A DNA stretch of 64,000 nucleotides, from NCBI GenBank assembly GCA_963977015.1, contig CAXBMO010000021.1, positions 32,001-96,000 of the forward strand, in the 5' to 3' direction. The position numbers were made by a program, and so were the translations under genes. This stretch comes from an uncultured bacterium (lineage in GTDB: Bacteria > Verrucomicrobiota > Verrucomicrobiia > Verrucomicrobiales > DEV007). The notes below the pieces were generated by a model. The model searched no databases. It worked only from the letters and a program-made list of their open reading frames with translations, and was not told where the DNA came from. This document shows positions 1 to 64,000 of the stretch, piece after piece; positions within the stretch are counted from its first letter, which is position 1, and each line of letters begins with the position of its first letter.

Positions 1-246
1 ATACGTGCTGATCTCATCGCGAAGCGATTTGAGCCCCAGATTCGACGTATAACTGGTGTTTCCCCTCTCCAGCGAATAGATCGCCGCTTCCCGGATATGC
101 CACGGCGCCGAGAAATCGGGTTCGCCAACACCGAGGCTGATCACATCATCACGACCTTGTACCAACTCGAAAAAGTCGCGAATGCCGGAACGGGGGACTT
201 TTTGGAGTTGCCGGGAGATTTTGCTCTGTAGGTGACTCTCACTCAC
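1..246 (-). CDS. PLP-dependent aminotransferase class I/II, N-terminal part (runs off the window)
   Basis: Hand translation from GTG 246: SESHLQSKISRQLQKVPRSGIRDFFELVQGRDDVISLGVGEPDFSAPWHIREAAIYSLERGNTSYTSNLGLKSLR. ISLGxGEPDF and Y...G...LR are class I/II aminotransferase motifs. Not in the ORF track. Confidence 0.88.
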   Translation of the reverse strand, partial: MSESHLQSKISRQLQKVPRSGIRDFFELVQGRDDVISLGVGEPDFSAPWHIREAAIYSLERGNTSYTSNLGLKSLRDEISTY

Positions 247-442
247 AATCGGGAGGATAATACACGGGAATCGCCGGTTGCTTTCACCAATGTCAAAAAA
301 ATTACGGCCCCGGGATGGATGTCGACATTGGATTTGAAATACCCTCAAAAAGACTGATAGTAATACTTAATGCAATTTCCATAATTTAGGAAGAATTGTA
401 TACTTTCTATTTACCTGCCACCCTGTTCCTCTGCCCTCCTTC

Positions 443-3400
443 GTGAATCTCCATAAGCTGCTTACGATCAATCTCTTCGTCAGCCTGGCTTTCGGTTTCT
501 CAGGGCTGGCGGCCGGGGTTTCAGAAAGCCATTCCCGAATCTTCTTTTCGAACCTGAGTTCCGTGGATGGGTTGGCCAACGGAGAGATCCAGCAGATTCT
601 GCAAGATCGCCGGGGTCAAGTGTGGTTCGTGCACGAGAATGGCCTGGCCAGATTCGATGGATTCGAACTGCGGGCAATCAATGGCCCGAACTCGATGCAT
701 GCAGGCGGATGGTGTCATCCCATTTCGGCGCTGGAAGAAGATCACAACGGGTATTTCTGGATGGGAACCCAGGGCGGAGGGTTGATTCGATTTCATCCGG
801 ATTCGGAATCGTTGCTGGAATATCGCCATGATCCCGAGAACCTGGACTCTCTCAGCCAAGACATCGTCACGGCGGTCCATCGCGATTCCCAGGGGATCAT
901 CTGGATCGGAACCGAGGAAGGTTTGAACTGGCTCGATCCGCAAACGGGACAGATTCAACGCGTTTTTGAGCATCGACTCAATCAACGGTCGATCACGCAA
1001 ATTGCCGAATCCAACGGTGAACTCTGGGTCGCGACCCGGGGAAGCGGGCTCTTTCTCCAGGCGTCCAACAAGGATTGGCTTCGGGTTTGGAGCGAACCGA
1101 CGGAGATCACCGCGCTGGAGGTGGAGAGTGACGTGATCTGGATGGGAACCCTGGGGAGCGGCGTGTTTCGATTTGATCGCAAGTCCCACACGAGTGAGCA
1201 ATTCTCCAAAGATTCCGGCCTTCTGGGACATGATGTGTTGTCACTGCAACGGGACCCGAACAACGGGCTTTGGGTCGGGACCACCAAAGGACTTTGCCGT
1301 CTGAACCTTGAGACGCTGCAATGGAACCAGTATCTCCATCATCCCTACGATCGAAACAGCCTGGCCCGGGGCGAGGTGCAGGCCATTTTGCGCGATAGCC
1401 GCAATGTCCTGTGGGTCGGAACCAACAGGGGCATGGTCAGTCGCCATCTCCTCCAGCAACGCTGGTTTCCACACCTGAGCAACGATCCGGAGAACCCCAA
1501 TTCCCTCAATGAGAATGCCGTGTTTGGCATGGCCGAAAGCCACGACGGAAGAATCTGGATCGGAACTGAAAATGGTCTCAATCGTTATTCCCCGGAATCC
1601 GGCGACTTTGAGCATTTTCATCAGGAAACGGAGGCCCCACTGGACTTCTACATTTATTCCATCCTGGAAGATCGAAAAGGCAGGGTATGGCTCGGAACCC
1701 GAAATCAAGGATTGCTCCGGCTCGACAGCCCTAACGAGCCCCTCCGAAGATTTGGAGACAAATCCGACTACGTCAGCAAACCCGGGCAAACGGTCGCCTC
1801 CCTTTTGGAAGATCGACAAGGACGAATCTGGATCGCGCTTTCCGGGATCGGGCTGGTTTCCTACCAAGACTCCACCGGGTCCTTTCAAATGGTTGGATCT
1901 GAGTTTGCCGGGCCGCGCTTTATCAATCAACTTCATGAGGACTGGCTGGGACGAATCTGGATTGCGGCGAGCGATGGCGGCTTGTGGCGGTTTCAGCCTG
2001 CGGAAAGCACCTTTGTTCACTACCTGGATTTGCCGGGGGTGGAAGACGAGTTGCCTTCAAACACCGCGTTTGCCCTCGCCAGCAGCGAAGCATCCCGGGA
2101 ATTGTGGATCGGAACCCGAAACGGAGGATTTTCCAGTTTCAAACCGGAGAGCGGCGAATTCGTCCATCACCAACGCAAGAGTCCGGGAAATCCGGCCACC
2201 TGGAAGGTTCAAGGTTTGGTGGTGGGGGCCGACAACTCGCTTTGGATTTCCAGTGATTCGGGGCTTTCCCGGTTCGATCCAGCGTCAGGAACCTTTCGCC
2301 ATTTTTCGGTTCGAGACGGACTTCAGGCGCCCAAATTTCACCCCAATGCGCTCCTCCGAACCCGGAACGGAAGCATCCTGGCGGGAGGCACCAATGGCTT
2401 CAACATCATCGATCCACGTTACCTGCCAGAAAAGCACAAACCGGCGTGGCCATTGCTGACGGACCTGCAGCTCAATGGGGAAACCGTCACGCCATCAGCC
2501 GATGGAATTCTGAAAAAGCCCCTGCCAACCCTGATGGGCGGGCCATTGCGGCTGCCCTTCGACAGCAATCTTCGCTTTGCCTTTCGATTCGGGACTCTGG
2601 ACTATGCCCAATTAGACCACTGCCAGTTCCGCTACCGAATGGCCGGTTTCGAGGATGAGTGGCGACTCGCCGGCGAAGACCGCACGGTCGCCTATCCTGC
2701 CATTCTTCCGGGAAAATATGAGTTTCAGGTCGAGATGACCCCCGACGGGGAACACTGGACCGGGCTCAACCATAACCTTCAAGTGATCGTGGTCCGCCCC
2801 TGGTATCAGCGAGCCTGGGCGATTGCGATTTGGATCCTGCTGGGTCTGGGAATCATTGTTGGCGGGGTTCTCACGTTTCACCGCATTCAACTCGCTCGCG
2901 CCAAAAGCCGGAATGAGCATTTGGAGAACGAGCGCAATCGCGCCAAAGCAGCCCTCGCCCGCCAAGTCCAGTATTCCATGCTGCTGGAGCGAACGAACAC
3001 GGAGTTTCGTCGCAATCTGGACAGCACCCAGGTTTTTGACGCCGCGCTTCGACGCCTGGGTGAACACTTCCAGACGAACCGTTGTATCCTGGCTTCACTT
3101 TCAGAGAACGCGGATGACGGCTTGGAAATTCTTGCCGAATTCATCGAGCCTGATTACACCAGCCAACGCGACATCCAGCTCCCCAAGAGTAATGATCCGT
3201 TAATCTGCGCCATTCTTGATTCTGAACATCCGGTTGCGATCGACAATATATCCTCCAAGACCCCGCAGTTGGATCTCGATGCCCATTCCATTTTGGCCGT
3301 CCGAACCGCGCACCAGAAGAAGCCAAACGGGATCATTCTGCTTCAGCAGTGCAATGGAACGCGCTGCTGGAACGACGAAGAAATCGAATTGCTGGAGTCC

Positions 3401-4699
3401 ATCGCCGACCAGCTGGGGATTGCGGTGGCGCAGTTTTTGCTCTCGCAGAAAGAAGCCCGCCAAGCTCAGGAATTGGAGAATTCCCGCATTGAAGCCGAGG
3501 CCGCGAATCAGGCAAAAAGCGACTTCCTGGCGAAAATGACGCACGAGCTTCGAACGCCACTCAACGCCATCATCGGTTTTTCCGAAGTGATGAGCCGCGA
3601 TGAAAACCTGAACGAGAGACAGAGCGAGCACCTTGCGATCATCAACAGCAGCGGAGAGCATCTCCTCGGGGTCATCAACGATGTCCTTGAAGTCTCCAAG
3701 ATCGAGGCCGGCAAGGCGGAACTGGTGTTGGAGCGGGTTGATCTGGAAAGCCTGCTCAAATCGGTGTTCGGCATGCTGTCCGTTCAATCCGCCAAGAAGG
3801 AGATTGAATTGAATTTTGCGGCGACCTCAACGCTGCCGAAGTGGGTGGAAGCCGACAAAGGCAAGATTCGCCAAATCCTGATCAACCTCCTCAACAACGC
3901 GATCAAGTTCACCAAACAAGGGGGAGTTTCGCTCCGCGTCGGCGCCAACTACCAACAGCCATTTGGAGACGACGCTACGCGTTATCCGTTGGTTCTCGAG
4001 GTTGAGGTGGAGGATACCGGCATGGGAATCCAGGCGGAAGAACTTCCCAAGCTCTTTCAGAAATTCGTCCAGACGACGAGTGGAAAGTCTTCAAGCCAGG
4101 GCACCGGCCTTGGTCTAACCATCGTCAAAGGATTTACCGAGTTGATGGGAGGGCATGTCTCCGTTTCCAGCCAATTTGGCCAGGGGACGACCTTCTCGGT
4201 CGCGATTCCGATGGTTCAACTGGTCGAGGCTCATTCCTCCAATCCCGAATCAGTCGCCCAAAACCTTCAGGTGGAAGGCCTGGTCACGGGTCACCCATCT
4301 GTCCGGGTTCTGATTGCCGATGATCAGCCGGTCAATCTGCTGCTGTTGCGCAAACTTCTCGAGACTGCCGACTTCGACATTGAGGAAGCGACCGATGGAC
4401 AGGAAGCCGTCGAAAAATGGCGCAGCTATCAACCGCACATCATCTTCATGGATGAGGAAATGCCTCATCTGCGGGGCACGGAAGCCACCCGCATCATTGC
4501 GGCCGAGTCTGGTGGACAAATGCCACCGATCATCTCGTTAACGGCATTTGCCCTGGAGGATCAGCGCATCGCGGCGGCCGAAGCGGGGTGTGCCGATTTC
4601 CTGACCAAACCTTTCAAACGCGACGAGCTCTTCGACATCATCGCGAGGCACTTGCCGGTTCAATACCGGTATCGGGAACCCGCCGCCAAGGCCGCGTAA
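443..4699 (+). CDS. Hybrid sensor histidine kinase (beta-propeller + Y_Y_Y, TM, GAF, HisKA, HATPase, REC)
   Basis: Signal peptide; repeated D..G.IWIGT..GL propeller motifs; TM helix; H-box FLAKMTHELRTPLNAI; N-box NLLNNAIKF; G boxes DTGMGI and GTGLGL; C-terminal receiver (IADD...FMD...KP). Confidence 0.93.
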   Translation: MNLHKLLTINLFVSLAFGFSGLAAGVSESHSRIFFSNLSSVDGLANGEIQQILQDRRGQVWFVHENGLARFDGFELRAINGPNSMHAGGWCHPISALEEDHNGYFWMGTQGGGLIRFHPDSESLLEYRHDPENLDSLSQDIVTAVHRDSQGIIWIGTEEGLNWLDPQTGQIQRVFEHRLNQRSITQIAESNGELWVATRGSGLFLQASNKDWLRVWSEPTEITALEVESDVIWMGTLGSGVFRFDRKSHTSEQFSKDSGLLGHDVLSLQRDPNNGLWVGTTKGLCRLNLETLQWNQYLHHPYDRNSLARGEVQAILRDSRNVLWVGTNRGMVSRHLLQQRWFPHLSNDPENPNSLNENAVFGMAESHDGRIWIGTENGLNRYSPESGDFEHFHQETEAPLDFYIYSILEDRKGRVWLGTRNQGLLRLDSPNEPLRRFGDKSDYVSKPGQTVASLLEDRQGRIWIALSGIGLVSYQDSTGSFQMVGSEFAGPRFINQLHEDWLGRIWIAASDGGLWRFQPAESTFVHYLDLPGVEDELPSNTAFALASSEASRELWIGTRNGGFSSFKPESGEFVHHQRKSPGNPATWKVQGLVVGADNSLWISSDSGLSRFDPASGTFRHFSVRDGLQAPKFHPNALLRTRNGSILAGGTNGFNIIDPRYLPEKHKPAWPLLTDLQLNGETVTPSADGILKKPLPTLMGGPLRLPFDSNLRFAFRFGTLDYAQLDHCQFRYRMAGFEDEWRLAGEDRTVAYPAILPGKYEFQVEMTPDGEHWTGLNHNLQVIVVRPWYQRAWAIAIWILLGLGIIVGGVLTFHRIQLARAKSRNEHLENERNRAKAALARQVQYSMLLERTNTEFRRNLDSTQVFDAALRRLGEHFQTNRCILASLSENADDGLEILAEFIEPDYTSQRDIQLPKSNDPLICAILDSEHPVAIDNISSKTPQLDLDAHSILAVRTAHQKKPNGIILLQQCNGTRCWNDEEIELLESIADQLGIAVAQFLLSQKEARQAQELENSRIEAEAANQAKSDFLAKMTHELRTPLNAIIGFSEVMSRDENLNERQSEHLAIINSSGEHLLGVINDVLEVSKIEAGKAELVLERVDLESLLKSVFGMLSVQSAKKEIELNFAATSTLPKWVEADKGKIRQILINLLNNAIKFTKQGGVSLRVGANYQQPFGDDATRYPLVLEVEVEDTGMGIQAEELPKLFQKFVQTTSGKSSSQGTGLGLTIVKGFTELMGGHVSVSSQFGQGTTFSVAIPMVQLVEAHSSNPESVAQNLQVEGLVTGHPSVRVLIADDQPVNLLLLRKLLETADFDIEEATDGQEAVEKWRSYQPHIIFMDEEMPHLRGTEATRIIAAESGGQMPPIISLTAFALEDQRIAAAEAGCADFLTKPFKRDELFDIIARHLPVQYRYREPAAKAA

Positions 4700-4702
4700 A
4701 TT

Positions 4703-6049
4703 TTACCAGGACCGGTTTCGGGCCCAATCTCCGGTAATGGCCAGCGTCATCCCCGGGCTCTGAATGTTGACGAAGAGCGTGTCGTGATTCGGCGAGAAAC
4801 ATGCACCGGCAAATTCCGAGTTGCTGATCGAGTTCGCCGCCAACGTGTAAAACCGGCCTTCCGGAGTTACGCCGCGCAACATATTCGACTCCTTCTTGGC
4901 ATCCTCGCAGACAATGAGATCTCCCCAACGAGCGATCGTCATGTTGTCACCATTTTGGAGCAACGCGTGATCATTGGGTTCCAGATAGAGCTCCACTTCA
5001 GACGTCTTGGGAAAATAACGCCAGATCTGACCGCCCTGGTTTTCCCCACCGGTTGTGCAGACCCAGTAAATCGCGTCATGCCCATACCACATGCCTTCAC
5101 CACGAGCAAAAATGGAACCGCCTTTTCCCTGGCCCTGAACGCGAAGATCATTCTTGGGCGAATCGATTTCCTCCATCTCCTTCCACTGCGCCTTGAACCG
5201 TCTCCCAACCGGAACCCCCATCGTGGTATCCTGACCCGCAAAATCGTTGATCATGAGCGTTTCGAACTTCCCTTGTTCCAAATTGCCGGGCAAATCGGGA
5301 ACAAACCGGTAAATCAATCCATCCGGAAGATCCTCCGTCAGGTAAACAATCTGCGTCTCCGGATCGACCGCAATCGCCTCATGGCGGAATCGTCCCAAGG
5401 CTGATCGGAGGACCGGTTTCTGCAACTGCGGCGTCAAGGTCGGCCAAACTTCAAAGCAATAGCCATGATTTTGGCCGCGGGACGTCACCATTTCCTTGGG
5501 ATCAGGCTCTTCGCAGGAGATCCAGGTTCCCCACGGCGTCGGTCCCCCCGCACAGTTGCGATCCGTGCCAAACAAGCTCTGAAACTGGCCATCGAGCCGC
5601 TGGCGATGGCAATCGTAAACAAGGGTCGAAGTTCCGCCAAAATAGGGTGATTCACCTTCCGCCCCGACATCGTAACACAGATCCGGATCGAATCCCTCTG
5701 GGAGCCGGGTCAGGTCGTCAAACAGGCCTCCCTCCTTCGTCATGCTCAACGCAAGTTCGTGATTGCGAATGATCACGGTTTGTCCGGTCGGCGCATCAAA
5801 TGCCGCCATTCCGTCCGGCTTTCCAGAAACCTTCCACCCGTCATCCATCAAATCCCCGGTCCGAGACAGCACCTGATAGCTGAATCCGTGGGGAAGATCG
5901 AGAATTCCATCGGGATCGGGAATCAGCGGCCCATAAATAGCGTCACTCTGAACCTGGTTCTCCACGGCAGATCCGCTCAAGCGCTGCAGCCCGGAAAACC
6001 CAACCGTCACGGCGGCTGCGGTTCTCAAAAATTGGCGTCGGGTTTTCAT
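4703..6049 (-). CDS. PhoX-family (DUF839) alkaline phosphatase-like protein, Tat-exported
   Basis: TRRQFL Tat motif after ATG 6049; NCAGGPTPWGTWISCEE, ALGRFRHEA, YLTED, CED and EFAGACFSP...LFVNIQ.PG motifs. Confidence 0.85.
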   Translation of the reverse strand: MKTRRQFLRTAAAVTVGFSGLQRLSGSAVENQVQSDAIYGPLIPDPDGILDLPHGFSYQVLSRTGDLMDDGWKVSGKPDGMAAFDAPTGQTVIIRNHELALSMTKEGGLFDDLTRLPEGFDPDLCYDVGAEGESPYFGGTSTLVYDCHRQRLDGQFQSLFGTDRNCAGGPTPWGTWISCEEPDPKEMVTSRGQNHGYCFEVWPTLTPQLQKPVLRSALGRFRHEAIAVDPETQIVYLTEDLPDGLIYRFVPDLPGNLEQGKFETLMINDFAGQDTTMGVPVGRRFKAQWKEMEEIDSPKNDLRVQGQGKGGSIFARGEGMWYGHDAIYWVCTTGGENQGGQIWRYFPKTSEVELYLEPNDHALLQNGDNMTIARWGDLIVCEDAKKESNMLRGVTPEGRFYTLAANSISNSEFAGACFSPNHDTLFVNIQSPGMTLAITGDWARNRSW

Positions 6050-6110
6050 CCCGGCAATCTGGCCCGGCATTCCAGATTTCAAATGGGATTTTCGAACTAT
6101 GAAGAACTTG

Positions 6111-7043
6111 TCACACCACCACTTCCAACGCACCGGGAAGCACTTCCGCAGTTTGCGGCGTTTCCGTCAGCACATCTCCATCCACCTGCACCGGAAGAAT
6201 CGGATCCGTCTCGATCTTCACTTTCTTTACCTGCCAACGCCCAACGAGGTGTGACGCATCCACCACCGCCGCCTCTTCTCCCTTGGGTTCATCTCCCATC
6301 ATCATTCGAACCAACGAGAAGATTCCTTCCACATCCGCCTGGCGAATCAGGATCAAATCCAGCTTTCCGTCATCAATCTCGATTCCCGGCGACAAGGTCA
6401 AACTCCCAACTCCAAACGCTCCGGTATTCGCAATGACGCAGGCAACCGCTTCCGCGTAAACTTCCCGTTCATCATCAATCGTAATCCGATATTTGGCAAC
6501 GCTCACTTCCTGCAGGGCCTTGGCCGCAGCAAACGCATAAGCCCACCTGCCAAACTGTTTCTTGAGTTCGCGACTCGCATCCTGCAGCACATCGGTTTCA
6601 AACCCACATCCAGCCCGGAGCAAAAACGGATATTTGCCCAGGTGCCCCACATCCAGTCGCCTCGTATTAAACTCATCGCCGGTAATTCTCTGGAGCGATT
6701 TGGTCAATTCCTTGGGCAAGTCCAATTCCTTGGCCACGAGATTCCCCGTCCCCCCCTGTAGAATCAAAAGCGGCACATCCGACTTCAAAAGTCCTTCAGA
6801 AACGTCCATCACCGTGCCGTCGCCACCGAAACAGGCAACAACATCCGCGCCACGCTCCACCGCTTTCCGCGCCGCATTTGCGCCATCTCCAAATTCATGA
6901 GTCACGGAGACTTCAAAGCGAATTCCAGCCGGCCGGAGGATCTCGTTCAACGTATGAATCAGCGGAACCCGCTTGCCCGTCGCCGGATTTACAATTACGT
7001 GAATGGATGCGGGCTTTGCCCTCTTCTGCATTTCCTGTAGCAT
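6111..7043 (-). CDS. Diacylglycerol kinase-family (YegS/DgkB-like) lipid kinase
   Basis: IVNPATG, GGDGT, GGTGN and QVDGD motifs. Confidence 0.9.
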   Translation of the reverse strand: MLQEMQKRAKPASIHVIVNPATGKRVPLIHTLNEILRPAGIRFEVSVTHEFGDGANAARKAVERGADVVACFGGDGTVMDVSEGLLKSDVPLLILQGGTGNLVAKELDLPKELTKSLQRITGDEFNTRRLDVGHLGKYPFLLRAGCGFETDVLQDASRELKKQFGRWAYAFAAAKALQEVSVAKYRITIDDEREVYAEAVACVIANTGAFGVGSLTLSPGIEIDDGKLDLILIRQADVEGIFSLVRMMMGDEPKGEEAAVVDASHLVGRWQVKKVKIETDPILPVQVDGDVLTETPQTAEVLPGALEVVV

Positions 7044-7115
7044 TTTCGTTACATGTTTCCCGTTTCAAGGGAGTAGCATCTTAGTATCATGCCGCCGTTT
7101 CTCAAAGCCGCAGCA

Positions 7116-7811
7116 ATGCCAAAAATCTTGATAGTTGATGATGAGCCCGATGTTCGGGAACTGGTGGAATTTAATCTGACGAAAGAAGGATGGAATGTTA
7201 TTGAAGCCGAAAATGGCCTGGAGGGGATGAAAAAGGCAAAAAAGGAAGCTCCCGATCTCATCATTCTCGATCTAAACATGCCGGAAATGGATGGCATGAC
7301 GATGTTTAAGTATCTGCGAGAGAGCAAGAAAACTCAAGATATCCCGGTTTTGATGCTGACGGCCAAGAAGGAACTGGATGATAAGTTGGAGGGATTGGCA
7401 GTGGGCGCAGATGACTACGTTTCCAAGCCGTTCAGCACCAAGGAGCTCGTCTTGAGGGTTCGAAATCTCGCAAAACGATCCCAAAAACCCAAAAACCCGG
7501 GAGAACTGACGACGGGCTCCTTTCGGCTCGACCGCAACAACCTCAAATTTTACCTGTCAGATGAGCCGATCGACCTCACGGCAACGGAGTTCAAATTGTT
7601 GCTCATCTTGATCGAGAATCTTGGAGAAGATCAGGATCGTGGAGACTTGTTGAGCCGCATCTGGGGTTACGACGAACGCATCCAAACCCGGACGCTCGAT
7701 ACCCACGTGAAGCGATTGCGCGAGAAATTGGGCCAATATGGAGATTGTATCGAAACCGTGCGAGGCATCGGCTATCGCTTCAAGCAGCCGGTGGAAGAAG
7801 ATGAGGCGTAA
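7116..7811 (+). CDS. phoB: OmpR/PhoB-family response regulator (PhoB/PhoP-like)
   Basis: KILIVDD, LIILDLNMPEMDG, GADDYVSKPF and a winged helix ending IETVRGIGY; adjacent to a PhoR-like kinase. Confidence 0.8.
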   Translation: MPKILIVDDEPDVRELVEFNLTKEGWNVIEAENGLEGMKKAKKEAPDLIILDLNMPEMDGMTMFKYLRESKKTQDIPVLMLTAKKELDDKLEGLAVGADDYVSKPFSTKELVLRVRNLAKRSQKPKNPGELTTGSFRLDRNNLKFYLSDEPIDLTATEFKLLLILIENLGEDQDRGDLLSRIWGYDERIQTRTLDTHVKRLREKLGQYGDCIETVRGIGYRFKQPVEEDEA

Positions 7812-7817
7812 ATTGTC

Positions 7818-9134
7818 GTGATCGCTGCCTTTGTCGCGTGGGTCGCCTCGCTGGGACTCATCGCCCTGCTCCTTTATCACCTGCGATTGCGTAGCTCTCT
7901 CGCAAAACTGGAGGAGAGGTTTCGCGATCCGGACAGCCATTTGGCGCCCCCCGAAACCGAAGTGCGTTTTCTGACGCCTTCCTCGGTCAAACACCTGGCG
8001 AATCAAATCAATCGCCAAATGGATGAACGGGTCGAGCGAATCGCCCTGGAAAATCGGCAAAAACGCCTCACGGAATCCATTCTGGACCAATTTGAAGATG
8101 GCTTTCTCATCGTCCGGGAAGATCTGAGAATTGGGTTCGCCAATACCGCAGCCCGGCAGTCTTTTGCCCACAAATCAGAGATCATCAACATCCCGGTCAT
8201 TGAAGCGTTTCTCGATCATCGAATCGTCAAAGTGATTCAGGACGCGCTCAACAGTCCAAAGAAACGGAAGGCAACGATTCGAATGGAAGAGCGAATCGAA
8301 AAGGACGGTCAGCAAATGAACCGCTTTCTGATGGTGGAAGCGGGCCCCCTGCCCTTCCCGATGCAAGGCGTCGCCGGCGTCTGGGTAATCCTTCGGGATG
8401 AATCGGAACGCCACTACCTGGAGCAAACCCGGCGGGATTTCGTCGCCAATGCCTCCCATGAACTCCGCACCCCCCTTTCCATCATTACCGGTTATCTGGA
8501 GAACCTGATTGATGGCGATGTCACCGATCCGGAAATGATGACCCGCTTCCTCACCGTGATGAACAAACACGCGATTCGACTGGGCCGCATCGTTGAGGAC
8601 ATGCTCACCATCTCCAAATTGGAGAACAACTCCGAGCTCATTCGCACCGAGCCGTTTGACCTGCTGGAAAGTGCTGCGGACATGGTCGAACACCTCCAAC
8701 TCTTGATCACCGAAAAAGACGCCAATGTCGTGATCGACATGCCGGAAGATCGCTCAATCATTGGCGACCGGTTTTACTGGGACCAGATCTTTTTCAACCT
8801 GATCGAAAACTCCCTGAAGCAGAATGATCATTCCGGGTTGGAGATTGAAATTCGGCTGCGCCCCGACGCGGCGAATGAACATTTCATTCTCGAGATCAGC
8901 GACAACGGCGTCGGGATTCCCAGCTCGGACCTGCCTCACGTTTTCAAGCGATTCTACCGGGTCGAAAAAACGCATACCGCCAAAGAGATCAAAGGCACGG
9001 GATTGGGTCTTTCCATCGTCAATCGCGCGATCGAGGCCCACGGTGGAACCATGACCGTTCACAGCCAACCCGGCATCCGAACGACCTTTCAAATCACGAT
9101 TCCCAAGCCCAAAGCAACCGACTCAGGAACTTGA
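7818..9134 (+). CDS. phoR: PhoR-like sensor histidine kinase (TM, PAS, HisKA, HATPase)
   Basis: RRDFVANASHELRTPL H-box, DNGVGIP, FKRFYRV and GTGLGLSIV. Confidence 0.8.
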   Translation: MIAAFVAWVASLGLIALLLYHLRLRSSLAKLEERFRDPDSHLAPPETEVRFLTPSSVKHLANQINRQMDERVERIALENRQKRLTESILDQFEDGFLIVREDLRIGFANTAARQSFAHKSEIINIPVIEAFLDHRIVKVIQDALNSPKKRKATIRMEERIEKDGQQMNRFLMVEAGPLPFPMQGVAGVWVILRDESERHYLEQTRRDFVANASHELRTPLSIITGYLENLIDGDVTDPEMMTRFLTVMNKHAIRLGRIVEDMLTISKLENNSELIRTEPFDLLESAADMVEHLQLLITEKDANVVIDMPEDRSIIGDRFYWDQIFFNLIENSLKQNDHSGLEIEIRLRPDAANEHFILEISDNGVGIPSSDLPHVFKRFYRVEKTHTAKEIKGTGLGLSIVNRAIEAHGGTMTVHSQPGIRTTFQITIPKPKATDSGT

Positions 9135-12100
9135 TTTGAGGGAAAGGACGCTCTCCAAAAAGGGTGCGGTCCGACTCTTCTCGTGACTGCGAAGTTCTTC
9201 CGGCGAACAAGCCGCCACCACTTCGCCGCCGTCTTCTCCGGCCTCGGGACCAATCTCGATCACGTAGTCCGCCTCGGCCACAATATCCAGGTTATGCTCG
9301 ATCACAACCACCGTCGCGCCATCATCGACCAGACGATGGAGGACTTCCAACAAGCGCTCCACATCCTGCATGTGCAGGCCGATTGAAGGCTCCTCAATCA
9401 GATAGAGAAAAGACTTCGGTTGCCGATTCTGGCGAAGCTTTGCCGTCTGGCTGCGACCAACGCCGCGCGTCAGCTCACTCACCAATTTGATTCGCTGCGC
9501 TTCTCCACCGGACAACGTCGGACTCGGTTGCCCCAGTTGCAGATAGCCCAGTCCCGTATCGCAAAGTAAACCCAGGGTTCGGGAAATGCGTGGACTCGCC
9601 TCAAAGAACTCATTCGCCTCGTCGATGCTCATCTGCATCACCTCGCCAATGTTCTTCCCATTGTAGAGAATCTCCAGCGTCGCATCGTTGTAGCGCATTC
9701 CATGGCAGTCCTCACATTCCACATAGCTGGTGGGCAGGAAGTTCATCTCGAGCTTGATCTGCCCATTTCCCTTGCACGTTTCGCAGCGGCCGCCCTCGGT
9801 GTTGAAACTGAACCGGCTGGCGGTATAGCCACGAGCCCGCGCATCGGGAACCTGCGCGTAGAGCTTCCGAATCTCGTCGAACACCTTGATGTAGGTGCCG
9901 GGCGTTGATCGGCTGGTTTTTCCAATAGGCGATTGGTCGACCTCGTAAACGGCTTCGATCTGATCAACGCCCTTGATCGATTTCCAGGTCTTCTCGCTCG
10001 GTTTGCTGCGATCCTTCGGCAAATTCGCCCGCACCGCAGGCTGTAGAACTCCGCGCATCAAACTGCTTTTTCCGGAACCGGAAATTCCACACAAAACCGT
10101 CATCCGGCCGACCGGGATTCCCAGACTAACATTCTTCAAATTGTTCGCCGTCGCTTTCTCAATCCGAATCCAGCCTGCCTTCGCGTTCCTGGCCGGAATG
10201 GGTCGGCGTTCTCCCCGCATCGGATGCACCAACGGATGCTTCAATTTCTTGCCCGTCGCCGAATTCGGGTTCTTCCGAATTTGCGCCAGGGTTCCCTGCG
10301 CCGACACCTCACCACCAAAGCGCCCGGCTCCGGGTCCCAGATCGATCACGTGATTGCTGCGACGCATCGTCTCTTCGTCATGCTCAACCACGACCAGGGA
10401 GTTCCCTTTGTCTCGCAAGGCCGTCAAAGTATCGAGCAGGCTCGCATTGTCCCGAGGGTGCAGACCGATCGTTGGTTCGTCGAGCACATAGAGAACCCCT
10501 CTCAGGTTGGAGCCGAGCTGCGCCGCGAGACGAATGCGTTGGCTCTCGCCACCACTGAGCGTTTTCGCGCTGCGATCAAGCTGCAGATAGCCGAGCCCCA
10601 CTTCCTCCATGAAACGCAGGCGCTGGGTGATCTCCGGAATAATGTCCCGGGCAATCAACCCATCTTTGCCGGTGAACTTGAACTTCCCGACGACCTCTTT
10701 CGCGTCGCTGACACTCAAGCGGGCGATCTGATCGATCGTGGAATCCTGGACTCGAACATTTCTCGCCACTTCATTCAGCCTCCCCCCGTTGCAGGTTGGG
10801 CACGTCACCAATTCATCCGGCTCAACCCACTTTCGTTGCCGCTCTTCCCTCAATTCCGCCTCCAGCTGCGACTCTCCATCGTCCTTGTCCCATCGCGGCT
10901 TGATGTGCACCTCGCCATATCCCCGGCAATTGGGACACCAGCCATGGGGCGAGTTGTAGCTGAACAAGCGGGGATCCAGTTCCTCGAACGAACGCCCCGT
11001 GTCGGGACAACTCATCGTCGTGCTAACGACTTGAATGTCCTTTTTGGCGTCGATGTACTTCGCGGTTTGTTTGCCCAGCTTCAATGCGGTCTCCAGAGCC
11101 TTCCGAATTTCGCCGGAGGGCGTCTTCTTGTCGATCTCGCAAATCACCACGTCGATGGTGTGTTCCTGGAAGCGCGTGAGCTTCTTGAAGTCGGTCGAAG
11201 GCTTGAACTCCCCATCGACCAACAGTTCCTCATACCCGTGCTTTTCAGCCCATTTGGCGACATCCGTGTGAAACCCCTTCCGCGCCTTGACCAGCGGCGC
11301 CATGATCTTGATCTTCCCGTTCGCCGCCGCCTTTTTGGCTTTCGTCACAATCGCGGTAATCGATTGTTTCACCACGGGCTTCCCCGTGGCGGGAGAATGC
11401 TGAATCCCGACCTTGGCAAAGAGCAGGCGCAGAAAGTGGTAAACCTCCGTCACCGTCGCAACCGTCGACTTCCCTCCTCCCCGCGAAATGCGTTGTTCGA
11501 TCGCGACCGTTGGCGGAAGCCCCGTCACGTGATCGATGTCCGGTTTCTCCATCTGTTCCACGAACTGCCGCGCATAGGTCGACATACTATCCAGAAAGCG
11601 CCGTTGTCCTTCCGCAAACAAGATATCAAAGGCCAGGGTCGACTTCCCGGAACCGCTCAGCCCTGTCACAACCACCATTTCGTCGCGCGGAATCTCCAGA
11701 TTGAAGTTTTTCAAGTTATGCTCCCGCGCGCCGAGCACCTTGATCACCGATGCATCCGATTTCAACATGGGAGCTCGATAGGTGGCCTGCCGCTCTCTGA
11801 CACTCGTTTTCGCATCCGGATAAAGAACTTGGGACAACGATTTCGCGGTATGCGATCGCTTCACCTTGGCAATCGCTTCCGGCGTCCCTTCGGCGACGAT
11901 CTCGCCTCCCGCGCTTCCCGCTTCCGGCCCCAGATCAATCACCCAATCGGCACACTTGATCACCTCCACGTTGTGTTCGATCACCAGAATACTGTCTCCG
12001 TTTTCCACCAATCGTTGGAAGACCTTGAGAAGCATCGCCACATCGTCAAAATGGAGTCCCGTCGTCGGCTCATCGAAAATCAACAGCGAGGAGTGATCCT

Positions 12101-14699
12101 TCTGCTTGCTGCCGCTCGATTCCAACAAGTGCCCCACGAGTTTAAGGCGTTGCGCCTCACCTCCGGAAAGCGTGTTCAGCGGCTGTCCCAAACGGAGATA
12201 TCCCAACCCGACATCCTGGAGCACACTCAGACTGGAAACAATTTTCGTGGAAAGCCGGTTTCCCTCCATCGCATCGAAAAAGGGAATCGCGCGATCGATC
12301 GTCATGCTGAGAACGTCGTAGATGGATTCACCCTCGAGTAAAACCTCCAACGTCTCCGGAGTGTAACGCTTCCCCTCGCACTCCGGACAGGTCACGTAGA
12401 CATCGCTCAGGAACTGCATCTCGACCTTCTCGAATCCGGTCCCCCAACAGCGTTCGCATCGCCCAGCACCCGAGTTAAACGAAAAGTAGCCGGGAGTCAG
12501 ACCGCGGGCTTCCGCATCGGGAGTCGTCGCAAACAACTTCCGAATTCCCTCGAAAACGCCGGTAAACACCGCGGGCGTCGAGCGCGGTGTTTTGCTGAGG
12601 GGCGATTGATCCACCATGATCACCGTGTCCGTCTTGGAGACGCCTTTGAGCGACTTCACCGCACCAACCTCCGTCTCGGCGACTTCTCCACGATCTCTCA
12701 GGATATTCTGATAAAGAACGTCGTGGATAAGGGTCGATTTGCCGGAACCGGAAACACCCGTGACGACCGTGAAAATACCGAGAGGGATCTTCACATCGAT
12801 CCGCTTCAGGTTGTGCTGCCGGGCGCCGACAATTTCGATCCAGTTGGTCGCGACACGACGATTCTCCGGAATCGGGATCACCTTCTCGCCCGTGAGGTAG
12901 GCGCGGGTTAGTGAGCGAGAACTTTCAATCCCTTCCGCGCCCTGTTTCATATCTCCGGCATAGACGATTTCGCCACCTCCCTCCCCTCTTCCGGGTCCGA
13001 CATCGACCAGATAGTCCGCCGCGCGAATCACCGCTTCTTCATGCTCCACGACCAGGAGCGTGTTGCCCTTGTTTCGCAATTGCTCCATGACCTCGATCAG
13101 TCGCCCGATGTCCCGCGGGTGAAGGCCGATGCTCGGTTCGTCCAAAACGAAGAGCGTGTTGGTGAGTGACGCTCCCAGGCACGTCGTCAGGTTGACCCGC
13201 TGAACCTCGCCGCCGCTGAGGGTTCGCGTCGCCCGATCCAGATTCAGGTATCCCAGCCCGACGCGATCCATGTATCCCAGCCGGGAAGTTACCTCGTTCT
13301 TCAGGAGTTCCGCGCTGGAGTCTCCTGCCGGTAGCTTGACGCTTTCGAAGAACGGCAACAGCTCGTCCACGGAAAGCGTCCACAGCTCGGGCAAGGTCTT
13401 GTCGTTCACTCGGAAATTCAGCGCCTCGGGTTGGAGCCTGGTCCCGTTGCACGTGTCGCATTCGGTATAACTCCGAAATCGGCTCAGAAACACGCGAACG
13501 TGCATTTTGTAGCTCTTCGACTCGACCCATTTGAAGAACCCTTTGACGCCATACCAACTGCCGATCTCGTAGGCAGCCTCCGGGTCGCCGCCATCACCCT
13601 TGATGACCCATTCCTGGTCGCTTTTCGGAAGATCCTCAAACGGCGTGTCCAGGTCGACGTCCTGCACCACCGCGCAACGCTCCAGATCGGCCTGACATTC
13701 GTAGTATTTGTCTCCTTGAAACGCTTTGACAACGCCTTCCCGAATCGAAAGCGTTTTGTCGGGAAGCGCCCGCTCGACATCGATTCCGATCACTCGCCCA
13801 AACCCGCGACAGTCCGGGCATGCTCCCAACGGATTGTTGAAACTGAAGAGTCCGGCCACCGGCTCACGAATGTCCGTATCGCACGAAGCGCAATGCCACT
13901 TGGTCGAAAACGAAAGCCGCTCGTTCGAGTCCGGCTCCACCAGCGCGACTTTGCCTTTTCCAAAGTGTAGCGCCGTTTCAACCGCTTCAAGGAGTCGACT
14001 TTTGCGATTCGCCGCGACGCGATCCTGAATCACATCGACCATGCCCTGCAATCTCCGCGAAAACTGATCCGGCTGGTCGGTTCGATAGATTTCCCCATAG
14101 ATCAACACGCGGACATAGCCCTGAGCCTGGAGAAACTCGAAAAAATCGGCCACCTCCGTATCAGCCGGCACCGCGATGCCGAACGTCACCAGCACCGGTT
14201 TGTCCTCAAAAGTCGCTTTCGCGGAACTGCTGATGCTTTGCGGAGTGTCAGGCTGAACCCGCGATCCGCATTCCGGACAAAAACCTTCCGCGACCCGGGG
14301 AAAAAGCAGCTTCAGGTAGTCGTTGATTTCGGTGATCGTTCCAACCGTCGAACGCGTCGTCTTCACGTTGTTCGACTGCTCAATCGCGATCGCCGGAGGA
14401 ATTCCGCGGATCTCCTCCACCTGCGGCTTGTCCATCCGGTCGAAAAATTGACGGACATAGGGCGAAAACGTCTCGACATAGCGGCGCTGGCCTTCCGCAT
14501 AGATGGTCTGGAAAGCGAGGCTGGATTTGCCACTTCCACTCGGACCGGTCACCACAATCAACTGATTCAGTGGCAAATCCAGGTCCACCCCCTTCAGGTT
14601 ATTCTGCGTCGCGCCGCGAATTTCAATCGCTTCGGACAGCTTCGCTCGGGACTTTCGACGCTTCGCCCGATTGGTGGGGTGCTTGCTAGGTTCAGGCAT
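9123..14699 (-). CDS. uvrA: Excinuclease ABC subunit A, double-length (two fused UvrA units)
   Basis: Four Walker A motifs ([32 protein letters not shown]), four LSGGE signatures and UvrA zinc fingers. Start placed at ATG 14699 to avoid overlap with the next gene. Confidence 0.95.
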
Positions 14700-14782
14700 T
14701 GCTGACCATACGACCCCTACTCGCCTTTGGCTCAAGCGGCTTTTTGCGGAAAATGCGCTTCCGGCCGCTTTTCGCGCCCGGA

Positions 14783-14811
14783 CCTGTGACAATGCAAGCC
14801 CGTCGGCATAG
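14783..14811 (+). promoter_or_regulatory. Putative ECF sigma promoter CCTGTGACAAT-N10-CGGCATAG
   Basis: Identical boxes and spacing recur at 21521-21549 (minus strand) upstream of the ECF sigma gene. The motif ends 6 nt before ATG 14818. Confidence 0.7.
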
Positions 14812-14817
14812 AGGCCC

Positions 14818-17800
14818 ATGAAAGCTATGAAACTGCGCCATTTCTTTGTCATCTCCCTCACCTTGGTGCTTTTTCTGGCGGGATGGATTTATCACCCGGT
14901 AGAAAATCAACGTGATCCCCAATATGCCGAGATGGTTTCGCGACTGGTCTCGAAGAGCTTGGATGTCGTAAAGGTCTCCCTCGCGGCGAGAACTCCTTCC
15001 CCGGTTGAAACCAAGGCGGCCAAGTCAGAACGCGTCACGGACGGGCTGCAACTTCTCTACGACTTTCGCGAAACGACAGGCCCCAAAATCCGCGATCGCT
15101 CCGGTGTCGGCACCCCCATGGATTTGACCATCGGAAATGCGTCCGCCGTCGAACGGACCGGGACGTCACTCATCGTCAAATCGCCGACCATCCTCGTTTC
15201 AGCGAAACCCGCTACGAAACTGACGGAAGCGGTTCGTCAAACCGGCGAGTTCACCCTCGAAGCTTGGATCAAACCCGCGAAGGAGTCCCAAAGCGGTCCC
15301 GCCAGAATCGTCACGCTCTCCCTCGATTCCCGGGAACGAAACTTCACACTCGGCCAGGACGGAAACCGCTACGACGTCCGGTTTTTGACCAACTCGACCG
15401 ACAGAAACGGCCTACCGTCCCTTGCCGGCCCCAAAGGGCAACTCGGGGCCAGGTTGACCCATGTGGTCTACTCCCGCGAACGTTCCGGCCAAACCGTTCT
15501 CTACCTGGATGGCAAGCCGCACGCTCAGCGAAACACCGGCGACAACCTGAAGAACTGGGATTCCAGCTACCGCTTCGCCCTCGCCAATGAGTTGAGCAAT
15601 GACCGCGCCTGGCTCGGTGAATTTCATCTCGTCGCCGCTTACAACCGGGCGCTTTCCCCGGCCGAAGTCCGCCAGAATCTGGAAGCCGGGGCCAATCCCG
15701 AAGGTGACGGTGACCTTCTCGCCGTGGAATCTCCGCCGAAACCGAAGATCGATCTCCCCACGGTCAAACTTCCCGGGGGAAACTCGCTCACCCACGTCGA
15801 CTTCGAGCGTCACGTCATGGGAATCCTCACGCGCCAGGGTTGCAACACCGGTTCCTGCCACGGTTCCCTTCAGGGAGAGAGCGACATGGCGCTGAGCTTG
15901 TTTGGCCATGCTCCCGAGCCGGACTACTTCTCGATTATCGATGAGAGTTTTGGTCCGTTCGCCGATCCGCTTGCCCCGGAAAAAAGCGCGTTGCTGCGCA
16001 AACCCACCCTGCTGAGCAAGCACAAAGGCGGTGAGCATTTTTCGCAACGTTCGTGGCAATACAAGGTCTTGAGGAACTGGATTCAGGGCGGCGCCGAATA
16101 TCACAGCGGCAGCGGTGACGTGGTCGGCGTTGAGATTTCACCTCCCCTGCACCGTTTCTCTCGTCCGGGAAAAACGGTCAGACTCAAGGTCGAAGCCACC
16201 TTTGCCGACGGCACGCGTGAGGACGTCACCCCCTTCAGCAAGTTTGAGATTGAGGACGACTTTGTGGCGGTTGTGAACGAGGACGGACAGGTTCGCGCTC
16301 AAAACCCCGGCGACACCGCGATCGTCGTTTCCTATCGCGACGAGGTCGTCGCCTCCCGCGCTCTGGTCGCGACTCCGATTGGTTACCTTGAGGAAGCCAA
16401 AAAATGGCTCTGGAACCCGGGAACCCAGCTTTCCGCGGCTCACTACATCGACCGCGAGATCGGGACCAAACTGGACGCGCTCAACATCGAACCGTCCGCA
16501 CCGGCAACCGATGGCGAGTTTCTCCGCCGGGTTTATATCGATACGATCGGCCGGTTGCCAAGCCCGGACGAGACACGGACATTCCTCGCCAACCGCAAGC
16601 CTGACAAACGCGCCGAAAAAATTGACGAGCTTCTGCGTCACCCACTCCACGCGGCGCTCTGGGCGACCAAGTTCAGCGACATCACCGGGAACAACTCAAG
16701 CGCCATGGAGAATCCGGGCGAGAAACGCAGCAAGATGTGGCACGATTGGTTTCGCGACCGGATCGCCGAAAACGTTCCCTACACGGATTTGGTCCGCGGC
16801 GTCATCCTGGCAACCAGCCGGGACGGCCGGAGCATTGACCGCTGGATTCAAGACGCTCGAAAGCAGGACGAAGGAGCTCTTCGCGGCTTCGAGAATTCTT
16901 ACGCGAAACGCGAAACGCTCGATCTTTTCTGGCAACGGCGAAACATGACTCAGGAGCTCTACGCGGAACAGACGGCAGCCGCGTTTCTCGGCGTTCAACT
17001 CCAGTGCGCGCAATGCCACAAGCACCCCTATGACCGCTGGACACAGGCGGATTACCGCGCCTACGCCAACGTCTTCGGCCAGGTCAAAAACGATCGTTCG
17101 TCAGAGGCTCGCAAGCAAATCGACTCCGAGAACAATCGGCGCAAAAAGGTCAAGGTGAACAAGAAGAACCTCCCCAACCTGCGCGAAGTCTTCGTCGATA
17201 CGGAGAGGCCGAATCGGCTCAAACATCCGGAAACAAACCAACCTCTGCCACCAACGCCGCTGGGTGCCGAAGCGTTGGAAGAGGATGGCGATTTCCGGAT
17301 CGCCTACTTTGATTGGCTGACGCAGCCCGAAAACCCGTTCTTCGCCCGATCCTTCGTCAATCGCGTTTGGGCGCACTATATGGGCATTGGCATTGTGGAA
17401 CCGGTCGATGGCTTCTCCGCCGCGAACCCGCCTTCCAACGAGAAACTTCTCGCCGCGTTGGCGGAAGATTTCGTTTCAAGCAATTACGACATGCGCCACC
17501 TCGAACGGCAGATCCTCAATTCGCAGGCTTATCAACGCTCGTCGATGCCGAACGAGACCAACCAGGAAGATAAGAACAATTATGCGCGCAAATATCCCCG
17601 TCAGATGATGGCCGAAGTCGTGGTCGACGTCTTGAATTCGGCTCTCGGCAAGAACGACGAATTCACCCGCGACGCGCCCAAGGGAAGCAGCGCCATTGAG
17701 GTGGCAGGCAGCCGGATTCAGGACGGAAACCTGGCTTACGTCTTCAGCGCTTTCGGACGACCAACCCGAACCGCGATCTGCGACTGCGAACGGAGCGGAG

Positions 17801-18111
17801 ATCCGGCCCTGCCGCAGACGCTCTATCTGATGACCGACTCCCGGGTTTATGACAAGATCCGTAACGGGCGACTGAAAGAGGAATTGGCCAAGGATAATCG
17901 GTTAGGTCGCCTGAAGAAGAAGGAACTCGGCGACAGCGAAATTGGCGAAATCGTTGAACAACTCTTTCTCTCCACCCTGACGCGCTTCCCGGACGAAATT
18001 GAACGGCAGGCCGCAATCGCCAACGTGCGCAAACAGGACGGAAGCGAAGCGGGTTTCGTCGACGTCTTCTGGGCCCTCATCAACACCCGCGAATTCATCC
18101 TCAATCACTAA
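14818..18111 (+). CDS. DUF1549/DUF1553 (PSD1/PSCyt2-type) protein with N-terminal LamG and Ig-like domains
   Basis: LamG (FTLEAWIKP...SGPARIVT); CNTGSCHG; FLRRVYIDTIGRLP; LQCAQCHKHPYDRWTQ; FARSFVNRVWAH..G.GIVEP; C-terminal EFILNH. Confidence 0.9.
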   Translation: MKAMKLRHFFVISLTLVLFLAGWIYHPVENQRDPQYAEMVSRLVSKSLDVVKVSLAARTPSPVETKAAKSERVTDGLQLLYDFRETTGPKIRDRSGVGTPMDLTIGNASAVERTGTSLIVKSPTILVSAKPATKLTEAVRQTGEFTLEAWIKPAKESQSGPARIVTLSLDSRERNFTLGQDGNRYDVRFLTNSTDRNGLPSLAGPKGQLGARLTHVVYSRERSGQTVLYLDGKPHAQRNTGDNLKNWDSSYRFALANELSNDRAWLGEFHLVAAYNRALSPAEVRQNLEAGANPEGDGDLLAVESPPKPKIDLPTVKLPGGNSLTHVDFERHVMGILTRQGCNTGSCHGSLQGESDMALSLFGHAPEPDYFSIIDESFGPFADPLAPEKSALLRKPTLLSKHKGGEHFSQRSWQYKVLRNWIQGGAEYHSGSGDVVGVEISPPLHRFSRPGKTVRLKVEATFADGTREDVTPFSKFEIEDDFVAVVNEDGQVRAQNPGDTAIVVSYRDEVVASRALVATPIGYLEEAKKWLWNPGTQLSAAHYIDREIGTKLDALNIEPSAPATDGEFLRRVYIDTIGRLPSPDETRTFLANRKPDKRAEKIDELLRHPLHAALWATKFSDITGNNSSAMENPGEKRSKMWHDWFRDRIAENVPYTDLVRGVILATSRDGRSIDRWIQDARKQDEGALRGFENSYAKRETLDLFWQRRNMTQELYAEQTAAAFLGVQLQCAQCHKHPYDRWTQADYRAYANVFGQVKNDRSSEARKQIDSENNRRKKVKVNKKNLPNLREVFVDTERPNRLKHPETNQPLPPTPLGAEALEEDGDFRIAYFDWLTQPENPFFARSFVNRVWAHYMGIGIVEPVDGFSAANPPSNEKLLAALAEDFVSSNYDMRHLERQILNSQAYQRSSMPNETNQEDKNNYARKYPRQMMAEVVVDVLNSALGKNDEFTRDAPKGSSAIEVAGSRIQDGNLAYVFSAFGRPTRTAICDCERSGDPALPQTLYLMTDSRVYDKIRNGRLKEELAKDNRLGRLKKKELGDSEIGEIVEQLFLSTLTRFPDEIERQAAIANVRKQDGSEAGFVDVFWALINTREFILNH

Positions 18112-18117
18112 ACGACT

Positions 18118-19422
18118 ATGAAGCAACCATCCTGGATCGACTGCGAGGGCAATGCCCGGCGCGACTTCCTCAGGTTCGGCACCGCCGGCCTCATGGGGCT
18201 CAGCCTGACCGATGTCCTGCGACTTGAAGCGGCTTCGCAGGGAACCTCAAAAGCAAAAAGCATCATCATGATCTGGCTCGCGGGGGGACCGGCCACGATC
18301 GACATGTGGGATTTGAAACCGGACGCACCGAACAACATTCGCGGCGAGTTCAAACCGATCGGGACGTCTGCCGATGGCATCCAGATTTCCGAGCATCTTC
18401 CCAGCCTCGCCAAAGTCATGAAACACTGCGCGGTGGTTCGCTCCGTTCGTCATACCATTCCCTCGCATGGTCCGGGGACGGTCTATATGCACACCGGCCA
18501 CAAGCCCACCCCGGCGTTGGATTACCCATCCATCGGCTCACTAACGTTCAAACTGCTCTCCACGCCGACCGGTGTTCCACCCTACGTGACTTTTGGGCGG
18601 GAACGTGATCGGGCGGCGATGGGCGGCTATCTGGGACCAGCCTACAATCCCTTTCAAGTCGAGGGAAATGGGCGCAACGGAGATTTTCGAGTCCGAGGAC
18701 TCACTCTCCCTTCCGGTTTCAGCCTGGATCAGCTCGCCAATCGCGCGGAACTGCTCAACACCTTCGATTCCCGCTTCCAGGCCTTCGATCAATCCGGTTC
18801 CATCGCCGGCAGTCTCGACCAATTCCAGCAACAAGCTCTCGACATGTTGCGTTCGCCGAAAACGCGGACGGCGTTCGATCTCGAGAAGGAACCTGACAAA
18901 CTTCGCGATCGCTACGGCAGGGACACCTTTGGCCAAGGCGCTCTGGCAGCACGCCGCCTGATCGAGGCCGGAGTTCGTTTTGTCAGTGTTGGCACCGGCG
19001 GATGGGATACCCACGGAGACAATTTCAAGAAGCTCAAGGACAGCAAACTTCCCGAACTGGACCGCACCTTGTCAGCCTTGATCGAAGATCTCGAGAATCG
19101 AGGGTTGCTCGATGAGACCATGATTTATTGCACCGGCGAGTTTGCGAGAACACCCAAGGTCAATGGCAAGGGCGGACGCGATCATTGGGCCAAATCGATG
19201 GCGGTGCTGATGGCCGGCGGTGGCCTCAAACGCGGCTTCGCCCACGGCACTACGACGAAGGACGGGATGGCGCCCGATGACGATCCCTGCACCCCGGCTG
19301 ATCTTTGCGCGACCATGTTTCACAACCTGGGAATCGATGCCCGGGAACAACTCGAAACTCCTTCCGGACGATCGATCGCACTCTTTCGCGACGGAAAGGT
19401 CCTGACCAACCTGCTGAGTTGA
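18118..19422 (+). CDS. DUF1501 domain protein
   Basis: RRDFLR, WLAGGP...DMWDLKP, ARRLIEAGVRFV, GWDTH, GEFARTP and GRDHW. Confidence 0.92.
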   Translation: MKQPSWIDCEGNARRDFLRFGTAGLMGLSLTDVLRLEAASQGTSKAKSIIMIWLAGGPATIDMWDLKPDAPNNIRGEFKPIGTSADGIQISEHLPSLAKVMKHCAVVRSVRHTIPSHGPGTVYMHTGHKPTPALDYPSIGSLTFKLLSTPTGVPPYVTFGRERDRAAMGGYLGPAYNPFQVEGNGRNGDFRVRGLTLPSGFSLDQLANRAELLNTFDSRFQAFDQSGSIAGSLDQFQQQALDMLRSPKTRTAFDLEKEPDKLRDRYGRDTFGQGALAARRLIEAGVRFVSVGTGGWDTHGDNFKKLKDSKLPELDRTLSALIEDLENRGLLDETMIYCTGEFARTPKVNGKGGRDHWAKSMAVLMAGGGLKRGFAHGTTTKDGMAPDDDPCTPADLCATMFHNLGIDAREQLETPSGRSIALFRDGKVLTNLLS

Positions 19423-19428
19423 AAATCG

Positions 19429-20904
19429 TCAGGGCGTCCGGGTTTGATCCGGCCCCGAGGCGAAATTGCGCCGCACCTCGGCTTCGCTCAGCGCCTTAGA
19501 ATAAATGGCGGTGAGCCGAATCCGGCCGCGCCAGGATCGATTTTCACCGCTTGGATCATTGCCGAGGCCCAATTTGAGATTGGGATGCCAATTGGAGAAA
19601 TAGCCGGGAATCCGGGATTGTGCGACGACCTTGCCGTCCAGGTAAAACCTGGCTTCGCCGCCGGGTGTCCGGGTGAAAACGAGATGGGTGAGCTTGGTGG
19701 AAACGCGCGCGGAGGATTGCAGCACCTCGTAAGTTTTCGTTTCCGTGGTGCGAAGCCGAACGACGTAGCGGTCTTGGTCCTGGCCGAGAAGAAAGTTCGT
19801 GGCACTGCTTCCGTGGGAAAAGGTCACGATCCGAGCGGGCCCCGATTGCGCTTTCTTCGCCGGTTGGACCCAGACCTCAATCGAAATCGCGCGGGATTCC
19901 TGACAGGCGTTCTGAATCTTGGTCGCGGCGCTCCGGGACTGGAAATTCGGAGCGTTATCTTTGGAGTTTTTCTCCGCGCTCAAATCCAAAGCCGCCCCGA
20001 ATCCGGACCGGTCGCGAACGACCTTCCCCGCTTCCTCGAAGGTATACAGGGCGACCAAATCACTCTCGACGCGGCTCGGTCTCGCAGCAAGATCCTGATC
20101 CGGTCCCACGACAGCGAACATGCCCGCGCGCACCTCAACCATCGCGCCATCGGAAACGCGGCGGAGATCCACCTGCCCTTCGCTGACTTCCAGCCGGGTT
20201 TGCGCTGCATCAGCGGTCAGGGCGAATTGGGTCCCGCGCACAATGGCGTAAGCGTGGGGTGTTTGCAGAACAAACGGCTCGCCCGGCGGTTGCCTGGTCA
20301 CGTCGGCATCAATTCGACCGGCAACCAGTTGCAGGCGTTTTGACGGGGTTTCATCCAGCTCGAAACTGGGCTCAAAGACGACTTCCGTGCCCCGATCAAG
20401 CCGCACCTGGGTGTCGTCTTTGTATCGCAACTCTCCCGTCGAGTCCGGCGAAGCAACCACCCGATCGTAAGGCCGCAGTTTCACGCCCTGGCTCACCCAC
20501 TCGGATTCCCCCTGGCTCAAAACTTTGACCGCCCCTTCAATCCCCACAAAGTCTGCCGGTTCGAACCAGCCGTCCTGCACCAAAACCAGCGCAATGGCCA
20601 ACGCGGCCGCCATTCCAGCGGGAATCGCGATGCGATAAAACCATCGATCGACAAGTGTCTCGAGGATCGCGGGCGCCGGACTTTTCCGGGATTTCCGGGC
20701 CAATTTCGCGACGCGCGCCATGGTGGCGTCTGCAACGTCGAAATTCTGGTCCAGATTCCGCAATTCCACTTCCACATCGAGCAGCTGCCGGAATTGGGTC
20801 GCCGTTTCTGGATTCGCATCGACGAGCGATTGCAGTTCGCGCGTTTCGTTGCGCGAAAGGCAGCCTTCCAGCTCCTTCTGAACGAGTTCTTCGAGGCGTT
20901 TCAT
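19429..20904 (-). CDS. FecR-type anti-sigma factor with C-terminal LamG domain
   Basis: N-terminal anti-sigma helix, TM, FecR core (TPHAYAIVRGTQF...LEVSEGQV) and LamG; ATGA overlap with the sigma gene stop. Confidence 0.85.
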   Translation of the reverse strand: MKRLEELVQKELEGCLSRNETRELQSLVDANPETATQFRQLLDVEVELRNLDQNFDVADATMARVAKLARKSRKSPAPAILETLVDRWFYRIAIPAGMAAALAIALVLVQDGWFEPADFVGIEGAVKVLSQGESEWVSQGVKLRPYDRVVASPDSTGELRYKDDTQVRLDRGTEVVFEPSFELDETPSKRLQLVAGRIDADVTRQPPGEPFVLQTPHAYAIVRGTQFALTADAAQTRLEVSEGQVDLRRVSDGAMVEVRAGMFAVVGPDQDLAARPSRVESDLVALYTFEEAGKVVRDRSGFGAALDLSAEKNSKDNAPNFQSRSAATKIQNACQESRAISIEVWVQPAKKAQSGPARIVTFSHGSSATNFLLGQDQDRYVVRLRTTETKTYEVLQSSARVSTKLTHLVFTRTPGGEARFYLDGKVVAQSRIPGYFSNWHPNLKLGLGNDPSGENRSWRGRIRLTAIYSKALSEAEVRRNFASGPDQTRTP

Positions 20905-21512
20905 GTCAGCACTCCCTTCGATTCCATGCACTTGCGCAGCTGACCGCGAGCGCGATAGAGCAGGGTGCGAACCGCCCCGGCCGATTTGCCGATCACTCCC
21001 GCAATTTCCTCGGTCTTCTTCCGCTCCAGATAATGCAGCCGCACCGCCTCCGCCGCGCTTTCCTCCAGGCCGCCGAGACATTCACCCAACGCCTGACGCC
21101 GCAACCAGATCTCCTCATTCTTGCCGATCTCGTTCGCCTCCACGCCATCGAGACGCTCGATGACCGACTTCGCATACGCCTCGATCCGCCCTTTGTAGCG
21201 ATAGCGCTTGCGCAACTCCTCACGCACCATGTTCCGGGCAATCGCCTTGACCCATTTGCCGAATCCGCGACCGATTTCATACTGGTCGAGCGCCTGAAAC
21301 GCCCGCACGAAAACCTGCTGAACGACGTCCTCCCGCGCGCTGTAATCGATCAGCATCGCATTGACGATTTTGAGCACCTCACCCTGATAGCGAACCACGA
21401 TCTGGCGATACGCCTCCACGTCCCCCTTGCGAATCTGCGCAACGATCTCGTCGGTCGAGAAATCTGCAGCGTCGGGCTTCATGGACCACGATGGAATGGG
21501 AGACATGCTCAC
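20901..21512 (-). CDS. ECF-type sigma-70 factor
   Basis: EDVVQQVF..AF, FGKWVKAIARN (region 2); EEIAGVIGKSAGAVRTLLYRAR (region 4). Confidence 0.92.
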   Translation of the reverse strand: MSMSPIPSWSMKPDAADFSTDEIVAQIRKGDVEAYRQIVVRYQGEVLKIVNAMLIDYSAREDVVQQVFVRAFQALDQYEIGRGFGKWVKAIARNMVREELRKRYRYKGRIEAYAKSVIERLDGVEANEIGKNEEIWLRRQALGECLGGLEESAAEAVRLHYLERKKTEEIAGVIGKSAGAVRTLLYRARGQLRKCMESKGVLT

Positions 21513-21520
21513 TTAGGGCA

Positions 21521-21549
21521 CTATGCCGCTCGAACCTGATTGTCACAGG
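21521..21549 (-). promoter_or_regulatory. Putative ECF autoregulatory promoter CCTGTGACAAT-N10-CGGCATAG
   Basis: Second copy of the 14783-14811 motif, 8 nt upstream of GTG 21512. Confidence 0.7.
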
Positions 21550-21692
21550 CAAAATTCGGGAACGGGTTTGGTCCCGCGAAAAAGGGTCGCTTCCACGCAT
21601 CCGTTTTCGCCGATTTCCTCACACGATCCGTAAGCGAAAGTGATAGCTCGCCGCCTAATCAACGCTTAGCCTCAATTCTCCGCAAATCCTCC

Positions 21693-22730
21693 ATGTATCT
21701 CCAATCGATCTCCAGCGCCTTTCCTGAGTTTACCTACACGCAGGAAGACTGCTGGAACACGATCAAGGAATCCCCACTTTCCTCGCTGCTAAAGCCCCGC
21801 AGCCTCACCATTCTGGAAAAAATCCTGACCGGCGATTCCGGGATCGACGAGCGCCACTTTTGCCTCGAAAAACCGGAAGATGTCTTTCTGAAGGATGCCG
21901 GCCAGCTCAATCAAGAATTCGAGAGGTTTGCGCCGATGATCTCCGGCAACGCGCTCAACAGCGCGCTCGATCAGGCCGGCCTTCCCGCCACCGCAATCGA
22001 CGCCCTTTTCATCTGCACCTGCACCGGCTACATCTGCCCCGGCATTACCAGCCACCTCGCCGAACAACTCGGCATGCGCAGCGACGTCTACCTTCAGGAC
22101 CTCGTCGGACTCGGCTGCGGCGCCGCCATCCCGACCCTCCGCAGCGCCGAAGGCTACCTCAGTGCCAATCCGGACGCGACCGTCGCCGTCATCGCCGTCG
22201 AGATCTGCTCCGCCGCCTTTTACATGGATAACGACCCTGGTGTCCTCATCAGCCTCTGCTTGTTCGGCGATGGCGCCAGCGCCTCCATCTGGCGATCGCG
22301 CCCCAGCGACGACGGACCACAGCATCGCCTCCAGAACTTCCAAACCGTTCACAAGCCCGAGGATCGCGAGAAAATCCGCTTCGTGAACGCCGAAGGAAAG
22401 CTCAAAAACAAGCTGGATCGCTCCGTCCCCCAGCTCGCCGCCGAAACCGTCGGAGAACTCTTCCGCACCGCCAGTCACAACGGCGACATCGACCAGATCC
22501 TCGCCCATCCCGGTGGCCGCGACGTCATCGAAGCGATCGAAAGCACCCTCCCCGACTATCAGCTCCAGGAAAGCCGCCACGTTCTCCGCAACTACGGCAA
22601 CCTCAGCAGCCCCTCCGTCCTCGTCGCCCTTGAGCACCACCTCGCCAACGGCCATCCCCAGGACAACCTCTGGCTCACCTCATTCGGAGCCGGATTTGCC
22701 TGCCACTCGGCGGATTTTGTTCGCAGTTGA
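21693..22730 (+). CDS. Type III polyketide synthase (chalcone/stilbene synthase family)
   Basis: Cys-His-Asn triad in GLGCG, AHPGG and YGNLSS; LFGDGA and SFGAGF. Confidence 0.9.
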   Translation: MYLQSISSAFPEFTYTQEDCWNTIKESPLSSLLKPRSLTILEKILTGDSGIDERHFCLEKPEDVFLKDAGQLNQEFERFAPMISGNALNSALDQAGLPATAIDALFICTCTGYICPGITSHLAEQLGMRSDVYLQDLVGLGCGAAIPTLRSAEGYLSANPDATVAVIAVEICSAAFYMDNDPGVLISLCLFGDGASASIWRSRPSDDGPQHRLQNFQTVHKPEDREKIRFVNAEGKLKNKLDRSVPQLAAETVGELFRTASHNGDIDQILAHPGGRDVIEAIESTLPDYQLQESRHVLRNYGNLSSPSVLVALEHHLANGHPQDNLWLTSFGAGFACHSADFVRS

Positions 22731-22796
22731 AGAAGATTTGACCTTGGGAACGGAAGAAAAGCCGTCTCCGGAGAGCCGGAGGCTCATCCCGAAACT

Positions 22797-23124
22797 AGCC
22801 GGCGGTAAAGCGAAGCGGAACCACCGGATCAACGGCGAACCCGAGATGCGTCCCGGCAGGGACGCCAGAACCGTTCTCGCGCACCTTCCGGCGCGCCATG
22901 TTCTTTGCCGTCGGGGGCCCCGGGGTTTCACCCGCGCTAGGCTCGGTTGTCCCTCCGGGACGCTGTTTTGGACCCTTGTGGCGGATCGGGTGGCGGGTGA
23001 TTTTTCGAAACGTTCGTGACTTCCGCCACCGCTCCCCGTGTCTACAGATCTGACGTTCCAACCACTTTTGGTCTAGGGATCGTGGCGCTCGCAAGCGGGA
23101 GACGGAACCGTTCGCGGGCGCCAC
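22797..23124. repeat. Cluster of REP-like GC-rich palindromes
   Basis: GCGTCCC-GGCA-GGGACGC (22848-22865), GTCCC-TCC-GGGAC (22949-22961), GGTGGCGG...CCGCCACC (~22989-23030) and GTGGCGCTCGC...GCGGGCGCCAC (23082-23124) in a non-coding gap. Confidence 0.55.
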
Positions 23125-23184
23125 ACTCTGGAATGGGAAAAACCGGGTGGGATTCGTGCCAGGACGTGCTATCAGGTTAGCCCC

Positions 23185-24306
23185 ATGAGCACTGAACTCT
23201 TGCACGATCTTGATGAAGTCCTTCTCATGGGACCCGGCCCTTCGATGGTTCCCGAGTCGGTCTTGAAGGCGCTCGCGACGCCGACGCTGGGGCATCTCGA
23301 TCCCCAGTTCATCGAGTTGATGGATGAGATTCAGTCGATGCTGCGCGATTTGTTCCGCGCCGAAAGCGGGTTGTGTCTGCCGCTTTCCGGGACCGGTTCA
23401 GCCGGGATGGAGGCGACCTTCGTCAATCTCATCGAGCCGGGGGACCGGGTGCTGATCTTGAAGAACGGGGTGTTTGGAAACCGGATGGAGGATGTGGCAG
23501 GGCGTTTGCAGGCGGAGGTGGAGACGCTGGATTATGAGTGGGGGACGCCGGTGGTGCCGCAGGATTTGCGCGAGAAGTTGGCGAGTTCCGCACCCTACAA
23601 GATCGTGGCGATGGTGCATGCGGAGACGTCGACCGGAGTGGCAAATCCGGCCGAAGAGGTGGCGGAGATTTTGCGGGACAACCCGGCTCTGTATCTGCTG
23701 GATTGCGTGACGAGCCTCGGTGGAATGAATGTCGATGTGACCGAGTGGGGCGTGGATGCGGCCTACAGCGGAACGCAAAAGTGTCTTTCCTGCCCTCCCG
23801 GGTTGGCTCCGGTGTTCTTTTCCGACAAGGCGGTGGATGCGCTGCGCTCCCGTCAGTCGAAGGTGCCAAACTGGTATCTGGATGTGACGATGCTGCTGAG
23901 TTATTGGTCGGGCGAGAAGCGCGTGTATCATCACACGGCGCCGATCAACATGCTTTACGGGTTGTATGCGGCGCTGGATCTGGTGCTGACGGAGGGGCTG
24001 GATGCGTCGTTTGCCCGTCATCGCGCGGCACATCGGCAACTGGTGAACGGGCTGGATGCGATCGATCTGCAGATGCTGGTGGAGGAGAAATCTCGCTTGC
24101 CGATGTTGAATGCGGTGGTGGTGCCGGAGGGGATTGATGAAGCGGCGCTGCGAAAGCGGCTTCGCCAGGAGTTTCTGATCGAGATTGGCGCGGGTTTGGG
24201 TCCGTTGGCCGGGAAGATTTGGCGGATTGGCTTGATGGGGCATACCGCGAATCCGGAAAATGTGGATCGCGTGCTTGAGGCGCTGGAGAAATCTGTGTCA
24301 GAGTGA
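23185..24306 (+). CDS. Alanine-glyoxylate/serine-pyruvate aminotransferase family (class V)
   Basis: [38 protein letters not shown] (PLP lysine) and WRIGLMG. Confidence 0.92.
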
Positions 24307-24336
24307 GGCTTCAACCTTTGCCCCACCCCTGCCCTC

Positions 24337-25818
24337 ATGATTCCTTCGATTGCTCGAATTGCGATCCTCGCCCTGCTCTGCCAATGCGCCTTCGCGGAGA
24401 CTGAGCCGCCCAACATCGTCTTCCTGCTCGCCGACGACCAAAACTTCGATTCGCTCGGCTGTTATGGGAACGAGGATGTGCAAACGCCGAACATCGATGC
24501 GCTCGCAGCCCTTGGCATGGCGTTCGACAATCATTACGACACGACAGCGATCTGCATGGCGAGCCGGGCCAACATCCTGACCGGAATGTATGAGTACAAG
24601 ACGGGCTGCAACTTCAACTACGGCGATTTGCCGGAAAACCGGTGGCGCCAGTCCTACCCGGTGTTGCTGCGCGAGGCGGGTTACCTGACGGCTTTCGCGG
24701 GCAAAATCGGGATCGAGGTGGAGGGAATCGGGCTTCCGCAAAGCGACTTCGACGCGTGGGGCGCGGGTCCGGGCCAAACCCACTACCAAACGGCGAAGAA
24801 CCAATCGATCGCGAAGTATGCGAAGGAGTTTCCCCATTCCTCACGGGCCTACGGGGCGTTTGGGCGCGACTTCATCCAGCGCGCAGCCAAGGAGGAGAAG
24901 CCCTTTTGCCTTTCCATCAGCTTTAAGGCGCCGCACATGCCGAAGACTCCGGACTCCGAGTTTGATCACGTGTATGCGGGCAAGGTGTTCAAGAAACCGG
25001 CGAACTACGGCCGCGAATTCAGCGAACATTTTTCCGAGCAAAGCAGGCAGGGTCGCCAGTATGAGCGGTTTCACAGTTGGGGCTATGCGGACAAGTACGA
25101 TGAGAAGATGCGGCTCTATCATCAGCAGATTTACGGAATCGATGTCGCGGTCGGGATGATTGCCGAGGCGCTGAAAACGGCGGGAGTCGCCGAGAACACG
25201 GTGGTGATCTACACCTCGGACAACGGCTTCTTTTGCGGGGCGCATGGCTATGGCTCCAAGGTCTTGCCGTATGAGGAAGGCTCGCGCGTGCCGCTCATTA
25301 TCGCGGATCCGCGGAAGCCGGCCACGCACGGAAAACGATCCGGTTCGTTGACCGGGAACATCGATTTCGCGCCGACGATCCTGACGCTGGCGGGACTGGC
25401 CGCGCCCGAAAACGTGGACGGCGTGTCTCTGCTGCCGCTTCTGGAGAATCCGGAGGCGGAGGTGCGCGAGACGCTGCAGTTGATGAACTTCTGGGGACCA
25501 CCGGAAACCCATTCGTTCGGAATCGTGAGCCGCGATTGGAAGTATGTGAACTGGTCGTATGGCGGAAATGGCCTGACGCCCACCGAAGAGCTCTACGATA
25601 TGCGGCGCGACAAGCTGGAGTTGACCAACGCGGCGCTGAATCCGGAGAAACGTCCCGCCTTGGAACTAATGCGCACGCACTACGACGCAGCGGTTTCGCA
25701 GATTGAAGCCAACGCGGTGCGCCCCGCCCACGCCAAATACGGAACCCTTTTCGACCGCCACCAACCCTGGGACGCGAAATCACACTTGCTCGGCAAGAAG
25801 AAGTCCCGAAAGGAGTAG
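24337..25818 (+). CDS. Sulfatase (formylglycine-dependent), exported
   Basis: [23 protein letters not shown] and SDNG motifs; signal peptide. Confidence 0.9.
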
Positions 25819-25909
25819 TCGCCTGCGGTGGCGAGCTCCGCAAAGAGGAGTTCAAGCAGGAGCACTTCGATCACCCCGGCGCGATCCGAACCTGATCGGT
25901 CGTTTGGGA

Positions 25910-26755
25910 CTATTCTCCTTTTTGGAGAAGCTGGGGCGCGAATTTCGCGACCACGACGGCGGCGATGAGCATGAGGACGAGCGAAACGTAACCGAGAATC
26001 AAACCGGTCAGGATTTTGCCTTTCCCTTGATCACCTTCCTCCTCGGAATTCATCCGAATCAAGGCGATGTGGCCCATGATGATCGCGGCAGGCCCGAAGA
26101 GAAGCGAACCAAAGCACCAGAACGTCACGAACGAGACGATGCCGGAAATCAGCGTCAGCAACGGCAGGGGTCCCGGCTTTCCACCTTCATCGTCGCTGGT
26201 TGACGGAGCGGGTTGAGCCGGAGGATTTGGCCCTGGAGGTTGCGCGGCGGGAGGCAACGGGGCCGCAGGCGCAGCGGGTGGCGCCGGATCAGCTTGCGGC
26301 ATCCCATAGGGACTTTGGGTCGGAGCCTGAGGCATTGGCGAGGAACCAGGTGTGCCGGTCGGAAGCGGACTGCCCGATCCCGGCAACGGTCCCCCTTGCG
26401 GCAAACCGCCGTGCCCGGGCAACGGTTGTTGCGGTGCAGGCTGCTGGGGATAAGGTTGTTGCGGCGATTGCGCCGGAGCCGATGGGGCGTATCCCGGCGG
26501 AGGCGGCACCGCGCTCGGCGGAGCTGGCAACGGCTGCTGTGGCGGAGTCGGCTGCGTTCCCGAATGCGCCAGACCGTCATTCGCCGTGGGAAGATGCCCA
26601 AACCCGCCATCCGGAGCAGCGGGCGCTGAACCCGGCTTGGGCGGAAACTCGATCTTTGAGCTGCAAATCGGACACTGAACCGAGGTTCCATAGAAAGTCT
26701 CATCTCCGGAGACCTTCTGTCCACATTTGGGGCATGCTACTTTCAGTTCGGCCAT
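25910..26755 (-). CDS. Zn-ribbon, Pro-rich, DUF4190-like membrane protein
   Basis: CPKC...CPIC at the N-terminus, Pro/Gln/Ala-rich linker, AIIMGHIAL...GKGKILTGLILGY. Confidence 0.75.
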   Translation of the reverse strand: MAELKVACPKCGQKVSGDETFYGTSVQCPICSSKIEFPPKPGSAPAAPDGGFGHLPTANDGLAHSGTQPTPPQQPLPAPPSAVPPPPGYAPSAPAQSPQQPYPQQPAPQQPLPGHGGLPQGGPLPGSGSPLPTGTPGSSPMPQAPTQSPYGMPQADPAPPAAPAAPLPPAAQPPGPNPPAQPAPSTSDDEGGKPGPLPLLTLISGIVSFVTFWCFGSLLFGPAAIIMGHIALIRMNSEEEGDQGKGKILTGLILGYVSLVLMLIAAVVVAKFAPQLLQKGE

Positions 26756-26992
26756 GACAGGACGGGATCATGAGCGAGGAATCCGGTAAGAATCCAGCGG
26801 AAAGTTAAGAAAACCGATGAATCTGGGGAGAAAGGCAAAATCGACACCTCAGGGTGATCGCCCACCCATCCTTTGACCGACCCAAATGCCAATCAGAAGT
26901 CGATCGATCCCACGCGTCAACTCCGGCACGGTCTGGAAATGAGGGAAAGATAACACTTTGAGACGGGCCAACCTCCCCATATCGTCTTGCGA

Positions 26993-28225
26993 ATGCTTGC
27001 GTCCTCCCGTTTCTCTTTTCTTCAATGGCCGTTGGTCGCATTCTCAGATTCGGTCGTTCGAGTCCCTGAAGACGCCCTTCTCACCGACCACCTCTCCAAA
27101 TCCCGCTTTTCCGTTCGTCTTCTCCGCTACTGGTGGGCGGCGCAGGCGATCCGTCAGGAAGCCAAAAGCCGGGACACGCCCCTCACGATCGTCGACTATG
27201 GTTCCGGCAGAGGCTGGTTGAAGAGGTTCGTGGGAAACGATGTCGATGCCAAATGGATCGCGATCGATTGGAACCCGGAAACGGAACTGCTCGAGCGCGC
27301 GGGCTATGACGAAATTCTCCACGCCAACTTTGACCACCCGCTTCCGATCGAGCCGGGATCCGTTGATGTCGTCTCGTCCCTCCACGTTTTCGAGCATTTG
27401 CCGCGCCCGGCCTTTTCCCTCACGCAGATCGAGGACGTTCTCGCCCCGGGCGGCTGCCTGCTTGCCACGACGCCGACCATGCCGCATTTCCTCGCCTCCT
27501 GGCGTCAGGCCATATTCAGACGGCGCCTCGCCGACGGACGCATCTCGCGTGGCGGCCATATCAATTGTCTCTCGCCGTCCCGGTGGCGCGATCTCGCTGG
27601 AGACTGCGGCCTGACGATGGAGTTCATCACCGGTTCCCATCTCATGCGCAACACGGGCAATCCGCTGGAAAGCCTGCGCTCCTGGATTCGCTTCAATCAA
27701 CTTTGGGCCGCGTTATTTCCCTCCCTCGGGTCAGAGGTTTGTCTCCGCGCGAGAAAACCGGTTGCTCATGAGGATCTCGAAAAGTGGAACCGCCAGAAGC
27801 TGGTCAAAACCAAGCGCCGGCCGGAAATCGCGATCAGCATCGTCACGACCGTGATTGCGCTGGTGGTCGCCGCATTCCTGATCGTCACCAACACCAGCCA
27901 GGCCAAAGCCCGCGTCGATAGCATCCTCATCAAGCAGCTCCAAATGGGCGCGGGACACCTGTTGTTGATCCATCACCCCCTTCTCGAAAACTTCGAGAAG
28001 CACACCAACGCGACGATTATTGCGTCTGCTGCCGACATTCCCGGCGCGTTGGCCACCCTCCCCCAGGACACCCACATCGTGCTGCACGAAGACCACCTTG
28101 AGGCTCTGATGCCGAGCGCGAGCAACTACGTTGTCGACTCCCGAATCGATGTGGATGACGACGATTTCTACCTCATTCGCAAAGGCACCAACGGAACGGC
28201 GCTCGATCACTTTTTGTCCAAATAG
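26993..28225 (+). CDS. Class I SAM-dependent methyltransferase with C-terminal TM and extra domain
   Basis: IVDYGSGRG motif I, HVFEHLPRP and LAPGG; hydrophobic helix near residue 290. Start uncertain. Confidence 0.75.
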   Translation: MLASSRFSFLQWPLVAFSDSVVRVPEDALLTDHLSKSRFSVRLLRYWWAAQAIRQEAKSRDTPLTIVDYGSGRGWLKRFVGNDVDAKWIAIDWNPETELLERAGYDEILHANFDHPLPIEPGSVDVVSSLHVFEHLPRPAFSLTQIEDVLAPGGCLLATTPTMPHFLASWRQAIFRRRLADGRISRGGHINCLSPSRWRDLAGDCGLTMEFITGSHLMRNTGNPLESLRSWIRFNQLWAALFPSLGSEVCLRARKPVAHEDLEKWNRQKLVKTKRRPEIAISIVTTVIALVVAAFLIVTNTSQAKARVDSILIKQLQMGAGHLLLIHHPLLENFEKHTNATIIASAADIPGALATLPQDTHIVLHEDHLEALMPSASNYVVDSRIDVDDDDFYLIRKGTNGTALDHFLSK

Positions 28226-28319
28226 CGTCTCGCAAACACCCCATTCCCTTTGGGGGACAACTCAAACCGCAGGATTGGACAGCGGCCCGGAGTCGTGGTT
28301 ACTTACGGTTTCCCCTCAC

Positions 28320-28853
28320 ATGGTTCCACGCAATATCATTCTGATCGGCTTCATGGGCACCGGCAAATCGACGGTCGGCCAGAAAATCGCAGACAGCCTC
28401 GACTTTGAGTTTGTGGATACGGATTCGCTGGTGGTGGAAATGGCTGGCAAACCAATCACTCAAATCTTCGAGGAGCAGGGAGAACCGGCCTTCCGGGATC
28501 TGGAAACGAAGGCGCTGGAGCAGGCTGCGGACGGTCAGCACCGGGTGATTTCGACCGGCGGAGGAATCATCCTGCGAAGCGAAAATCGGGCGCTGCTGCA
28601 CGGTCACGGTTTTTGCGTGTGGCTGCGGGCCAAGCCGGAAACCGTCTACGAGCGAACCTGCGCAAACAACGAGCGTCCCCTGCTTCAGGGCGAATCTCCG
28701 CGGGATACGATCGAACGCCTCCTCGCCGAACGCGATTCGCTCTACCGCCAGACCGCCCATTTCAACGTCCGGACCGACGATTTGGTGGTGGAAGATATTT
28801 CCTACGGGATCTGCGAAAGCGCGTCGGTGTTCTTTCAGAAACAGGACGGCTAG
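28320..28853 (+). CDS. aroK: Shikimate kinase
   Basis: NIILIGFMGTGKSTVG, FVDTD, ISTGGG, RPLL and ER..LY. Confidence 0.95.
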   Translation: MVPRNIILIGFMGTGKSTVGQKIADSLDFEFVDTDSLVVEMAGKPITQIFEEQGEPAFRDLETKALEQAADGQHRVISTGGGIILRSENRALLHGHGFCVWLRAKPETVYERTCANNERPLLQGESPRDTIERLLAERDSLYRQTAHFNVRTDDLVVEDISYGICESASVFFQKQDG

Positions 28854-28866
28854 CGAGCGATCGATC

Positions 28867-29904
28867 ATGGCTGAGCCCACGGAATTGAGGTCCCAGATTC
28901 GCGAGATTGCCGAGCGCCTGGGCTTTGACGATTGCCGCATCGCGTCGGCCAACGAAGCCGCGCACGCCGAGGAATTCCGTCAATGGGTCGCCGACGAATG
29001 CTATGGCGACATGGCGTGGATGGCTAAAAACGTGGATCGCCGCACCACGCCGCAGAACGTCCTGCCCGGCGCAAAATCGACCATCGTCCTCGCCATGAAC
29101 TACCTGGTCGAGGGCAAGGCGCAAACGCGCGGCAAGTTTGCCCGTTACGCATGGGGCAGCGACTACCACGACCTCATCGAGAAGAAGCTGAAGGAGTTCA
29201 ACGCGGAGCTGGAGGCGATCGGTGGGAAGCAGCGCTACTACGTCGACACCGGTCCGGTCCTCGAACGCGATTTCGCCTCCGAATCCGGTCTCGGCTGGAA
29301 CGGCAAGTCGACCGTCCAGATTCATCGCCAACTCGGCACCTGGTTCTTCCTCGCCGACATCTTCACCACGCTCGACATCGCGAAAGATGAGCCGTTTGGC
29401 GACCACTGCGGAAAGTGTACCCGCTGCATCGACGCCTGCCCGACCGACGCCATCACCGAGCCACATCGTGTCGATGCGCGCCGCTGCATTTCCTACCTCA
29501 CGATCGAGCACCGCGGAACGATTCCGGAAGAATTCCGCCGCGCCATGGGCGACCGCATCTATGGCTGCGACGACTGCCTCGCCGCCTGTCCCTGGAACCG
29601 TTTCGCCCAGCAATCCCACGAAGCGCACTTCGCCGCGCGCGAATTCGTTACGGATTGGGATTTGCGCGACTTCCTCGAGCTCGACGACGAAGGCTTTCGC
29701 CAACTTTTCCGCAAGAGCCCGGTCAAACGCACCAAGCGCCGCGGCTTCCTCCGCAACGTCTGCGTCGCGTTAGGCAACGTCGGAACCCCCGAGGATCTCC
29801 CTGCCCTCGAACGCGCCGCTCAGGATCCCGAGCCGCTCATCGCCGAACACGCGGAATGGGCCATCGCCGAAATTCGAGAGCGCGAATTCGCATCGTTAGT
29901 CTGA
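28867..29904 (+). CDS. queG: tRNA epoxyqueuosine(34) reductase
   Basis: ARYAWG.DYH, VDTGPVLER, CGKCTRCIDACPT, CISYLTIE and GCDDCLAACPWN. Confidence 0.95.
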   Translation: MAEPTELRSQIREIAERLGFDDCRIASANEAAHAEEFRQWVADECYGDMAWMAKNVDRRTTPQNVLPGAKSTIVLAMNYLVEGKAQTRGKFARYAWGSDYHDLIEKKLKEFNAELEAIGGKQRYYVDTGPVLERDFASESGLGWNGKSTVQIHRQLGTWFFLADIFTTLDIAKDEPFGDHCGKCTRCIDACPTDAITEPHRVDARRCISYLTIEHRGTIPEEFRRAMGDRIYGCDDCLAACPWNRFAQQSHEAHFAAREFVTDWDLRDFLELDDEGFRQLFRKSPVKRTKRRGFLRNVCVALGNVGTPEDLPALERAAQDPEPLIAEHAEWAIAEIREREFASLV

Positions 29905-30005
29905 AAGCAAAGCCGAAACCCAAAATCCTGGCATCCGCACAAAGCAATCAAACCTGATGGCGTTGCGAACCGACTCGCAATGGCTTTTCCAGAGGACAAA
30001 TCAGC

Positions 30006-30911
30006 TCAGGCCTTAACCTGAGCCATCGCCTTTTCCAGCGCCTCGCGCGACGCATTCAGCCCCGCAAATCCGCCGAACTCGATCCCGCAATACCCGCTGA
30101 AGCCGGAATCGACCACGATTTGAAGCATCTTGGCGAAATCGATCTGCACGGAGTTCGCCTCGTCATCCCAACCGCGATCCTTCACCGAAACGCCTTTGGC
30201 GAAGGGCAATAGCTCCTCGATCCCGCGATAGGAATCGTAGCTCTCGCCGTCCCGGATCTTGAAATTCCCGAAGTCCGGCAATGTCCCGCAGCGCTCATGC
30301 CCGACGGTCTGAATCACTTCCACAAGCCACTTCGCGTTGCTGGAAAGCCCGCCGTGATTCTCGACAATCACGTTCATGTCGGACGCCGCGCCAATCTCTG
30401 TCAGCTTGGCCAGCCCATCCGCCGCCAATTTCACCTGCTCCTGCCACGTTCCCGAACTCCCCGCGTTCACCCGGATCGAGTGACACCCGAGAAACTTCGC
30501 CGCATCGATCCACTTCTTATGGTTCTCCACCGTCTGCGCCCGCTTCGCCGTATCGGGATCGCCGATATTCCCTTCCCGATCACACATGATCAGCAAACTC
30601 TTCACGCCCAGATCTTCGGCCCGCTTCTTCATCTCACCGAGATAGGCCTCGTCCTTCGCCTTATCCATGAAGAACTGGTTCACGTATTCCAGCGCGAAGA
30701 TCCCGTGATCGCTCGCCACTTTCGCGAAATCCAGATTATCCATCTTCCCGCCCTTCAACTCCTGAACCAGGGTCCACTGTGCCAGCGAGATCTTGAGCGG
30801 CGGCTCGGAAGCTTTTTTCTCAGCAAACGCGGGTGAAGACGTAGCCATGGCGGTGAGAGCGGCGGTTTTGAGGAAGTTCCGGCGAGTAGGGGTTTCAATG
30901 CGTGGGATCAT
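30006..30911 (-). CDS. Tat-exported sugar phosphate isomerase/epimerase (TIM barrel)
   Basis: TRRNFL Tat motif; LGCHSIRVN, ENHGG, LPDFGNF and GYCGIE. Confidence 0.85.
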   Translation of the reverse strand: MIPRIETPTRRNFLKTAALTAMATSSPAFAEKKASEPPLKISLAQWTLVQELKGGKMDNLDFAKVASDHGIFALEYVNQFFMDKAKDEAYLGEMKKRAEDLGVKSLLIMCDREGNIGDPDTAKRAQTVENHKKWIDAAKFLGCHSIRVNAGSSGTWQEQVKLAADGLAKLTEIGAASDMNVIVENHGGLSSNAKWLVEVIQTVGHERCGTLPDFGNFKIRDGESYDSYRGIEELLPFAKGVSVKDRGWDDEANSVQIDFAKMLQIVVDSGFSGYCGIEFGGFAGLNASREALEKAMAQVKA

Positions 30912-31056
30912 GAACCTACAGAGGCCAGAACTCACCGCAATTCCAAGGAAAAATGCGCGCAGGTTTCGGTCCCGCGTCACAACGGCCTCGGGGAATTCGT
31001 TGACGAACCCTAACTTTATGCAATCATCAAGCTCTTTTGCGCCTTCCTGTTCCCAA

Positions 31057-32097
31057 ATGACCGCTGCGATCGCTCTTACCGACACCCAGGATGCTGCAGC
31101 GGACGCGATCCGAAGGGCGGTCGAGTTGCTGCAGGCTGGTGAGGTTGTGGCCTTGCCGACCGAAACGGTTTACGGGCTGGGAGCCGATGCGCTGAATGAG
31201 GATGCGGTGGCGAAGGTGTTTGCGGTGAAGGAACGGCCCGAGTTTGATCCGCTGATCGTGCACTTGTCGGATCGGGAGCAGTTGCGCGAGGTCGCGGAGA
31301 TTCCGGAGGAGATTGAATCTTACATCCAGCAACTGGTGCAGGAGTTTTGGCCGGGGCCGTTGACGATCGTGTTGCCGAAAAAGGCGGCGATTCCGGATTT
31401 GGTGACGGCGGGGATGCCGACCGTGGCCGTTCGAATGAGCGCGCATCCCATTTTCACGAAGGTGGCGCGGACCTTGGGACGACCAATTGCCGCGCCGAGC
31501 GCGAATCGTTTCGGACGAATCAGCCCGACGTCGGCAGCGGCTGTGATGGAGGAGTTGGGGGATCGGATTCCGCTGATTTTGGATGGCGGGGCGTGTTCGG
31601 ACGGATTGGAGTCGACGATTGTGCGGGTTTCGCCGCCGGAGAAGAACAAGCCGGTCTATGAGATTTTGCGCGCGGGTCCGGTTACGCCGGATATGCTGAA
31701 GCAGTTTGGCCAGATCAAGAAACGCAAGCCGGGGAATGTCGCGAAGGATGCGCCCGGGCAGTTGGCAAGCCATTACGCGCCACGCACGCCGATCCGGCTC
31801 TTGGAGAAGCCGAGCGATTTTGTGGCGGATCCGGCCAAGTCTTACGCGCTGCTGAGTTACCGCGAAAACCCGAAGGACGGCTATCTGGATCTGCACGAGT
31901 GGGACGAAGTTGCGGCGCTGACGCCGGGGTCCGGGAAACAGGCCGAGGCGGCGGTTCGCTTCTTCTACGTGTTGCGCCAACTGGATCACGCCGGGGTTGA
32001 CGAGATCATTGCCGAGCCGATGTCGGAAGTTGGACTGGGCATCGCGATGATGGACCGCCTGCGGCGAGCGTCGCATCAAGACGAAGCCGGGAGTTAG
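31057..32097 (+). CDS. tsaC: L-threonylcarbamoyladenylate synthase (Sua5/TsaC, long form)
   Basis: PTETVYGLGAD, K.RP..DPLIVH, FWPGPLT, APSAN, ESTIV and APGQLASHYAP. Confidence 0.93.
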   Translation: MTAAIALTDTQDAAADAIRRAVELLQAGEVVALPTETVYGLGADALNEDAVAKVFAVKERPEFDPLIVHLSDREQLREVAEIPEEIESYIQQLVQEFWPGPLTIVLPKKAAIPDLVTAGMPTVAVRMSAHPIFTKVARTLGRPIAAPSANRFGRISPTSAAAVMEELGDRIPLILDGGACSDGLESTIVRVSPPEKNKPVYEILRAGPVTPDMLKQFGQIKKRKPGNVAKDAPGQLASHYAPRTPIRLLEKPSDFVADPAKSYALLSYRENPKDGYLDLHEWDEVAALTPGSGKQAEAAVRFFYVLRQLDHAGVDEIIAEPMSEVGLGIAMMDRLRRASHQDEAGS

Positions 32098-32102
32098 AAT
32101 CC

Positions 32103-33707
32103 ATGTCCAACGCAGAAACTGAAGATTCAACTCCCAAGGGCAAAGCCGGCATCGTCTCGATCGCGATCATGTGCAGCCGGGTTCTCGGGTTGGTTCGGGA
32201 GATCGTGCTGGGTGGATTGTTTGGCGGAAGCCGGTGGATGGATTCGTTCATGATCGCGTTTCGCACGCCGAACATGTTGCGCGACCTGTTTGCGGAGGGA
32301 GCGCTTTCGACCGCGTTTGTCACGACGTTCTCGAAGAAGATCAAAAGCGAAGGTGATGAGTCGGCCTGGGATTTGGCGCGGAAGATGATCACGCTGGTGA
32401 CGGTCTTCATGGCGGGAATCACGGTGATTGGCGTGCTCCTCGCCCCCCTCATCGTAAAGTTGATGGCCTGGGGATGGACGGACAGCCCGGAGCAGATTCA
32501 GTTTACCGTGATTCTGGCGCGGATCATCTACTGCTTCATCGGCATGATTTCGCTGGCGGCGTTGGTGATGGGGATGCTCAACTCCAAGGGATACTTTTTT
32601 GTTCCGGCCATCGCTTCGAGTTTCTTCAACCTGGGGTCGATCATCAGTGGCGTGCTCATCGGCCATTGGATCGATCCGTGCTGGGGACGTTGGTCGCTGG
32701 TCGGTTTTGCGATTGGTGTGTTGGTCGGCGGACTGTTTCAGTTGCTGGTGCAATTGCCTTCGCTCCGGAAAGTGGGGTTCAAATTTCGCCCGGATTTCGG
32801 CTGGAAGGATCCGGCGGTGAAAAAGGTTCTTTCCCTGATGGTTCCCGCGATCATTTCGGGAAGCGCGGTTCAGGTCGGGGTGGCGTTGAACACGTTTTTC
32901 GCGTCGTTTCTCGACCGCCCGGGCTCGGTCAGCTTTTTGCAATGGGCCTTCCGCCTCATGCAACTGCCTCTCGGCGTTTTTGGCGTTGCGGTCGCGACGG
33001 TCACCCTTCCCGCGATTTCGCGAGCGGCGGCCGAAGGAGTCAGCGATGAGTTTCGAAACATTCTTTCGCGCGGAGTTCGGCTCGTCTTTCTCCTGACGAT
33101 TCCCTCGGCCCTGGGCCTTGCCTTACTCGCGGAACCTATTATCTCGGTGATCTTTCAGCGCGGTCGGTTCACGGCGGAAGACGCCATGGCAACGGCCGCC
33201 GCCTTGCAGATGTATGCCATGGGACTGATCTTCTATGCAGGAATCAAGGTGGTGCAGCCCGCCTTCTATGCGATCGACAAGAAGTGGATCCCCATGTATG
33301 TGAGCTTTGTCTCGATCATCACCAATGCGGTTCTCAATTATCTCTGGATCTTCGTCCTGGATAAATCGCATGAATATCTCGCGCTCTCGACGGCAATCAG
33401 CTCACTGCTGAACTTCAGCCTTCTCTATATCATGATGCGGATTTTTGCCGGGCACTTTCATACCGGGAAGCTCGTCAGCACGGTCTTCCGGATCATGGTG
33501 GCCGGTTCCGCACTCAGCGCCATCGCTTTGACCAGCAAATATACCATCCTCGCCGAATGGGCCACGATGGCGTTCGCTCCGAAAGCCATTGCCCTCGGGG
33601 CCACGATTGCGGTGGCCGCAGCGGCTTACTTCTGGGTCGCCCGGGTGCTGCGCATTGAAGAGATGGACGAGTTTGTGGCGATGGTGAAACGCCGCACGAA
33701 ACGTTAG
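32103..33707 (+). CDS. murJ: Lipid II flippase MurJ (MviN)
   Basis: SRVLGLVRE, AFRTPN.LR.LFAEGA, RLMQLPLGVFG and FQRGRF; multiple TM helices. Confidence 0.95.
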   Translation: MSNAETEDSTPKGKAGIVSIAIMCSRVLGLVREIVLGGLFGGSRWMDSFMIAFRTPNMLRDLFAEGALSTAFVTTFSKKIKSEGDESAWDLARKMITLVTVFMAGITVIGVLLAPLIVKLMAWGWTDSPEQIQFTVILARIIYCFIGMISLAALVMGMLNSKGYFFVPAIASSFFNLGSIISGVLIGHWIDPCWGRWSLVGFAIGVLVGGLFQLLVQLPSLRKVGFKFRPDFGWKDPAVKKVLSLMVPAIISGSAVQVGVALNTFFASFLDRPGSVSFLQWAFRLMQLPLGVFGVAVATVTLPAISRAAAEGVSDEFRNILSRGVRLVFLLTIPSALGLALLAEPIISVIFQRGRFTAEDAMATAAALQMYAMGLIFYAGIKVVQPAFYAIDKKWIPMYVSFVSIITNAVLNYLWIFVLDKSHEYLALSTAISSLLNFSLLYIMMRIFAGHFHTGKLVSTVFRIMVAGSALSAIALTSKYTILAEWATMAFAPKAIALGATIAVAAAAYFWVARVLRIEEMDEFVAMVKRRTKR

Positions 33708-33712
33708 AGCAA

Positions 33713-34006
33713 TTGGGCTGCGAACTCCATTGCCGCGTGACGCCAAACGCGAAGAAGAGCGAGATCATCGGTTGGGAAGTCGACGAGCAACGGGACGGAC
33801 TGCGCGTCCTGCAAATCAAACTCAACGCACCGCCGGTTGATGGGAAGGCGAATCAGGAACTGACCAAGTTCCTCAGCAAAGCTCTTGGTCTCCCCAAATC
33901 CAAGATCCAATTGGCTCGTGGAGAGAAGAGCCGAACCAAACGCATCGCAATCGATGGCATTTCGGAGGAAGAACTCGAGTCGAAGGTTGCCTCTTATCTA
34001 TCCTGA
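33713..34006 (+). CDS. DUF167 (YggU/UPF0235) protein
   Basis: VTPNAK, APPVDGKAN and G..SR.K. Confidence 0.88.
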   Translation: MGCELHCRVTPNAKKSEIIGWEVDEQRDGLRVLQIKLNAPPVDGKANQELTKFLSKALGLPKSKIQLARGEKSRTKRIAIDGISEEELESKVASYLS

Positions 34007-34884
34007 CGTTTCCAATAGAGGTCGATGCCGTCGACACACATATCGGAAGGGTTCGCGTTTTCGTATTCACTGAAAACCGCCGCATCCACGCCCTCGCTTT
34101 CGGCGCGTTGTTGATTGAAACGAACAAACGCCTCGATCATTTCCTCGCGGGATGCCCCCGCTTCGCGCTGGGTTTTGATGAGCTCCGTCGCGTCGAGGAT
34201 GATGGTCTCATAACGCGCAAAGTGATCGGCGACATCGTCAATCGCACCAAAGTGGGTGAGATAGAGTTGCTCCAGATTCGCCGCCGCGACGCGATGCATT
34301 GATTCTCGATAAGGCTCGGGTTCGAACTGCGAAGGCGCGGTTGTTGGAGAGATGTAGGTTTGCCCGGGAAGCCGAACTCCGGCAACGTCACCCGCGAAGC
34401 CAATTCCACCTCCCACAAACACGTGATGATGGCGCGCGTGGCCCGGCGTGTCCCAAGCCTGGAAATCGGTGTCTCCCACTTCAACCGTATCGCCATCGTT
34501 CAGCGCCGTGACCTGCGCTTCGGGGATCGGCTTCACCTCGCCCCACAACGTATCAAGCAGGTCGCCGTAAACCATTCTCGCCCCCTCGATCAGCTTGCTG
34601 GGATCGACGAGATGCCTCGCCCCGCGCTGATGGACAAAAATTTGCGCGCCCTTTGCTCCCCACCATCCAGCCGCTCCCGCGTGATCCAGATGAATGTGGG
34701 TGACGAGCACCTTTTTCACGTCATCGGGGTTGAAGCCAAGCTCGCGAATCCCGGTCGTGAGGGCCTCAATCGTGCTCGTCGGCCCGGTTTCGATCAGGGC
34801 CAGCTCGCCGCCGGATTCGATGAGAAAGGCGGCGATGGACCGGGGTTTGCCGCGAAAATGGAGATCAATCGGATGGACGTTCAT
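33994..34884 (-). CDS. Metallo-beta-lactamase-fold hydrolase
   Basis: THIHLDHAG, TPGHA.HH, GD and THFG. Confidence 0.9.
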   Translation of the reverse strand: MNVHPIDLHFRGKPRSIAAFLIESGGELALIETGPTSTIEALTTGIRELGFNPDDVKKVLVTHIHLDHAGAAGWWGAKGAQIFVHQRGARHLVDPSKLIEGARMVYGDLLDTLWGEVKPIPEAQVTALNDGDTVEVGDTDFQAWDTPGHARHHHVFVGGGIGFAGDVAGVRLPGQTYISPTTAPSQFEPEPYRESMHRVAAANLEQLYLTHFGAIDDVADHFARYETIILDATELIKTQREAGASREEMIEAFVRFNQQRAESEGVDAAVFSEYENANPSDMCVDGIDLYWKRQDR

Positions 34885-35039
34885 AGGTGCCCGGCCAGTC
34901 AAAACCGGGGAAGGCTTCGGATCAAACTTTTGCGCCCGTCTATTGAGCAAGAAAGGCGGTTTCCGCGTCTAATGGTGCGGAGCTTAGGATTGATCAGTAA
35001 ATCCGCGCCTCAATTTGCCAGTTGCTATTGTTAGAATCT

Positions 35040-35055
35040 TTGTGAAATTTCACAA
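35040..35055. promoter_or_regulatory. Putative Rex operator, perfect palindrome TTGTGAAATTTCACAA
   Basis: Rex half-sites TTGTGAA/TTCACAA directly abut the rex GTG start; an extended -10-like TGnTAGAAT lies at 35029-35037. Confidence 0.6.
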
Positions 35056-35673
35056 GTGTCGAAAGAAATCCCCAGGAAGACGATTTACCGTCTGAGCCAA
35101 TACCAACGTTGCCTGCAGCATTTGCGCGACAATGAGATGGAAACCGTCTCATCCGAAGCGCTGGCCAAGGCCTCCGGGGTCAAGCCAACCCAGTTGCGGA
35201 AAGACCTGGCTCATTTCGGCCAACTCGGCACCCGCGGGCTGGGCTACAACGTGGAAACGCTTTCCAACGTGCTTGGCAATGTTCTCGGCGCCGAGCGTCT
35301 GCGCCCCGTCATCCTCGTCGGGGTCGGAAACCTCGGGGCTGCCCTGACCCGATATGGCGGATTCGAGAAAGAAGGTTTCGAGATTGCCGCCGCCTTCGAC
35401 GCAGATCCGGATCGAGCCAACCAGCGCAATGTTCCCTTTCCGATCCGCTCGAGTAGCGAAATGGTCGATTTCATCAAGGAGAACAACGTGAAAATGGCGA
35501 TTCTGGCGGTTCCCGCGCCTCATGCCCAAAGCGTCGCCAATGAGTTGGTGAAGGCGGGGATTCAAGGCATTTTGAACTTCTCCCCCACGCTTCTCGAGAC
35601 GCCCGACAACGTCGTCGTCAACAGCGTCGATCTCGCGATTGAGTTGGAGAACCTGAGCTACTTTATCAAGTAA
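35056..35673 (+). CDS. rex: Redox-sensing transcriptional repressor Rex
   Basis: RLS.Y.R.L, QLRKDL..FG..G.RG.GY, VGVGNLG, ILNFSP and VDL. Confidence 0.95.
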   Translation: MSKEIPRKTIYRLSQYQRCLQHLRDNEMETVSSEALAKASGVKPTQLRKDLAHFGQLGTRGLGYNVETLSNVLGNVLGAERLRPVILVGVGNLGAALTRYGGFEKEGFEIAAAFDADPDRANQRNVPFPIRSSSEMVDFIKENNVKMAILAVPAPHAQSVANELVKAGIQGILNFSPTLLETPDNVVVNSVDLAIELENLSYFIK

Positions 35674-35784
35674 TGAGCGCAATGCGCTTGAATGGGCTCA
35701 CGCGACGGCGCAAAGCTCGCAACGAGTTTCTTTCTTGTAGAGAACATCGCGTTGCGGACTTTGTGCCGTTGCGTGAGACAAGGC

Positions 35785-37233
35785 TCAGAGCCGCGGCGGG
35801 TTGAAAGGGGTCGTCGGCGTTTGGCCACTCGCTTTGGCGCGAAGAAGTGGACGCAAGTGTTCCATCACGGCTTTTGCTTCCTGATCAGGATCAATGGCCA
35901 GGTTGTGGAATTCCATGGGGTCGGAATGATGATCGTAAAGCTCGATTCCGTGCCTTCCCTCGCCCCATTCCGTGAATCTCCATCGTTCGGTCCGAATGCT
36001 GCATCCCATGACCGGCTCGGACAATCGATCATCGTCCGGACGCAAAATCTGGGTGACGGCGTGCGCATCCCAATCCGCAATCGGATCGTCGAGCAGGGGA
36101 ACCAGACTTTGGCCGGAAAGGGGTGTCGCGGGCTCGAGGTTCGCCAAATCGATCACGGTTGGGTAAATATCGACGAACTCGACAATGCGCGGGCTTGCCT
36201 GCCCGTTCCCCGTTGCCTGCGGCGCCCGAAAAATGAGCGGCGAACGCGCCGACTGCTCAAAAAGGGTTCGCTTCTGCCAGACTCCGTCATGCTCGCCAAG
36301 GTGATAGCCGTGATCGCTCCAAAAAACGACGATCGTCTTTTCGGCGAGCTCGAGTTCATCCAGAGCATCCAGGAGGCGACCGACTTGAGCATCAATGAAC
36401 GACACACAGGCATAGTAGGCCTGCACCGCTTTCCGCAGCGTCAGCTCATCCAATCCGTAGTTCGGCACCGGGCAATTATGGGCAAACGCCGCTGTCGGGA
36501 TATCATCCCGATCTCCTTCCGGAGCATAGGGCAGGCGAATTTCCTCCAACGGATACATCTCAAAGTATTTCTTGGGCGCGACATAAGGGGTGTGAGGGCG
36601 AAAGAAGCCGGCCGCGATAAAAAACGGCTCGTTTTGTTTCTCGGCCATCAGTCGAATCGCCTCCGTCGCGATCATTCCGTCCGTCTGTTCCTCGTCTGCG
36701 CCCTCCGCGGCAAGCCAACTCAGGGCGGCACTGATTTTTCGATGCGGTTCCGCGTTAAAGATCAAATCCTCTTCCGCCTTGTCTCTCCCTTTCGGATTGA
36801 TGGTTTGCTGCCACGAAGGAGGATCGTCAAACCCGTCCGTCCCGATGCTGGCAGGCACGTTGTAATGATAAATCTTGCCAACCCGGCCTGCATAGTAACC
36901 GTCCTGGATAAAACGCTGGGACAACGTCACCACATCCGGAACCTCCTCTCGAAAATGCCGATCCAGATCGTAGACCTTGATCTCGTCAGGTCGCAGTCCC
37001 GTCATCACGGAGGCGCGAGTCGGATTGCAAAGTGGCAATTGATTGTAGGCCCGGTCAAACCGAACCCCGGTCGCGGCCAATCGGTCAATATGCGGCGTTT
37101 TGGCCAGCAAATCCCCGTAGCATCCCAGGGAGCATGCCAGATCATCGACCGAAATGAACAACACGTTGGGCCGTTCCGCGCCATGGGACCAACCAACCAG
37201 CAAAAGAGCAATTCCAGCAAAGAGGGGTTTCAT
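35785..37233 (-). CDS. Sulfatase (iduronate-2-sulfatase-like), exported
   Basis: [31 protein letters not shown] and [11 protein letters not shown]. Confidence 0.9.
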
Positions 37234-37376
37234 GAAGGCACCTTGAAACGCCCTGCCCACATCTCAAGCCTGAACCACCCGGTATCCGGGGTTGAACGGC
37301 CAGGGGTTGCCGATTTCGCCATCACCTTCGCAGTGTTCAGGGTTGAATTTCGCATCGACCCTTTGGAAAGTCTGCC

Positions 37377-38153
37377 ATGCTCGCCATTATCTCCCCTGCG
37401 AAAACCCTGGATTACGATTCCCCGCCGCTCACCGACAAGTGCACGACACCGGATTTCCTCGATCGCTCCAAGGAGCTGATCAAGCAGCTTCGCACCCTGT
37501 CGGAGGAGGAGATCGGCGCCCTGATGTCGATCAGCCCGAAGTTGGCGGCTCTGAACACAGAGCGCTACCAGAGCTTCAAACCTCCGTTCACGACAGACAA
37601 CGCCAAACAGGCGCTTCTCGCGTTCAAGGGCGATGTTTACACCGGGTTCGAACTCCCAACCTATGGCGAGGCCGATTTCGCTTACGCTCAGGACCATCTG
37701 CGGATTCTTTCAGGGCTTTACGGGCTGCTTCGGCCTCTTGATTTGATGCAGCCGTATCGCCTCGAAATGGGGACGAAACTGAAGAACAAACGGGGAAAAG
37801 ACCTCTACGCGTTTTGGGGAGACACCATCACGAAGGCGTTGAACGAGGCAATCGCGGACTCGGGAAGCAAAACGCTCGTGAACCTGGCTTCGAACGAATA
37901 TTACCACAGCGTCCAGCCCGCCAATCTGGACGCGCGCATCATCACTCCCGTCTTCAAGGACGAGAAAAACGGGAAACTGAAGATCATCAGCTTCTTTGCG
38001 AAGAAAGCGCGGGGCGTCATGTCCGATTTTCTGATCCGCAATCGCGTTGAGAAGCCGGAAGGCTTGAAGAAGTTCAAGGGAATGGGTTATGCCTTCAGCA
38101 AAGACTTGTCCGAGGGCGACACCTGGGTTTTTACCCGGCCGGAAGCCGCCTGA
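37377..38153 (+). CDS. yaaA: Peroxide stress protein YaaA
   Basis: [38 protein letters not shown] and [10 protein letters not shown]. Confidence 0.95.
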
Positions 38154-38220
38154 GCGATGGTTCACCCTTGCAAAGCCCCCAAAGAAGCCCTCTAATCCCT
38201 CCTCGGAGTCAGAAATCCCC

Positions 38221-39156
38221 ATGAAAGCATTTCTCATCATCTTTGTCCTCATCATCGCCGTTTTGGGCGGTGGGACCTACTACTGTTACACCCAGGGCCA
38301 CCTGGACAAGTATTTGAAGAAGGAGGAGGCCACGGCCACACCGTCCAGCCCCGCTCCCGCGCCGCCGAAAACGACTTCGGCACCGGTCAGCACGCCCAAG
38401 GCACCCACGACTCCCAAGCCCGTCGCCTCGACTCCAACGCCAAAGCCTGCGGAACCTGCCCCCAAGCCTGCGGCCCCGAAAACCGAGTTTGAGAAGAAGG
38501 CTGACGAGAAATACCCGATGCCGAAGTTCAAACCGCTCCTGGAAATCGTCGACAACTGGAACAGCGTTCCCCAACGCGCGTTCCCCCAGGCGATTACCGT
38601 GAATGTCGATGCGGAATACAAGATTCAGGCGAGCGACGGCAAAGTCCTCGGATCCAGCAATGCCCCGGCCGGTCACAAAGCGGTCCCGCTCAAGCACAAG
38701 CCCGGCATGCTCCAGATTACGGATCGTCCCGGCGGAACGGCGCTCGCCGTCGTGAAGGTCGATGACACCGACTTCAAACAGCAGATCGAAAATCTCTACA
38801 ATACGAAAGTTGCCGAAGCTCAGGAGCGCATCCTCAAGGCACGTCGCGTTTACGCCAAGGTGCTCGCAGCCCAGCCCAGCGGAGGTGGTGGAGGCGGTTC
38901 TGGCGACGACCCCCGTTTTCAGCCGGTCCGCGCCTATCTCGCCGCCGGCAAAATGGAGTCCGCTCTCCTTGAGGAAGCCAAGGAATGGTACTGGATGGGT
39001 TCGGAAGTTCACGACGGCCGCACCTACGACGTGGTTCTGGTCAATTTTGAGGTGAACACGATTTTCGGACTCTTCCCGAACTCCATGAAATGCCTGCTCA
39101 GCAACGGCAACGTGGTGAAGTGGATCGATTCGGAGACCGGCGAAGAACGAACCTAG
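38221..39156 (+). CDS. Hypothetical membrane-anchored protein with Pro/Thr-rich linker
   Basis: N-terminal hydrophobic anchor, PAPT-rich linker, good coding-like codon usage; no family recognised. Confidence 0.7.
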   Translation: MKAFLIIFVLIIAVLGGGTYYCYTQGHLDKYLKKEEATATPSSPAPAPPKTTSAPVSTPKAPTTPKPVASTPTPKPAEPAPKPAAPKTEFEKKADEKYPMPKFKPLLEIVDNWNSVPQRAFPQAITVNVDAEYKIQASDGKVLGSSNAPAGHKAVPLKHKPGMLQITDRPGGTALAVVKVDDTDFKQQIENLYNTKVAEAQERILKARRVYAKVLAAQPSGGGGGGSGDDPRFQPVRAYLAAGKMESALLEEAKEWYWMGSEVHDGRTYDVVLVNFEVNTIFGLFPNSMKCLLSNGNVVKWIDSETGEERT

Positions 39157-39168
39157 AAAAACGGTCGA

Positions 39169-41061
39169 TTGATTCTCCGCCTCTGCATTTGGCTGACGCT
39201 GTCAGGGTTCTGCCTGGCCCAGGACGCATTTGAGCCCATTCCCCGTCGGCTTCCTCCGGTCGGAATTGAAATTCCGGAGGCAGTCGGGATGGAGTTCCTC
39301 GAGGAATTCGATCGCATCCTGACCCTTTCCGCCGGGTCCGATCATCCCCGCATCGCGGATGCCTTGGTTTTCGTGAAAGGCGTTGAGTTCGCCCTCATGA
39401 ATCGCGAGTTTTACGCGGAAAAAGACTTCGCGATCGCCCGAAAGCACCTCGAACTCGCCAACGAACGGCTCAAAAACCCGGAATCGATCCCGAAAAGCGG
39501 GTTGGTCGTTCGCGGTTACGAATCCAGCATCGACGGCTCCTACCAGCCCTACGGCTTGGAAATTCCAGCCAACCTCGACCTCTCGAAACCCGTCCCGCTT
39601 TTGGTCTGGCTACACGGGCGTGGCGACAAATCCACTGACCTCCATTTCATCGAACGCTGCCTCACCAAATCGCAGGCCCTCGGCGGCAAGATCGCCAATC
39701 AGGAGCAATGCATCGTGCTTCACCCCTTTGGCCGCCAATGCATTGGCTGGAAACACGCCGGGGAGATTGACGTCTTTGAGGCGATTGCCGATGCCAAAGC
39801 GGCGCTCGGCATCACCGTCAGCAAACAGATCCTCGCCGGCTTCTCCATGGGCGGCGCGGGAGCCTGGCACATTGGGGCGCATTATCCGGACCGCTTTGAC
39901 GCCATCCACGCTGGAGCCGGATTCGCGGAAACCGCCGAATACAACAAGCTGAAACCGGAGAATCACCCCGCTTGGTATGAGAAAACGCTCTGGGGCCTCT
40001 ACGACGTTCCCAACTACGCCCGCAATCTCCTGAACCACCCAGTCATCGCCTACAGCGGCGAAGTCGACAAGCAGAAGCAGGCCGCCGACCTGATGGCGCG
40101 AGAGCTCGCCAAACACGGCCACGAGTTGGAACATGTGATCGGGCCGGGCATGGGTCACAAATACCACGACGATTCGGCAAAGCAGATTTTTGACGCGTTG
40201 ATGGCAGTTCAACCCCGGGATCCCCTCTCGGATATCCACTTGCAAACCCAAACCCTGCGCTACGCCGGGATGAGCCCGATTTGGGTGACAGGTTTGGAGG
40301 AACATTGGCAAGATTCACGAGTCGATTTTCGAAACGAAAACGGAGTAAAGGTGGTAACCACGAAGAACGTAACGAACCTGAGGCTTCCCGGCATCGGTAG
40401 GTTCGAACTCGATGGTCAGAGCTTGACTTCGCACCAATCCATTGGGCATTTCCAAGAATTCCAAAAGGTCGATGGCCGCTGGGAATTCGGCAAGCCAAGC
40501 GGTCTCCGCAAGAAACCCGGCCTCCAGGGCCCGATCGACGATGCCTTCATGGCGCCGTTCCTCGTCGTGCTCCCCACCGAGCTTTCTCAACGTCCGGCCG
40601 TCCAAAAGTGGCTCGACTTCGAATCCTCCCACTTCGCAAAGCGCTGGCGCGAGCTGATGCGCGGCCATCTCCCCGTGAAACGCGCCAACGAAGTGACCAA
40701 AGACGATGTCGCGAACTTCAACCTCATCTGTTGGGGCGAACCGACGACCAATTCCGTCATCGGAGCGACGATTGACAAGCTCCCACTCACCTGGAAGGAA
40801 ACGCTGGAAATCGGCAACACCAGTGTCGATCCCGCGTTTCACGTTCCCGCCCTGATCTACCCCAACCCGCTCAACCCGGAACGCTACCTCGTCCTCAACA
40901 GCGGCCTCACGTTCCGAGAAGATCACGATCGCACCAACTCGCTGCAAAACCCGAAACTCCCGGATTGGGCGGTGATCGATGTTCGCCAAGCTCCGAGCGG
41001 CTCTTCCCCTGGCAAGGTCATCGATGCGAACTTTTTCAACGAACGCTGGGCGCTGAAGTAA
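39169..41061 (+). CDS. Exported alpha/beta-hydrolase (prolyl oligopeptidase/esterase-like)
   Basis: WLHGRG, GFSMGG nucleophile elbow, YSGEVD and GMGH. Confidence 0.82.
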   Translation: MILRLCIWLTLSGFCLAQDAFEPIPRRLPPVGIEIPEAVGMEFLEEFDRILTLSAGSDHPRIADALVFVKGVEFALMNREFYAEKDFAIARKHLELANERLKNPESIPKSGLVVRGYESSIDGSYQPYGLEIPANLDLSKPVPLLVWLHGRGDKSTDLHFIERCLTKSQALGGKIANQEQCIVLHPFGRQCIGWKHAGEIDVFEAIADAKAALGITVSKQILAGFSMGGAGAWHIGAHYPDRFDAIHAGAGFAETAEYNKLKPENHPAWYEKTLWGLYDVPNYARNLLNHPVIAYSGEVDKQKQAADLMARELAKHGHELEHVIGPGMGHKYHDDSAKQIFDALMAVQPRDPLSDIHLQTQTLRYAGMSPIWVTGLEEHWQDSRVDFRNENGVKVVTTKNVTNLRLPGIGRFELDGQSLTSHQSIGHFQEFQKVDGRWEFGKPSGLRKKPGLQGPIDDAFMAPFLVVLPTELSQRPAVQKWLDFESSHFAKRWRELMRGHLPVKRANEVTKDDVANFNLICWGEPTTNSVIGATIDKLPLTWKETLEIGNTSVDPAFHVPALIYPNPLNPERYLVLNSGLTFREDHDRTNSLQNPKLPDWAVIDVRQAPSGSSPGKVIDANFFNERWALK

Positions 41062-41150
41062 GCACGATTGTTGCCTAGTGGCGCATATGTGACGGAATCT
41101 TCGCATTCTTCCACTTACACTGACAGGCACTTCAACAAACGATGCGGGCC

Positions 41151-42158
41151 ATGAGTATTCGAATTGGAATCAACGGATTTGGCCGCATTGGACGCCTTGC
41201 CTTGCGGGCGGCTTGGGATTGGCCAGAGTTTGAAATCGTCTACATCAACGACCCTGGAGGCATTGAGTCGGCAGCCCACCTCCTGGAGTTTGATTCTCTC
41301 CACCGGCGCTGGGACAAGGACATCAAGACCGAAGGATCTACCTTGGTCATCGATGGCAAGCCGGTCGCCTTTGCCGCTTCCAAGGAATTGGCGGAAATGC
41401 CGTGGAAAGCGAGCGATGTCGACATCATGATCGAAAGTTCCGGAGTCTTTCGTACCACCGAAAGCCTGGTGCCCTACTTCCAATCGGGAATCAAAAAGGT
41501 CGTCGTCGCCGCTCCCGTCAAACACGGCGCGCTGAACATCGTCATGGGCGTTAACGATCACCTCTACGACCCCGCGACCCACAATCTCCTCACCGCCGCA
41601 TCCTGCACCACCAACTGCCTCGCTCCGGTCGTCAAAGTGGTTCGCGACGGACTCGGCATCAAGCACGGCTCCATCACCACCATCCACGACCTCACCAACA
41701 CCCAGGTTATCGTGGACAAACCGCACAAGGACTTGCGCCGCGCCCGCGCCGCCTCGCTTTCCCTCATCCCCACCACCACCGGATCCGCCACCGCCATCAC
41801 CCAGATTTACCCGGAACTCACCGGCAAGCTCAACGGCCACGCCGTCCGCGTTCCACTCCTCACCGGTTCGCTTACCGACTGCGTGTTCGAAGTCGAACGG
41901 ACAACCACCGTGGAGGAAGTGAATCAGCTCTTCAAAACAGCCTCTGAAGGCGAACTCGCCGGGATTCTTGGCTACGAGGAGAGGCCGCTCGTCGGCGTCG
42001 ACTATGTCGGTGATTCCCGCTCTTCAATTATCGACGCCCTCTCCACCATGGTGGTAAACGGAACCCAGGTGAAGGTCTACGCGTGGTATGATAACGAATT
42101 TGGCTACGCCAACCGTTTGGCCGATCTCGTCAAAAAAGTCGCCGGGAGCCTGTCTTGA
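41151..42158 (+). CDS. gap: ArsJ-associated glyceraldehyde-3-phosphate dehydrogenase
   Basis: [30 protein letters not shown] and WYDNE; overlaps the start of an arsJ-like gene. Confidence 0.93.
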
Positions 42159-43417
42159 GCAACCTCCGCAACTACGCCCAAGTCACGGGCGCCTACTGGG
42201 CTTTCACGCTCACCGATGGCGCTCTGCGCATGATCGTTCTGCTGAACTTTCATGAGTGGGGCTATACGCCCTTTCAAATCGCGCTCCTCTTTCTCTTTTA
42301 CGAGATCTTCGGCGTCATCACCAACTTTGTCGGCGGCTGGATCGGAGCCCGCCTCGGCCTCAAGCCCACTCTCTACGCCGGCCTCATCATCCAGATCATC
42401 GCCTTGGCCGGCCTCGCCTTTCTCAACCAGGATTGGCCCCGCACATCGGCCGTTTCCTTCGTCATGGTGATGCAGGCCCTCTCCGGCATTGCCAAAGACC
42501 TCACCAAGATGAGTTCCAAGAGCGCAGTCAAGCTCCTCGTGCCCTCCGGAGAGCAAGGCAAACTCTTCAAATGGGTCGCCGCCCTCACCGGATCCAAAAA
42601 CGCGCTCAAAGGCGTCGGTTTCTTCCTCGGCGCCCTTCTCCTCCAGCTCACCGGCTTCTTCACCGCCTTGATGAGCCTCACCGGATTGATCGTCGTCGCC
42701 CTGTTGGCCTGCATGATCGGCATTCGCGGCGACTTCGGCAAATCCAGCACCAAACCCAAGTTCAAGGAAGTCTTTTCCAAGTCAAAAGAGGTCAACTGGC
42801 TCTCTGCCGCCCGCATGTTTCTCTTTGGCGCGCGCGATGTCTGGTTCGTCGTCGGCGTTCCCGTCTTTCTCCACAAAACCCTCGACTGGAGCTTCTGGGA
42901 AGTCGGCGGTTTCCTCGCCCTCTGGGTCATTGGCTACGGTATCATACAGGCCGCCGCGCCGGGATTGGTTCGTCGTCCCGGGGGCTCCCCACCGACCGGA
43001 AGATCCGCCACCATCCTCGCCCTGCTCCTCGCCTTCACCATGGGCGGCCTCATGTGGCTTCTTCAGGCCAATGACTTCATCGCTCCGGACCTCGCCATCA
43101 TCATTGGCCTCACCGCCTTCGGGATCGTCTTCGCCCTCAACTCCGCCGTTCATTCCTTCCTCATCGTCGCCTACTCCGACAGCGACAAGATCGCCATGAA
43201 CGTCGGCTTCTATTATATGGCCAACGCCTTGGGACGCCTCCTCGGCACCGTTCTCTCCGGCTACCTCTTTCAATACTACCACCTGCAAGGCTGCCTTCTC
43301 GCCTCCCTTGTTTTCGCCTTTGTTGCGGCGTTGCTGTCGCTCAAGCTTCCCAAGAAAGCGTTGGAGGATCGCAGCGGGGCAACCACGGTGATTCCGACAT
43401 CCGGCGTTTCCGGTTAG
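42155..43417 (+). CDS. arsJ: Organoarsenical (1-arseno-3-phosphoglycerate) efflux MFS permease ArsJ
   Basis: [51 protein letters not shown] and [12 protein letters not shown]; coupled to gap. Confidence 0.88.
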
Positions 43418-43570
43418 GCTGATTTCAATTCGGGGAGCCCCGTTTCCAACCCGATGTGTCCTGAAGGGGCCCCGGAACCGTTCCGAAGCGGGCTCCACTT
43501 TCGCGCCTCCCTTCAGGAGGCATTATTCTTTCCCTCCCAGATACCCGGATCGAAATCCGGGCCTCATTTG

Positions 43571-43593
43571 CTGGATGCCTTCAGCATTCCTCA
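43571..43593 (+). repeat. 23-bp direct repeat, copy 1 (CTGGATGCCTTCAGCATTCCTCA)
   Basis: 21/23 identical to 45308-45330. Confidence 0.7.
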
Positions 43594-44262
43594 TCAGCAG
43601 GAAAATGGGAAGGAGATTGGATCGGTGATCCATAACGAGCCTGCCATCCCAATCGCGGCGATTCGACGTTCCCCGAGATAGGAAATGGGCAACAGCTGAG
43701 AACCTCTTCTTTCAAGATCAGAACCTTCCTAAGAAAGAGAATGGTGCTCCAGGATTTGTGGTGGTTTTCAAATCTGCATCTCGAGTAGAAATGCATCGTG
43801 CCAGCCCAACGGGCTGAGATATACAAGCCCAGGGCAAGCGAGGAACCAGCGCTGCCCTGGGATTGCCGAAGGGAAAAATGGGACCTGAAAGGGACCGACA
43901 ACCGTTGTCCCGGTCTTTCCCGTCCTCACTCGATTCATCGATTGTTGCCCCGACCCGCCGGTCGTTCCGCCGAGAGCGGTATGGGTCGACGGCATGGCGG
44001 CATTCTCGCGCCACCTTCGGGGCGCATTCAATTTCGAACGGGAACCGGTGGTTCCGCTACGCTCCACTACCAGCTAGGTTCTTTGGGAGCCTCCGGCTCG
44101 AACCGAGATCCCCCCATAGATCTCACCGAGAGTTCCAAGAGAATAAGAACACCCTTTCAGCCTCAAACAGACCGCACCTCAGCCCTTCCGTTGGTGCGAG
44201 GTGAAGTTTTCACCTTTGGATATCGCATTCCCAATTGGGAGAAGATAGGCTTCGTCACTAAA

Positions 44263-44769
44263 ATGAAATCCCTATCGACAGCCATACTTCTCCCATTCTT
44301 GTTTCTAACATCAGCCTCCGCCCGTCTTGGGGAAAACCTTGAACAGTGCATTGAACGCTATGGGGACCCGACATTTATCGCCGGCGAAGATGCTCCCAAA
44401 GAGCAGCCCAAAAGCATCGTCATGAAAGAGGGAATCAGTGAGTATTACTTCAATAAGGGAGGATTCGAAATCCGGTGTGAATTTTTTATGGGTATAGAAA
44501 CCTGCATTTTGATCACCTACCGGAAAGTTGAGAAAATCCGACTTCGTTTCGAAGAAATCGAAAACTTTCTGAAGATCAATGCGCCGGGAAGGACTTTTGA
44601 GAAGCATGATAGCACCCTGTCCTGGCGCGAATCAAATCTTCCCTATCAAAGGCGCATGGAAGGATACCTCGCCAACTGTGATGGCCAGCGTTTTTATTTA
44701 TCGGTTTGCGTCCCGAATTACAGCAAGATGACAGCCCCAAAAGATAACACTTCCACAGAAGGCTTGTGA
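44263..44769 (+). CDS. Hypothetical exported protein
   Basis: Signal peptide MKSLSTAILLPFLFLTSASA followed by RLGE..EQCIERYG; visibly more AT-rich than the core genes. Confidence 0.65.
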   Translation: MKSLSTAILLPFLFLTSASARLGENLEQCIERYGDPTFIAGEDAPKEQPKSIVMKEGISEYYFNKGGFEIRCEFFMGIETCILITYRKVEKIRLRFEEIENFLKINAPGRTFEKHDSTLSWRESNLPYQRRMEGYLANCDGQRFYLSVCVPNYSKMTAPKDNTSTEGL

Positions 44770-44793
44770 CAACGATTCCATACAACAACAGAA

Positions 44794-45288
44794 GTGAGAA
44801 AGCACCAGCATCCCCTACCCTCGATACCAAGAAAACCCAACACGCAGGCACAAATGGAAGCTGCCCCCCGTAAGAAGCTATATGGCGAAAAGATCACGAT
44901 CGGTTCCGACAGTTTATCCATCGGAAAGACGGAACTTCGCTTTTCTGAGATTACTCGACTTTCATCCTATTCGGATAAATGGAGCCCAATCGCCATTTTC
45001 CTGGCAGCGTTAACCTCATCCCAGATCGCATGGGCGATACTCCGCCGGGAGAATCATGGAATCCTTTCCTTCGTCTTCTTGGCGATCTTTGGACTTGGAA
45101 CCATCGTCGCCGTGTTCACTGGTATCGCGGCGATCCGCGCCAAGCCGCAGAAAATCGTAGTCATAGGAAAAGACCGAAAACCAATCCACTTCAGCGGAGT
45201 CTCGAAAGCCGACGCCGAGAGAATTGAAGCGGCGTATGCCGACGCATCGTCAGACCAACGATCCATCAGTAACGATGATCAAACCTGA
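44794..45288 (+). CDS. Hypothetical 2-TM membrane protein
   Basis: Two hydrophobic helices flanked by beta-rich segments; start uncertain. Confidence 0.6.
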   Translation: MRKHQHPLPSIPRKPNTQAQMEAAPRKKLYGEKITIGSDSLSIGKTELRFSEITRLSSYSDKWSPIAIFLAALTSSQIAWAILRRENHGILSFVFLAIFGLGTIVAVFTGIAAIRAKPQKIVVIGKDRKPIHFSGVSKADAERIEAAYADASSDQRSISNDDQT

Positions 45289-45307
45289 CAAGCCAGTTCC
45301 TGTTTTA

Positions 45308-45330
45308 CTGGATGCGTTCAGCATCCCTCA
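45308..45330 (+). repeat. 23-bp direct repeat, copy 2 (CTGGATGCGTTCAGCATCCCTCA), contains hairpin GGATGC-N5-GCATCC
   Basis: Matches 43571-43593; lies between convergent genes and includes the stop codon of 45328-46068. Confidence 0.7.
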
Positions 45331-46068
45331 ATCTTTCGCGCTCTTCTTCGCTGACTCCAACCAAACGGCGTCCCGTAACTTTGAATCGCTGGATTTGGCT
45401 TCGAAGACCATTTTGTCTTGGTGATAGACGCGAATCCACGCCCCTTCGAGGTCTTCCTCCATATCCTTGCCCACGCTGCCGGATGAACCTTTGACAATGG
45501 GTTCGTAGGATTTCACTTCAACAGCTGCGGTGGTAAAGGTTGCGTCGTTTCGTCCCTCCAACTTCGCGAGAACGGTTTCGCCAACGGTTACCAAATGTTC
45601 TCCCGACTGTTGTTGCCCAGAGGTGGTCCGCATCACTCCGGCGGGTGTCTTGAAGAGTTGATACTCCACCTTGAGATCGCTGAGGTCCGTAGGATCGGTG
45701 TTGGCCAGCGTCACCTCATAGGCCCACTTCTCCAGGGTGGTTTTTACCGATGACGTCTTGGTTTGTTCCCGCTCCAAACGATCCGCCTTGAATTTGGCTT
45801 CCAGGCGATAGTTCATTTGGGCCGGGTTCTTCGTCAGCCATTCGCTAATATATTCCTGATCTTCTTTCGAGAATACGGCGATCTTGGTGGTTATCTCCCG
45901 GCCATCTGCCAGTTTGAGGGTAACCATTTCTGAAGTTGCGGAGACGATCTCCGCTTTCAGGACTTTGCCGGCGGGATTGCGAAATTCCCGAAGTTCTCCC
46001 GCGAAAACGGGTTGCATGACAAGGGTGAATACGCCGGAAACAAGGAGAGATAAGAATGAAGTTTTCAT
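45328..46068 (-). CDS. Exported protein with SHD1-like N-terminal domain
   Basis: Signal peptide; REFRNPAGKVLKAEIV...VTLKLADG......FSKEDQEYI..W is an SHD1-like pattern. Confidence 0.72.
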   Translation of the reverse strand: MKTSFLSLLVSGVFTLVMQPVFAGELREFRNPAGKVLKAEIVSATSEMVTLKLADGREITTKIAVFSKEDQEYISEWLTKNPAQMNYRLEAKFKADRLEREQTKTSSVKTTLEKWAYEVTLANTDPTDLSDLKVEYQLFKTPAGVMRTTSGQQQSGEHLVTVGETVLAKLEGRNDATFTTAAVEVKSYEPIVKGSSGSVGKDMEEDLEGAWIRVYHQDKMVFEAKSSDSKLRDAVWLESAKKSAKD

Positions 46069-46244
46069 TGTCTTGACTGCATTGTGGGCGAGCAACGGAC
46101 GACACTGAATCAAGCCTGCCTTGCTGCCCTTGCCGAAATACCACAATCGTTTGCGGTGCTTGTCAAGCGACAGTCCGCACTTCGATGCAAGGGCCTGCCA
46201 TTACGCAGCCTCTTGATGTGAATGATTGAACAGCGTTACGCCGC

Positions 46245-49200
46245 CTACTTTACAATCATCTCGCCCTTCATGATGATCCAATGCCCGGGAAAGGTGCACA
46301 TGTAAGGATAGACGCCGGGGCTTTTGGGTGCCTTGAAGCGCAGAACTTCGACCGTATCGGGCGCGAGCATCTTGGTATGATGAAGAATCTTGTTCGCCTT
46401 GGACTTGGGGATGAATTGCCCCTTCGCCATTTCCTTGGGATCTTTGGCCAGTTCGTTCGCGGCCATGCCGATTTCTTCGACCGTTCCCGGTTCGACGATG
46501 GCAAGATTGTGTGGGGTGGCATCCGGGTTGGTAAAGACCAGTTTCACGGGTTGGCCGGCTTTGACTTCGAACTTGTCGACCGTGTAGCGGATCTGCTCTT
46601 TCACACAGCTGATCTTGACCGTCTTGAGGCCCTTCTGGTTATCGAAGCCCGCCTCTTTGGCGGTTCGCTTTGCCGGTTTCGTTTTCTGCGACTTCTCGAA
46701 CTGCTGGAGGAACTCGTTCAATTGGGGATGCGCGGCATTCAAGGCTTCGTTCCCCTGCCAGAGCGGCTTGAGAGTCCGCGACCCCAGTGACGTGCGAATC
46801 CCGTAACTCAGGTGCCCACCTTTCGGGTGATTCAACGTATCGAGCATCGCGACCAGAGCATCCTCCGTTCCAAAGTAACTTGCAGCAATCGCGGCCTGAA
46901 GCCGGACGGTCGCGCTCTCATCATTCGCCCTGTCGCGGAGCAACTTGGTGGCGTCGGAATAGGCGGGGAACCAGTAGCGAAGCTGCTTGGTGGCGGCCGC
47001 TCTCGCCTCGGGAACTTCGCAGACGAGCAGCTCGGCAAGGAGTTCCTTCCTGACACGCTCGATTCCGCGATAGACCCAGACGGCTACCATCTGGCGATGC
47101 CGGAAACGCGGATCGTTCGGATCAAGATTCTCCACCCATGCGTCCAACGCGGCGACGACCGCATCGGGATCGCATTCGCGCAATTCACGCTTGGCCCAAT
47201 AGCGATAGCGATACTCGGGACGCTTGAGAAGATCGAGGAGTTCGGGAATGGAGGCACCGGCGATTTTCGGCGGATCCTGGGGCTCGGCCCCTTTCGGCAT
47301 GATGCGCCAGATTCGTCCGGAGTGACGATCGCGGCGCGGATCCCGAAGCGAATATTGGGCATGCCCTTTGACCGGGTTGTACCAATCGCAGACATACATG
47401 GCGCCACGTGGACCCGAGCGAACATCGACTGGAATAAAGCTCAAATTTGTGGAGAAAATGAGATCGCTGACATACTCTTCATCATAACCAAATTCGGTTT
47501 TCTTCCACTTGTGGATCTCGATGCGGTTGGTGGGTTTGTAGCGCGCTTTGATGAAGCCGCCCTGCATCTCCGCCGGCCAACTGGCGAAGTCGACAAACTC
47601 CTGGCCGCAGGTTCCGGAATAGGCATTGAGCCCGGCAGGTTTGGGATGTTGCTCCGGGTAAACCGGGTCGAGCGCATGAAAGGCTTCGGCGTAGACCGGA
47701 TGGCTTGCCATGTGTTGCCCCCAATCATCAAAGGTCACGCCCCACGGGTTGGTGCTGTGATAGGTTCCAAACGAGGTGAGGCGATGAAGGCGCGGCTCGA
47801 ACCGAAACCAGCCTGAGTTCATCTGCCGGACCGGTCCGTAGGGAGTCTCCACCTGACTGTGGTGAAAGATAGATTCGCGGAAAATGAGATCTCCATCCGG
47901 CGACCAGACGAAATCGTGAAGTGCGTGGTGAGAGTCTTCGCAGCCAAATCCGGTCAGGATGATTTCGCGATGATCCGCCTTGCCGTCTCCATCGGTGTCC
48001 TTGAGGAAGGTCATGTGTGGCTCCTCGGAGACATAAACGCCGCCATCGCCGAATTCGAAGCTGAGCGGAATGTGGAGGTCGTCCGCAAACACGCTCGACT
48101 TGTCCGCTTTGCCGTCTCCGTCCGTGTCCTCCAAAATCACGAGCTTGTCGTTGGGCTCGTTGCCGGGATAAACGTGAGGGTAGGTTGTCGAACAGCTGAC
48201 CCACATCCGGCCCTGGGAATCCCAACGCATCTGGATGGGACAGGCGATATCCGGAAACTCTTCTTCCCCCGCAAACAGAGTCACTTCAAAACGCGGATCG
48301 ACCTGGAACGCCTTCAGTTCGTCCGCCGCCGTCATCCACTTGTTCGCGCCACGACTCTCTTTGGATGGAGGAAGGGGTGGGATGTTGGAATCGTCAACGA
48401 CTCCTTCCCCGCCTTGTACCAGATCCCAAATCGCCTGCTCGCGATTCGCGACCATCAACTCAAAGTTCTTCATCGCGGGAAGAAAATCGAGGTAGCCATA
48501 ACTCTTGTTTCGTCCTCCTGTATAATAGAAGGTATTGACCGGCCGATAGCGGCGAAAGTACTGACGGCTCTTATCCTTCACCAGCTCGCGAAGGCCTTCG
48601 GGAAGTGAATCCGCGGCGTCCGCCTTGAAGCAGCCCTTGATCAAGGCGCGCCCCAGTGCCTCGTAGCCATGTTCATTCAGGTGACAGCCGTTGATCGTGA
48701 GTTGTTGATCCGGCTCACCGCCTTCCTGATTGAACACATCGACGAATCCGACGTGTTGATCAGCGGCAACCGCAGCCATCACTTCGGTGTAGCGGGCGAG
48801 TCGCGCATTGGTTTCGGCAGCCTTGGAAAAGCCATCGACGTTCTCGGTCTTGACCGGAGAAACCAGAACGATGCGAGGACCAGATTCGCCATTGAACGCC
48901 TTCGATTTCAGATCCGCCAAAAAGCCGGTGAGCTTGGTTCGAAAATCTGAGAGGCCTGCTTCGCCGGCAAACGACTCGTTGAAACCGTAGGCCGCAAAAA
49001 TCACGTCGATCTTCTCATGAAACAGATGCTGCTCCGTATCCGCAAAATTGTCGGGACGCGGTTCCAGCCCGATTTCGTCAGCCGGCCAGGCGAGATTCTT
49101 CACCACCAGCTTATGCTCCGGAAACTGAAGCTGGAGCATCGACTCAAAGAATCCGAATTCCTTCATTCGGTCGAAAAGCGTGTTCCCGATCAAGGCGACC

Positions 49201-49460
49201 CGATCTCCTTTTTCAAGTTGAAGCGGCAGGCTGGTTGAAACAGGCTCGGTTTTCTCGGGTCGTGGTGCGGTGGCCGCGTAAATCGCATACTTGGCGAATT
49301 CGGGATCTTCCGGAGGAGCGGGCTTGTCGATCGTTTGATTCTTGGCGTCTGACTTTCCGATTTTGGCCTTGTCAGCATCAGTTACCGTTTGGCCATTCGC
49401 CAGGTGGGCGACGAAAAAGAGAACACAAGCCGGGAGCAAGAGACGAAAAGGGATTTTCAT
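46245..49460 (-). CDS. PVC-type membrane-bound dehydrogenase-like protein (SGNH + beta-propeller + HEAT + C-terminal cupredoxin)
   Basis: LIGNT...GFNES...NGCH SGNH motifs; EDTDGDGKAD repeats; NPWG..FDDWG; HN...YMCTFPGHWIIM type-1 copper site. Confidence 0.85.
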   Translation of the reverse strand: MKIPFRLLLPACVLFFVAHLANGQTVTDADKAKIGKSDAKNQTIDKPAPPEDPEFAKYAIYAATAPRPEKTEPVSTSLPLQLEKGDRVALIGNTLFDRMKEFGFFESMLQLQFPEHKLVVKNLAWPADEIGLEPRPDNFADTEQHLFHEKIDVIFAAYGFNESFAGEAGLSDFRTKLTGFLADLKSKAFNGESGPRIVLVSPVKTENVDGFSKAAETNARLARYTEVMAAVAADQHVGFVDVFNQEGGEPDQQLTINGCHLNEHGYEALGRALIKGCFKADAADSLPEGLRELVKDKSRQYFRRYRPVNTFYYTGGRNKSYGYLDFLPAMKNFELMVANREQAIWDLVQGGEGVVDDSNIPPLPPSKESRGANKWMTAADELKAFQVDPRFEVTLFAGEEEFPDIACPIQMRWDSQGRMWVSCSTTYPHVYPGNEPNDKLVILEDTDGDGKADKSSVFADDLHIPLSFEFGDGGVYVSEEPHMTFLKDTDGDGKADHREIILTGFGCEDSHHALHDFVWSPDGDLIFRESIFHHSQVETPYGPVRQMNSGWFRFEPRLHRLTSFGTYHSTNPWGVTFDDWGQHMASHPVYAEAFHALDPVYPEQHPKPAGLNAYSGTCGQEFVDFASWPAEMQGGFIKARYKPTNRIEIHKWKKTEFGYDEEYVSDLIFSTNLSFIPVDVRSGPRGAMYVCDWYNPVKGHAQYSLRDPRRDRHSGRIWRIMPKGAEPQDPPKIAGASIPELLDLLKRPEYRYRYWAKRELRECDPDAVVAALDAWVENLDPNDPRFRHRQMVAVWVYRGIERVRKELLAELLVCEVPEARAAATKQLRYWFPAYSDATKLLRDRANDESATVRLQAAIAASYFGTEDALVAMLDTLNHPKGGHLSYGIRTSLGSRTLKPLWQGNEALNAAHPQLNEFLQQFEKSQKTKPAKRTAKEAGFDNQKGLKTVKISCVKEQIRYTVDKFEVKAGQPVKLVFTNPDATPHNLAIVEPGTVEEIGMAANELAKDPKEMAKGQFIPKSKANKILHHTKMLAPDTVEVLRFKAPKSPGVYPYMCTFPGHWIIMKGEMIVK

Positions 49461-49551
49461 GGCGCACCAACGGAACGCCTTCCCTGCCACGGCGCAAGTT
49501 TTTGTCGCCCCCCTCCCATCGGCGGCTAAAAAGGCCGGAAACAACGCTAGG

Positions 49552-50862
49552 TTAGGATCCCTCCTCCGGAGAATCCAACGTCGCCTTCGCGCTGTGACGA
49601 TCCACAACCAGATGAGTCACGATCGGCGCTTCCTGATCCAGAACCGCCCGCAAAACCTGGGATTTTTCCATGTGACAGCGGCCACACGGCCCAAGCACCA
49701 ATACGACTTTGCCATCGCGATCTCGAATGTGGCTCGCAACCTCGTGGAGATCAATCAACGTCATCGGCCGATAGTGGAGCGTTTTCTTCTGCTCCCCTCG
49801 CAAGGAACCAAACTCAAACGGCTCCTTGTCCATGATCGGCAGCCAGAGCAAATCGCCTTTCACGCCTTTGGATTTCAACAGGTTCCGCTTCTCGCCATCT
49901 GTTTGGTAATAGCGACTGAAGGTTGAATGAACATCATCAATGCTTCCCGCGCCGGTCAGGACGATATCCAATCCCTTTTCCGTAAAGAACTTACGGAGTT
50001 CGGTCGCCGCCTCCAACGCAACACTTCGCTTTCCGATTTCGACAAACGGAGACGAGTTGAAGCACTTGAACGTCGATCGCGAACGAAGCGGTTCCTCGTT
50101 TAACATCAACGTGAGGAACGAGATGGGATTGGTTTGCGGGCGAATGTCGAACCCCGATACCAGATTGGTAACCGTCAACCGCAACATCACCCGAAACCGA
50201 CGTCGAAAGAGGCTCGATTTCTCCTGAACTTCGTCGCCCTGCCCTGCTTTCTGTTTCGCATCAAAGACCTCTTCCTTGAGTTCGCGCTCCAAGTCCTCAA
50301 CCATCCGCGAGAGTCGCAGCTTCAACTCCATCGAGAGAATCTGCATCATTCGACCACCGCTAAATCCCATCTTCACATTCACGATCATCGGCTCGGGATT
50401 CGGGTCATCCCGGGAAACGGAAGTCGCACCTTTTGATCTTGGCCCGGAAAGCGGCTCAACTTCGGCCTTGTCCTTGAGTTCCCAATCAATCGCCTGCTCC
50501 CGCGCCCGTTTCCTTGCCGTGGTTTCAACGATGCGACACACCATTTGTGCGGCTTCGGTCACGGTCGTCATTCGCTCTCCCGCGCTCGGGACATGAACTT
50601 CGCTCAGATTCGGATATCGCTCCCGTAGCCGGTTCGTCAGATCCAGTTCTGCGGACGGATTGTAGGTCAGCCACCCCCAACTGGTCGCCATCGCGAGATC
50701 CTGATAGGGAGTGTCTCGACTGATGTCGGTGATCCCATGCTCACGCTTGAGGATTTCGACCACCGCAGAGATCGGGTGCCCCTGACAGATGTAAAATGCT
50801 GTCATGTCGATCCGGGTCCGTCGATCGATTGGCTTGGGGATTGGCTTGGAGTAAAAGTCCAT
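49552..50862 (-). CDS. Divergent SorC/DeoR-family regulator (HTH + sugar-binding domain)
   Basis: N-terminal HTH-like region; MGFSGGR, DIVLTGAGSI, GVKGDL and K...LRAVL...IVTHLVVD..SA resemble the SorC/CggR effector domain; carries an extra CGRCH motif. Confidence 0.68.
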   Translation of the reverse strand: MDFYSKPIPKPIDRRTRIDMTAFYICQGHPISAVVEILKREHGITDISRDTPYQDLAMATSWGWLTYNPSAELDLTNRLRERYPNLSEVHVPSAGERMTTVTEAAQMVCRIVETTARKRAREQAIDWELKDKAEVEPLSGPRSKGATSVSRDDPNPEPMIVNVKMGFSGGRMMQILSMELKLRLSRMVEDLERELKEEVFDAKQKAGQGDEVQEKSSLFRRRFRVMLRLTVTNLVSGFDIRPQTNPISFLTLMLNEEPLRSRSTFKCFNSSPFVEIGKRSVALEAATELRKFFTEKGLDIVLTGAGSIDDVHSTFSRYYQTDGEKRNLLKSKGVKGDLLWLPIMDKEPFEFGSLRGEQKKTLHYRPMTLIDLHEVASHIRDRDGKVVLVLGPCGRCHMEKSQVLRAVLDQEAPIVTHLVVDRHSAKATLDSPEEGS

Positions 50863-51029
50863 ATGGCTGGTCGGTCACTGCCCCAAACTGTTTGAATCTA
50901 ACAATGACAAAATATTCAGTCTCCTGCAAGATAAAACAACTTTGCATTTGATTTTACAAGGAATTTGAAAAACTTTGTTCGGTCAGGGTTTAATTTTCTA
51001 AAAAACACGCCCTAACAAAACGCGAAACC

Positions 51030-51245
51030 ATGGGAAATCCCAACAAATCCACCGTTCGCCCACTGACTCTCGAGGAGCTGCGCAGCTCCTTACAGGGTAA
51101 CATGACGCCGTTTGCTAGTCTAGCAGAACGGTTTCTGAGTTTGATTCCGGAAACACCAACCGAAGTCACAACGCCATCATTCAACACCCGCGCCGAGAGG
51201 CGCCACTTCGTCCGGTCGACACTCGTGCCGCCAGACGAATTCTAA
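51030..51245 (+). CDS. Small hypothetical protein (71 aa)
   Basis: ATG ORF just after the AT-rich divergent promoter region and co-oriented with the downstream genes; no motif recognised. Confidence 0.45.
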   Translation: MGNPNKSTVRPLTLEELRSSLQGNMTPFASLAERFLSLIPETPTEVTTPSFNTRAERRHFVRSTLVPPDEF

Positions 51246-51295
51246 CTACCGCCTGGGAAAAGCCACCCTCTTCCCAGGCGCACTTACTGCTTCTA

Positions 51296-52009
51296 ATGTC
51301 CCACCACCAAGAAGAAAAACTCCCGGTAAAAAGCAAATCAACACTCAACCCCAGACCTGAAGAAGAGGAACCCAAATCGGATTCTTCAAATCCCCCCCAA
51401 CAAGATCCCCCCAACGACGAAGCCCCGGTAAAGGACGATTGCTCCGGCATCGAGGGTAACGAGGCGACCGTCCCAGTTGACGAACCGCCGAAGCACTCCC
51501 CGACCGACAACTCGAGCAGTCCTGACAACGCAACTGACGAGAATGACGATTCGGTTGAGGAGGAAGAGCTTCATCCATCCCAGGCTGTTGAAGACCTGGC
51601 CAAACAGCACTTCCAATCCGAACAGGCACCGGACCTCACGGCCGATCCTGTTTCGGAAGAATGCGAACTCGTTCCCCGGTTGCTCTTCGTGAAGGTGACC
51701 AAACGGTTTGAAAAGGGAGCCTGCGAATTCAGCTTCGAAGGTGAAAAAGTCATCCTGGCACGAAAACTAAGCGAACTCCTCGAGGCTCTGCTCCTCGACG
51801 ATGGTCCCAGTCATGATGAATTTGTCCGATTCAAATCGATCACCGAACTCATGATGAAGCTCCGCATTTCACGCAGTAGCCTGCACAATGCTGTCGGGCG
51901 ACTCCGAGAAGTGTTGAGTGAACACTTGTTCCTCCTCGGCGACCCCATCGAATCTGACCGGAATCTCGGCTATCGGATTTCTCTGCTCAACCGGCAGTTG
52001 CTCGGCTAG
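51296..52009 (+). CDS. Winged-helix (OmpR/Trans_reg_C-like) DNA-binding protein with acidic disordered N-terminus
   Basis: C-terminal SELLEALL...KSITELM..L..SRSSLHNAVGRLREVL...IESDRNLGYRI; first ~120 aa are E/D/P/S low-complexity; no receiver domain. Confidence 0.68.
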   Translation: MSHHQEEKLPVKSKSTLNPRPEEEEPKSDSSNPPQQDPPNDEAPVKDDCSGIEGNEATVPVDEPPKHSPTDNSSSPDNATDENDDSVEEEELHPSQAVEDLAKQHFQSEQAPDLTADPVSEECELVPRLLFVKVTKRFEKGACEFSFEGEKVILARKLSELLEALLLDDGPSHDEFVRFKSITELMMKLRISRSSLHNAVGRLREVLSEHLFLLGDPIESDRNLGYRISLLNRQLLG

Positions 52010-52044
52010 AGCGAGCGAATTGGGAAAAAAGGACAAGAAAAGAG

Positions 52045-52074
52045 CCTCGCTCACAAAAACTGGCGATCCCTGTG
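52045..52074 (+). promoter_or_regulatory. Shared upstream motif CCTCGCTCACAAA-N13-TGTG (operon A)
   Basis: Identical 13-mer and identically spaced TGTG at 59814-59843. Confidence 0.65.
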
Positions 52075-52092
52075 TTTCCGTAGGGGTCGACC

Positions 52093-52659
52093 ATGAATCC
52101 ACAAACCGAATCTCAGCCCTCCCTTTCTTTCCACCTGATTCCGGCTCAGGCGGGAAAGGAAGGGGGGGCGATTTCGCTTCCGAAGAGCCCGAGCTATCTC
52201 GACCCGGAGACTCTCGAAATCGGAACCGAAAAACCCGCGCCATCCCAGCGCCGCCTGACGTTTGAGCCCCACGGGCGCAACCTCCTGGTGCTGAATCCGG
52301 ACCGCGTCCCGCTACGAGTCAATGACCTGAACGCGCCGCGCGTCCATCTCCTGGAAGAGGGAGACCATCTCCTGATTGGCAATCAACACCTGCTGGCCAC
52401 GGCGCTCTACAACTGCCCGGAGATCGGGCCGCCTCCCAGTGCCAACATCGGCCGCGCCTGCCCGGTCTGTCGCAACACGTTCACCAGTGAGGACCGCGTT
52501 TACCACTGCGGATCTTGTGGAGGCGTTCTTCATCTCGAAGAAGGAGACAACCCGGATGAGTCGCTTCAGTGCGCGCTATCCGTCACCCACTGTCTGACCT
52601 GCAACCATCCCATCAACCTGGAGGAAGGCTACATCACTCAAGGGATCTTCGAGCAATGA
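52093..52659 (+). CDS. FHA-like + RING-like (C4HC3) protein, putative E3 ligase
   Basis: LRVND....VHLLEEGDHLLIG resembles the FHA C-terminal strands; C-x2-C-x12-C-x2-C-x4-H-x12-C-x6-C-x2-C; ATGA overlap with the E1 gene. Confidence 0.7.
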   Translation: MNPQTESQPSLSFHLIPAQAGKEGGAISLPKSPSYLDPETLEIGTEKPAPSQRRLTFEPHGRNLLVLNPDRVPLRVNDLNAPRVHLLEEGDHLLIGNQHLLATALYNCPEIGPPPSANIGRACPVCRNTFTSEDRVYHCGSCGGVLHLEEGDNPDESLQCALSVTHCLTCNHPINLEEGYITQGIFEQ

Positions 52660-53882
52660 TCGCCCAGCCAACACGCCACTTTCTGGAATGCATGCCCCCG
52701 CAAACATCCGGGCGTTTGCCGGATCGAAAGCAGCGGTTCCCCAACCTCATCGGGATGCCGGAAGGTGGACACGAAACGCTCAGCAATTTGAAAATCGCCG
52801 TGGCGGGATGTGGCGCGGTTGGAAGGACGATCGCCATTGACCTCGCCCGACTGGGAATTGCCAGACTCTACCTGATCGACCCGAAAGCCTACAAAGAACA
52901 AAGCCTCCTCACCCAACAGATCATGCCTTCAGAGATTGGCCGTTCAAAGGCTGAGTCGACGGCGCAAGCCTGTGCCGAGATCAGCCGGGACACAGGGGTT
53001 TTCTATGCCTTGGGCCGCTTTGAGACGCTCGATCATCTCGCGCTCAAAGACGTCGATGTGGTGATCATGGCAGGAGACAACCTCAACCTGGAATCTGCCT
53101 TGGGAGAATGGACGTCCCGTTTTCGCATTCCGCTGATCCACGCCGCCGTTCATGGCGAAACCCTGGTCGCTCAAGTCAACGTCTACGCCAATCAAAATGC
53201 GGAGTCTCCCTGCCCATGTTGTGGATGGGGTGCCGCGGAATGGGAGCACCACGCCAGAGAAACCACCTTTGCGTGCGACCCGGGCAACGCGGCGAGCCAG
53301 GACCAACAACCTACCATCGCCACCCAACCCACGACCTCGACACCGAGCCTCTGCGGAATCGCGGCAAACCTCGCGAGCACCCAGATGTTGCGCTACGTCC
53401 TCGGCCTTGGCCGCCCGGTCGGCGATACGTCGTTGCAATTCTGTGCCTACACCAACGCGACCGCGACGAGTCCACTTGCCGTCTCCAAAGCCTGCCCCAC
53501 CAGTCACCTCCCCTACACCCACCACGCCCTTCCAAGCCATTCCCATTACACTCTGAACGATCTCCTCAGGGAATCCGGAAGCCTGGCGCAAGCCACCGAT
53601 CCGCCAACCTTTGAAGTCGGCAACGCGGTTTGGGCGGAAGCTGGCGTTTGCAACTGTGAGGGCGCAACCACCTCCATTGCGCGATTCGTTGCCACCGACG
53701 ACGCGCCCGTTCTCTGCAAGGTCTGCAATACGCCGATTCAGCTGCAACCTTTCTTCACCCATCAACAGGCATCGCTCCATCACCTCGGCGAAGCCCTCGA
53801 TCTCCCGATTTCCGATCTCTGCGATTCGTCCCCCAGGTGGATCGCCATCCGCAACACCGACCACGCCATCCTCTTTTCCTAA
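52656..53882 (+). CDS. ThiF/E1-family ubiquitin-like activating enzyme with C-terminal Cys-rich extension
   Basis: IAVAGCGAVG, LARLGI..L.LID, GRSKAE, GDN, PCPCC, candidate catalytic Cys in TFACDP, ACPTSH, and C-terminal CNC/CKVC. Confidence 0.85.
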   Translation: MIAQPTRHFLECMPPQTSGRLPDRKQRFPNLIGMPEGGHETLSNLKIAVAGCGAVGRTIAIDLARLGIARLYLIDPKAYKEQSLLTQQIMPSEIGRSKAESTAQACAEISRDTGVFYALGRFETLDHLALKDVDVVIMAGDNLNLESALGEWTSRFRIPLIHAAVHGETLVAQVNVYANQNAESPCPCCGWGAAEWEHHARETTFACDPGNAASQDQQPTIATQPTTSTPSLCGIAANLASTQMLRYVLGLGRPVGDTSLQFCAYTNATATSPLAVSKACPTSHLPYTHHALPSHSHYTLNDLLRESGSLAQATDPPTFEVGNAVWAEAGVCNCEGATTSIARFVATDDAPVLCKVCNTPIQLQPFFTHQQASLHHLGEALDLPISDLCDSSPRWIAIRNTDHAILFS

Positions 53883-53890
53883 CCTCTATC

Positions 53891-54520
53891 ATGAACACGG
53901 AACCATTTCTTCTCTCCAAACTCTCCACGTTCAAACTCGATCCGTCCCATCAACGGCTCTTTGATGATGCGATCCTGACCAACGCCGGAAACGCGATTTG
54001 GCGATCGCGAAAGAAGAACGAGATTCACGACTTTCTCGCCCTCGCCCAGGTTTCGAAACGCATCCGCATTCGGACCATCGACCTGTCCGTCGATCTCCGA
54101 ATCCTGTTCGACTTCTTTTGCCCGGTCCCTACCCTTCCCCATGTAGACCAGGATCTGGTGATCCGCGACCGGGCGACGTTGGGCCTCACTTACACGGAAG
54201 ACTCGGTGCGAAACTCGAAACCCGGTTACTCGTTCCTTCAGATCCTTTCGCCGTCCCAGGTTTGGCTTCCCAACGTTTCCGACGAAGAGGTTGGCATTCA
54301 AGCCCTCTGCCTTGGGGCGATTCTTCCTCCCGGCATCCTCATCAAAGAGCTGACCCTCCTCGCCTACGCGGCGTTGACGATGCAGTCCGTTCAACTTGAT
54401 GCCCTGGATTCCGCCGGGGTCATGAACGGAAAATCCGCCCAGTGGTGGAAGATCAACCAACATCGCTTCCCGTTGACTCAGGATAGCTTCATTCCCGCGT
54501 CCAAAGCTCAATCGACATAG
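53891..54520 (+). CDS. E2/UBC-fold ubiquitin-like conjugating enzyme
   Basis: VWLPNV-x8-LCLG corresponds to the UBC HPN...C motif; C-terminal VMNGKSAQWW resembles the UBC PLN..AA..y motif; immediately follows E1. Confidence 0.7.
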   Translation: MNTEPFLLSKLSTFKLDPSHQRLFDDAILTNAGNAIWRSRKKNEIHDFLALAQVSKRIRIRTIDLSVDLRILFDFFCPVPTLPHVDQDLVIRDRATLGLTYTEDSVRNSKPGYSFLQILSPSQVWLPNVSDEEVGIQALCLGAILPPGILIKELTLLAYAALTMQSVQLDALDSAGVMNGKSAQWWKINQHRFPLTQDSFIPASKAQST

Positions 54521-54547
54521 CCTCTCCCCGTTTCGGCACAGCGTGCT

Positions 54548-56197
54548 TCAGAGCCCCGCCTGGCAGAGGCAGGAGGAGTTGATCTTCAAATCGGCTTTGG
54601 CCCAGATTTTCTCGAACCGTTCCCAAATCGGCTCGGCTTCCTCTTCGCGGTCCTGCAAAGACAAGCTGCGGGACAGTCCGAAGAGCGACCAACCGTTTTC
54701 AGGCCGGCGTTCCAGGTCCTTGCGGTAGACGTCCTCGGCTTCGGCGAAGCGACGTTCCTGCATCAGCGTCGCGCCGAGCAAATGGCGCACCGGCAGGATC
54801 CAGCCGGGCGGTTCGTCGTATTTCAGGTCGTCTTCCAACTCGACAGCTTTCCGCAATTCCGCCAGCGCCGGGTCAACCTTCCCTTCGCGATAAAGAATTT
54901 CGCCTTCCAGCATGTGGCTGGTCAGCTCGAGCACCTCCGAGCAGAAGTTGTTCCCGATGATCCATTCCTCGGGAACCCGCTCCCGCGCCGCGACGAAGTT
55001 GACTTGCTCGGCCCGGGCCAGTTTCGGCTTCCCTTTGGCGGCATGCGCGATTCCACAGGAGGCGTGATGCAGGGCACGGGTGAACGGTAGGTAGTCGGGC
55101 GGCTCCGGCATCGCGAGGACGTCGTCCCAGCGCCCGAACCGGACCAGGACCTCATACGGCATCGCGACGAACGCGTCCGCAAAGAGGGCGTTTTCCTGAA
55201 GCCATGGCGTGGGGATTTCTGCAACCATGGCCCGGATGTGGGTCAGGGCCAGTTCGCTCTGCCCGGTCATCATCGCGGCGTAGGCCAGCATGTGGCGGCT
55301 GTGCGCCATGTAGAGACGGTAGAAATCCGGCCGCTTCCCGGTCGTCTCCCGGTAGGTGAGGTCCGCTCGCACCGCTTTTTCATTGGCCTCGATCGCCTTG
55401 TGCCAGCGACCGCGCAGAACGTCGATGTGCGATGGCATGTGGGTGTTGTGCCCCATGCCCGGCTGCAAGTCGCGCAGCCGATCCGCCGCCGCGTCCGCCA
55501 GTTCCGGGTTCGGCCCGGCTTCGACCGCGTGAATCAAAAGGTGATTCGCCAGGGGATGGTTCGGGTCGAGTTCGAGCACCGCATTCAGGATCGCGATGAT
55601 CTCGTCAGTGCCGGGTTGCGGCTCCTTGTCCAGGGTCCAGAGATCCCAGGGCCGCAGGTCCATGAGCGACTCGGCGAAAAGCGCGCCGACGTCGGCGTCC
55701 TCGCGATGGTTGTCCCACACCTCGCGCATCGCTTCGGCATAGGCAGCATCGAGCGGGGTGCGGTCTTCCGGATGCGGATCGGCGTAGCGGTGACCGAGCG
55801 CCTCGATCAGAGCTTGCTCGACCACGGTGCAGCGGGAGGCGTGTTGCTGCGCCAGGGTCAGTTCTTTCCAGGCGAGATCGGCGCGAGCCGCCGGGACCAT
55901 CGGGTTGTTGATGTGCGGTCCGCTGGCCAGCGAGATGGCCCAGTGCGCCATGGCGCATTCCGGATCGAGACGAGCAGCTTCCTGGAAGGAACGGATCGCC
56001 TCGTCGTGGTTGAAGGCGTAGAGGAACGCCAGTCCCTGGTCGAAGTAACGCTGCGCGGATTCCGAGTTGGTGGTGACGTCGCGTCCGTGCGGACCAAGCC
56101 CCTCGAAGAGAGGAACCTCAGCCGTGCCAAGAGCCACAGTCCAAACCCAGGCGAGCACCACGATCGTCCGGTGACAGAAGAGAATTGGAGCATTCAT
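54548..56197 (-). CDS. Exported TPR-repeat protein
   Basis: Signal peptide; AQRYFDQGL...YAFNHDEA.RSF, HPLANH.LIHA.E, HMPSHI and PENGWSLFGL. Confidence 0.8.
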   Translation of the reverse strand: MNAPILFCHRTIVVLAWVWTVALGTAEVPLFEGLGPHGRDVTTNSESAQRYFDQGLAFLYAFNHDEAIRSFQEAARLDPECAMAHWAISLASGPHINNPMVPAARADLAWKELTLAQQHASRCTVVEQALIEALGHRYADPHPEDRTPLDAAYAEAMREVWDNHREDADVGALFAESLMDLRPWDLWTLDKEPQPGTDEIIAILNAVLELDPNHPLANHLLIHAVEAGPNPELADAAADRLRDLQPGMGHNTHMPSHIDVLRGRWHKAIEANEKAVRADLTYRETTGKRPDFYRLYMAHSRHMLAYAAMMTGQSELALTHIRAMVAEIPTPWLQENALFADAFVAMPYEVLVRFGRWDDVLAMPEPPDYLPFTRALHHASCGIAHAAKGKPKLARAEQVNFVAARERVPEEWIIGNNFCSEVLELTSHMLEGEILYREGKVDPALAELRKAVELEDDLKYDEPPGWILPVRHLLGATLMQERRFAEAEDVYRKDLERRPENGWSLFGLSRSLSLQDREEEAEPIWERFEKIWAKADLKINSSCLCQAGL

Positions 56198-56419
56198 CGA
56201 TCGAATGAAGGGTTAGTGGTTTGATTGCCGTGAAGCGGAGCCCAAGTGAAGCCCAACGTCCTCACACGGTAAAAAATTACCCCCGCCGTGCGTGATTACC
56301 AGACAATTCGACAAAAAAGCCTTGTCACCATGCGCCGCTCAACGCCCCGCCGTCCCAGTCGGATCCCCCCACCGATCGAAGGGACTTGTTCGTCCCCAGT
56401 TTTCGTTGATCATAACACG

Positions 56420-57910
56420 ATGATCGAAAAAACCCTTTGCGCAACGATCCTGCTCGCGGCTCTGAGTTCGACACTTTGGGGCACCGATCACTTCCTCACG
56501 ATTGCCGGCGGTTACGAGCCTTCCGGAAATCAGGTCTCTCTGGAAAAAAACGTGGTCTTCTACCGGAACGTGCTCGCTCGGGCTGGATTTGCCGATTCGC
56601 CCCACGCAGTTTACTTCGCCAACGGCCTTTCTGAGCATCGCGATGTTCAATACGAGCCCAGCGAATCGCAGGTTCCCCGAGCCCACGAGCTGATGGCGAA
56701 GCTTTTCGGAACCACCGAACATCAATCGCTTTCCTATCGAAAACACAAGTTGACCAGCCTTGCCGGCGCAACGACGCCGGAAAACCTGGCAAAGTGGTTC
56801 GACGATCACGCCTCAACTTTTCAAGCCGGCGATCGCCTGATCCTCTACGCCACCGCGCATGGCGGGAAGAGCAACGACAAGAAAGACGACGGCAACACCA
56901 GACTCTATCTCTGGAACAAGAGGACGGTGAGCGTAAGTCAGCTTCAGCCCCATCTGGAGAAGCTCCCGGCAAAGGTCGGCGTAACCTTGATCATGGCTCA
57001 ATGTTACTCGGGAGGCTTCGCCAACTCCGTGTTCAACAATGCCAATAAAGAAGGTGGCGACTTCGACCGGCCCGTGTGCGGTTTCTTTTCGACGGTGCCC
57101 AGCCGGCAAGCCGCAGGATGCACCCCGGACATTGACGAGGAAGATTACGACGAGTTCAGCAGCCACTTCTGGGCTGCCATCCATGGTGAAACCCGCGTCG
57201 GACAACCGGTCGAATCCGCCGACTACGATGAGAACGGTGCCGTCAGTTTCGAGGAAGCCTTCGCCTACACCGTAATCACTTCGCAGAACATTGATATTCC
57301 AATTAGGACGAGCGGGGTGTACCTGCGGGCGCGCAGCAAATACCGCAAAGACCAACCCGACAACGAGCAATTGTTCCCGCAGAAATCCGACTACGAGAGT
57401 GTGCTCGCGTTGGCGAACCCGGTCGAAGCAGCCATGCTCGAAGCCTTGTCGAGTCAGCTCAATCTCACCAACGCCCAACGCTATGCGGAGTCCGAAACCG
57501 CCGCCAACCAGATCGAAGAAAAGCGCAAGGAGTTGAAGGCTCAATCCGACGAGAAGAAAAAGCGGATCGAACAACTGAAAAAGACCCTGCAGCGCCGCGC
57601 CCGCAACCAGTGGCCTGAGCTTTCGAACATCCTAAGCCCAACGGCCGTGCGATTGCTGACCGAACAAGCCGAAGCATTCATCGCCTTCGTCGAGTCTCAA
57701 CCGGAGTTCGCGGAATGGGTAGCGCTGCAATCCGAGCGCGACGCCATCGAGGAAGAACGTTTCGTCCTGGAAAAAGAATGGGCCAAGCACATCCGCTTCC
57801 TGAGAACCCACAACAACGTGATTTTGGCGAAGAACCTGGTCACGCTGGCCGATCAAGATTCCATCGCACGTTACCACGCCCTCGTCGATGCCGAGCGAAA
57901 AGCGCTTTGA
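56420..57910 (+). CDS. Exported clan CD (caspase/legumain-like) peptidase with EF-hand-like loop and coiled coil
   Basis: LILYATAHGG and LIMAQCYSGGF give a His/Cys dyad; DYDENGAVSFEE; signal peptide after ATG 56420. Confidence 0.7.
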   Translation: MIEKTLCATILLAALSSTLWGTDHFLTIAGGYEPSGNQVSLEKNVVFYRNVLARAGFADSPHAVYFANGLSEHRDVQYEPSESQVPRAHELMAKLFGTTEHQSLSYRKHKLTSLAGATTPENLAKWFDDHASTFQAGDRLILYATAHGGKSNDKKDDGNTRLYLWNKRTVSVSQLQPHLEKLPAKVGVTLIMAQCYSGGFANSVFNNANKEGGDFDRPVCGFFSTVPSRQAAGCTPDIDEEDYDEFSSHFWAAIHGETRVGQPVESADYDENGAVSFEEAFAYTVITSQNIDIPIRTSGVYLRARSKYRKDQPDNEQLFPQKSDYESVLALANPVEAAMLEALSSQLNLTNAQRYAESETAANQIEEKRKELKAQSDEKKKRIEQLKKTLQRRARNQWPELSNILSPTAVRLLTEQAEAFIAFVESQPEFAEWVALQSERDAIEEERFVLEKEWAKHIRFLRTHNNVILAKNLVTLADQDSIARYHALVDAERKAL

Positions 57911-57934
57911 TCCATTCCGCCGCCCGCCCCCGCA

Positions 57935-59593
57935 ATGTGCATCTTCCGAATCCACGTATTTCTCGCGTATTGCTTGCTCGCTCCGCCTCTTTTTTGCGGC
58001 GCCGAACGTCTGCCGAACGGAATCGAGCTTCAGGAACCGTGGCCGCCATATCGGGAGGCGAAGGAGGTCCTATCCGGCGAACCGATGCCGGTTGCCTACC
58101 TGACAACCCCGCCCGGCATCATCCCGATTGACCTCGGACGCCAGTTGCTGGTCGACGACTTTCTGATTCAATCCAGCACCTTGAAGCGAACGTTTCATCG
58201 TCCGGATTATCACCCCTCAAATCCCGTGTTCCGTCCTGAGAAGGCGTGGGAGAAGACCAAGGATCGCGCGTTTGCCGCGCCCTACAGCGATGGCGTTTGG
58301 TATGATCCAGACGAGAAGATCTTCAAGATGTGGTATCGAGCAGAAACCGGTTGGACTTGCTTGGCGACATCACCCGACGGGCTTTGTTGGGAACGCCCGG
58401 CGCTGGAGCAACTGCCCGGTGCCAACGCTTTGTATCGGTCGAATCGGGACGCCGTTTCCGTTTGGTTGGACCATGGCGCCGGCGATCCGTCGCGCCGATT
58501 CGTAGCATTCGAGGCAAGCTGGATCAAACCCGCGCACCGGCTCCACCTGCGCTACTCACCGGACGGTCGACAATGGACGGCCCCGCTGGCCATCTCCGGC
58601 CCGTCTTGGGATCGTTCTTCCGTTTTCTGGAATCCCTTTCGCAACGTCTGGGTCGCGAGTGTTCGCGGGCACGACCGGATGAAACCCGATCCCGTTCACC
58701 GGTCTCGAAACTACCACGAAGGCGCAACTCCCGAGGCCGTGCTCGCATGGACCGAACACACCGATGAGGTTGCCCAAGGCAAAGACGCGTCTGGCGGTCT
58801 GCAGCCATGGGTCGCCGCCGACCGTCTTGACCCGCGCCATCCCGACCCGCGATTTCGCAACAACGACCCCCAACTCTACAACCTCGACGTCTTCCCATAT
58901 GAGAGCCTACTTGTTGGACTGTTCACGATCTGGCAGGGCCCGGACAACGCGACCTGTAAAGACCTCGGCATCCACAAGCGAAACGAGGTTCTTGTCGGAT
59001 TCACGCGAGACGGATTTCATTGGGACCGGACCAACCGCAAACCGTTTCTGCCCGTCAGCGATGTTTCCAAAGCGTGGAATGCCGGCAATGTTCAGTCGGT
59101 TTGCGGCGGCTGCGTGATCGTCGGCGACCTCCTTTATTTTTATTGCTCAGGCAGGACGATGGATCCGTCCGACATCACCTCCACCGGCCTCGCGACGTTA
59201 CGTCGAGACGGTTTCGCCTCGCTCGATGCGAATGGAGACGGCGGCGTCATGACCACACGACCGCTTACCTTTACCGGGAAACACCTCTTCGTGAATCTGG
59301 CAGCTGCAGACGGTGAGTTGCGTGTCGAAGCTTTGGATCAAACCGGCAGCGTGATCGCACCGTTTACCCTGGAAAATGGTCAACCCATCTCCGGCGACGC
59401 AGCCGCAATCCCAGTGAAATGGAAAGGCATAACCGATCTATCTCAGCTCACCGGCATCCCCGTTCGCTTTCGGTTTACACTGAAGAACGGCGCCCTGTAT
59501 TCGTTCTGGGTTAGCCCCAATGAAGCTGGAGCGAGCACCGGCTACGTCGCCGCTGGCGGCCCCGGATTCGGCAGTGATCACGACATCCCGTAA
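57935..59593 (+). CDS. Exported beta-propeller glycoside hydrolase-like protein (GH32/43-like)
   Basis: RQLLVDDFLI; Asp-box-like SPDG..W repeats; GLATLRRDGFASL; signal peptide. Confidence 0.7.
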   Translation: MCIFRIHVFLAYCLLAPPLFCGAERLPNGIELQEPWPPYREAKEVLSGEPMPVAYLTTPPGIIPIDLGRQLLVDDFLIQSSTLKRTFHRPDYHPSNPVFRPEKAWEKTKDRAFAAPYSDGVWYDPDEKIFKMWYRAETGWTCLATSPDGLCWERPALEQLPGANALYRSNRDAVSVWLDHGAGDPSRRFVAFEASWIKPAHRLHLRYSPDGRQWTAPLAISGPSWDRSSVFWNPFRNVWVASVRGHDRMKPDPVHRSRNYHEGATPEAVLAWTEHTDEVAQGKDASGGLQPWVAADRLDPRHPDPRFRNNDPQLYNLDVFPYESLLVGLFTIWQGPDNATCKDLGIHKRNEVLVGFTRDGFHWDRTNRKPFLPVSDVSKAWNAGNVQSVCGGCVIVGDLLYFYCSGRTMDPSDITSTGLATLRRDGFASLDANGDGGVMTTRPLTFTGKHLFVNLAAADGELRVEALDQTGSVIAPFTLENGQPISGDAAAIPVKWKGITDLSQLTGIPVRFRFTLKNGALYSFWVSPNEAGASTGYVAAGGPGFGSDHDIP

Positions 59594-59813
59594 CGGACCC
59601 TTTTTTCCAGGACGAAACTGGCCGAGCGCGAGCGCTTTTGATTTCCCGGTTCTCCAATCCATGAGGCAATTGGTTTACGAATGAATCGCCGAAGGACATT
59701 GGGGACAGCCATTTGTTTGCGTCGTTGATAGGTTTTGAAGACCTGCCCGGTTCGCGTTCACCACACTTGGCAAGCCTTCTATGCAGGGAAGATCAATAAC
59801 TTCAGAAAACTTC

Positions 59814-59843
59814 CCTCGCTCACAAATACGCCATTTCGGTGTG
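59814..59843 (+). promoter_or_regulatory. Shared upstream motif CCTCGCTCACAAA-N13-TGTG (operon B)
   Basis: Matches 52045-52074; ends 31 nt before ATG 59875. Confidence 0.65.
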
Positions 59844-59874
59844 CTCTATTGCTGAACGTTCCACCCACCAGAAC

Positions 59875-60690
59875 ATGGCAACGACCGCACAAGCCCCCCA
59901 CCCACTAACCGAAGCAGCGCGCAGAACGCGGACGCTCGAGGCGGTTGGTTTCAAGAAAAGCGGGAATGATTTCAAGAAAGGCAGAACCAGTTTTTCCAAC
60001 CGAAAAGGCTGGCTCACCCTCCGCTCCACGTTTCCGAAAACCGCCGAGCCGACCGAAGGGAAACTTGGAAAACCGGGGCTTTGGAAGAAGACCCCAACAA
60101 CCCCGGCCAAACAGCATTTCACCCTGCCGGAAACCATTCTAGCGAACAACCGCGCCGCGTCGCCCGACGACGACGATCCAACCCTGCGGGCATGTGTGGA
60201 CTGGGCGCTGGCGACCCGAAACGGGAGACCACCGAAAGCCCCACAATTGCCATCCGCCGAAGACGTCGAGAACTGGCTCGGTTCCAGAACCATCCAAATT
60301 GGTGACATCGTTCGCCAGATCGAAGTCAATCATCTTGAAAGCCAGTTTTCCCTGCGGGTGACGATCGTCAACGACATCCCCAGGGAACGCACCCCCGGCA
60401 CCGAGTGGCTTGCCGGCCTGATCGAAGACGCCCAGGAACAATGGAAACTGGCCAGAATCGAATTCACCAACCAGGACGATGACCACGATGTGGCGATCGC
60501 CGAAATCGACCTCACCGGAGCCCCATCCCCCATCCTCGAATCACTTTTCCTAACCAGTGTGGACACCCTCAGATGGATTGCCGCCTCACTGGTTCCCACG
60601 GCAGAGTTCCTGGTTGGCAACGACGCAAAGTCGTCGCCAGCCCTGAGCGAAACCACCATCCAGGGTCAGCAATCCTCAACCAACATCTAA
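59875..60690 (+). CDS. Hypothetical protein; C-terminal half YbjN/T3SS-chaperone-like
   Basis: FSLRVTI...WLAGLIEDAQEQWKLARI...AIAEIDL followed by a long amphipathic helix; first gene of operon B. Fold call is tentative. Confidence 0.55.
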   Translation: MATTAQAPHPLTEAARRTRTLEAVGFKKSGNDFKKGRTSFSNRKGWLTLRSTFPKTAEPTEGKLGKPGLWKKTPTTPAKQHFTLPETILANNRAASPDDDDPTLRACVDWALATRNGRPPKAPQLPSAEDVENWLGSRTIQIGDIVRQIEVNHLESQFSLRVTIVNDIPRERTPGTEWLAGLIEDAQEQWKLARIEFTNQDDDHDVAIAEIDLTGAPSPILESLFLTSVDTLRWIAASLVPTAEFLVGNDAKSSPALSETTIQGQQSSTNI

Positions 60691-60702
60691 ATACAAAACG
60701 TT

Positions 60703-61029
60703 ATGGTTACTGCAACAGAACCGTCCCCGACAACGGACGCCAAGCCCCGGCAAGGCGGATCCGCTGATCTTGGGGGCAACGACAGGTTTAGCCTGACTGC
60801 GATTGATGTGACCGGCAGCCACGAGTTGGAAGCGCCGAGCATTGATCGAAGCACCCCTGCGGGTGCAGTCGCGAACGCTTTTGCGAATCGCATGGACTTG
60901 CCAACCAACGTCCCTTGGGGACTCCGGAACGATGAGACCGCCGCTTATCTCTCAGACGATGAGCCAATCGGCGATCAAATTGAAACGGGTGCCCGAGTCG
61001 TTGTGACTCCGAAAAGTCACCTCGGCTAA
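60703..61029 (+). CDS. Ubiquitin-like (beta-grasp) modifier ending in Gly
   Basis: Strand-strand-helix-strand pattern FSLTAID / ELEAPSI / TPAGAVANAFANRMDLP / WGLRND / YLSDDEPIGD / IETGARVVVTP, ending KSHLG; lies next to JAB. Confidence 0.75.
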   Translation: MVTATEPSPTTDAKPRQGGSADLGGNDRFSLTAIDVTGSHELEAPSIDRSTPAGAVANAFANRMDLPTNVPWGLRNDETAAYLSDDEPIGDQIETGARVVVTPKSHLG

Positions 61030-61135
61030 GGACAACACGGCCCAACAACTTCGGAAACCGGCGGTATGTAAGTAGTTAAGAGGATTGAGGGTACGGATGG
61101 GCACGGTGACGTGTGCGGGAGGCACACAGAAACCG

Positions 61136-61165
61136 CCTCCTTGCGCTGGGTGGAGCGCAAGGAGG
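61136..61165 (+). other. Perfect 12-bp stem-loop between the Ubl and JAB genes
   Basis: CCTCCTTGCGCT-gggtgg-AGCGCAAGGAGG with no U-tract; a smaller GTGTGC/GCACAC hairpin lies at 61111-61127. Confidence 0.75.
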
Positions 61166-61212
61166 ATTGGCCGGGCCCAAAACAGAAATCCAACCACGAA
61201 ACAATCACCCCC

Positions 61213-62346
61213 ATGAAACAAGCTGTTCCAACATCACCAACTCCCAAGACCTCGGAACCCGGCCTCACCCTGGTTATCCGAAGCGAGGATGACGGTGTGC
61301 TTCTCGCCCGGGAAGCGGTGCGTGAAGAAGACTTCACCGAAGCCAAGACCGAGGCGTTTCGCGAGCTGTTTCTTCGTCAAGGCATCCTCGAGGTTTCCCT
61401 TGCAGACCTTCCGGTTCGCCTCCGTGCAATCCCCGTCAAGGATGGCCCGCCAAATCGCTGCCGTGGTTACGCCTTTGAAAAAACCGTTTCAGCCGGTTCT
61501 GGAAAGAAGCGCACGGTTTTCACCATGAACAGCCTTGAGCGCGTCGCGACGCGGGTCGGTAATCGGCTCCTGGAATCCGGAGCGCTCGAGTCCGGCGAGG
61601 ATTTCGTCTTTGAACTGGAGTCCGGAGCCCCCACCGCTCAAGCCGCACCCGATCCCTTTGCGGATATACTCGGACCGACCATTCGAAAGTCAGAGATGCA
61701 CTTTCTCCAGGCCGAACTTTCTCCGCTTCTCCAGAACGCCCGGAGCGTGAACGAAGCGGATCCTGATGTCTTTCCGGTTTTCTATACTGAGGAAGCCGTT
61801 CAACAGGCTGAAGCCCATAGCCGCAAGGGTTCGCCGGCTGATCCGAATTACGAAAGCGGAGCCATCCTGGCCGGACCGATCTGCTCGTGTCCCGTTAGCG
61901 GAGAATTTTTCATCGTGGTATGCAAAGTCCAGGAAGTGACCGAGGCCGACCAAACCCTGGTCTCCTTGGAGTATTCCGGCGAAAGCTGGGCCCGGATTCA
62001 GAAGAACATCCGCAAAGAACAAACCGAGAACCCGGCCATCCGAATTCTTGGCCAGGCCCACGGCCACAACTTTCTGCCAAACAACGGCGAAACCTGCGCG
62101 GATTGCCCGACCAAACCGGTCTGCGATGTCGACAACCTGTTTGTCAGTTCCGACGACAAGAACTGGACCCGGGCGGTGTTCAGCCAACAACCCTGGCAGC
62201 TCTGCCACATCTTTGGCCTGACCGCCCGCAACGATAGAATCAACGCCCTCTTCAGCCTCCACGACGCACGGCTGATCCGCAGAGGTTATCACATCATTCC
62301 CGACTTTGACGCCACCGCCCACCCCACGATCTCCGTTCTCCAATAA
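61213..62346 (+). CDS. JAB/MPN+ (JAMM) metallo-isopeptidase with N-terminal extension and Cys insert
   Basis: YESGAILAG (catalytic Glu), RILGQAHGH (HxH) and SSDD (SxxD), followed by F.QPWQL..I. Confidence 0.8.
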   Translation: MKQAVPTSPTPKTSEPGLTLVIRSEDDGVLLAREAVREEDFTEAKTEAFRELFLRQGILEVSLADLPVRLRAIPVKDGPPNRCRGYAFEKTVSAGSGKKRTVFTMNSLERVATRVGNRLLESGALESGEDFVFELESGAPTAQAAPDPFADILGPTIRKSEMHFLQAELSPLLQNARSVNEADPDVFPVFYTEEAVQQAEAHSRKGSPADPNYESGAILAGPICSCPVSGEFFIVVCKVQEVTEADQTLVSLEYSGESWARIQKNIRKEQTENPAIRILGQAHGHNFLPNNGETCADCPTKPVCDVDNLFVSSDDKNWTRAVFSQQPWQLCHIFGLTARNDRINALFSLHDARLIRRGYHIIPDFDATAHPTISVLQ

Positions 62347-62389
62347 GCCCCCAAATTCAATCCCCCTAACTTGACCTCATTCACCGGCT

Positions 62390-64000
62390 ATGAAAGCTAA
62401 TCAACCCAAGGAAAAAGCGGACTCCGTCGCCACGATGCTGGCAGATCCTGAGTTCCCAGTCGAGGAACGCCGAAAGTTCCTCCAAATGATCGTGCAATCC
62501 AACGATGAGTCGGCTCTCAATGCCGTTATCGAAGGGCTCGAAGGAAAGAAAGGCGGCGACGTCTACGCGAAACGCATCAAGAAGCTCGAGGCGATCATGA
62601 AAGAGCTTGAAGAAGGCCCGCAACGCCCCGCGATGTTCATTGCCATGACCCCGGCAGCAGACGAAAGGATCCAATACGCCCAGGTGATGCTGGATGATGG
62701 CAATCAAGCCTACAGCGTCGTCCCCGACCCTGAGCTTGCCAAGTCGCTGAAACTTGGCGACCCCATTGTGATGGATGGTCGCGGTCGCGCAATATTGCGT
62801 CGAGGCGCCCACAACCTGGGGATTGGCGAAGAAGCGAAGTTGGAGCGCGTGATCGACGAACGCCGAGTCGAAGTCTCGATGCGCGGCCAGGAACGATTCG
62901 TCTTCTTTGCATCCTCGAAAATCGCGGATCAACTCAAGAACGACGAGCTCGAAGCAGGTTCGATGCTCGTCGTCAACCCACGCCAGTTCATGGTCTTTGA
63001 TTCGATCCCCAAAGTCGATGGGCTTTCCCACTTTCAATATCTGGAGCGGCGTCCGGTTTCCAAAGTCGTCGTCGACCGCGACATCGGAGATCCGCCACCC
63101 ATCATTGAGAAGATCACCCAGTTCGTTCGCGCGGAGATGATCGCCCCTGAAGTGCAGCGGCGTTATCAGTTGAACCGCTGCCTGACGACGCTTCTCGACG
63201 GCGTTCCCGGCTCCGGCAAGACCCTCGCGATCGCCGGAATCGAACGGAAGATCTACGAAGTGATGAGCGAAGTCACCGACGTTCCCATCGATGAACTCCC
63301 TCCCCGGGTCTTCCGCCTTCAGATGAGCCGAATCCTCAACATGTATCTCGGCGAAAGCGATCGAAACCTGGAACGCTTCTTCACGGAAGTCGAGCAGATG
63401 GCTGCGGAACCCTTTGTTTGTCCGGATGGACGCGAGATCCAGCTTCCCGTCATCGCGGTGCTGGAAGAGATCGACGGTCTGGCTCGTCATCGGGGTCAGG
63501 ATTCCATTCACGATCGAATCCTCACGACCGCCCTCCAGAACCTCGATACGGCCCGTCCTGAACTGAAGGAGAACCTCATCATTTACTTGGGCACAACGAA
63601 CGAGATTCAGCAGGTCGACGGTGCGTTTCTCCGCCGGATCGGCGCAACGGTCGAACGTTTTGGCCGACTGAAGCGCAGCGGCTTTGAAGCCGTGCTCGAA
63701 AAGCAGATTGATGGTTTGCCGATCATCCCGTTGAACGGCAGCCGCGATCCCAAGACGATCGAAAAGGCAACGATCAACGCGATCACCTCCTGGCTCTACT
63801 CGCCGAACGGATCGGACAAAGGCCTGGTTGAGCTCACGTTCACGGGTTCCTCCAATCCTGAGATTCGCTACCGTCGCGACTTCGTCACCGGTGCTCTGGT
63901 CAATCGTGCGGTTCAGCAGGCCAGCATCGAAGCCAGCCAGGCAGAACATCGCGGCACGGAAGAGTGCGGCATTTCCTGTGAACTTCTCGTTCGCGAGATC
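62390..64000 (+). CDS. ARC/Mpa-type proteasomal AAA+ ATPase (3'-truncated by the window, 537 codons visible)
   Basis: Hand translation: coiled coil (KRIKKLEAIMKELEEGP); two OB-like blocks (LKLGDPIV...GEEAKLERVID...LEAGSMLVV...FDSIP); Walker A GVPGSGKT; pore loop LNMYLGES; Walker B VIAVLEEID; GTTN...DGAFLRR; LVELTF...RYRRDFVTGA, matching the Mpa FLEVTY...YFKDFNSGA block from memory. Confidence 0.85.
   Translation, partial: MKANQPKEKADSVATMLADPEFPVEERRKFLQMIVQSNDESALNAVIEGLEGKKGGDVYAKRIKKLEAIMKELEEGPQRPAMFIAMTPAADERIQYAQVMLDDGNQAYSVVPDPELAKSLKLGDPIVMDGRGRAILRRGAHNLGIGEEAKLERVIDERRVEVSMRGQERFVFFASSKIADQLKNDELEAGSMLVVNPRQFMVFDSIPKVDGLSHFQYLERRPVSKVVVDRDIGDPPPIIEKITQFVRAEMIAPEVQRRYQLNRCLTTLLDGVPGSGKTLAIAGIERKIYEVMSEVTDVPIDELPPRVFRLQMSRILNMYLGESDRNLERFFTEVEQMAAEPFVCPDGREIQLPVIAVLEEIDGLARHRGQDSIHDRILTTALQNLDTARPELKENLIIYLGTTNEIQQVDGAFLRRIGATVERFGRLKRSGFEAVLEKQIDGLPIIPLNGSRDPKTIEKATINAITSWLYSPNGSDKGLVELTFTGSSNPEIRYRRDFVTGALVNRAVQQASIEASQAEHRGTEECGISCELLVREI

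Follow-up and report, generated by a model that had tools for sequence, protein, structure and literature searches.

Gene content of the locus

The window, by which we mean the whole stretch of 64,000 nucleotides that was analysed, ends inside the gene of a Mpa/ARC-like AAA+ ATPase. This ATPase is the centre of an eleven-gene cassette that is conserved in about 50 metagenomic loci. The cassette runs from a RING-like protein, E1-A, an E2-like protein, U3, Ubl-A and JAB-A (module A) to the ATPase, and from there to Ubl-B, an E2-fold protein, JAB-B and E1-B (module B; Ubl, ubiquitin-like protein). Module B sits just past the window end, and the coordinates of the genes within the window are given in Table 1.

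The ATPase frame is real. As the earlier note had read it, it is open from the ATG at 62390 up to the end of the window (537 codons with an open 3′ end in the ORF scan, borne out by the translation), and in the parent contig its stop lies 144 bases past the window, which gives a full length of 584 aa (L002:2390-4144). The gene was missing from the default list of open reading frames because its frame runs off the window; it is listed once open ends are allowed. An antisense frame of 522 aa (62381-63949), which a Pfam search assigned to no family, overlaps the ATPase gene and is a shadow frame. A look-up of RNA runs listed none that covers the stretch.

Table 1. Cassette genes and inserted genes found within the window
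Feature	Position	Strand	Description and basis
RING-like zinc-finger protein (family F8)	52093..52659	+	Pfam Prok-RING_1
E1-A (family F6)	52656..53882	+	E1-like adenylating enzyme, 408 aa; Pfam ThiF, E 2.3e-23
F9	53891..54520	+	E2 candidate; alignment A8; tblastn of relatives against own genome
Inserted genes (three)	54548..59593		split the cassette in the window
Inserted TPR protein	54548-56197	-	first of the three inserted genes
Inserted 540-aa protein	56288-57910		N-terminal hydrophobic stretch read as signal peptide
Inserted 552-aa protein	57935-59593		similar N-terminal hydrophobic stretch
U3 ("59875 protein")	59875..60690	+	function unassigned; alignment A7
Ubl-A (family U4)	60703..61029	+	108 aa; alignment A4
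JAB-A (family U5)	61213..62346	+	probable JAB/JAMM peptidase, directly upstream of the ATPase; alignment A6
Mpa/ARC-like AAA+ ATPase	62390..64000, continuing beyond the window	+	ORF scan, Pfam/NCBIfam, structure model

Linkage to the ATPase was counted over 57 loci, some of them near-duplicates, with the loci that have enough flanking sequence as denominators. For module B, Ubl-B is adjacent to the ATPase in 45/49 loci, and the E2-fold protein is linked to it in 39/41, JAB-B in 32/32 and E1-B in 29/30. The counts on the near side of module A are 32/37 for JAB-A, 22/25 for Ubl-A and 19/22 for U3, and those on its far side are 17/20 for the E2 candidate, 14/16 for E1-A and 13/14 for the RING-like protein. 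Ubl-B still adjoins the ATPase where the gene order changes (L045, L047 and L058). The linkage is strict, and the ATPase is a member of the cassette. The “Ubl”, “JAB” and “59875 protein” that the earlier note had pointed out upstream of it are real conserved genes, namely Ubl-A, JAB-A and U3.

The three genes that interrupt the cassette in the window, of which the TPR protein was identified by Pfam, were not seen beside the ATPase at other loci. The exception is a single TPR match of 33% identity in L040 and in L053, its duplicate, at a distance of 7 kb downstream. The genome of the window also encodes two paralogues of the 552-aa protein at other sites.

The ATPase family is sparse and patchy, being present in 2/401 Verrucomicrobiota genomes, and by their source names its matches come from Verrucomicrobiota, Planctomycetota and Deltaproteobacteria. 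An IMG/VR contig carries one relative at its end.

Domain architecture of the ATPase

The ATPase is collinear with mycobacterial Mpa/ARC. Its residues 268-419 match Pfam AAA (E 7.9e-15), residues 149-207 match the Pfam proteasomal-ATPase OB C-terminal domain (E 1.2e-6), and residues 64-535 align with positions 29-473 of 512 in the NCBIfam profile pup_AAA (TIGR03689). The best solved relative by sequence is M. tuberculosis Mpa (E 1.1e-19, identity about 18-22%), to which the profile of the ATPase family aligns at an E of about 1e-45, positions 67-572 corresponding to Mpa residues 86-588 of 609. The AlphaFold model (pLDDT 84.9) has helices at residues 8-18 and 24-36, a long helix at 40-75 and two beta-barrel (OB) blocks, OB1 at 78-138 and OB2 at 147-205, downstream of which the AAA module starts at about residue 228 and is followed by a Mpa-type C-terminal domain. 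A Foldseek search with this model returned Mpa chains at ranks 1-10, 16, 17 and 22 (E 1e-29 to 1e-24), with 26S Rpt subunits appearing among the matches listed from rank 31 (about 5e-18). The predicted model thus has the canonical ARC/Mpa domain order of N-terminal helix, tandem OB, one AAA module and Mpa-type C-terminal domain. That the AAA domain and the tandem OB-like blocks are collinear with Mpa had been proposed from the sequence, and Pfam, TIGR03689, the profile alignment and Foldseek all agree with it.

Some 76 residues lie ahead of OB1. As profile position 67 corresponds to Mpa residue 86, the N-terminal region of the ATPase is about 19 residues shorter than that of Mpa, so that the “extra helical N-terminal segment of about 55 aa” of the earlier note did not survive the alignment. 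The sequence of this region is unrelated to that of Mpa, and two short helices (pLDDT 64-74) stand ahead of the long helix.

Placement relative to canonical ARC

The ATPase belongs to a distinct subfamily and is not a canonical ARC, as had been suspected. On TIGR03689, whose cut-off is 504.75 bits, it scores 98.5 bits for the part within the window and reaches 102.5 bits when the genome is scanned. Of its relatives and the proteins of its sister clades, 21 remain below 128 bits or give no match at E 1e-20, and two outliers reach about 290 bits. Near-canonical ARCs, which score 413-467 bits, were found in 10/401 Verrucomicrobiota genomes. In a tree of 57 rows the family of the window ATPase comprises 26 rows (SH-aLRT 99) and forms with two sister clades a group of 42 rows (SH-aLRT 94), and the seven near-canonical ARCs make up a separate clade (SH-aLRT 100). 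Hence the ATPase falls outside the near-canonical ARC clade; this separation holds with respect to near-canonical ARCs of the same phylum, as the tree is without PAN, Rpt, Cdc48 and actinobacterial ARC rows. Instead of nesting within ARC with pup, prcBA or pafA genes downstream, the ATPase is followed by genes for a Ubl, an E2-fold protein, a Prok-JAB protein and a ThiF/E1 protein.

Motor motifs and the C-terminal tail

The motif set of a classical-clade AAA+ unfoldase is complete in the ATPase. Conservation was counted in alignment A1, which holds 32 sequences of the family. The lysine of Walker A (K277 in G271-T278), both glutamates of Walker B (E359-E360, in EEID), the sensor-1 residue N404 and the arginines R415 and R416 are each present in 32/32. 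The pore loop is Y319-L320-G321 in the window protein and [W/Y/L]-[L/F/V]-G in the family, the glycine being present in 31/32. At the aligned places Mpa has DEMD for Walker B and DPAILRPGR for the second region of homology, which in the ATPase reads VDGAFLRRIG. Both deviations, EEID and DGAFLRRIG, had been noticed before, and the translation and the alignment with Mpa confirm them; since E359, E360, R415 and R416 are invariant, they are traits of the family. AAA proteins usually carry an aspartate where this Walker B has a glutamate, and we assume that the motif is active because it is invariant.

The proteasome-docking motif of canonical ARC/Mpa is a C-terminal tail of the GQYL or HbYX type. 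A penultimate tyrosine of this kind occurs in 0/32 C-termini of the ATPase family, and the window protein ends in L-Q-A-H. The family has a conserved C-terminal stretch with the consensus R-R-I-x-Q-P-x-x-L-P-x-E-L-x-R.

Genes of module A

The N-terminal domain of JAB-A, about 200 aa long, has no assigned fold. In its alignment of 19 sequences (A6; numbering from the GTG at 61111) E248, H317-x-H319 and S346-x-x-D349 are invariant, and a CxxC...C insert lies between HxH and SxxD. Neither a Pfam JAB match, even at E<=1, nor a PDB sequence match was obtained, and hhalign of JAB-A against JAB-B was not significant (E 0.17). In the ESM Atlas, JAB-A is similar in features (0.95) to clusters with Prok-JAB or JAB in 14-49% of their members, which lead to fvmJAB_N. 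From its pattern of invariant residues, the protein is probably a JAB/JAMM peptidase.

The Ubl-A family has an invariant motif P-K-[TS]-H-L-G, which stands at the very C-terminus in 8/13 sequences (A4). It had no Pfam or PDB sequence match, and we interpret it as a ubiquitin-like modifier whose C-terminal glycine is exposed. U3 has the conserved motifs PGLWK, RQGEL and LTGAP and no conserved cysteine (A7). A weak lead from the ESM Atlas (features 0.85, TM <0.5) points towards a YbjN / type-III-chaperone-like peptide-binding fold, and U3 is possibly a peptide-binding adaptor.

The E2 candidate F9 likewise gave no match in Pfam or the PDB. Its motif W-H-A-N-V ... Q-x-L-C-L-G, in which N146, C158, L159 and G160 are invariant (A8), resembles the HPN motif and catalytic cysteine of UBC proteins, so that F9 is probably an E2. 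The C-terminal part of E1-A is Cys-rich, and the start codon of its gene shares bases with the stop codon of the RING-like gene (ATGA). The RING-like protein F8 matches Prok-RING_1 at E 1.5e-4 with 22.1 bits, under the cut-off of 29.1; the same profile is the best match in 5/7 members of the family that were scanned, and we regard F8 as a candidate E3.

Genes of module B and predicted binding of Ubl-B

In Ubl-B, G95-E96-K97-G98 is invariant and followed by 0-25 variable residues, and the N-terminal tail of about 45 residues contains glycine-rich stretches. Judged from this C-terminus, Ubl-B is presumably a ubiquitin-like precursor whose tail is trimmed by a JAB. Ubl-A and Ubl-B show no similarity to each other, and neither matched a known Ubl by sequence, the nearest being ubiquitin (2mi8) at E 1.4. 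The E2-fold protein that follows (299 aa; model pLDDT 84.4) has an invariant C157, and C142 is present in at least 90% of the sequences. With VIA-align, 21 of the 50 matches listed for its model were E2/UEV chains with Z-scores of 3.5-5.2, which count as middling on the scale of the method, among them the bacterial proteins Cap2 (Z 5.2) and BubB (Z 5.0); Foldseek found no match at E<=0.001. JAB-B matches Pfam Prok-JAB (E 6.6e-10) and has the zinc-site spacing HxH-x7-S-xx-D. E1-B, with 259 aa, consists of a single ThiF domain (E 2.6e-15).

A complex of two copies of ATPase residues 1-215 with Ubl-B was predicted with a score of 0.47 (runs 0.50, 0.47 and 0.47), which lies in the range up to 0.60 where the mark set by the method was reached by 18 of 157 solved complexes and by both mismatched pairs that reached it at all (overall, 116/157 solved complexes and 2/215 mismatched pairs). 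The runs agreed in at least 94% of contacts with a partner pLDDT of at least 67, and the best of three controls scored 0.02. The earlier suggestion of an N-terminus suited to a folded Ubl is supported, to different degrees in its two parts. Gene context strongly supports a link of the ATPase to a folded Ubl, as Ubl-B is its neighbour in nearly all loci, and the predicted complex (0.47 vs 0.02) weakly supports that Ubl-B binds to the N-terminus itself.

Search for proteasome and Pup genes

A profile search for PF00227 (20S/HslV) found no match in the genome of the window (a 51-contig draft, 95.3% complete). The 401 genomes of the phylum include one further carrier (95% complete), which gave no match either. 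As a positive control, PF00227 was found in 5/5 genomes of the phylum with a near-canonical ARC, and in three of these five its distance from the ARC gene is no more than a few kb. The Pup-ligase family PF03136 (Dop/PafA) had no match in the whole draft genome of the window at the same completeness, and the region upstream of the ATPase is free of pup, dop and pafA genes, as the earlier note had observed. The lack of 20S in the carriers is a “not found” at 95% completeness, and a partner protease may be encoded elsewhere.

Proposed mechanism and alternatives

The explanation that we favour, with a probability of roughly 0.55, is that the ATPase is the motor of a proteasome-independent system of Ubl tagging and unfolding, in which the JAB proteins recycle the tag. 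The mechanism that we infer would run as follows, and the inference includes the hexamer, the recognition of the tag, the way in which the conjugate is threaded, how the two modules share the work and what becomes of the substrate. JAB-B would trim Ubl-B and expose the glycine of GEKG, E1-B would adenylate the trimmed Ubl-B, and the E2-fold protein would pass it to targets. Module A would attach Ubl-A likewise, with a RING-type specificity factor included. The ATPase would hexamerise via its OB rings, recognise the tag with its N-terminal helices and grip a loose end, plausibly the N-terminal tail of Ubl-B, whereupon its pore, with the aromatic-hydrophobic-Gly loop, would thread the conjugate. 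JAB-A would strip the tag at the pore in the manner of Rpn11, which removes the tag at the pore of the 26S proteasome. As neither 20S/HslV nor a docking tail was found, the output would be unfolding, extraction or disassembly and not delivery to a proteasome. A precedent is Corynebacterium glutamicum, which is without prcBA and in which, according to the available part of the report, pupylation frees ferritin iron without degradation, a role of ARC having been proposed (PMC8223512).

It is possible, and we hold this tentatively, that the cassette is a self-contained bacterial counterpart, lacking a proteolytic core, of the eukaryotic combination of ubiquitin with the 19S particle or Cdc48, in which two unrelated tags meet at one Mpa-type unfoldase that has a Rpn11-like JAB of its own at the pore. 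An E1-E2-RING cascade would then write one tag and a Bil/PRTRC-like pair of E1 and E2 the other, and one may recruit the substrate while the other may provide an unstructured initiation tail.

We also considered a role in antiviral or anti-mobile-element defence of the Bil kind, where the Ubls would tag invader proteins and the ATPase would unfold or extract them. This alternative is about what the system is used for and can coexist with the unfoldase mechanism. Sparse and patchy occurrence in several phyla would suit such a role, as would the order of module B, which is that of Bil (Ubl-E2-JAB-E1) in the consulted portion of PMC11601596, weak PADLOC matches of E1-B to CBASS E1-E2 (<=23 bits) and BilD (13.6 bits), the view of mobile Ubl operons as conflict systems that Aravind and colleagues express in the available passages (PMC3417536, PMC7159879), and the relative at the IMG/VR contig end. 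However, PADLOC gave no convincing match for any cassette protein, and tblastn at E 1e-20 found no match to the ATPase in 72,556 plasmid and 50,697 phage records. The GC content of the cassette (0.566-0.587) is near that of the genome (0.56, sd 0.023 in 5-kb windows), and of the 59 flanking ORFs scanned at other loci most have roles in metabolism or housekeeping (sulfatases, glycosidases, sigma factors, GNAT), with one phage integrase and no known defence gene among them. We regard a defence role as doubtful. It is unlikely, in turn, that the ATPase caps a degradative machine and hands Ubl-tagged substrates to a peptidase outside the proteasome family, encoded elsewhere or unrecognised, that docks on the conserved C-terminal stretch. 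That stretch has no assigned role, the nearest fold relatives (Mpa, PAN and Rpt) are protease activators, and Kaur et al., in the excerpt available, tie the Ubls of Ubl-plus-Pup operons to target degradation (PMC7159879); but the two JAB genes are the only peptidases seen to be conserved in the cassette, PF00227 was found in neither carrier genome, and HbYX/GQYL is present in 0/32 sequences.

Two further explanations carry little weight with us. The ATPase could serve the conjugation machinery itself, by dismantling Ubl oligomers or E2-Ubl or by feeding the Ubl-B precursor to JAB-B, which would fit its place between both modules and next to Ubl-B, the tail of this precursor, and the oligomerisation of bacterial Ubls of other operons (PMC11601603, in part). 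We consider this very unlikely, as a full unfoldase with OB rings and a pore loop would be costly for the handling of a precursor, and the JABs of Bil and Bub process their Ubl without an ATPase in what we have of PMC11601596. It is barely credible that the ATPase is a conventional ARC/Mpa that serves a Pup- or UBact-proteasome and has its partner genes elsewhere in the genome. Its best sequence and fold matches are indeed Mpa, and the genome is a draft of 51 contigs at 95% completeness, but the score of 98.5 vs 504.75 bits and the clade apart from near-canonical ARC speak against it, PF00227 and PF03136 were not found in the genome, and the gene is strictly linked to E1, E2, JAB and Ubl genes instead.

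Significance

To our knowledge, Mpa/ARC is known only with Pup-type tags. The bacterial Ubl systems Bil, Bub and CBASS Cap2/3 have recently been worked out, and a dedicated unfoldase is described in none of them in the portions of those reports that we draw on. The present family unites a Mpa/ARC-type motor with Ubl conjugation in carriers in which a proteasome gene was not found. It opens the questions of how an AAA+ ring might read a folded Ubl tag in bacteria, whether JAMM deubiquitination is coupled to translocation outside eukaryotes and archaea, and what use tag-directed unfolding has when the product is not degraded. It also offers a compact single-subunit model for the pairing of Rpt and Rpn11, and the cassette defines families that are absent from Pfam (U3, Ubl-A, Ubl-B, the E2-fold protein and the E2 candidate F9). 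If the tentative proposal of two tags were true, the coupling of tag-directed unfolding with JAMM deubiquitination would have emerged in bacteria either separately from the link to a 20S peptidase or ahead of it.

We found no account of the cassette in the literature that could be searched, where the closest text is a single sentence on Ubl-plus-Pup operons (Kaur 2020, PMC7159879, as far as its text was available).

Comparison with known systems

The ATPase shares with Mpa/ARC of M. tuberculosis (PDB 5kwa, 5kzf, 7px9 and 7ljf) the succession of domains from one end to the other, as well as the pore loop, Walker A, sensor-1 and the two arginines. It differs in Walker B (EE and not DE), in the second region of homology (FLRRIG and not ILRPGR), in being without a GQYL/HbYX tail and in its shorter N-terminal region of unrelated sequence. 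Furthermore, Pup, Dop, PafA and 20S genes were not found in its genome, and its neighbours are Ubl, E1, E2 and JAB genes. The near-canonical ARCs of the same phylum have the same overall architecture, but score 413-467 bits, occur in 10/401 genomes and are accompanied by 20S in all five genomes tested, whereas the window family scores about 100 bits and occurs in 2/401 genomes, in which 20S was not found. We equate the near-canonical ARC and 20S locus with the UBact-type locus of Gram-negative phyla. As a functional model we have adopted ARC of C. glutamicum, which, in the part of the report at hand, acts as a non-degradative unfoldase on tagged proteins without prcBA (PMC8223512); its tag is Pup, attached via PafA, whereas those of the cassette are beta-grasp-type candidates with E1, E2, RING and JAB.

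Module B has the gene order of Bil as given in the available text (Ubl-E2-JAB-E1, PMC11601596), and the best E2-type matches of the E2-fold model include Cap2 and BubB. Unlike the cassette, Bil, Bub and type II CBASS Cap2/Cap3 have no AAA+ unfoldase in the excerpts consulted, and they differ from it also by its second, RING-containing module. BilD consists of an inactive adenylation domain, an active one and a Cys domain, whereas E1-B is a ThiF-only protein of 259 aa. It is the only cassette protein that matches PADLOC BilD (13.6 bits, E 0.005), with no match for the Ubl, the E2-fold protein or JAB. On these grounds, the low BilD score and the single ThiF domain, we rejected the identification of the cassette as Bil. 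The ParB-related, ThiF-related cassette PRTRC was rejected as well. PRTRC protein A is the only NCBIfam match of JAB-B (47.5 bits, cut-off 101.8) and the PRTRC ThiF protein is matched by E1-B (30.4 bits, cut-off 144.75), so that both scores are under the cut-off; there is no ParB, and the other PRTRC proteins are unmatched. PRTRC belongs to plasmids and islands, and the ATPase was in none of the plasmid records searched.

The JAB, E1, prokaryotic RING and E2 parts of module A are common to the Ubl systems treated in the available portion of PMC7159879, but no vWA, MoxR, FtsH, EAD1 or caspase effector gene is conserved in the cassette. The fvmJAB_N family, to which JAB-A leads, belongs to such systems. 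The sentence on Ubl-plus-Pup operons ties such Ubls to ARC-type processing; compared with those operons as they are described in that portion, the cassette is without Pup, Dop and PafA and has a second Ubl module in place of the Pup module. This portion does not describe the cassette itself.

The eukaryotic 26S proteasome (Rpt1-6 with Rpn11) and Cdc48/p97 differ from the cassette in that its ATPase is encoded by a single gene, is presumably homohexameric as in Mpa and is without a 20S core, and its Ubls have no detectable sequence similarity to ubiquitin. Nevertheless, an unfoldase, a JAMM deubiquitinase and E1, E2 and RING proteins come together in these systems as their counterparts do in the cassette, and Rpt subunits are the second-best fold matches of the ATPase.

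Reading frame and architecture of the ATPase

The frame that the earlier note had found to run open from ATG 62390 to the window end is confirmed at 537 codons and enters the ORF list only if open-ended frames are included. Its stop codon lies 144 bases beyond the window end, which gives a protein of 584 residues. The long frame that overlaps this gene on the opposite strand belongs to no Pfam family and was dismissed as a shadow frame. Pfam places a proteasomal-ATPase OB C-terminal domain at residues 149-207 and an AAA domain at residues 268-419. The NCBIfam model of ARC, TIGR03689, aligns its positions 29-473 of 512 with residues 64-535; the match scores 98.5 bits, where the model's cut-off is 504.75. 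Among solved structures, chains of the Mycobacterium tuberculosis proteasomal ATPase, Mpa, match best (E 1.1e-19), and a profile of 32 family members aligns with Mpa at E ~1e-45, positions 67-572 corresponding to Mpa 86-588 of 609. VAT/Cdc48 matches the profile over the AAA part only (223-450).

In the AlphaFold model (pLDDT 84.9, pTM 0.62), helices at residues 8-18 and 24-36 and a 36-residue helix at 40-75 precede two beta-barrel blocks (78-138 and 147-205). After these come the AAA module and a C-terminal domain that contains strands. A Foldseek search with this model returned Mpa chains at ranks 1-10, 16, 17 and 22 (E 1e-29 to 1e-24); among the matches listed, Rpt subunits of 26S proteasomes come next, from rank 31 (~5e-18). 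The profile alignment and the model bear out the collinearity with Mpa and the succession of tandem OB blocks and AAA domain that had been proposed from the sequence.

The two motif deviations described earlier are also correct, and both turn out to be family traits. All 32 members carry E359-E360 in Walker B in place of the usual Asp-Glu, and all 32 carry R415-R416 within F-L-R-R-I-G in the second region of homology. The family keeps the Walker A lysine, the sensor-1 residue N404 and an aromatic-hydrophobic-Gly pore loop. The proposed extra N-terminal segment did not hold: about 76 residues precede the first OB block, by the profile alignment about 19 fewer than in Mpa, and the N-terminal region differs from that of Mpa instead of adding to it.

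Relationship to canonical ARC

We considered whether the protein is simply a canonical ARC and rejected this identity on its score, on the lack of any proteasome (PF00227) or Pup-ligase hit in the genome and on its placement in the tree. It lacks four of the five canonical-ARC features, namely score, docking tail, gene context and clade. The source genome (95.3% complete, 51 contigs) yielded no PF00227 gene, neither 20S nor HslV, in a search that does pick up this family in the control genomes, E. coli, B. subtilis and 8 more; no gene of the Pup-ligase/Dop family and no ARC above the TIGR03689 cut-off were found in it either. Two of 401 sampled genomes of the phylum carry the ATPase family, the source genome counted, and PF00227 was not found in the other carrier (95% complete). 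Near-canonical ARCs scoring 413-467 bits occur in 10 of the 401. All five such genomes tested contain proteasome subunits, in three of them at most a few kb away from the ARC gene, which indicates that the PF00227 search works and that the ordinary system does occur in the phylum.

In a 57-row tree, built without PAN, Rpt, Cdc48 or actinobacterial rows, the ATPase family (26 rows, SH-aLRT 99) joins two uncharacterised clades in a group of 42 rows (94). The near-canonical ARCs (7 rows, 100) fall outside this group, in agreement with the earlier proposal of a distinct subfamily. A docking-type penultimate tyrosine is present in none of the 32 family C-termini, where the pattern R-R-I-x-Q-P-x-x-L-P-x-E-L-x-R is conserved instead.

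The two sister clades, of 7 and 9 rows, consist of Mpa-like ATPases, of which those that match the ARC model do so with only 78-128 bits (library cluster proteins P0198, P0200, P0202, P0209, P0226, P0228, P0232, P0235-P0237, P0244, P0247, P0248, P0258, P0262 and P0264). They may belong to Ubl-plus-Pup operons.

The gene cassette and its conservation

Directly 3' of the ATPase gene, four genes follow on the same strand with short or overlapping gaps (module B, see table); the three genes upstream of it, part of module A, have no Pfam families. When metagenome contigs were scanned for the pattern of an alignment of 12 rows, 66 loci came up, about 55 of them with true ATPase family members, and tblastn of the window's neighbours against these loci showed that the cassette is kept across them.

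Genes of the cassette and its surroundings. L002 is the contig locus with the full-length ATPase gene; loci are counted only where there is enough flank, from 57 loci with near-duplicates among them
Feature	Position	Strand	Loci with gene	Remarks
F8, RING-like	window 52093-54520, with F6 and F9		13/14	Prok-RING_1, E 1.5e-4, under cut-off
F6 (E1-A)	as F8		14/16	second ThiF E1; ThiF, E 2.3e-23
F9, E2 candidate	as F8		17/20
Splitting gene 1	within window 54548-59593	minus		TPR gene
Splitting gene 2	within window 54548-59593			540 aa; N-terminal hydrophobic stretch; very weak caspase-like match (E 0.0036)
Splitting gene 3	within window 54548-59593			552 aa; N-terminal hydrophobic stretch; two paralogues elsewhere in the genome
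U3			19/22
U4 (Ubl-A)			22/25
U5 (JAB-A)	directly upstream of ATPase		32/37
ATPase	window 62390..64000; L002:2390-4144	plus		584 residues
Ubl-B	first downstream of ATPase	plus	45/49	103 aa
299-aa E2-fold gene	starts 4 bases before end of Ubl-B	plus	39/41
JAB-B	third downstream	plus	32/32	Prok-JAB, E 6.6e-10
E1-B	fourth downstream	plus	29/30	259 aa; ThiF/E1; ThiF, E 2.6e-15
NifU-like gene	L002:6964-7470	opposite to the LRR-Roc gene
LRR-Roc (ROCO-like) gene	L002:7598-11077			1159 aa; 3.6 kb past window end; Roc/Ras/Arf GTPase matches
Two extra genes	L045:2246-3963			319 and 253 aa; locus without module A
Extra gene	L027:11764-12981			405 aa; between ATPase and Ubl-B

In the source genome the cassette is split between F9 and U3 by three unrelated genes, two of which encode N-terminal hydrophobic stretches that we read as putative signal peptides. 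In other loci F9 and U3 adjoin, and all cassette frames are intact in the window.

A minimal cassette without module A could have been the ancestral one. In a FastTree phylogeny of 47 ATPases, the few loci that have no module A (L045/L044/L046 and L047) are nested among loci that have it. For this reason we rejected an ancestral minimal cassette; the eleven-gene form looks ancestral for the ATPase family, and we read the absence of module A as secondary loss or relocation.

Some loci hold additional genes. Where module A is absent, two extra genes that fall in no Pfam family lie ahead of Ubl-B and the ATPase (L045); their products share a single-linkage BLAST cluster with both E2-fold proteins and ATPases, so that they are no more than possible relatives of the E2-fold gene. 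At L027 an extra gene separates the ATPase from Ubl-B, and gaps are present there in L035 and L043 as well. The L027 protein has faint AAA (E 0.054) and AAA-lid (E 0.009) matches and may be a second ATPase-like protein.

Candidate ubiquitin-like proteins and enzymes

Across 21 Ubl-B sequences the motif G-E-K-G is invariant and is followed by 0-25 variable residues; we read Ubl-B as a precursor that is trimmed to a C-terminal glycine. Its N-terminal ~45 residues are less conserved and contain glycine-rich stretches; the Glu at position 4 is almost invariant. The 13 Ubl-A sequences share an invariant P-K-[TS]-H-L-G at the end, which is the very C-terminus in 8 of them. Profile searches against PDB sequences matched neither protein to a known Ubl, and the profile-profile comparison of the two was not significant. 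We infer a beta-grasp fold for both.

The predicted fold of the 299-aa protein (pLDDT 84.4) had no Foldseek match at E<=0.001. In a wide structural search, E2 or UEV chains made up 21 of the 50 listed rows at Z 3.5-5.2, rated middling, the top E2-type matches being bacterial Cap2 (Z 5.2) and BubB (Z 5.0). C157 is invariant in this protein family. The other E2 candidate, F9, has a W-H-A-N-V ... L-C-L-G motif that looks like the UBC HPN-plus-cysteine signature; it drew no support from Pfam or from the profile search against PDB sequences, and its profile-profile comparison with the E2-fold protein was not significant. In U5, the E, HxH and SxxD residues are invariant, a Cys-rich insert is present and the language-model features are similar to those of JAB-bearing clusters (0.95); HMM-level support was found neither in Pfam nor in the PDB-sequence profile search, nor was the profile-profile comparison with JAB-B significant. 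For U3, which lacks a conserved cysteine, the only lead is a weak one to YbjN/chaperone-like proteins.

JAB-B and E1-B gave sub-threshold matches to PRTRC protein A and ThiF models, and in PADLOC E1-B matched CBASS E1-E2 and BilD, both marginally. Pfam, NCBIfam and PADLOC returned nothing useful for the window's own copies of the unknown neighbours, and the same was true of Pfam with members of the RING-like, F9, U3, Ubl-A, JAB-A, Ubl-B and E2-fold families from other loci. Profile searches of the PDB sequences with Ubl-B, Ubl-A, the E2-fold protein, F9 and U5 produced no credible match.

Distribution and flanks

An exhaustive library search found relatives of the ATPase in 124 clusters at E<=1e-30. 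Source names attached to hits include Verrucomicrobiae, Verrucomicrobiales, Planctomycetota and Deltaproteobacteria, and the nearest match among genome records comes from a Verrucomicrobiota MAG. Scanning genome contigs with the single protein brought up only one close relative, L003. Plasmid and phage records gave no match at E 1e-20, and the cassette has no GC or compositional anomaly. A 38%-identical family ATPase lies in the last 2.2 kb of L089, a 45-kb IMG/VR contig classed as viral; immediately upstream of it lies an E1-B homologue that is truncated where the contig stops, in a gene order unlike that of the window. This is too little sequence to call the relative viral.

The cassette flanks vary by locus and are mostly metabolic genes. 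The 59 scanned flanking ORFs from other loci include one integrase and no known defence gene, and a defence-island context was not seen. In the window's own contig, DUF3239 and GNAT genes come next after the LRR-Roc gene, which is not kept beside the cassette elsewhere. Among the runs listed as holding window 59839-64000 there are no RNA runs, only DNA, from marine and related metagenomes.

Proposed mechanism and comparison with known systems

The best-supported reading is that the ATPase would act as a Ubl-directed unfoldase that has no proteolytic core. The analogy is with two systems, namely Mpa, which acts on Pup-tagged proteins, and ARC in C. glutamicum, where, as sections of PMC8223512 describe, prcBA is absent and pupylation mobilises ferritin iron without degradation. 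The tag read by the ATPase would be Ubl-B, given its strict adjacency, kept even where gene order changes, and its loose N-terminal segment would be a plausible initiation site. Complex prediction with two copies of ATPase residues 1-215 and Ubl-B gave 0.47 (runs 0.50, 0.47 and 0.47; best of three controls 0.02). Overall, 116 of 157 solved complexes reach the mark, as do 2 of 215 mismatches; with scores of 0.60 or under, the range of the present prediction, it is reached by both of these mismatches and by only 18 of the 157 complexes. Contacts agree between runs by at least 94%, the partner pLDDT is at least 67, and the output describes no interface. The prediction lends weak support to binding between the ATPase N-domain and Ubl-B. 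Gene position alone, directly upstream of the ATPase, suggests that JAB-A might serve as an Rpn11-like deubiquitinase at the ATPase pore.

In the full-text literature searched we found no account of a Pup-less E1/E2/JAB/Ubl cassette that contains an Mpa-like ATPase, and Burroughs et al. 2011, 2012 could contain one. The sections considered of PMC11601596, PMC10557695, PMC11601603, PMC1779556, PMC3417536, PMC3239186 and PMC7159879 describe no such cassette. The high interest of the cassette lies in its combining a proteasome-type unfoldase and ubiquitin-type tagging in bacteria that yielded no proteasome gene. By analogy, its motor would work like Mpa/ARC. Module B is similar to Bil in gene order and to PRTRC through weak sequence matches, both staying below the thresholds of those systems, and module A resembles the tri-ligase Ubl sets of the FtsH-vWA-MoxR systems, as portrayed in sections of Kaur et al. 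2020. From the Ubl-plus-Pup operons the cassette differs in having no Pup, Dop or PafA and a second Ubl module in their place.
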